Shown here: one piece after another, positions 1-27,142 of the stretch
How positions within the stretch are numbered: position 1 is the stretch's first letter
Layout of the letters: each line of letters begins with the position of its first letter
DNA from: a virus
Taxonomy: Duplodnaviria > Caudoviricetes
Direction: 5' to 3' (one strand)
Virus record (IMG/VR): IMGVR_UViG_3300037783_000021
Coordinates: 1 to 27,142 of that record
Length of the DNA: 27,142 nucleotides
The notes under the pieces: generated by a model
Database searches by the model: none
The model's input: the letters and a program-made list of their open reading frames with translations, nothing else
What the model was told of the DNA's origin: nothing
Translations under genes and position numbers: made by a program

Positions 1-498
1 GCTGACCTTGAGCTGTGTGGACTTCATGTCGATCACAGCGGGCTGGAAGCCACCGTCTTCGTCCACGATCAGGCAGAAGTGCTGGTCACTCTTCACGAGC
101 TCGTTGCCGTTGGGCAGGATCTCCTTCGAGCCGGACCGAGTGGTCTGCTGAAGCACCGGGTTGTTCGGGTTGATCTCGCCCCGGAACCCGCCGCCCATCT
201 CGCGAGGCGTGAACTCGAGATACTTCGTGGTCTGGTAGCAGGGGATCACGGTGAGGCCTTGCTCCCCGTCCCAGTACTGCCCGGTCACGTTGTTGAACGC
301 ATCGCCCGAGGAAGCGCCCTCGATGTACTCGGCCTTCTTCTTGTTGAGCTGGGGCGACAGCGCCTGCAGCAGGCGGACGAACGGGATCTGCATCTCGTCG
401 GAGGAAAAGGCAGCGCCCTCGCCCGCGTCGAGCACCATGTCTTCCAGCAGGGCGGCCGAGAGGGCCGTGTTCTTCGCGGTTGCGACTTCGTTTGCCAT
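1..498 (-). CDS. Conserved phage replication-module protein (possible ssDNA-binding protein), partial, runs off the left edge
   Basis: Not in the ORF track; translated by hand: MANEVATAKNTALSAALLEDMVLDAGEG...QIPFVRLLQALSPQLNKKK...AVIDMKSTQLKVS. RBS GGAGA upstream, open frame to position 1. Function is inference from context. Confidence 0.8.
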   Translation of the reverse strand, partial: MANEVATAKNTALSAALLEDMVLDAGEGAAFSSDEMQIPFVRLLQALSPQLNKKKAEYIEGASSGDAFNNVTGQYWDGEQGLTVIPCYQTTKYLEFTPREMGGGFRGEINPNNPVLQQTTRSGSKEILPNGNELVKSDQHFCLIVDEDGGFQPAVIDMKSTQLKVS

Positions 499-500
499 GA

Positions 501-1058
501 TTACTTTCTCCGAATCTCAGCAGCGTTGACGATGTAGGCCCCGAACATGTCGAGGTCGATTGCCTTCCCGTTCTCGAAGCGCTCCTTGACGAAGGCCTTG
601 AGCGTCATCGGGTGGATGGCAGTCTTGGTCTGAGGGTCGAAACCCTCGGCGCGCAGGCGGTCAACGAGGTCGCCTGCCACATTGTCTTCACCACGGCCGA
701 AGCTCAGCGACACATCGTTCTTGATGATGTCGTCGAGGCCATTGGACCGGAGCCAGCCGTACGCCTCGTCCTTGCGCTCGGCAGGGATAGACGCATGCAC
801 GATCAGCTTGCGGGCAACGGTCACGCCATCGACGTCGAGCCGCTCCACGCCCATCTCGTCCATGAGAGCCGGGATCTGCTCGGTCGAGAGCTTGTGCTTC
901 TGCTGCTTCAGAGCCTTGAGGTGCTCTTCCGTGTCCGCGATCTCCTTCTCCACGGAGCGGAGGGAACGGACGAGGTTCGACAGGGACTTGCCTGTGTCGG
1001 TGTCAACGCTGCCGAAGGCCTCGGCGTCGTCGAAGATGTCGTCGAAGATGTCAGTCAC
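501..1058 (-). CDS. Conserved phage protein (coiled coil plus IHPMTLKAFVKE motif), replication module
   Basis: ORF 501..1121; the GTG at 1058 has RBS GAGGA 8 nt upstream; stop lies just upstream of the next gene's start. Confidence 0.85.
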   Translation of the reverse strand: MTDIFDDIFDDAEAFGSVDTDTGKSLSNLVRSLRSVEKEIADTEEHLKALKQQKHKLSTEQIPALMDEMGVERLDVDGVTVARKLIVHASIPAERKDEAYGWLRSNGLDDIIKNDVSLSFGRGEDNVAGDLVDRLRAEGFDPQTKTAIHPMTLKAFVKERFENGKAIDLDMFGAYIVNAAEIRRK

Positions 1059-1085
1059 AAGTACAATCCTCTTCAGGTTAGGGGG

Positions 1086-1121
1086 TTGATCACAGGCAGC
1101 TTGTTCGCTACCTGTAGGCAA
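1086..1121. promoter_or_regulatory. Divergent promoter region with inverted repeat (possible operator)
   Basis: ACAGGCAGC-ttgttc-GCTACCTGT (1092-1115), flanked by TTGATC on + (1086) and TTGCCT on - (1121); -10 boxes are weak. Confidence 0.45.
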
Positions 1122-1144
1122 TCATCTAGACGGAGAACGAAACC

Positions 1145-2614
1145 ATGTCAACGATAGTCGATCAGAAAACGTTCAAGACCACCCCCTACCAGCATCAGAT
1201 GGACGCCTTGGCAGCCGGTGCGGAGCGGGAGTCCTTCGGGTTTCTCATGGAGATGGGGACCGGGAAGTCGAAGTGCCTGATCGACAACATGGCACACCTG
1301 TACTTGAAGGGGAAGATCAACTTCGCCCTCGTGATCGCGCCCAAAGGCGTCTACCGCAACTGGGTGTCGAAGGAGATCCCGGAGCACCTGAGCGACGGCA
1401 TTCCTCGCCGCGTGATCCGGTGGGTGGCCAACCCGAACAAGCAGCAGAGCGAAGAGCTGAAGTCCGTTGGCACCCCGTTTGACGGGCTCACCATCTTCGT
1501 CATGAATGTCGAAGCGTTCTCGACACAGAAGGGGAAAACCGCCGGTGAGTGGTTGGCCAAGCGCCTCGGCGGCAAAGGCCTGATCGCCATCGACGAATCG
1601 ACCACGATCAAGAACCCCAAGGCGAAGCGGACCAAGACCCTGCTGAAGATCGCGGCCGGGTTCGCGTACCGCCGGATCCTCACCGGCTCGCCCGTGACCA
1701 AGTCGCCCATGGATGTCTATGCGCAGTTCGAGTTCCTCGGACCTCGGCTCTTGGGCCACGAATCCTTCTACACGTTCCAAGGCCGCTACGCTGTCATGGT
1801 GAAGCGCAGCATGGGGCGGCATTCTTTCAATCAGCTGGTGGGGTACAAGAACCTCGAAGAGCTGACCGGGCTCGTCGATCAGCACAGCTTCCGTGTCCTG
1901 AAGAAGGACTGCCTTGATCTTCCCGAGAAGGTCTTCACCGCCCGCTACGTGTCCATGACGGACGAACAGCGCCGGATGTACACGCAGATCAGGGACTACG
2001 CCCTGACCCTCCTCGACAGCGGAGAACTGGTGTCCACGCCTCAGGTCATCACCCAGATGCTCCGCCTCCAGCAGGTACTGTCCGGCCACCTGAAGACGGA
2101 CGACGGGGAGATGGCATATTTCCCGAGCAAGCGTATGGAGGCGCTGGTCGAGGCGCTCGACGAGCACGACGGGAAAGCAATTATCTGGTCTCGGTTCCGC
2201 TATGACATCCAGCAGATCGTGCGTGAGCTCGAGGACAAGTTCGGTGCCGGGTGCGCGGCCGCGTACTACGGGGACACGGACGATGACGAGCGCAACGACA
2301 TCGTGCGGAACTTCCAGAACCCGGACCATCCGCTCCGCTTCTTCGTCGGCAACCCGGCGACGGCAGGCTACGGCCTGACCCTGACCGAGGCGAACCTCGT
2401 GGTATACTTTGCGAATTCGTATTCGTTGGAGCACCGGCTGCAGTCACAGGACCGTGTGCACCGCATCGGTCAGCGCAACCCGGTGACTTACATCGACCTC
2501 ATCACCGAGGGTACCATCGACGAGAAGATCGTGGAGGCCCTTCGGAACAAGATCGACATCGGCGCCAAGGTTCTCGGAGAGGAGGCACAGGAATGGCTCA
2601 GACTCGGAAAGTGA
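1145..2614 (+). CDS. SNF2-related (SF2) DNA helicase
   Basis: Walker A MEMGTGKS, motif II IDEST, motif III LTGSP, C-terminal GYGLTLTEA and QSQDRVHRIGQ; RBS GGAGA. Confidence 0.95.
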   Translation: MSTIVDQKTFKTTPYQHQMDALAAGAERESFGFLMEMGTGKSKCLIDNMAHLYLKGKINFALVIAPKGVYRNWVSKEIPEHLSDGIPRRVIRWVANPNKQQSEELKSVGTPFDGLTIFVMNVEAFSTQKGKTAGEWLAKRLGGKGLIAIDESTTIKNPKAKRTKTLLKIAAGFAYRRILTGSPVTKSPMDVYAQFEFLGPRLLGHESFYTFQGRYAVMVKRSMGRHSFNQLVGYKNLEELTGLVDQHSFRVLKKDCLDLPEKVFTARYVSMTDEQRRMYTQIRDYALTLLDSGELVSTPQVITQMLRLQQVLSGHLKTDDGEMAYFPSKRMEALVEALDEHDGKAIIWSRFRYDIQQIVRELEDKFGAGCAAAYYGDTDDDERNDIVRNFQNPDHPLRFFVGNPATAGYGLTLTEANLVVYFANSYSLEHRLQSQDRVHRIGQRNPVTYIDLITEGTIDEKIVEALRNKIDIGAKVLGEEAQEWLRLGK

Positions 2615-2826
2615 AACCCGCATACACCAAAAAGGTGCAGAGAATCCTGACGAAAGGACGGCACCGGGAGATCAAGGCGTCAGAGATGCGGGACCAGCTG
2701 GCAAAGGAGCTCGGCCTCACCCCCGACATCGCTGCCGCCTTGGGCAGGGAGATGCGCCTCAACGGCGCCGGGGTTGCCCCGAGGAAGCAAGTGGGATACA
2801 AAAAGCCAACAAGAAAAGAGGTTTAA
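2593..2826 (+). CDS. Small basic hypothetical protein
   Basis: 77-aa ORF with GGAGG upstream of ATG 2593; fills the gap between helicase and next gene; alternative GTG start at 2611. Confidence 0.6.
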   Translation: MAQTRKVKPAYTKKVQRILTKGRHREIKASEMRDQLAKELGLTPDIAAALGREMRLNGAGVAPRKQVGYKKPTRKEV

Positions 2827-2827
2827 C

Positions 2828-3001
2828 ATGGCCAAGGAAGAGCTCAAATTTCGCAACGTCGCTGTCCTCCGGGACGACCATGAGCGACTCCGCCGTCTCG
2901 CCGACCACGACCAGCGGTCCATGGCCCGGGAACTGACGGTGCTGATCCGGAACGCCTACATCGAAACCTTCGGTGAGGACATCGTAGAAGGGGCCGCGTG
3001 A
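2828..3001 (+). CDS. Arc/ribbon-helix-helix-like DNA-binding protein
   Basis: MAKEELKFRNVAVLRDDHERLRRLADHDQRSMARELTVLIRNA: beta-strand followed by helix-RS-helix pattern; RBS AGAGG. Confidence 0.7.
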   Translation: MAKEELKFRNVAVLRDDHERLRRLADHDQRSMARELTVLIRNAYIETFGEDIVEGAA

Positions 3002-3017
3002 GCGGCCCCTTTCCTTC
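2988..3017. terminator. Intrinsic terminator hairpin between convergent genes
   Basis: AAGGGGCCGC-GTGA-GCGGCCCCTT (GNRA loop) followed by a T/C-rich run. Confidence 0.7.
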
Positions 3018-3576
3018 ACTGATCGACCTCGAACTCGTTCGCCGACAGCGCCCATACCACCATCGATGCCCGGTCCTGCCCCGCCCGGCGGTACACGTCC
3101 GCGCGGGCAATGGTACCGACCTTGTGCATGGCACTGCAGAGGGCGTGCATCTCCGTCGTCCCGAGGCTCGGGTCACCCATCACCTTGACCAGCGTGCCGG
3201 TGCAGGTGGGGCCCGTGTCCCGCAGGTGCTGCAGAATGCGGTCCTTGATCGTGGGCTCGGCCGCGACGTCCGGTTCTACTACTTCGGCCGGGTCGTCGTA
3301 GTCCTGATCCACCGTGACCACGACCCGACGGGGGTTGTCCGCCCGGATCGCCCGGAACGGCACGTCGTCCCGCCGGTCCTCGTAGTTGGGCAGGATCTGA
3401 CAGGTCACCGTGTCACCCTCCCGCAAGCCCACAGCAGAGACGAGGCGAGCGTTCAAGAACACCCGATCCCCCTCCGCCGTGACCCCGAAGCCGCAGCCAG
3501 AGAAGGAGATGGTGTCGAGGAACACCCGCACCTCCTTTGCCGTGGGGAACTTAGTGAAGGCCTCTGCGCGATCCAT
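3016..3576 (-). CDS. Hypothetical protein with cold-shock/OB-like N-terminal domain and possible winged-helix C-terminal domain
   Basis: GFGVTAEGDRVFLNARLVSAVGLREGDTV resembles the CSD RNP1/RNP2 pattern; IKDRILQHLRDTGPTCTGTL is HTH-like; RBS AGGAGA. Confidence 0.65.
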   Translation of the reverse strand: MDRAEAFTKFPTAKEVRVFLDTISFSGCGFGVTAEGDRVFLNARLVSAVGLREGDTVTCQILPNYEDRRDDVPFRAIRADNPRRVVVTVDQDYDDPAEVVEPDVAAEPTIKDRILQHLRDTGPTCTGTLVKVMGDPSLGTTEMHALCSAMHKVGTIARADVYRRAGQDRASMVVWALSANEFEVDQ

Positions 3577-3853
3577 TCTTATCTCCTTCCATGTCTTGAA
3601 CCTCTTGCTCCACCGCAGACAGGATCGAGCGCACGGTCTGGTCGTACGTGTCCCTGTCGAAGCCGAGCCTGACAGACGTGAGGATCGCTGTCACGATCAC
3701 CGGAGTCACGATCAGGGGATTGGCGTCGCGGTTCGACCAGTGCTGCATCATGCGCATGGTCTCCATCTTCGCCAGCCTGAACTGCTCCTGAATAGACTCT
3801 TCTACCTCCTCGTCCGTCGGCTCGTAGACGTCGTCGTCTTGGTCGTCGATCAT
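3551..3853 (-). CDS. Acidic hypothetical protein
   Basis: 100-aa ORF, ATGA-coupled to the upstream gene. Confidence 0.7.
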   Translation of the reverse strand: MIDDQDDDVYEPTDEEVEESIQEQFRLAKMETMRMMQHWSNRDANPLIVTPVIVTAILTSVRLGFDRDTYDQTVRSILSAVEQEVQDMEGDKNGSRRGLH

Positions 3854-4236
3854 TGGTCCTTGGTCCTTGCTTCTTCGTACGCGTCACGTACCAGCTCGAG
3901 CAGGTACTCCATGACAGTGTTCACGCCCAGCTTGGTGCACTCGTTGTAGAGCCACCACTGCTGGTCGACGTCGAGTTCCGTCAGCACGCTCTTCGACTGA
4001 CCAAAGGTCAGGCCGGACATCTCGGCGGCGTGTTTGATGCTACGCCTGCCCACCAGCGGAGGCAGCTCCTTGTTGCGGCGGGCGCGGTACACGATGCCCT
4101 CCACCACCCGGTAGTGGATGCCGGTCTTGATGCCAATCTGCTTGGGGGTCAAACGTTCTTTTGCGAGCTCGATGATCTCATCTTTGCGGGGGTGTGCGTG
4201 TGCTGGCACAGTGTCCTCTTCTTGGTAAAGGTTCAT
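3850..4236 (-). CDS. HTH-containing protein (probable paralogue of 5676-6038)
   Basis: IIELAKERLTPKQIGIKTGIHYRVVEGIVYRARR HTH-like segment; start at ATG 4236 or GTG 4209 (RBS GAGGA). Confidence 0.7.
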   Translation of the reverse strand: MNLYQEEDTVPAHAHPRKDEIIELAKERLTPKQIGIKTGIHYRVVEGIVYRARRNKELPPLVGRRSIKHAAEMSGLTFGQSKSVLTELDVDQQWWLYNECTKLGVNTVMEYLLELVRDAYEEARTKDQ

Positions 4237-4238
4237 CG

Positions 4239-4784
4239 TTACAGGGTGTCCTCGGCGTCGAGGCGGTTGTCCTTCAGCTTCTCGTTCTTCTGGGCGTCCA
4301 TGAGGATTGCCATGCAGGCCATGACATGGGCGAGGTGGGACACGCCGCTTTCCGGATCCGTGTCCTCGCCTTCGAACCACGCCATCAGGTGGCGCAGCGC
4401 CGCGTCGTAGTAGACGGTGGCCGACACGGCATGGAGCCGCCAGTTGTACCGGCCGTACTTCTTGGCGCCGAGCTCGAACACCTTGCCCATCTCCTGCAGC
4501 GGCATGACGGGCGTGCTCGACATCTTCAGCTTCTTCTCCCCGTACTGGGTCTTCGGGTTGTCGTCAGGGTAGCTCGTCAAGATGTCCGCAGGGCCAGCGT
4601 TCCACTCGCCCGCTCCGTTGTCCACTCCGGCCCACGCAGCCATCCTGCTCGCCACGTTCTCCACGAACAGGACATCCACCTCGCATGCCAGCGACGTTTC
4701 GTAGATGGAGGCCTCCAAGTTGTTCGCGAGGAACTGCCAGACTTTCTGTTCCTTCTTCGACAGCTCGGGTTTCTTGTTACTCAT
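4239..4784 (-). CDS. dATP/dGTP diphosphohydrolase domain protein (DUF5664-like)
   Basis: NPKTQYGEKK...GAKKYGRYNWR...YYDAALRHLMAWFEGEDTDPESGVSHLAHVMAC family signature. Confidence 0.88.
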   Translation of the reverse strand: MSNKKPELSKKEQKVWQFLANNLEASIYETSLACEVDVLFVENVASRMAAWAGVDNGAGEWNAGPADILTSYPDDNPKTQYGEKKLKMSSTPVMPLQEMGKVFELGAKKYGRYNWRLHAVSATVYYDAALRHLMAWFEGEDTDPESGVSHLAHVMACMAILMDAQKNEKLKDNRLDAEDTL

Positions 4785-5016
4785 CTACCGCGTCCTTCTT
4801 CCCCTGCTCCTCGGCCCACTCCTTCAGCTTCTCCAGCTCCTCGGTGGTGTGCTGGCTGAGGAGGATGTCCATGAGCATGAACCCATACTTTTCCAGCGCC
4901 TCCTTGTGGATGTCGAGGGTCTTGCGGACGCTGGCCATCTCATCCTCGAGTGCCTCCACGCGCGCCTTGAGGTCTCCGCCTTGCTGTTCCATCTTGCTCA
5001 AGTCCCATTTAGCCAT
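4777..5016 (-). CDS. Coiled-coil hypothetical protein
   Basis: MAKWDLSKMEQQ...; RBS GGGAGA before ATG 5016. Confidence 0.7.
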   Translation of the reverse strand: MAKWDLSKMEQQGGDLKARVEALEDEMASVRKTLDIHKEALEKYGFMLMDILLSQHTTEELEKLKEWAEEQGKKDAVDE

Positions 5017-5026
5017 GTCGGTCTCC

Positions 5027-5128
5027 CTAGAAGGGCGGCTCCCAGCCAAGCTCGCTGGGCTGCCACGTTGTGTAGAACTCAGGGTGGATGCCCAGAGTCT
5101 CGATGAAGAGAGCGAGGCGCGGACTCAT
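5027..5128 (-). CDS. 33-aa phage peptide ending WxP...GWEPPF
   Basis: MSPRLALFIETLGIHPEFYTTWQPSELGWEPPF; ATGA overlap with the upstream stop. Confidence 0.55.
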   Translation of the reverse strand: MSPRLALFIETLGIHPEFYTTWQPSELGWEPPF

Positions 5129-5340
5129 ACGTCCACGCCCGCATCCCGTAGTGCCCGCACCAGACGAGCCTCGCAGTTCTTCATGGTACGGTACTTCGTG
5201 CCGCGACCGGGACCGTGGCTCAAGACTATGACAGTCTTTCCGTCCACTTTGACGACCCAGTGCTTCTTGCGCGACTGGATCTCGATCCGTGAACCGTGGT
5301 CCTTGAGCAGCCGGTCCAGCTTCGCGCTGCCCGTACGCAT
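5125..5340 (-). CDS. Small basic protein, possibly HicA-like (dsRBD fold)
   Basis: Helix, then RKKHWVVKVDGKTVIVLSHG beta-meander, then helix; TGATG coupling; fold call tentative. Confidence 0.6.
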   Translation of the reverse strand: MRTGSAKLDRLLKDHGSRIEIQSRKKHWVVKVDGKTVIVLSHGPGRGTKYRTMKNCEARLVRALRDAGVDV

Positions 5341-5600
5341 CAGCGGTCACACCAGTCAACATCGTTGTGCCCCTCATCGACCAAGGCGTCCGCCAGCCAG
5401 TCCGTGGCAGCCTTGCCGATCTTGGCGACCAGCTGGTCATAGGTGTACGTGTTTCGGCCGAGGCTGATCTCGGCCACGTCGATGTCGTTGACCTCTTCCC
5501 AGACGGGCGAACCGGGGACGCCGTAGTCCACCTTCTCCGAGCGGCCGTGCAGCAGCACGCAGCATTCGCTGTACACCCAAGCCTGACGATCATAGTCCAT
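5340..5600 (-). CDS. Hypothetical protein
   Basis: 86-aa ORF with RBS AGGAGA. Confidence 0.75.
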   Translation of the reverse strand: MDYDRQAWVYSECCVLLHGRSEKVDYGVPGSPVWEEVNDIDVAEISLGRNTYTYDQLVAKIGKAATDWLADALVDEGHNDVDWCDR

Positions 5601-5618
5601 GTTCTGTCTCCTAATTGA

Positions 5619-5661
5619 AGGTTGTGCGTAGGTTGTATGCTGACGGCCGGTGGGCCGTCAA
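5619..5661 (-). promoter_or_regulatory. Putative sigma70-type promoter overlapping a hairpin and tandem ACAACCT repeats
   Basis: TTGACG (5661-5656), 18 nt, TACAAC (5637-5632); inverted repeat TGACGGCC-ggtg-GGCCGTCA at 5641-5660. Confidence 0.55.
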
Positions 5662-5675
5662 CACTATCGGTCGGA

Positions 5676-6038
5676 TCACTTCCCGCCCAGCTCCTCGTCA
5701 TAGACGTCCGCGATGATCCCGGCCACCAGCTCGGCGACCGTGCCACCCTTCGGCACCACACTGTAGAGCCACACCCTGACGTCGTCAGGCAGGGTTGACA
5801 GCATGAGTGTCATGGACCCGGTAGGCGGATCGTCCTTGCCCCGGAGCAGGGTCGGGGTTTGGCGCGGCGGCAGCATCCCGGCCTCCCGGGCATCCCTGAC
5901 GTACAGGTGCGCCATGCTCAGGCTGATGTCCAAGGCCTCAGCGATGTCCTTGGTCCTCGCTCCTTCCTGCTTCATTCTGGTGACCTGCTGCAGGCGTATC
6001 GCGCGGGGCTTCTTCCACGGGGCTATTCCTCCGGGCAT
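5676..6038 (-). CDS. HTH-containing protein (probable paralogue of 3850-4236)
   Basis: VTRMKQEGARTKDIAEALDISLSMAHLYVRDAR HTH; strong RBS AGGAGG. Confidence 0.75.
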   Translation of the reverse strand: MPGGIAPWKKPRAIRLQQVTRMKQEGARTKDIAEALDISLSMAHLYVRDAREAGMLPPRQTPTLLRGKDDPPTGSMTLMLSTLPDDVRVWLYSVVPKGGTVAELVAGIIADVYDEELGGK

Positions 6039-6204
6039 CTCTTGCCTCCTTTCTTATCCTGTTGATTTCGCCCTGATTTCCATGGGCCATGCGGTGGATG
6101 ACTTCCAGCTGGTCCGGGGTTACCCACCATGCGGGGATCTTGACGTATCCCGCCCGACGCAGGGCTGCCGCCACGCCAAGATTGGGCGACGGACCTCCGC
6201 TCAC
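5938..6204 (-). CDS. Hypothetical protein (LRRAGYVKIPAWWVT...)
   Basis: GTG overlapping the dCMP deaminase stop, RBS GGAGA; 3' end overlaps the next gene by 101 nt. Confidence 0.55.
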   Translation of the reverse strand: MSGGPSPNLGVAAALRRAGYVKIPAWWVTPDQLEVIHRMAHGNQGEINRIRKEARDARRNSPVEEAPRDTPAAGHQNEAGRSEDQGHR

Positions 6205-6653
6205 TCGTCGATCTCCGTGACAGCCACACCGGCCTCGTTGAACTGCTCCCACGTCAGCAGCAGGTCGTGTCTCCAGCGCTCTTCGAACTCGGCCGTCGGC
6301 CTCGGCCACATGACGTAGCGCACTCCGGCTTGGATGATCAGCGCCGCGCACTGGGCGCAGCAAGGATGAGTCACGACCAGAGTACAGCCATGGGTGGATC
6401 CGGTCGCGAACAAGATCGCGTTCTTCTCCGCGTGCAAGACAAGCTTGTACTTGGTCTCCCGGTGGTTCAAGCGCGAGTCGGTGTCGAGGACGCCACGGGC
6501 GAAACCATTGTACCCGGCGCTGACAATCCGTCGCTTCTCGTCGAAGATGACGGCGCCCACTTGGGTGCTTGGGTCCTTGCTCAGCTTGGCGACGTGATGC
6601 GCCATGCCCATCGCCCACTCCTGCAGGCGGGGGGTGTCGAGGGGATTGGTCAT
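6201..6653 (-). CDS. dCMP deaminase (cytidine/deoxycytidylate deaminase family)
   Basis: SKDPSTQVGAVI, GYNGF, HAEKNAI, PCCAQC zinc motif. Confidence 0.95.
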   Translation of the reverse strand: MTNPLDTPRLQEWAMGMAHHVAKLSKDPSTQVGAVIFDEKRRIVSAGYNGFARGVLDTDSRLNHRETKYKLVLHAEKNAILFATGSTHGCTLVVTHPCCAQCAALIIQAGVRYVMWPRPTAEFEERWRHDLLLTWEQFNEAGVAVTEIDE

Positions 6654-7072
6654 TTCGGTTCCCTGTGTTTGGCCAAGGCGGCCCTGACTTTTCTCTCAAC
6701 AGCGACCATGTCCATGTTCGCCCCAGAAAGCGCCCCGTCCGCGAGAGCCAATGCCTCCACCAGTTCCTCGATGCGGGCTTTCGCCTCGTCCTTCGCGCTC
6801 TCCCGGCCAGCCATCCACGCAACGGTCAGGTCGCAGTCCTCGCCCAGCGGGCAGGTCCTGCTGGCCTTCCGTTCCTCGTTCAACGCCCGCCACCCGAGGA
6901 TCTCGCTGTGCGCCTCCCAGATCAGGTCGGCCACGCCCGTGGCAGGCATGAGCCGCTCGGTGTCCGTCCAGATGTCCGAGCGCTCCGCCATCTGCGCCGC
7001 ACGCTCAAGCCGCCTCGGGAGGGAGGCGTCGAGCGCCTCCATCTTCACTTCCCAGTCGATGTCGTCGGTCAT
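6650..7072 (-). CDS. Hypothetical protein
   Basis: MTDDIDWEVK...; RBS AGGAGGA; ATGA coupling at both ends. Confidence 0.75.
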   Translation of the reverse strand: MTDDIDWEVKMEALDASLPRRLERAAQMAERSDIWTDTERLMPATGVADLIWEAHSEILGWRALNEERKASRTCPLGEDCDLTVAWMAGRESAKDEAKARIEELVEALALADGALSGANMDMVAVERKVRAALAKHREPK

Positions 7073-7620
7073 TTCGGTTCCTCCTGCCGCCGAGCGAAGT
7101 CGGCCTCGAGCGCATCGCAGAAGCGGGCCAGCTGCGCCGCGCCCGTCTCGCCCTGCCGCCACTCTGCCTTGGCTCTGGCCACATCTCCGACGCCCTCCAA
7201 GCGGACGCCGCCTTCGTAGCTGGCCATGAAGAAGCAGTGGCCGGTGTCCCCGTTGGGGATGCGCACCTCCCCGATCATCCGATACTGCGGCTTGATCTTC
7301 CTGAATTCCTCCATGACCCGGGCAAAGCGCTCCGAGACGGACAGCTCTGCCGCCACGGCCCGGTCCTCTTCGATCTGGGTCAGGATCTTGTCGATGTTCT
7401 TGGCCGCGTCCTCGAGGGTGAACGGCATCCCGTCAGCGCGCGTGGTGTAGCCGGTCAGCTGCCGGTAACCGTCGAGCCAGTACACCCGGTCCTGCCCCGG
7501 ACGGCGGCGACCCCCGCTGACGTCGATCCGAACGCCCAGCGCCTCGGCGCGCTCAACGAACTGCGGGAAATCCTGCCGAAAGCTGCGACAGATCCGGTTT
7601 TCTTTCTGTGCCTTGGTCAT
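7069..7620 (-). CDS. Hypothetical protein
   Basis: 183-aa ORF, RBS AAGGAGG, coupled to the downstream gene. Confidence 0.8.
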   Translation of the reverse strand: MTKAQKENRICRSFRQDFPQFVERAEALGVRIDVSGGRRRPGQDRVYWLDGYRQLTGYTTRADGMPFTLEDAAKNIDKILTQIEEDRAVAAELSVSERFARVMEEFRKIKPQYRMIGEVRIPNGDTGHCFFMASYEGGVRLEGVGDVARAKAEWRQGETGAAQLARFCDALEADFARRQEEPK

Positions 7621-7632
7621 TGGTCTTCCTCC

Positions 7633-7884
7633 TTATTCAGTGAGCGTCTCGCGCTGCTTGGCGCAGAGCGTGAAGTGCAAGAATCCGACGAGGCCGATGG
7701 CCTCCTGCATGTCTCTGGTTGCATAGGCCGTCAGTGTTTGCTGCCCGATCAGGCTGCCGGCCAGCGCGACAGAGCGCAGCTTTCCCGCCTTGGCCAGTTC
7801 CAGCGCCTCCTCCAGCCTCGCGACAGTGTCGTCGTCCGGCGCTTCATTGACGTCGCGAAGACGCCTTACCCGCTCGTCAGTCAT
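7633..7884 (-). CDS. Hypothetical protein
   Basis: MTDERVRRLRD...LEEALELAKAGKLRSVALAG; RBS AAGGA. Confidence 0.75.
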   Translation of the reverse strand: MTDERVRRLRDVNEAPDDDTVARLEEALELAKAGKLRSVALAGSLIGQQTLTAYATRDMQEAIGLVGFLHFTLCAKQRETLTE

Positions 7885-8014
7885 CGTTCTTCCTTTCGAG
7901 TGTGGCAACCAGAGTGTTCAGGAACTCGGAGATCACGCCAATCGCGAGCATGATGAGCGCGGCGGCAGCGACGGTTCCTGCAATCCCTGCCACAAGTGCA
8001 ACCAAAACATCCAT
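7877..8014 (-). CDS. Small membrane protein (45 aa)
   Basis: Not in the ORF track; MDVLVALVAGIAGTVAAAALIMLAIGVISEFLNTLVATLERKNDD; RBS GAGGA; fills the gap exactly. Confidence 0.65.
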   Translation of the reverse strand: MDVLVALVAGIAGTVAAAALIMLAIGVISEFLNTLVATLERKNDD

Positions 8015-8017
8015 CTC

Positions 8018-8251
8018 TCAGTCTTCCTCCTCTTCATCATCCAGCTGCTTCATCACGTCGCCGATCCGCTGGTCGATCTCGTGGGCAGGCACGTCATTGT
8101 AGAGGTCGGCTGCTACATCCATAGCCAGCGTCTCGAGGACCTCGGACCGTGCTTCGGTTTCCGCCAGCTTGGCCTCCAGCTCCTCGATGCGGTCCATCAT
8201 ATCGGCTGCCGTGCCGAAATATACGCCGCCGCGCATGTACATCTGGGTCAT
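8018..8251 (-). CDS. Acidic coiled-coil hypothetical protein
   Basis: 77-aa ORF, RBS GGAGAGG, ATGA coupling. Confidence 0.75.
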   Translation of the reverse strand: MTQMYMRGGVYFGTAADMMDRIEELEAKLAETEARSEVLETLAMDVAADLYNDVPAHEIDQRIGDVMKQLDDEEEED

Positions 8252-8457
8252 TGGTCCTCTCCTTCCCGCATCTTCTGATGCAACGTTTCCAGCCCTGACT
8301 CGACCCTCGCCAGCTCGGCGTCGAGTTCCCGCTCGAGCATGTCCAGCAAGGTCCGCAGTTCGTCCATGTCGTGGTACAGCACGTCCTGCCGCGCCTTGGC
8401 ATCCAGCCGGACAATGTCGATCTTCCGGCGCATGCGGGTGATGATGGTGTCGATCAT
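8248..8457 (-). CDS. Coiled-coil hypothetical protein
   Basis: MIDTIITRMRRKIDIVRLDAK...; ATGA coupling at both ends. Confidence 0.7.
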   Translation of the reverse strand: MIDTIITRMRRKIDIVRLDAKARQDVLYHDMDELRTLLDMLERELDAELARVESGLETLHQKMREGEDQ

Positions 8458-8624
8458 CTCACATTCCCCATGATGTCGAGAGCCGCGCCCACCTCGTGCA
8501 GCAGGCGTTTCTCCTCGTTCTGGACCCAGTATCCGTCCTCGGTCCACGCGTCGGCGCGCGCGTCGAAATAGTCCTCGCACTGCTGCAGGACCGCCACGAT
8601 CATCGCTTCTTGGTCCTTGGTCAT
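8454..8624 (-). CDS. Hypothetical protein (56 aa)
   Basis: Not in the ORF track; MTKDQEAMIVAVLQQCEDYFDARADAW...NEEKRLLHEV; RBS AAGGAG; ATGA overlaps at both ends. Confidence 0.7.
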   Translation of the reverse strand: MTKDQEAMIVAVLQQCEDYFDARADAWTEDGYWVQNEEKRLLHEVGAALDIMGNVR

Positions 8625-8908
8625 TGGCGGCTCTCCTTGTATCGCGCGCGGATGGCTCGGCAGTGGGTCTCTCGTTCCGCTGCGGTGCGCGCAGCGAAAG
8701 CCTCCATCGGAACCCAGAGCGCCTTCGCCAGTTTGTAGGCGGTGTTGTATGTCGGATTGTCCACCCGCCCCGACGTCAGGGTCCCAAGCGTGCCCTTGGG
8801 GAACGGAGCCTCCCGGCAGATGTCCGTGAAGGTCCGGCCGTTGGCGTCGTGCTCCCAGAGATACTCCAGCAGGCAGACAGTGAAGATTGATCGTAGGTTC
8901 TCGGTCAT
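8621..8908 (-). CDS. XRE-family helix-turn-helix regulator
   Basis: RTFTDICREAPFPKGTLGTLTSGRVDNPTYNTAYKLAKALWVPMEAF matches the Cro/C1 HTH pattern; RBS AAGGAG. Confidence 0.8.
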   Translation of the reverse strand: MTENLRSIFTVCLLEYLWEHDANGRTFTDICREAPFPKGTLGTLTSGRVDNPTYNTAYKLAKALWVPMEAFAARTAAERETHCRAIRARYKESRQ

Positions 8909-9195
8909 TGGTTCTTCTCCTTCGATGCGATCTCCCGGGCCCGCTCGAACATCTCGTCCGTGATGTCCTTCATGACCATGCCATGGGCAGCGTCGAGCCG
9001 GGCGTTCTCGCCCTTGAGCTTGAGCAGGTGGTAGGCAGACAGACCGTTCATCAGGTCGCTGTCCTTGGTCTCATGACCGCGCTCCGCCATGGCAACGGCA
9101 AAGACGTGGCCCAGCTCCCGGATCTCGGCATAGGCGTCGTGCAGGCCGATCATTGCGGTGCCGCCGCTGATGGTCTTGTAGAGCTTGAAACGCAT
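8905..9195 (-). CDS. Hypothetical protein
   Basis: 96-aa ORF, RBS AAGGA, coupled to the next gene. Confidence 0.75.
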   Translation of the reverse strand: MRFKLYKTISGGTAMIGLHDAYAEIRELGHVFAVAMAERGHETKDSDLMNGLSAYHLLKLKGENARLDAAHGMVMKDITDEMFERAREIASKEKNQ

Positions 9196-9198
9196 GGG

Positions 9199-9504
9199 TC
9201 AGTCCTTCAGCTCGCCGCTGAGGCGCTTTGCGTCGTAGATGACGGAGGTCGAGAGGTTGGTGGTCAGGTAGGCCTTGAGAGCTTCGTCCAGCTCGACCCG
9301 GATCGGCATGTCCGGGTTCGCCGCCTTCAGGACGTTGAACATGTCCTCGTTGCGGATGCCGCCGATGGCGCAGTAGTTGATCGCCTTGCCGTCGTAGAAG
9401 AACACTGTGGCGACAGCCTTGCTGCCGTCGAAGACCGTGGCGAAGGCGTGGACGAGAACGTCGTCGCCGTAGTGGAACAAGTTGGCGCGGATGATCGCGT
9501 GCAT
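9199..9504 (-). CDS. Hypothetical protein
   Basis: 101-aa ORF, RBS AAGGAGA, strong GC3 codon bias. Confidence 0.8.
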   Translation of the reverse strand: MHAIIRANLFHYGDDVLVHAFATVFDGSKAVATVFFYDGKAINYCAIGGIRNEDMFNVLKAANPDMPIRVELDEALKAYLTTNLSTSVIYDAKRLSGELKD

Positions 9505-9528
9505 GGGGTGTCTCCTTCGATGCGCGCT

Positions 9529-9750
9529 TCAGGACCAGCGGTCCATGGATCCGACAGTGCAGTCCGTCTCGCCGGTCGGAGAAAGCCGCCACGTGCCGCC
9601 CCACACGTCGATGTGATGGGCACCGCCCATGCCGTCGAAATGCGAGAAGCGAACGTCCACGATCCGATGCGTGTCCGCCATGCTGTCAGCGTCAATGTCC
9701 ATGACGAGTTCGCCTGCGCCGGTCTTCTTGTGAATTGCGAGCTTGGTCAT
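9529..9750 (-). CDS. Hypothetical protein
   Basis: 73-aa ORF; leader CCAAGGACCAAGAACCG-ATG resembles those of neighbouring genes. Confidence 0.7.
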   Translation of the reverse strand: MTKLAIHKKTGAGELVMDIDADSMADTHRIVDVRFSHFDGMGGAHHIDVWGGTWRLSPTGETDCTVGSMDRWS

Positions 9751-9889
9751 CGGTTCTTGGTCCTTGGTGCTGGGTGATGAAGAGAGCCGCTCAGCGGGCC
9801 GTGGAGGGCTGGGGTTGGCTGGGGGCTGGGTGGATACCTGAGAGGGGTGGATGGCCCCTCAGCGGGGGGCTGAGGGGCGGGGGCGGGGA

Positions 9890-10147
9890 TCAGTACAGGT
9901 CGAGCGTGTCGTTCTCGACGTGGTACGCGAGGCGAGCCTCGGCCGCACGGCGGGGAGCTTCGCTCTCGTGCCGCTCGAGCAGGGCGCTCTGCTCGGACAG
10001 AAGACGCCACTTCACGTTGAGGATGCGGTCCTTGGACTCGGCAGCGGGGCTGACAGGGTCGAGGCCGTCGAGCTGCTGCTCGAGGTGCAGGATGTCGTCC
10101 TGCAGGACAGCAATGTTCTCGCGGATCTGATCGAGGTTCGTGGTCAT
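9890..10147 (-). CDS. Coiled-coil hypothetical protein
   Basis: 85-aa ORF; leader AAGGACCGAGAACCG-ATG. Confidence 0.75.
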   Translation of the reverse strand: MTTNLDQIRENIAVLQDDILHLEQQLDGLDPVSPAAESKDRILNVKWRLLSEQSALLERHESEAPRRAAEARLAYHVENDTLDLY

Positions 10148-10192
10148 CGGTTCTCGGTCCTTCTGGTTGATGGTGGTTGATGGTGGCGGGGC

Positions 10193-10819
10193 TCAGAAGC
10201 CCCACCGGTCCTTGCAAATCGGACCAATGCCCAGAGCAATGCTGTCCGGGTTGGTCAGCTCACGGCCGCAGCAGGAGCAGCGGCCCGTCTCACGGCCATA
10301 CTCGACAGCCGCAGTAGAGGGGTCCCGAGCAATGCGAGACAGGGCCTCAGCGGCCCACTCAGGGGCTGCATGGACGGCCCGGTAGACGAGGTGCTCGTCG
10401 ATCCTGCCGAAATAGTCCCCCGTCTCCGCGTCCTTGACGTAGATCGACCCAGAATTGCGGCCGCTCAGAGGAGCCAGCGACAAAACCAGACCCGCCGCGC
10501 GGTAGACCGGGCGCTTCTGGCCACTGTCCATCGCACGACCAAACATCAGGTGAATCGCCGAAAGACGCTCCACAGGAACCTGCGTGCGAGCCTCGTCCCG
10601 AGCAGCCTTGGCCGCCCGGGTGGCCGCGATCTTCGCCAGCATGCGCTCAGCCGCGTCCAGCTGTTTGTCGGACAGCGACCGCTTGCGGTCGTACTGCTGG
10701 ACAAGCGACGAAGCAAAGTCGTTCCACGAAACGTGCTCGCGGAGGCCCTTCACTAACCGCGAAGGGCGGTCATCAGCAGGGGCGTTGATGGCATCGAGGA
10801 AGTCAGGTTCGTGGATCAT
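10193..10819 (-). CDS. DUF6011-domain protein (C-terminal zinc-binding motif)
   Basis: YGRETGRCSCCGRELTNPDSIALGIGPIC; N-terminal NDFASSL...LSDKQ motif; start at ATG 10819. Confidence 0.85.
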   Translation of the reverse strand: MIHEPDFLDAINAPADDRPSRLVKGLREHVSWNDFASSLVQQYDRKRSLSDKQLDAAERMLAKIAATRAAKAARDEARTQVPVERLSAIHLMFGRAMDSGQKRPVYRAAGLVLSLAPLSGRNSGSIYVKDAETGDYFGRIDEHLVYRAVHAAPEWAAEALSRIARDPSTAAVEYGRETGRCSCCGRELTNPDSIALGIGPICKDRWGF

Positions 10820-10933
10820 GGTTCTCGGTCCTTGGTTCTGGTTGAAAGCCCCGGGTCGGCAGGGTGGGGGAGGAGACGCCGACCCGGGGGCGGACCAGCT
10901 TGGATGGGAGGAGACCACCGGGCCGCAGACAGG

Positions 10934-10962
10934 AGAGTAGTTGTGGGGAGGTTGTGGGTCAA
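10934..10962 (-). promoter_or_regulatory. Putative sigma70 promoter for the leftward gene array
   Basis: TTGACC-N17-TACTCT; spacer contains CACAAC twice. Confidence 0.7.
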
Positions 10963-11179
10963 GGGGGTTGTTGCAGGGGTGGGTGGGTTTTTGGTGAGGC
11001 GGAGGTGGGGTCCGGGTGGAGGCGGAAGGGGGTGGAGGTGCATACGGTGGTGAGTTTGGGGGGTGGGTTCTCGTGTTTTTGATGTGTTTTCAATGTGTTG
11101 GCAGGGTGTTGACCTGGTTCTTGGTTCTTGGACCGGGGTCCAAATGCGGCCGTGTTCCTAGAAGACACTTGGATCCGGT

Positions 11180-11320
11180 ACTTTGAAAAAAATTTTTCGT
11201 TTCGGGCGGTTTTGGTGTCCTCACCGTACTCACTCGGAAAATATGTATTATTTCTCATGGGTTACGAGGAAAAAACTGCATACAACAGTGTGACTCAGTG
11301 GTGACTCACGTACTCATCAG
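11180..11320. repeat. AT-rich tract with iteron-like short repeats (candidate replication origin)
   Basis: GTCCTCAC 11217, GTACTCAC 11226, GTGACTCAG 11290, GTGACTCAC 11301, GTACTCAT 11310, with nearby AT-rich runs (AAAAAAATTTTT, AAAATATGTATTATTT). Confidence 0.45.
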
Positions 11321-11472
11321 GGCGTCGATTCCTCGCGGGTGTGCAAGACGGTTTCACGCGACAGGGGTTCCCGGGAGGCGCGTCATGTAGAAAGATACTC
11401 CTGTTTCTTGCCTCACCCCCGCCCCGCGTTGTATGTTCTGCCCAACCCTCAGCAGATCGGAGACAGCCGTCG

Positions 11473-11994
11473 ATGGCCTACCCTCGCCAGCTTACCGCCC
11501 GACAGGAAACCTTCTGCCAGCTCATGGCCGAGGGCGTATACTCGCAGACCGAAGCAGCCCGTCGTGCCGGGTTCGCCGAAAAGACCGCGCGCTCTGTCTC
11601 CGGCCGAATGCTGAACGGCCTAGACTACCCGCACATCGTCGAGCGGATCGCCGAGATCCGGGAAGAGCGGCAGCGCAAGTACGGGGTCACCCTGCAGGGG
11701 CAGCTCGAGCGCCTGTACGATCTGTCTCGGGGCGCGGAGCAGGCCGGGCAATATGCGGCGGCAATCAACAGCGAGAAGATCCGGTCAGCGCTGGGCGGGC
11801 TCACCATCGACCGGCGGGAGACGATCAACACGCTGGACCAGCTGTCCCGGGACGAGATCACGGCTCGGCTTGCCAAGCTGGCCAAGGAGTACCCGCAGGC
11901 TTTTGCCTTGGCCAAAAACATGAAAGACGTCACCCCGCGCAAGGCTGACCCGGACCTGATCGAGTACGTGGACAACCCTTCCGACATCGACTAG
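11473..11994 (+). CDS. terS: Terminase small subunit
   Basis: LTARQETFCQLMAEG...SQTEAARRAGFAEKTARSVSGRML HTH typical of Terminase_2; RBS GGAGA before ATG 11473. Confidence 0.85.
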   Translation: MAYPRQLTARQETFCQLMAEGVYSQTEAARRAGFAEKTARSVSGRMLNGLDYPHIVERIAEIREERQRKYGVTLQGQLERLYDLSRGAEQAGQYAAAINSEKIRSALGGLTIDRRETINTLDQLSRDEITARLAKLAKEYPQAFALAKNMKDVTPRKADPDLIEYVDNPSDID

Positions 11995-12066
11995 GGTCAA
12001 AAAGACCCCCGCGCTGCGCTAACAGCCGGGGGCGTGACCGAAACCTAAATGCCAGAGGAGGCTTCG

Positions 12067-12513
12067 ATGCCCCAATCTTTACCCTCCGTGGAGTATCTCC
12101 ACAAGATCCTTCGGTGCGAACCTGACACCGGCAAGCTGTTCTGGCGGGAGAGAACCCCCGACATGTTCTCCGACGTCGATCCCGAGCGTCGTCAGTCCAA
12201 GTGCGAGCAGTGGAACGCCAAGTACGCCAACAGGCCCGCCCTCTGTCACCTGAAGGATAGGCACTTCGTGGGCCGCATCGACGGCACTGTGCACTACGCC
12301 CACAGGGTGCTGCTCGCGATGTACCAAAACCGGTGGCCCACCGGTAAGGTCAGGCACCTGAACAAGGACACTACCGACAACCGCCGGAAGAATCTCCACG
12401 AGATCCCCCGTCCCGAGATCGAGATTCGCCAAGACGAGGATGGCCAAGGCTGGACCATCGGTTTCAAGCCTAGGTACACGACGCGCCGTCCCGTCCTGTA
12501 CACGGGACGCTAA
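12067..12513 (+). CDS. HNH homing endonuclease (HNH_3-like), possibly degenerate
   Basis: EPDTGKLFW...YAHRVLLAMYQNRWPTGKVRHLNKDTTDNRRKNL; RBS GAGGAGG. Confidence 0.85.
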   Translation: MPQSLPSVEYLHKILRCEPDTGKLFWRERTPDMFSDVDPERRQSKCEQWNAKYANRPALCHLKDRHFVGRIDGTVHYAHRVLLAMYQNRWPTGKVRHLNKDTTDNRRKNLHEIPRPEIEIRQDEDGQGWTIGFKPRYTTRRPVLYTGR

Positions 12514-12534
12514 ACCCCCAGCAGGAAGGTCCGA

Positions 12535-12945
12535 GTGGCGAGCACCCCCGAGTCAGGACTGTGGCGCGCTTTCAAGGCTGCCGCCCCTCCGAAGACCTTC
12601 CTGCAACGCATTGAAAACAGGCACGGCGGCGGCATTCCCGATGTGTACGCCATGCTTGACAGTTTGCCTGTCTGGATTGAGCTGAAAATGGCAAATCGGC
12701 AACACCTAAAAATATCTCCGCACCAAGTCGCTTGGCACACAGCGTATTGGGCGCGCGGAGGCCTCTCGTACTTCTTGGCAAAGGCCCCAAGCCCCCGAAA
12801 TTACGTCATTTTTCCGGGATCTAGCGCCTTGGACCTCGCTCAGAGACCATGGACCGAGGTTCCCGGAGAGCGGTTTGAGACGCTTTTTGAGGTGTGGGAA
12901 TATCTCCGGACCGAGGTTCGCGGGCATTATCGCGGGGTTTTATGA
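12535..12945 (+). CDS. PD-(D/E)XK nuclease, Holliday-junction resolvase/VRR-NUC-like
   Basis: RIENRHGGGIPDV...WIELK...ISPHQVAWH. Confidence 0.85.
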   Translation: MASTPESGLWRAFKAAAPPKTFLQRIENRHGGGIPDVYAMLDSLPVWIELKMANRQHLKISPHQVAWHTAYWARGGLSYFLAKAPSPRNYVIFPGSSALDLAQRPWTEVPGERFETLFEVWEYLRTEVRGHYRGVL

Positions 12946-12959
12946 CCTTGGTCGTATGG

Positions 12960-13365
12960 CATTTGCGCCACAGTACTGTGGCCCGCGCGCCACGGTCCGA
13001 GGTCCTTGGTCCTGCGGCCCTGCGGCCCTGCTGCCTTTGTGCAACGGTGGTGTTGCCCTAGCGCCACGCGGCTTTTGTGCCACAGTGGTGTGTCCTGCGC
13101 GCCACGCCCTGCGGCCCTGCGGCCCTGCGGCCCTGCTGGCGCTTGTGACCCGAGGCCCAAGTGGTCTCGGGCCGCAGGCTCGAGACCACTTGGGCCGAGG
13201 ACCTTTGACTTGTGCCGAAGGCACTCAGTTCGAGGGCCGTAGGCCCGAGCGCCGAGGAACGAGGCCACCGATCCAAGGTCCGAAGGACCGTGGATCAAGT
13301 ATCTTGCGCAAAGCGCTCATTTTCCTGGGCTTTTTGACCCAAGCCACCCTGTTGAGTGGCTTGGG
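12960..13365 (+). repeat. Non-coding repeat and hairpin block
   Basis: Palindrome GCCACAGTACTGTGGC (12967-12982); CCTGCGGC tandem octamers (13011-13034, 13108-13139); duplicated TTTGTGC(A/C)AC(G/A)GTGGTGT (13036, 13074); four C-GNA-G triloop hairpins (13154-13296); hairpin 13338-13365. Confidence 0.85.
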
Positions 13366-13384
13366 CCGTTGATACCAGTTCCGA

Positions 13385-13603
13385 TTAGGTCAGGTCCACC
13401 ACGGCAAGGCCTTGCCCTTTGGCGTGCTCCATAGCGTGAAACTTGGTCTGGTGGTCGCTGCTGCTACTTGGATTTGTTGGGTGATCCAACAAGCGGAACT
13501 CCGGATCCCCTATTTGCGCGGCCCACATGTCCGCGACGTCGGGACAGGTGATCACGCCCTGCACCAGCCAAGCGACTTCTGGGTTTTCTGCTGCGTTTGT
13601 CAT
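13385..13603 (-). CDS. Hypothetical protein
   Basis: MTNAAENPEVAW...; RBS AGGAG. Confidence 0.65.
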   Translation of the reverse strand: MTNAAENPEVAWLVQGVITCPDVADMWAAQIGDPEFRLLDHPTNPSSSSDHQTKFHAMEHAKGQGLAVVDLT

Positions 13604-13659
13604 GTCTTTTGCTCCTAGTTGAGGTTGGTGCCGGGGACCGAAGCCCCCGGCGGTTGGTG

Positions 13660-14346
13660 TTAGTGCTCGATGATGGCGATGGACTTGGCCTGCTTGCCGC
13701 CAGCGCAGAGCTTGCAGTCGGCGCATTGCACCCGACGGCCAGCCTCCTTGCTCGCAGGGCAGACCACCTCGTGCGCCGGGTCGATCCTGTCGGTGCCCGT
13801 CAGGACCCGGAAGGTGCGACGACCGTGCCGCCAGTGCGACAACGCCTGTGCGTAGCTGTCCACCGACTGCATGGCGATGTCAGGACGCCACCCGCTCTGG
13901 TGCGAGTAGGCCGTCCAGCCGGACGCCTCGGACAGCAGCTGCTCCCAAACGTGATCCGGGCAGGCTGCCGGGTCGCCGTAGGTGCCGACCCTGACCATCC
14001 GTCCGCGTCCGAGCGCAGCCCGGTCGTGTCGCAGGTCCGGATAGACCCCACGCTGTGCCGCTTTCCAGACCGAGCCCGGTCCGTATGCGAGGTTGACGTA
14101 GCAGCGCCGACCCTTGGCTTGCTTGGCCTTGGGGTCATCGGTCGGATAGCCCCGGAGGTTGCAGTTGCCGCAGATCGCGACGTCGGCGCCGGTCTTGCTG
14201 GCCTCGGCCGGGTGCATGTCCCGGTGCAGGATGTAGGTCTGCAGGACCCGACCGGTCTTGGTGTTCCGGTCGCTGTAGGTGCCGATGACGATGATCGGCG
14301 AGCCATCGAGTAGTGACGGCCCGTTGAAGATTATGCCCTTGTCCAT
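13660..14346 (-). CDS. Cys-rich putative Fe-S protein (phage Gp88-like / radical-SAM-like)
   Basis: NTKTG, CGNC...CYV, VRVGTYGDP, WTAYSH, CPAS...CADCKLC; RBS GAGGAGG. Confidence 0.75.
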   Translation of the reverse strand: MDKGIIFNGPSLLDGSPIIVIGTYSDRNTKTGRVLQTYILHRDMHPAEASKTGADVAICGNCNLRGYPTDDPKAKQAKGRRCYVNLAYGPGSVWKAAQRGVYPDLRHDRAALGRGRMVRVGTYGDPAACPDHVWEQLLSEASGWTAYSHQSGWRPDIAMQSVDSYAQALSHWRHGRRTFRVLTGTDRIDPAHEVVCPASKEAGRRVQCADCKLCAGGKQAKSIAIIEH

Positions 14347-14621
14347 TAGTGGTCCTCCTCGTGATAGATGCGGTTCCAGTCTTCGGTGCAGCTGGTCAGT
14401 CGGCCGTAGCGCAGCACCTCCGACTTGTAGATGTCGCCGATCTCCCAAGACCCGAAGGTGTTGGGCGACCGTGCGGCGACGAGCCAGCGTGCGTAGGGGT
14501 CCTTGGCCTCCGAACTCGCTTGCTTGTAGGTGCGCAGGACGCGCCACTCCCAATCGCCGTGGGCTTTGAAGGTGGCGTACGGCTTGTCGATGTGCGCCGT
14601 CTTGCGGAATGGGTTGGTCAT
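14346..14621 (-). CDS. Phage hypothetical protein
   Basis: NPFRKT...PYATF...WEWRVLRTYK...DPYARWLVAARSPNTFGSWEIGDIY; RBS GAGGAG; TAATG coupling. Confidence 0.85.
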   Translation of the reverse strand: MTNPFRKTAHIDKPYATFKAHGDWEWRVLRTYKQASSEAKDPYARWLVAARSPNTFGSWEIGDIYKSEVLRYGRLTSCTEDWNRIYHEEDH

Positions 14622-14676
14622 TAGTGGTTCTCCTCGTTGATGTGGTGGCCCGGGACGTCGTGCCCCGGGCCGGGGT

Positions 14677-14844
14677 TCAGTCTTCTTTGACCTCGACTAC
14701 GTGGGCGTTCTGGGCCCGGTCAAGGTCAACGGATCGCGCGACGTGGCGCAGCGCGGCCACCATGTCTTCAGCTTCGAACACGTATTGCCCCCATGTCCGG
14801 TCTTCGCGTTCGAGGGTCAGGCGAAAGGTCCTGCGGTCAAGCAT
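14677..14844 (-). CDS. Hypothetical protein (55 aa)
   Basis: MLDRRTFRLTLERED...; RBS GAGGAG; TGATG coupling. Confidence 0.65.
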   Translation of the reverse strand: MLDRRTFRLTLEREDRTWGQYVFEAEDMVAALRHVARSVDLDRAQNAHVVEVKED

Positions 14845-15053
14845 CAGTGGTTCTCCTCGTTGAGTTGTGCTGCGATCAGGGCTTCCTGCGCGTAGGTGAT
14901 TGCGCCGACGCCGATGACGCCTTCGGGCGGGTTGTGGTAGGCGTCCCAGTAGACCTTCGTCAGGCGACCGAGTTCCTTGACCCAGCCCGGGTCGTCGTCC
15001 TTGCCGCACTGCCAGATTGCCTGACACAGCGACTCAAGATCCGTGTAGATCAT
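14844..15053 (-). CDS. Hypothetical protein (69 aa)
   Basis: MIYTDLESLCQAIW...; RBS AAGGAGA. Confidence 0.7.
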   Translation of the reverse strand: MIYTDLESLCQAIWQCGKDDDPGWVKELGRLTKVYWDAYHNPPEGVIGVGAITYAQEALIAAQLNEENH

Positions 15054-15102
15054 GTCTGTCTCCTTGGTTGAGGGTGGGGCGACCGAAGCCGCCCCGGTTG
15101 GT

Positions 15103-15327
15103 TCACTTGTCCAGATGCTCAAGCTTGAGCCGGAGCACCGTCGAGGCTTGCTCAAGGGCGCGCTTCCGCACGGCCTCGAGGTCCTCGACCGCCCGACGTG
15201 CGTAGCGGTCTTCCTCGGTGCGAGGCTTCAGCGCCTCGATCAGCAGGTCTATCGCTCGCAGTTCGAGCACTGCGACCACTTTGATTGTCTCTTCCGAGAC
15301 GTAGCTGAACTCGATTCCGTTGGACAT
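15103..15327 (-). CDS. Hypothetical protein (74 aa), first gene of the leftward island
   Basis: MSNGIEFSYVSEE...; RBS AAGGAGG. Confidence 0.75.
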   Translation of the reverse strand: MSNGIEFSYVSEETIKVVAVLELRAIDLLIEALKPRTEEDRYARRAVEDLEAVRKRALEQASTVLRLKLEHLDK

Positions 15328-15349
15328 TTCGTCCCTCCTTGGTTGAAGT

Positions 15350-16025
15350 AAGCACCACACATGAACCCCGTGCGGTGTGTCCACCGGGTGCCCTAAATTT
15401 TCATCGCGCCCCGCTGCGCTTGCGCAGCGGGGGAATCGTCAAGGCGAGCTTTAGCTCGTTCAGCTTGGCTTTTTCGTCCGCCGTACGGGCTGTTCTGGGC
15501 GCTTTATGGTTGGATGCAGGTGCGCCGTTGATGGCACGCGCAACGTTGAGAAAAAGCCGCACCTTGACGACGCATGAAAATTTGTGGGCCTCCCGGAGGG
15601 ACAACCCGCACGGAGGTTCATGTGTGTGTGCAGCTGAGCCGACCGACACGCGACTGAGCGGCCCAAGGGACCCAACTGATCGTTGCGTCCCAAGGCCCAA
15701 GGACAGCCCGCCAACGGCGGGTGTCCCGGGCTGCAGGGACGCGGCGACTCAGTTGGGATGGCCGCTCACCGCGTGGCGCGGCGTGGTGCCGCTAGAGCTG
15801 CCCTCTGTTCAGGCTCGAAGGCGAGGATCCAAGGACTGCCTAAGTCCTTGGCCGACTGCGGTTCGGAGACCGCACGGGCCGAAGGCCCGTTCACTTATTC
15901 CCGACGAACCCATCCACCCGTGCACGGGAGTGCGAAAGCGACACTCACCCGAAGGGCAGAGACACCGCAGGTGGCTCTGTTCATGAGTGGCGCGGTCCCG
16001 AGCGATTAGCGAGGGATTCGCCAAA
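15350..16025 (+). other. Large structured non-coding element (folded ssDNA promoter/ssi-like, or large ncRNA)
   Basis: Two long imperfect hairpins (15352-15631 and 15647-15775) plus a run of short hairpins (15829-15979); G-T wobbles favour folding of the + strand; no credible CDS. Confidence 0.8.
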
Positions 16026-16392
16026 CCAACACGGCCTCTTCTCTTTTCCCGCGCACGTGTGACGCACCACACAACAAGAACCCAGAGCCACGGACCGAGG
16101 ACCGTCTCGCACAATGCACCACGCTACCAAGAGCCCGTGCACGACGCGCGCCAGCCTCAGGGGTAACTGCAGCCATACGACCGTGGTCATCGAGCCAGCG
16201 ATTGACCCCCATCCCCCCTTTTCCGGGGGTGCCGGTCTGTGCTGCGCCCGTATATTGTTTGAAACGCTGTTGCAGCCGGGGCTATTTTCATTGGACCACA
16301 AGTAGACAACAACCGTCTGGGACAAATCGAAAAACCCAAGGCCGCATCAATTTTCCGCCTCTAAAAATCGCGCGGATTTTTGCGTTTGGGTG

Positions 16393-16407
16393 TGCTACCA
16401 TCCCCTC
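16393..16407 (+). promoter_or_regulatory. Extended -10 promoter, probably giving a leaderless mRNA
   Basis: TGcTACCAT, 6 nt, then ATG 16408; no Shine-Dalgarno. Confidence 0.5.
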
Positions 16408-16596
16408 ATGTGGACCCCTCTGATCCTCGTCTGCGCGCTCGCCGACCCAACGCAATGCGCCATCCCCCTTGCCCCAGCCGCAAGGTCCGAGAACCAATGT
16501 CAGAGCCTCATTGCCCGAGTTCTTGACGACCTAGCCCTTCCTGACACGATGTTCGTGGCCCAAGTCACCTGTTACGAGTGGCCTGTACCGGCTTGA
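16408..16596 (+). CDS. Small Cys-containing hypothetical protein
   Basis: MWTPLILVCALADPTQC...C...C; 62 aa. Confidence 0.7.
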   Translation: MWTPLILVCALADPTQCAIPLAPAARSENQCQSLIARVLDDLALPDTMFVAQVTCYEWPVPA

Positions 16597-16641
16597 TCTG
16601 CTAGGGTCGGGCCACGTTCCTTGCACCACGGACCTCGGACC

Positions 16642-17538
16642 ATGGAAAACTCGATCCTGAGCCTCCCTCCCGGTGAGTTTCTTTTTGCTCTGAACGAGCT
16701 TGGTTTGCCGGATGACCAGCGAGAGTTCTTGCTGTCTCAGTACGGGGCCCCCGAACCTCGGCCCCCGGTCCCTGAGGGTCGGTCGTTTGGCTATCACCTG
16801 CTGGACAACATCATCGGGTTCGACGACGACTATGTGACTCGCGGCGAGGCGCTCAAGTCTGGCATGAGCGACACCCTGTCGGCGATTGCGGCGGACCCGT
16901 TGGGTGCTGCGTGGTCTGCTGCAAAGTCTGTTCCGGAGCAGGCCTACGACCTGATCGACCGTGGCATGCGTGGCGAGGCCACCCCCCTTGAAATGCTTGA
17001 GATCGCGACCATGCCTGCGCTGGGTTCTTTGACTGCGGCGAGCAGGGCGGGGCGCGGGATTGCCAGCCTTGCAGACTACGACCCGACCGTGGCCAGCATT
17101 TTTGGGTCGGGTGCGCCGAAAGCAACTACTCCAAACCAACCCGCCATCATCAGGCCAGACGATGTCTATCGCGGTGAAGGCACGCCCCGGATTACCGTGC
17201 GTCAGACAGATCAGCCGTTTGTCGTCAGAGGTACGCAGCAAGACCAGATTGACGACATGATTCAATCAGGCTTGGTGCGGCCCAAGCCGGGCGGGTGGAA
17301 AGGATCACCACAGTTGTACTTTGGGGAGTCTCCCACGTCTCTGCCAACTGACATCAGAGCGCGACCATCGGAAACACGATTTGTGATGGTGGGCGACTCT
17401 GATAAACTAGCAGGCACTGAAGGCCCGATACCGATAGACCAACTGCGCCACGTTTGGGTTGTTAGGAATGGCGAAACGGTAGATGTTCTGCCAGAAATAC
17501 TGCGAGCCAACCGCGACTTTGGCAACACGGGACGGTAG
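16642..17538 (+). CDS. Putative virion/ejected protein with possible ADP-ribosyltransferase-like C-terminal domain
   Basis: 298 aa; C-terminal VVRGTQQDQIDDMIQSGLVRPK...LYFGES resembles the ART R-G...aromatic-F strand pattern; domain call tentative. Confidence 0.7.
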   Translation: MENSILSLPPGEFLFALNELGLPDDQREFLLSQYGAPEPRPPVPEGRSFGYHLLDNIIGFDDDYVTRGEALKSGMSDTLSAIAADPLGAAWSAAKSVPEQAYDLIDRGMRGEATPLEMLEIATMPALGSLTAASRAGRGIASLADYDPTVASIFGSGAPKATTPNQPAIIRPDDVYRGEGTPRITVRQTDQPFVVRGTQQDQIDDMIQSGLVRPKPGGWKGSPQLYFGESPTSLPTDIRARPSETRFVMVGDSDKLAGTEGPIPIDQLRHVWVVRNGETVDVLPEILRANRDFGNTGR

Positions 17539-17540
17539 CC

Positions 17541-18869
17541 ATGGACCCCGAAGATTTTTACGACCGATACCTGTGGGACGAGAAGACGGGCACTCCGTTG
17601 GGTGTTCGTCCTCCGCGCGCTGACGACCCAGCTTATCCTACTCCTCCGCGTGATGCCGAGGGTTCCGAGGATACGTTCGGTGACACCTCGCGGTATTTTC
17701 TGGATCGCAGCCGCAGGGACATGGCGGACGCACTCCGCGCCCTGTCCCAAGCCGAGGGTTGGGGTGAGCGCTTACTCAGTGGGGTAAGCATCCCTCTCAT
17801 TGGCATTGAGGGTTTGGGGGCACAGGGCTTGGCCGCCCTGTCGGAAATACTGCCCCATTCTGTGACGCACCCGCACCTGTCTCCGGATCAGGCGGAGCGG
17901 GACTTTGTGGAGACATTCCTGTACGAAATTCCGGCGTCGATGGAGGGGCACGCGGCTGGTTTGCCCGGGCGATTGGCGCAGACGGAGCACAGGCTGCGGC
18001 GCGCGGCGGGGGATTTTACGGATCAGTACCCCTCTGACGAGCTTGGGTATTTTCACTCTGCTTATGCGCCGTCACGGACGCACATGGAGCAGATGGCTCA
18101 GCCGGGGTATCGGCTTAACCCTGCCGAGATATCTTATCTAAATCGTATTGCCGAGGCGAACCGGCTTAGGGACGAGGGGCTTACGAATCGGGAGATTTTC
18201 GAGCAAACTCGCATCATGCTGGTCCCACAGCGGGACGCTGCAGGCGACATTGTTGAAGAGGTTGCCCTTACGGCCACGCCGCGTCCTCATGCCTACCCTA
18301 CTCAGGTGGCCCCGGATGCGCGAAGCAGAGCCCTAGGTGCCGAATTGCGGGGCAGCGAAGAGGAGGTGCGGGACCTAATTGACTTCGGACCCGATGTGGA
18401 GGGGCTGTATCCCGGAGGAGGCCCCCGCGCTGATGTCCGTTTTGAGAGGTTTTCCGACCCCGGCGTACGTGGCGAATACGACCCAAGTTCCAACACTATT
18501 TACGTCTCCCGCCTCCGTCGTCACCTCGACGATTTTATTCCCATTGTTGCCCACGAGGGGGAGCATGACGTGCAAGAGTTCTCTGGTCTGCTTCCCGCCG
18601 CCCGAGGCGGAAGTCCCGATGACCTGCCCGGCAACCCGGCGGAAAGATTTGCCGCGTATGAGGCCAACTTGGGTGAGATGTTGGCTCGACGGGCCGAGGG
18701 CGACGATACGACGTCCGTCGCCGCTGGAATTATGCAGGCGCTCAACCCCTTCCTCCGCGAAAGTGTGCATTTACCAGATTTGATGCGGGGTGAGTTGCTG
18801 CCGCGTTTTACCGTCCGCGTTCCGGCCAACATCTTTGAGGCCAACCGGAACGTGGACCTTGAACCTTGA
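17541..18869 (+). CDS. Putative virion/ejected protein with LPD23-like region and HEXXH zincin metallopeptidase (polyvalent-protein type)
   Basis: LRDEGLTNREIFEQT; RGEYDPSSNTIYV; VAHEGEHDVQ...ARGGSP...YEANLGEMLAR. Confidence 0.75.
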   Translation: MDPEDFYDRYLWDEKTGTPLGVRPPRADDPAYPTPPRDAEGSEDTFGDTSRYFLDRSRRDMADALRALSQAEGWGERLLSGVSIPLIGIEGLGAQGLAALSEILPHSVTHPHLSPDQAERDFVETFLYEIPASMEGHAAGLPGRLAQTEHRLRRAAGDFTDQYPSDELGYFHSAYAPSRTHMEQMAQPGYRLNPAEISYLNRIAEANRLRDEGLTNREIFEQTRIMLVPQRDAAGDIVEEVALTATPRPHAYPTQVAPDARSRALGAELRGSEEEVRDLIDFGPDVEGLYPGGGPRADVRFERFSDPGVRGEYDPSSNTIYVSRLRRHLDDFIPIVAHEGEHDVQEFSGLLPAARGGSPDDLPGNPAERFAAYEANLGEMLARRAEGDDTTSVAAGIMQALNPFLRESVHLPDLMRGELLPRFTVRVPANIFEANRNVDLEP

Positions 18870-18886
18870 ACCACGGACCTTGAACC

Positions 18887-18997
18887 ATGGACCCAGACGA
18901 CATCATTCAGATCCCCGGCGGCCCTGCCATCCCGCGAGCTTGGCTGGACGCGGTGGACGAGGCGGCCTTCTGCGGCGGCTGGTTCTTGAGGTTCTGA
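18887..18997 (+). CDS. Possible 36-aa peptide
   Basis: MDPDDIIQIPGGPAIPRAWLDAVDEAAFCGGWFLRF; fills the gap and ends 1 nt before the next ATG; no SD. Confidence 0.35.
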   Translation: MDPDDIIQIPGGPAIPRAWLDAVDEAAFCGGWFLRF

Positions 18998-18998
18998 C

Positions 18999-19265
18999 AT
19001 GCCCTACGTCAACAAGCCCCGTCCCTACAAGAAAGAGTACGCGCAACAGAAGGCGCGTGGCGAGCACGCGGACCGCATGGAGCGGCAGCGTGCGCGCCGG
19101 AAGTTTGACAAAGAAAACGGCCCCGAGGCGCGCAAGGGCAAGGACCTGAGCCACAGCAAGGCCCTGTCCCGTGGCGGATCGAACAAGGACGGTGTGCGGC
19201 TGGAGAGTCCGGCCTCAAACCGGGCACGGGGCGGCGCGATGAGCAGGCCCAAGAGGGGGAAATGA
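18999..19265 (+). CDS. Small basic HNH-like protein
   Basis: RPYKKEY...RQRARR...GKDLSHSKALSRGGSN...SNRAR; RBS GAGG. Confidence 0.75.
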   Translation: MPYVNKPRPYKKEYAQQKARGEHADRMERQRARRKFDKENGPEARKGKDLSHSKALSRGGSNKDGVRLESPASNRARGGAMSRPKRGK

Positions 19266-19283
19266 AGTCTCTTTCGTTGATCC

Positions 19284-19312
19284 TTGAACCACGGACCTCG
19301 GTCCTCTATCCT
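19284..19312 (+). promoter_or_regulatory. Putative sigma70 promoter for the gapR-like gene
   Basis: TTGAAC-N17-TATCCT upstream of RBS AGGAGGA. Confidence 0.6.
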
Positions 19313-19342
19313 CCACAAGTCAAACACAACTAGGAGGACGAC

Positions 19343-19630
19343 ATGTCCGTACTGCCGTTCAAGGAAGACGCCGACTTCGAGGGGCACAATTCCGCTGCCA
19401 TGAAGACCACCAAGGGGGATCTTCGCGATTTTGTCGCGGACTATGAGTCGCACCAGTCTGTTATCGACGACGCGCGGATGGACCAGAAGGATCTGATTAC
19501 GGTCATGAAGGCGAAGGGGTATGACGTGAAGGCCCTTCGCGAGCTTCTGAAGCGCCGCAAGCAGGACGCGGGCGCGCGGGAAGAGCTGGAGAGCACGGTT
19601 CAGCTCTACATGGACCTGTTGCGCGGATGA
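19343..19630 (+). CDS. gapR: GapR/DUF2312 (UPF0335) DNA-binding protein
   Basis: LRDFV...DQKDLITVMKAKGYDVKALRELLKRRKQD...REELESTVQLYMDLL matches the family pattern; RBS AGGAGG. Confidence 0.85.
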   Translation: MSVLPFKEDADFEGHNSAAMKTTKGDLRDFVADYESHQSVIDDARMDQKDLITVMKAKGYDVKALRELLKRRKQDAGAREELESTVQLYMDLLRG

Positions 19631-19709
19631 TGCTAAGTTTGCCCCCAAATAGCGTATTTGGGGGCAGCTGCGCAGCCTGCCCACTGGAGCTTGGCAGGAG
19701 GCCACCACC

Positions 19710-20474
19710 ATGATGGGCTACGGCTACGAGAACGCGGCAGGCGACCGCATTTCCGCGCTGATCGACATGATCAACGGCGGAGGGCCGGGCCGCTCCGGCG
19801 GCACCTTCGAGGGCGGCGGCATCCTGTCTCTGTTGGCGAACGCAGTCGCGAAGCCCTACGGCTCTGTACGGGAGCGCCCCGGACATACGCCCGTGGGTGC
19901 GGCGGCCGCTCCGATGGGTGCGACGGCTGTTCCGATGGACGTGCTGCGGTCGGAGCCTGTCGATACGGCTGTTCTTCCCGACGACGACACCGCTGTTCCC
20001 GTTGACCTGCTCAGGAGCGTGGTTGAAGGGGCAATCGACAGAGCGGAAGAGCGGCCCTCGCTCCCCGGTCTTGCTGAAGAAGGCTACCGGGACGCCATTT
20101 CTCGGCCTGCGCGCACCGGCGGGCGCACTTTCATGGAAGAAGACCTCGCTGTTCTGGGCAACCTCCACCCGGACCTCGCGGCCCTGTTCCGTGGCATGCG
20201 GCCGGGGGACCCCCTTTCCCCGCAGCAGGCCATGTTCCTCGACGCTGCGCGTGTTGGCTCTGCCGAACCGACCGCAACCCTTACTCCCCCGCAATATACC
20301 GTGCGGAAGGCACCGCCGCTGCAGGGTCCGCCTGTTCCGGCTCCGACCTCTGCCCCAGAGTCTCTCTATCCGCCCTCCGGTTTTACGCTGGACCAGCTCG
20401 AGAGAATGTCTCCGCAGATGAGAGCCATGGCCGAGGAGCACAACCTCAAGAACTTGGGGCGGCTGAGCCCCTGA
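19710..20474 (+). CDS. Hypothetical protein, probably virion-associated (Gly-rich N-terminus, Pro-rich C-terminus)
   Basis: DMINGGGPGRSGGTFEGGGILSLLANAVAKPYGS; RBS AGGAGG; location in the late region. Confidence 0.75.
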   Translation: MMGYGYENAAGDRISALIDMINGGGPGRSGGTFEGGGILSLLANAVAKPYGSVRERPGHTPVGAAAAPMGATAVPMDVLRSEPVDTAVLPDDDTAVPVDLLRSVVEGAIDRAEERPSLPGLAEEGYRDAISRPARTGGRTFMEEDLAVLGNLHPDLAALFRGMRPGDPLSPQQAMFLDAARVGSAEPTATLTPPQYTVRKAPPLQGPPVPAPTSAPESLYPPSGFTLDQLERMSPQMRAMAEEHNLKNLGRLSP

Positions 20475-20502
20475 CCCCTCGCCCTAGGACCCGAGGTACA
20501 CC

Positions 20503-20883
20503 ATGTCGTCCTCCGCCTCGGCAATCGGACGAGCTGGAGAGTTCTTGGCGAGCTACATCCTCGAGACCTTTGGCGTCGAGGTACACCATGTGAGCCGCGA
20601 CGGGGCGGATCTGTGGTGCAAGATCCACGATTCACGGATCGTGACCATAAGCGTCAAGACCGCCTCGACTGCGTCGAACAGCAAGAAAACCGGCCACACA
20701 TACCGGTTTTGCACGCCAAACACGGTCCCGGTCGATTACTTCGGCTTCGTTGCTCTGGACCGCCAGATCCTGCTGGTTCGGCCCTTCAAGGAGAAGATGC
20801 CACGAACCACGACGATCCCGGCTCGGACCTTCAACGAGGGCAACCAGCGCAGGACGATTGAGGAAATGATCGCCGCTTGCTAG
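20503..20883 (+). CDS. PD-(D/E)XK-family endonuclease
   Basis: GRAGEFLASYIL...DGADL...ISVKT...VDYFGFVAL; RBS GAGGT. Confidence 0.75.
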   Translation: MSSSASAIGRAGEFLASYILETFGVEVHHVSRDGADLWCKIHDSRIVTISVKTASTASNSKKTGHTYRFCTPNTVPVDYFGFVALDRQILLVRPFKEKMPRTTTIPARTFNEGNQRRTIEEMIAAC

Positions 20884-20911
20884 GATGCGGGCAACTTTTC
20901 GGAGACGTCCC

Positions 20912-21781
20912 ATGTACAACGAAGGTCAGCGCGTCCTAGCTCGCATGCCTGCCGAGCACCGGGAGCACCTCATTCGCGAGGCGGAGCGGCTTCAGATCCC
21001 GCTCGAGGTCGCTGTGGCCCTTGTGCATCAGGAGAGCGTGGGCCGCGAGGACGCGCGCAGCCCCAAGGACGCCTATGGTTACACGCAGCTCATGCCGGAC
21101 ACCGCGCGGGAGCTCGGCGTCGATAGGTCGGACCCGCTGCAGAACATCACGGGTGGCCTGACCTACCTCCGCCGCCAGATGAACAAGTTCGGGAGCTTGC
21201 CGCTGGCTCTTGCCGCCTACAACGCGGGCCCGGGGGCTGTGTCGGAGTACGGCGGCATCCCTCCGTACGCCGAAACGCAGGACTACGTCAAAAAGATCCT
21301 CGGCCGCCTCGGTCTCGACGAGAACGCTGCACCCACTGGCCAGAACCGGGGCATGTTCGGCGCACTGCCGGAACGTGCGCAGGCGCGTATCCAAGGTGTC
21401 AGGGAGGCATTTGCCCCCACCCCTGAGGGCGAGCCCGCACCGGGCGTCTTCGGCCGCTTGGACCGGGGCCTCGGAGCACTCTTCGGCCGTGGGGAATCGG
21501 GGCCCGAGGGCCCAGATCCGGCGTCCGTGGAACGTCTTCGGGCGGCCCTTGAGTCGGGCGACATCAGCCAAGACACTTATGAGCAGATGTATGCTCGTTT
21601 GCTGCTGGAGCCGGAGGACAACAGCCGCGCGATGGGTCTCATGAACCTGTCGGACTACCTGATGAACAGCTACGAACCCCCTCGTTTGATCGGCTCGTCC
21701 TTGTCCACAACTCCCCTGCGTGGTAGTTCTGGGTCCGGAACAAGCGCGATACAACGACTGGGAGTCAGACCGCTGGCATGA
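20912..21781 (+). CDS. Lytic transglycosylase (SLT domain), probably virion-associated
   Basis: QES catalytic motif, GYTQLMPDTA, ALAAYNAGPG, ETQDYVKKI; RBS GGAGA. Confidence 0.92.
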   Translation: MYNEGQRVLARMPAEHREHLIREAERLQIPLEVAVALVHQESVGREDARSPKDAYGYTQLMPDTARELGVDRSDPLQNITGGLTYLRRQMNKFGSLPLALAAYNAGPGAVSEYGGIPPYAETQDYVKKILGRLGLDENAAPTGQNRGMFGALPERAQARIQGVREAFAPTPEGEPAPGVFGRLDRGLGALFGRGESGPEGPDPASVERLRAALESGDISQDTYEQMYARLLLEPEDNSRAMGLMNLSDYLMNSYEPPRLIGSSLSTTPLRGSSGSGTSAIQRLGVRPLA

Positions 21782-22236
21782 CGGTAGAATACAAAGAGCT
21801 GACTGTCGAAAACATTGCAGATGTCATGGTTCTCGGGCTGGAGATGCACGAGGAAGCCCTGCCGAAGAAGTACCCGGTAGACATCGAGTATGCCGCCCAG
21901 AGGTGCTACGAGAACGTCATCCTGTCTGAACACGCCTTCGGCGCCATCGCCATGGACGGCGAAGAACCGGTGGGCATGCTCATGGGGCAGCTGGCCCACT
22001 ACGATTGGGCCCCGGTCCTGTTTGCCTACAACCTGATCTGGTACGTCAAACCGGCGCGCCGTGGATCGATGACCGCGTTCCGCCTGCTTCGGATGTTCGA
22101 GCGCTGGGCCAAGGAGAAAGGCGCGGTGCACGTGGCCATTGGTCTGGCCTCCGGGGTGCGCACGAAGAAGACGGGCAAGGCCCTGAGCCGCGCTGGCTAC
22201 CGGCACATGGGCGGGAACTTCATCAAGGAAGTCTGA
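21778..22236 (+). CDS. GNAT-family acetyltransferase
   Basis: WYVKPARRGS motif A, FERWAKEKGA, LSRAGYRHMG; ATGA coupling. Confidence 0.85.
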   Translation: MTVEYKELTVENIADVMVLGLEMHEEALPKKYPVDIEYAAQRCYENVILSEHAFGAIAMDGEEPVGMLMGQLAHYDWAPVLFAYNLIWYVKPARRGSMTAFRLLRMFERWAKEKGAVHVAIGLASGVRTKKTGKALSRAGYRHMGGNFIKEV

Positions 22237-24743
22237 TGGACCTGAACCTGAACGCCATCCCTGACGAGGTTCTTCGCGAGATCCTGCAGCTGACGGAGCT
22301 CCAAGCCAAGCAGGAGCGGCAGCAGCGCGTGCACGACAGCTTCATGGCCTTTGCGCACCACGTCTACGAGGGGTTCATCGAGGGCGCGCACCACCGGATC
22401 ATCGCCGAGAAGCTCGAGCAGGTGGCGCGTGGGGAGCTGAAGCGCCTGATCATAAACATGCCCCCTCGCCATGCTCTTGATATTAAAGAAAAAGTTCTTA
22501 CGACGGATGGCTGGAAGACCATCGAGACTCTTCAGGTGGGGGATTTCGTCTACGGCCCAGATGGATTGCCCACGGAGGTGCTGGGAAAGTCCGATGTTTT
22601 TGAAGACCGGGACCTGTTCGCTGTACGTACAGACGACGGTTGCGAGGTGGCGTGTGATGGGGAGCACATCTGGACCGTCCGATTGGATCGAAAGTACAAA
22701 TCCTACCAAGACTACACCACGGAGCAGCTCTTTGCCCGAGAGCAAGGAGCGTTTGTCCGCACGAAGCGCTCCGGACAGGTCGAGATTCGGGAGGACGTGG
22801 TAGACCCTAAAAATGTTCGAGCGGCAATGCTGCCCGCTGTTTCTCCTGTCGTCCGACCCGAGGCGAACCTTCCGGTAGACCCCTACGTGCTCGGCATTTG
22901 GTTGGGGGACGGGGCAGCTGCGCAGACTACGTTTACGGCCTCGGATGAGGATGCAAAGTGGATTCGAGCGGAGTTTGAGCGCCGTGGGTACACGACCAAG
23001 GACCGGGCCACTTCGCAGACCTTTGGCGTGGACGATCTGAAAGTTCCACTGCGTGACGATCTTGGGGTGCTTGGCAACAAGCACATCCCCGAGTCGTATC
23101 TGTTGTCCTCTGTCGAGCAGCGCATGGATCTGCTGCGGGGCCTCATGGACTCTGACGGAAACGTCACCAAGGACGGCCAGTGTTTCTTCACGCAGAAGGA
23201 TCCGGTGTTTATCCACTCCGTGCGGAAGCTGCTTTGGTCTCTCGGCATCAAAAACACGACCCACAGCTGGGCTGCGAAGCTGGAGGGGAGAGACTACGGA
23301 CCTGCGTATCGCCTGTCCTTCTACGCGAAGGACTGCTGCCTTCTGCCGCGAAAGAGGGAGCGGACACGGGCCGCCCGAGCGGGGCGTTTCATCCGCGTCT
23401 CCAAGCTCGAGCGCCGAGGCCCGACGCAGTGTATCCGAGTTGCTCGCGAGGACGGCCTGTTTCTCGTCGGCGAGGGGCTGGTCACAACACATAACTCCAA
23501 GTCCGAGTTCGCCTCGTACCTCATGCCTGCATGGTTCCTCGGCCGGAACCCGAAGCTGAAGATCATTCAGGCTACGCACAACACCGAGCTCGCCGTCCGC
23601 TTTGGCCGCAAGGTGCGAGACCTGATCGAGGACCCGCAGTACCAAGAGGTGTTCCCAAACACCAAGCTGAAGGAAGACAACAAAGGCGCGGGCAAATGGG
23701 GCACCACGGCGGGAGCCGAGTACTTCGCCGCAGGCGTCGGGGCGGCTGTGACCGGTCGAGGCGCGGACCTGTTCATTATCGATGATCCGCACTCCGAACA
23801 GGATGCCCTGTCCGACACGGCGTTCGACCACGCCTACGAATGGTACACCTCCGGTCCTCGTCAGCGTCTCCAGCCCGGCGGGGCTATCATCCTCGTGATG
23901 ACACGATGGGGGAAGAAGGACCTTACGGGCAGGCTGCTCGAAGCGCAGTCCTCAGACCCCATGGCGGACCAGTGGGAAGTGGTGGAGTTCCCGGCCATCC
24001 TCCCCAGCGGTGAGCCTTTGTGGCCGGAGTTCTGGGAAAAGAACGCCCTCCTGTCGATCAAGGCCTCGCTGCCAGTCGGCAAGTGGTCCGCGCAGTGGCA
24101 GCAGCAGCCGACCAGCACCGAGCAGGCCATCGTCAAGCGCGAGTGGTGGCGGGACTGGGAGAAGGAGAAGGTCCCGGAGCTCAAGTACATCCTGCAGGCG
24201 TACGACACGGCGTTCTCGAAGAAAGAGACGGCGGACTACTCGGCCATCACGACGTGGGGCGTCTTCGAGCCCGACGAGGGCGGCAAGGACCACGTCATTC
24301 TGCTCGACGCCAAGCGCGGCCGGTGGAGCTTCCCGGAGCTCAAGGAAGTCGCGTGGGAGGAGTGCGAGTACTGGGACCCGGACATGGTCATCGTCGAGGC
24401 CAAGGCCTCCGGCCGCCCGCTGATCGACGAGATGCGGACGCGCGGCATCCCCGCTGTCGGCTTCTCCCCGGGCCGCAAGGCTGGGGGCGGCGGCATAGAC
24501 AAGACGACTCGGATGCACACGGTGTCTCCGCTGTTCGAGGCCGGGATGGTGTGGGCCCCGCTGGGCAAGAAGTTCGCCGACGAGGTGATCGAAGAGGTTG
24601 CCTCGTTTCCAAATGGGGAGCATGACGACTTTGTGGACTCAATGACGCTTGCTCTGATGCGCTTCCGTCAGGGTGGCTTTATTGCTATACATGACGAAGA
24701 GTTGCCGGAAGAAACCATGCCTCGCAAACGGGAGTACTACTGA
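22236..24743 (+). CDS. terL: Terminase large subunit containing an intein (835-aa precursor, 494-aa mature)
   Basis: Walker A INMPPRH|SKSE, Walker B FIIDDPH, VMTRW, nuclease motifs AYDTA, IVEAKASG, HDDFVDS; TGATG coupling. Confidence 0.95.
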   Translation: MDLNLNAIPDEVLREILQLTELQAKQERQQRVHDSFMAFAHHVYEGFIEGAHHRIIAEKLEQVARGELKRLIINMPPRHALDIKEKVLTTDGWKTIETLQVGDFVYGPDGLPTEVLGKSDVFEDRDLFAVRTDDGCEVACDGEHIWTVRLDRKYKSYQDYTTEQLFAREQGAFVRTKRSGQVEIREDVVDPKNVRAAMLPAVSPVVRPEANLPVDPYVLGIWLGDGAAAQTTFTASDEDAKWIRAEFERRGYTTKDRATSQTFGVDDLKVPLRDDLGVLGNKHIPESYLLSSVEQRMDLLRGLMDSDGNVTKDGQCFFTQKDPVFIHSVRKLLWSLGIKNTTHSWAAKLEGRDYGPAYRLSFYAKDCCLLPRKRERTRAARAGRFIRVSKLERRGPTQCIRVAREDGLFLVGEGLVTTHNSKSEFASYLMPAWFLGRNPKLKIIQATHNTELAVRFGRKVRDLIEDPQYQEVFPNTKLKEDNKGAGKWGTTAGAEYFAAGVGAAVTGRGADLFIIDDPHSEQDALSDTAFDHAYEWYTSGPRQRLQPGGAIILVMTRWGKKDLTGRLLEAQSSDPMADQWEVVEFPAILPSGEPLWPEFWEKNALLSIKASLPVGKWSAQWQQQPTSTEQAIVKREWWRDWEKEKVPELKYILQAYDTAFSKKETADYSAITTWGVFEPDEGGKDHVILLDAKRGRWSFPELKEVAWEECEYWDPDMVIVEAKASGRPLIDEMRTRGIPAVGFSPGRKAGGGGIDKTTRMHTVSPLFEAGMVWAPLGKKFADEVIEEVASFPNGEHDDFVDSMTLALMRFRQGGFIAIHDEELPEETMPRKREYY
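22473..23495 (+). mobile_element. Class 3 intein (Ala1) with LAGLIDADG homing endonuclease, 341 aa
   Basis: Starts ALDIKEKVLTTDGW; block B CDGEHIW; block F TQCIRV; block G VTTHN|S; endonuclease motifs LGIWLGDG and LRGLMDSDG. Confidence 0.92.
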
Positions 24744-27142
24744 TGTTGCCGCCGCGCCCGATGGGAGCCATGGTAGATTCCGCGTTGGTGCCGGAAGAGC
24801 AGGGCTTCGAAATCCCAGTCGAAGGTCCAATGGAGTTCCCGGGTGGGGCAGAGATCGTACCGCAAGAAGACGGCTCCGCGCTGATCCAAGCCATCGCCGA
24901 GATGGCCAGTGAGATGGACGTCGAGCAGCTGATCCCGTTCGATGCCAACCTCTCCGAGTTCTTGGACGACTCGACGCTCGCAGAGATTGCGACTGACCTG
25001 CTGGCCTCCGTCGAGGACGACATGGAGTCCCGGTCCGAGTGGGAAGAGACGTACGTCAAGGGCCTTGAGCTTCTGGGCGTGAAGCAGGAAGAGCGCTCGA
25101 GGCCGTTCGAGGGGGCGTCCTCGGTCACCCACCCGGTCATCTCGGAGAGCGTGGCCCAGTTCCAAGCGCAGGCGTACAAGGAACTCCTGCCCGCAGGCGG
25201 CCCGGTCAAGACCCGCATCGTGGGCGCGGTGAACCCGCAGGTCGAAGCGCAGGCCAAGCGCGTCAAGGAGTACATGAACTACCAGATCACCGAGGTGATG
25301 GAGGAGTACGATCCAGAGATGGATCAGATGCTCTTCTACCTCCCGCTGTCTGGATCGACGTTCAAGAAGACGTACTTCGACGCGACCAAGGGCCGTCAGG
25401 TGTCGAAGTTCATCCCGGCGCAGGACGTCGTCGTGCCGTACTCGGCCACCGATCTGTTCTCCACGCCGCGCATCACGCATGTCCTCAAGATCACCGACAA
25501 CGACCTGCGCAAGCAGCAGGTTTCCGGGTTCTACCGTGACCTTGACCTGCCGGTTGGTGGCAATCAGGACAGCGATCCTGTTGATAACACAGTTGATGAC
25601 ATCGAGGGCCTGTCGAAATCGTACCGTGACGACGTCCGGGAGGTGTACGAGATCCACTGTGAACTCGACATCGAGGGCTTCGAGGACAAGGGCCCGGACG
25701 GCGAGCCGACGGGGATCAAGCTGCCGTACATCGTCACCGTGGACAAAGCTTCGACCGAGGTGCTGTCGATCCGCCGGAACTACGACGAGCTCGACCCGCT
25801 CCGGAAGGCAAAGCAGTACTTCACCCACTACAAGTTCCTGCCCGGCCTCGGCTTCTACGGCTTCGGCCTGACCCACATGGTGGGCGGTCTCGGCCGCGCC
25901 GCCACCTCGATCCTGCGTCAGCTGATCGATGCAGGCACGCTGGCCAACCTCCCGGCGGGATTCAAGGCCAAGGGCATCCGGGTCCGCGACAGCGACGAGC
26001 CTCTGCAGCCGGGCGAGTTCCGCGACATGGACGCCCCGGGCGGCAACATCCGGGACGCGATCATCCCGCTGCCGTACAAGGAGCCGTCGGCAACGCTGGC
26101 CCAACTGCTCGGTGCGCTGGTCGAGGCAGGGCGCCGGTTCGTCAACGTGGCCGACATGCAGGCCTCGAACATGAACCAAGAGGCGCCGGTCGGCACGACC
26201 GTGGCCCTGCTCGAGCGCGGCATGAAGGTGATGTCGGCGATTCACAAGCGCCTGCATTACGCCCAGAAGAACGAGTTCCGCATCCTCGCCCGGGTGATCG
26301 CCGAGAACGCCCCGGCGGACTACCCGTATCAGGTCGAGGGCGGGATGCCCGGCGTCGTCCAGTCCGACTTCGACGGTCGCATCGACATCATCCCGGTCAG
26401 CGACCCGAACATCTTCTCCATGGCGCAGCGCGTGACGCTGGCCCAGACGCAGCTGCAGTTGGCTCAGTCCAATCCGCAGATGCACAACCTGCACGCGGCC
26501 TACCGGCGGATGTATCAGGCCCTCGAGGTCCAGAACATCGACGAGATCCTGCCGCCTCCTCCGCAGCCGCAGCCGGAGAGCGCCGCTCTGGAGAACGGAA
26601 AGCTCGGGATGATGGTGCCTGCGCAGGCGTTCCCGGGGCAGAATCACGAGGCCCACATCAAGTCTCACGTGGCTGTGGCCAAGACGCCGCTGGTGCAGGC
26701 CAACCAGCCCGTGCTGGCGCTGTTCTATGCCCACATCCAGCAGCACGTCGCCCTCCTCGCCAAGGAGCAGGTGATGCGCGAGGCGCAGCGCGCAGTCATG
26801 CAGGCGCAGCAGATGGCCATGCAGGGCGCTCTGCCGGGCCCGGCGGTCCAGCAGCAGGTCATGATGCTCCAGCAGCAGATGTCCGACCCGGTCGAGCTTG
26901 AGGGCTTTGTCGCTACGGTCGAGTCCCAGCTGCTCGATCAGGTCATGCAGCAGATCGTTCCGCCGCCCCCGGATCCGAACGCCGACCCGCTGGTCCAGAT
27001 CCGCATGCAGGAACTCCAGCTCGATGCGCAGAAGCTGGCTCAGGACGCCATGCAGAGCGCGCAGAAGCTCCAGCTGGATCAGGCCAAGCTCCAGCAGAAG
27101 GCGGCGGGCGAAGCCGCCCGTCTCGAGCTGCAGGAAGAGATC
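24743..27142 (+). CDS. Portal protein (P22-like podovirus type), partial, runs off the right edge
   Basis: Not in the ORF track; MLPPRPMG...SRSEWEETYVKGLELLG...PFEGASSVTHP...QFQAQAYKELLP...YLPLSGSTFKK...GFYGFGL; 800 codons to the window end; TGATG coupling to terL; Gln-rich C-terminal part. Confidence 0.92.
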   Translation, partial: MLPPRPMGAMVDSALVPEEQGFEIPVEGPMEFPGGAEIVPQEDGSALIQAIAEMASEMDVEQLIPFDANLSEFLDDSTLAEIATDLLASVEDDMESRSEWEETYVKGLELLGVKQEERSRPFEGASSVTHPVISESVAQFQAQAYKELLPAGGPVKTRIVGAVNPQVEAQAKRVKEYMNYQITEVMEEYDPEMDQMLFYLPLSGSTFKKTYFDATKGRQVSKFIPAQDVVVPYSATDLFSTPRITHVLKITDNDLRKQQVSGFYRDLDLPVGGNQDSDPVDNTVDDIEGLSKSYRDDVREVYEIHCELDIEGFEDKGPDGEPTGIKLPYIVTVDKASTEVLSIRRNYDELDPLRKAKQYFTHYKFLPGLGFYGFGLTHMVGGLGRAATSILRQLIDAGTLANLPAGFKAKGIRVRDSDEPLQPGEFRDMDAPGGNIRDAIIPLPYKEPSATLAQLLGALVEAGRRFVNVADMQASNMNQEAPVGTTVALLERGMKVMSAIHKRLHYAQKNEFRILARVIAENAPADYPYQVEGGMPGVVQSDFDGRIDIIPVSDPNIFSMAQRVTLAQTQLQLAQSNPQMHNLHAAYRRMYQALEVQNIDEILPPPPQPQPESAALENGKLGMMVPAQAFPGQNHEAHIKSHVAVAKTPLVQANQPVLALFYAHIQQHVALLAKEQVMREAQRAVMQAQQMAMQGALPGPAVQQQVMMLQQQMSDPVELEGFVATVESQLLDQVMQQIVPPPPDPNADPLVQIRMQELQLDAQKLAQDAMQSAQKLQLDQAKLQQKAAGEAARLELQEEI

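Follow-up and report, generated by a model that had tools for sequence, protein, structure and literature searches.

The window analyzed here, a 27,142-nt stretch from IMG/VR record IMGVR_UViG_3300037783_000021, carries just upstream of a leftward island of small genes a long branched stem-loop, hairpin I, which is a real, selected single-stranded DNA structure. With a probability of roughly 0.55, we consider it to be a promoter for host sigma-70 RNA polymerase that is gated by single-strandedness, Frpo-like in its working but not an Frpo homolog. The initial annotation had proposed a Frpo-like single-strand promoter at this position, and its interpretation is partly supported by our analysis. 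Feature coordinates are collected in Table 1.

Table 1. Features of the structured tract and its surroundings, in window coordinates.
Feature	Position	Strand	Remarks
Leftward island, six small genes	13385..15341	-	First ATG 15327, RBS 15335-15341
DUF7227/phrog_2554 gene	13660-14340	-	Within leftward island; weak DUF7227 match
Hairpin I, long branched DNA stem-loop	15352..15631	+ (template strand)	z -10.35, family, covariation; predicted single-strand promoter
Left-arm side hairpin and GAA linker	15409..15435	+	In duplex DNA, interrupts the left arm's -35/-10 spacing
-35-like box TTGACG	15564..15569	+	Right arm; pairs with 15437-15442
Spacer helix	15570..15588	+	Pairs with 15391-15408 and 15436; last base an invariant G (15588)
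-10 position	15589..15600	+	Internal loop in most relatives; can form a GNA mini-hairpin
GACAAC	15600..15605	+	Distal -10-like hexamer, or invariant A 15601 as putative +1 (template T 15380)
Hairpin II and three small hairpins	15640..15895	+	Two of the small hairpins with GNA loops; z -7.8 and -3.2
Branched module	15930..16002	+	Profile matches in F plasmid and microvirus
GGGGTWAC, C-tract and TATWWTG block	16160..16265		Conserved; contig-end cluster

The contig is part of a tailed phage, with terS (11341-11994), terL (22005-24743), an SNF2-type helicase and a dCMP deaminase. TerL is 56 to 62% identical to its counterparts in HTVC023P, HTVC027P, DSL-LC04 and 023Pt_psg01; the contig spans 27 kb, and the genomes of relatives about 60 kb. 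The terL gene, for the terminase large subunit, also contains a LAGLIDADG-bearing intein. A GapR-like gene points to an alphaproteobacterial host. PADLOC and Pfam gave no function for the island genes beyond the weak DUF7227 match. The phrog_2554 gene lies 1 to 3 kb from the record end in most of the mycobacteriophage matches listed, and just before the RNA polymerase region in the T7-like roseophages CRP-118 and CRP-403. Six genes classed as early in HTVC027P, gp34-39, are located between terS and terL (supplement table S3 of PMC12753301, available in part), and by comparison with relatives the leftward island likely consists of early genes.

Several other elements were seen around the island. 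At its far end (12950-13290), the octamer GGCCCTGC is repeated, a GCA loop caps an 18-bp hairpin, and the + strand has four C(GNA)G hairpins; this stretch is a candidate origin, and its features are absent from most carriers of the hairpin. A repeated motif resembling CCAAGGACCAAGAACC or CCACGGACCTCGGACC immediately precedes start codons in many intergenic gaps between 3838 and 19309; it is read on the sense strand, for genes of either direction. Long rightward genes (16621-18869 and 19710-21781) lie between the candidate genome end and terL, with no family match other than a lytic transglycosylase at 20885-21781.

Hairpin I is a selected single-stranded DNA structure

The hairpin at 15352-15631 is confirmed. 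All five nested pairings reported in the initial annotation are present, as are the two hairpins on the left arm (15409-15432, with 11 bp, and 15445-15458), and the stem base lies 25 nt from ATG 15327, as described. The DNA fold of 15340-15640 reached -99.3 kcal/mol on the + strand (z -10.35) and -96.6 kcal/mol on the - strand (z -10.66), and with RNA parameters the z scores were -11.9 and -11.6; in each case, none of 100 dinucleotide shuffles was as stable. Folding both strands with both parameter sets had been proposed as a check, and z was about -10 to -12 throughout. The two most stable of 384 windows of 280 nt along the contig start at 15541 and 15611, because the structured tract runs on past hairpin I, to about 16002. 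The first part of this continuation, hairpin II (15640-15785), has the z of -7.8, and its stems and those of the small hairpins covary in relatives.

Protein and pattern searches supplied most of a set of 298 loci, and the window was included as well. A profile of the right arm matched 157 of them, representing 67 distinct sequences, which were reduced to 26 nonredundant ones sharing under half of their 8-mers; one locus (L201), seven pattern matches with unrelated folds and all sequences lacking the long stem were left out of the family. Many aquatic phages carry it, in two groups, one HTVC023P-like and the other consisting of smaller podophage contigs with terS directly right of the tract. 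The groups are unrelated to each other and range from low to high GC, and the tract occupies the same slot in both. Conservation covers the stem base, the helix that TTGACG forms with CGTCAA, a bulged C, and a three-way junction that includes GAA and a side hairpin of the left arm. The apical stem varies freely in length and sequence, and whole elements measure 204 to 413 nt.

RNAalifold on a MAFFT alignment recovered the stem base only, and we used anchored pair counts because the variable inserts misalign the left arm. Across 23 named pairs in 20 sequences, 92.3% of cells were paired, compared with 26 to 47% in slid controls. Changes on both sides of a pair occurred in 55 cells against 19.4 in shuffles, none of 500 shuffles being as high; the family sequences are related, and these counts are not counts of independent events. 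Eight of the 10 spacer-helix pairs have changes on both sides. Absence of compensatory change had been named as a refuting outcome for the promoter reading; compensating changes were found, and the reading passes this test.

With Rfam 15 covariance models, hairpin I had no match up to E 10, nor did 18 related loci up to E 1, and DNA searches of GenBank phages returned no homolog. The family is absent from the stretches fetched of the cultured relatives HTVC023P, HTVC027P, DSL-LC04, 023Pt_psg01 and MinM2, and is therefore dispensable for the lineage. The loci L008, L023/L043, L026, L052 and L373 have the branched module with a diverged or different hairpin I, L026 retaining TTGAGG-29-TATAAC, and these are possibly further hairpin classes. 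The apical stems of L002, L027, L031, L084, L085, L129 and others contain repeated quasi-palindromic units, GAYGY-W-RCGTC with a central A.A/T.T mismatch, and GGTTC/GGTTC internal loops, both absent from the window; such units may be protein sites, or breaks that guard against hairpin nucleases.

The folding strand selected in the family is the + strand, the template of the leftward island. The window copy is among the least asymmetric of the family, with a difference of 2.6 kcal/mol between strands and only four isolated mismatches (one of them G.T and one C.C); it is nearly symmetric, and the strand call therefore rests on the family. G.T, G.G and G.A are the stabler mismatches in DNA. Isolated mismatches between the arms, scored with no credit for G.T, read on the + strand of the 26 sequences as 54 G.T to 22 A.C, 21 G.G to 2 C.C, 25 A.G to 10 C.T and 21 T.T to 9 A.A. 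The lean was toward the + strand in 22 sequences and opposite in two, with two ties, and fold energy was better on the + strand in all 26. Profile matches among the loci found through the DUF7227 gene are likewise all on the same strand, except for the window's own left arm. In 19 tracts we counted 40 GNA triloop hairpins on the + strand and 10 on the - strand (14.5 and 10.5 in shuffles), and 25 C(GNA)G loops on + against 2 on -. Mismatches, loops and fold energies thus agree with the choice of the + strand made in the initial annotation.

The family's loops and mismatches are of DNA type. GCGNAGC and GCGNNAGC mini-hairpins are very stable as DNA (PMC13037366, in part), with a Tm of 76.5 °C for both DNA GCGAAGC and DNA GCGAAAGC, and such mini-hairpins are described there at G4, ssiA and N4 signals. 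We consider it very improbable that the tract acts as structured RNA, either as a noncoding RNA transcribed rightward in + sense or as a long 5′ leader with which the island mRNA would begin. The strong fold with RNA parameters would suit such an RNA, as would G.T wobbles and GA/GA pairs, the GNRA-type four-base loops (12 on + and 3 on - in the 19 tracts) and RNA-library contigs of low depth that enter both arms. A leader would, however, need the - strand, the worse fold in 26 of 26 sequences, and a + RNA would need a promoter inside the first gene, which differs between phages. The GNA triloops also speak against RNA, since a related mini-hairpin loses much of its stability as RNA, with a Tm of 39 °C for r(GCGAAAGC) (PMC13037366, in part), as does the lack of an Rfam match. 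C(UUCG)G loops were found on neither strand of the 19 tracts, whereas a true mRNA hairpin nearby has one: a GC-rich - strand hairpin within 15070-15097 (stem-loop 15076-15097; GCAA or GCAG in relatives), located just upstream of the RBS of the second island gene and of mRNA type.

Promoter-like geometry and the promoter slot

The right arm presents the -35-like box in paired form. In alignment A1, the TT of TTGACG is invariant and GACG at least 90% conserved; its pairing probability is about 0.9 over the 26 sequences, position 6 excepted, and 3 of 24 show a G-C to T-A change on both arms. The box as originally read is thus conserved and paired across the family, and the proposed direction of polymerase, down the stem into the leftward island, fits. 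Two other elements of that reading fell away. GAAAAT, taken as the -10 box, sits in a freely covarying helix and is not conserved, and the A-tract regarded as an UP element has few counterparts, with an A-run of at least 5 just above TTGACG in only 3 of 20 aligned sequences.

Below the box, the geometry is that of a paired spacer leading to an open loop. Pairing with the left arm, averaged over the 26 sequences, is about 0.9 at TTGAC and 0.5 to 0.8 over the next 17 nt, and drops to 0.15 to 0.26 at nucleotides 26 to 29 from the start of the -35 box, the place of a -10 hexamer. The open loop begins 17.4 ± 2.1 nt after the box in the 21 of 26 sequences that fold as expected, or 15.0 ± 6.0 nt with all 26 included, five of which are predicted to misfold in the spacer. 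In the best fold of the window itself, the -10 loop is mostly closed, and opening it costs 10.7 kcal/mol. The loops of L204 and L084 are open. The three-way junction with the side hairpin and GAA lies in the spacer helix region, where the left arm has its bulged C; the junction motif occurs in 24 of 26 sequences, and the left-arm side hairpins of relatives often have tandem GA/GA pairs and GNA or CTTG loops. A spacing of 6 + 11 = 17 nt through the side hairpin was rejected, as the length of that hairpin varies.

An invariant G closes the spacer helix, and an invariant A follows 12 to 16 nt further (13 in most) in alignment A1, at the expected +1. Hexamers 16 to 18 nt from the -35 box are not -10-like (mean score -2.9). 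The hexamer that includes the invariant A (variants GACAAT, GATAAT, TATAAC, CATTAT, TATCAT and CACAGT) has a mean -10 score in the top 1.3% of background hexamers, 6 of the 26 sequences having been picked by a pattern that included GACAAT; it lies 26 to 32 nt from the -35 box, with 16 to 24 paired nucleotides between. On this model of the fold, two registers suggest themselves. We slightly favor a ready-made bubble, with +1 at 15601 (template 15380), because the 17-nt distance survives full turnover of the spacer. An alternative register remains in which the spacer would be looped out, GACAAC would serve as the -10 and transcription would start near 15369.

RNA contigs of runs X17-X20 carry no strand or end information and cover noncoding DNA too. 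Three RNA-library contigs, of low depth, enter the hairpin arms. Position 15372 was considered as a transcript start and rejected, as the two contigs that seemed to stop there continue into a diverged left arm. The low RNA cover over the hairpin was counted neither for nor against any reading.

In duplex DNA, the window offers no comparable promoter. TTGACG and GAAAAT are 6 nt apart on one arm and 34 nt apart on the other, as the initial annotation stated in noting that canonical spacing is missing. Our motif scan agrees: from the island to about 16050 it found no duplex promoter of the kind seen in relatives, the best score being 4.6. The tract is missing from many relatives that share the island and the right-hand motif; their gap measures mostly 130 to 270 nt, and in 28 of 32 tract-less relatives the best leftward promoter lies 71 to 90 nt from the first ATG, typically TTGACA-17/18-CATAAC or TATGAC. 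A promoter score of at least 8 near the ATG occurs in 19 of 32 tract-less relatives versus 3 of 24 carriers (p 5e-6), under a weight table made by hand after some of the promoters had been seen and two scan windows that differ slightly. The three carriers with a passable duplex promoter are L030, L109 and L239, and 4 of 12 carriers have a duplex promoter inside the island. An RBS and ATG stand just left of the stem in 24 of 26 sequences though the first gene differs, the other two being unreadable. Judged from these sequence comparisons, the tract replaces the ordinary promoter of the leftward island.

A cultured phage has an unrelated hairpin in this position. In Pelagibacter phage Hodr (OQ414635; locus L303, 7660-7850), a near-perfect hairpin of about 185 nt fills the interval between the first leftward gene and terS and pairs the RBS and ATG with a right-arm copy, an arm that has TTGTTA-16-TATATT. 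This hairpin may offer a test case in culture; alternatively, an inverted duplication may have produced a pair of divergent promoters there.

Likeness to Frpo and other single-strand signals

Single-strand promoters read by host polymerase are known from conjugative plasmids, which enter as a single DNA strand. The tract shares with the Frpo/ssi elements (F Frpo1 and Frpo2, ColIb-P9 ssi1-3, pESBL classes 1-3) an imperfect template-strand stem-loop of about 300 nt that immediately precedes small early genes, a 3′ arm bearing a -35-like box below a junction, 3′ hairpins followed by the branched module in identical order and polarity, and the lack of a duplex promoter, judged here by motif scan only (21 of 24 carriers score below 8 near the ATG). 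Under the same folding, F Frpo1 and Frpo2 each form a rod some 330 nt long; its 3′ arm has TGGACA or TGGACT, with a small loop roughly 24 nt beyond. These box positions are our own reading of the fold. Frpo was reportedly studied by Masai and Arai in 1997.

A profile of the module built from 28 phage copies, one false row (L215) among them, matches the F plasmid twice (E 9e-13 and 2e-11), in both cases on the template strand, where the match immediately follows, on the 3′ side, Frpo2 or Frpo1 with its accessory hairpins; the order of hairpin, accessory hairpins and module is identical in F and the window. The profile also matches the intergenic region of microvirus MH572438 (E 4e-13), on the coding strand, which is the virion strand, and cultured Sphingopyxis phage VSN-002 (locus L299), which has three copies (2978-3068, 3433-3519 and 5991-6078) near recombination genes. 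The module is widespread in plasmids, and several of the plasmid candidates listed in PMC11541004 (supplement file 7) terminate in module-like strings. We regard it as a candidate priming or protein-binding site on single-stranded DNA.

Hairpin I has no sequence likeness to F Frpo: a search of F 58000-80000 with the right-arm profile, up to E 3, gave no match; for class 2 and 3 hairpins the comparison was visual only (PMC11541004 file 7). Frpo sits beside oriT in a conjugative leading region, whereas hairpin I lies amid terminase, portal-side and phage genes, near the likely end. In Frpo-type promoters the fold brings the -35 and -10 boxes to canonical spacing; in hairpin I, TTGACG is followed by a 17-nt helix and a loop without a consensus -10, and the -10-like hexamer lies 26 to 32 nt away. 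By sequence, then, membership in the Frpo class fails on homology and location. The tract nonetheless likely resembles Frpo in its working (PMC9849209, PMC11541004 and bioRxiv 2026.01.09.698686, in part; PMC12672017, section 17).

One could suppose that conjugative elements or single-stranded DNA phages supplied the tract as a passenger cassette, its covariation predating the phage and the island being read from weak ordinary promoters. Presence is patchy (15 of 80 loci found through the DUF7227 gene have a hairpin or module match, many loci being too short to tell), the module is common in plasmids, and some carriers have the duplex promoters mentioned above. This account is nonetheless unlikely, given that hairpin I was found only in phage-like contigs, with none in F and, in two GTDB genome scans, no homolog but two chance matches, both without a hairpin; compensatory change is also ongoing, in the same slot of two unrelated phage groups from low to high GC.

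Coliphage N4 is likewise a double-stranded DNA phage that uses template-strand DNA hairpins with GNA loops for its earliest genes. In N4, supercoiling extrudes hairpins of about 5 bp, and the polymerase that reads them is brought in by the phage (PMC13434306, in part); hairpin I measures 280 nt and has a sigma-70-type -35 box, its GNA hairpins being accessory to a core of -35 box and 17-nt helix. The relative HTVC027P lacks an RNA polymerase gene (PMC12753301, in part), and no virion RNA polymerase gene was found among the window proteins scanned (27 kb of a genome with relatives of about 60 kb). Extrusion of the structure, or part of it, from negatively supercoiled duplex, with supercoiling gating host polymerase, seems to us improbable. 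Gyrase drives the extrusion of GNA-capped hairpin promoters in N4 (PMC13434306 and PMC13037366, both in part), and the window copy folds almost equally on both strands and contains an 11-bp perfect side palindrome. A full cruciform would, on a rough estimate, cost about 240 kcal/mol against 160 to 200 gained at a superhelical density of -0.05 to -0.06, apparently too much for the transcription from cruciform DNA that the initial annotation also envisaged. The family mismatches and GA/GA side hairpins, moreover, are stable on one strand only, and the covariation between arms spans about 250 nt.

Large one-strand folds used by polymerase or primase, with mini-hairpins, are also shared with sso elements (ssoA, ssoU, ssoW) and G4 microvirus origins, and raise the question of whether the tract is mainly a single-strand origin, at which polymerase or primase would lay a primer on a + strand displaced by rolling-circle or strand-displacement replication, island expression being secondary. 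The module is shared with the intergenic region of a microvirus, on the virion strand; sso elements, large folds at which RNA polymerase primes, function in a single orientation (PMC5703833, in part), and the orientation is fixed here too; Frpo transcripts prime DNA too (bioRxiv 2026.01.09.698686, in part); and a candidate cut site adjoins the tract. We nevertheless hold an origin as the main role to be doubtful. Unlike sso, the hairpin always ends beside an RBS and ATG, is tied to a gene island and stands in for a promoter; no rolling-circle initiator was found among the proteins scanned in the window, a partial genome; and many relatives replicate without the tract.

A candidate genome end and possible single-strand exposure

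About 530 nt right of hairpin I lies an end-like block (16160-16265). The motif is present in 82 rows; in 23 of these the contig stops no more than 700 nt to its right, and 6 of the 23 stop at +95 to +102, a clustering with p 2e-7 versus uniform for a window chosen after the fact. A contig whose TerL is 99% identical (L307) starts at the end-block motif; it also has an HNH-like insertion just right of the block. For the second phage group, seven short contigs were checked, and three of them stop at a G-tract..GTTAC site located 730 to 880 nt right of the hairpin; the G-tract-to-GTTAC polarity is opposite in the two groups. From sequence features, the block is a candidate short terminal repeat, or packaging site and genome end; the cluster of contig ends may instead have arisen during assembly, through k-mer overlaps at a homopolymer or at a breakpoint of strain exchange. 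The accessible parts of PMC9599517 and bioRxiv 2019.12.14.876532 contain nothing on genome ends.

Linear Streptomyces replicons have folded 3′ overhangs, palindrome arrays with GNA loops, comparable to those on the strand that would form a 3′ tail here; the Streptomyces overhangs lack promoter geometry and serve to bind the terminal proteins that patch the ends. The present tract also differs in ending about 160 nt short of the candidate end. If a genome end is at the block, it is the 3′ end of the + strand that lies there, and the tract would be exposed by resection of the - strand or by lagging-strand synthesis that stays unfinished. Single-strandedness of the whole island was considered and rejected: left of the DUF7227 gene, GNA hairpins number 7 on + versus 10 on - in 12 carriers.

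For the single-strand-gated promoter, we propose the following sequence of events. RNA polymerase would bind the paired TTGACG on the folded + strand, with opening at the ready-made loop 17 nt down and a start near 15380 (or near 15369 should GACAAC act as -10). It would then copy the left arm and run into the leftward island, and, as with Frpo, the resulting RNA might in addition serve as primer for the complementary strand. The weakest step is the exposure of the + strand as a 3′ tail of about 0.8 kb at the nearby genome end, which could arise if the - strand were resected 5′ to 3′ or if replication of the end stayed incomplete. Downstream, the module would then re-prime the lost strand and so switch the promoter off. 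The promoter is likely active only when DNA near the predicted genome end is single-stranded.

Our literature search found no host-polymerase single-strand promoter in a tailed phage, the own-polymerase hairpins of N4 aside. Tentatively, some abundant aquatic tailed phages could sense resection or incomplete copying of their own genome end, a promoter in the tail firing the terminal early island and a module borrowed from plasmids or microviruses re-priming the strand. If true, this would be a damage-gated, self-extinguishing early program, the phage counterpart of plasmid zygotic induction. The tract and the ordinary promoter found in the same slot form a natural pair, which makes the question directly testable. 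Should hairpin I work as predicted, it would represent a new promoter class and imply that a group of double-stranded DNA phages has a single-stranded stage at a defined place near the genome end and times its early genes by it.
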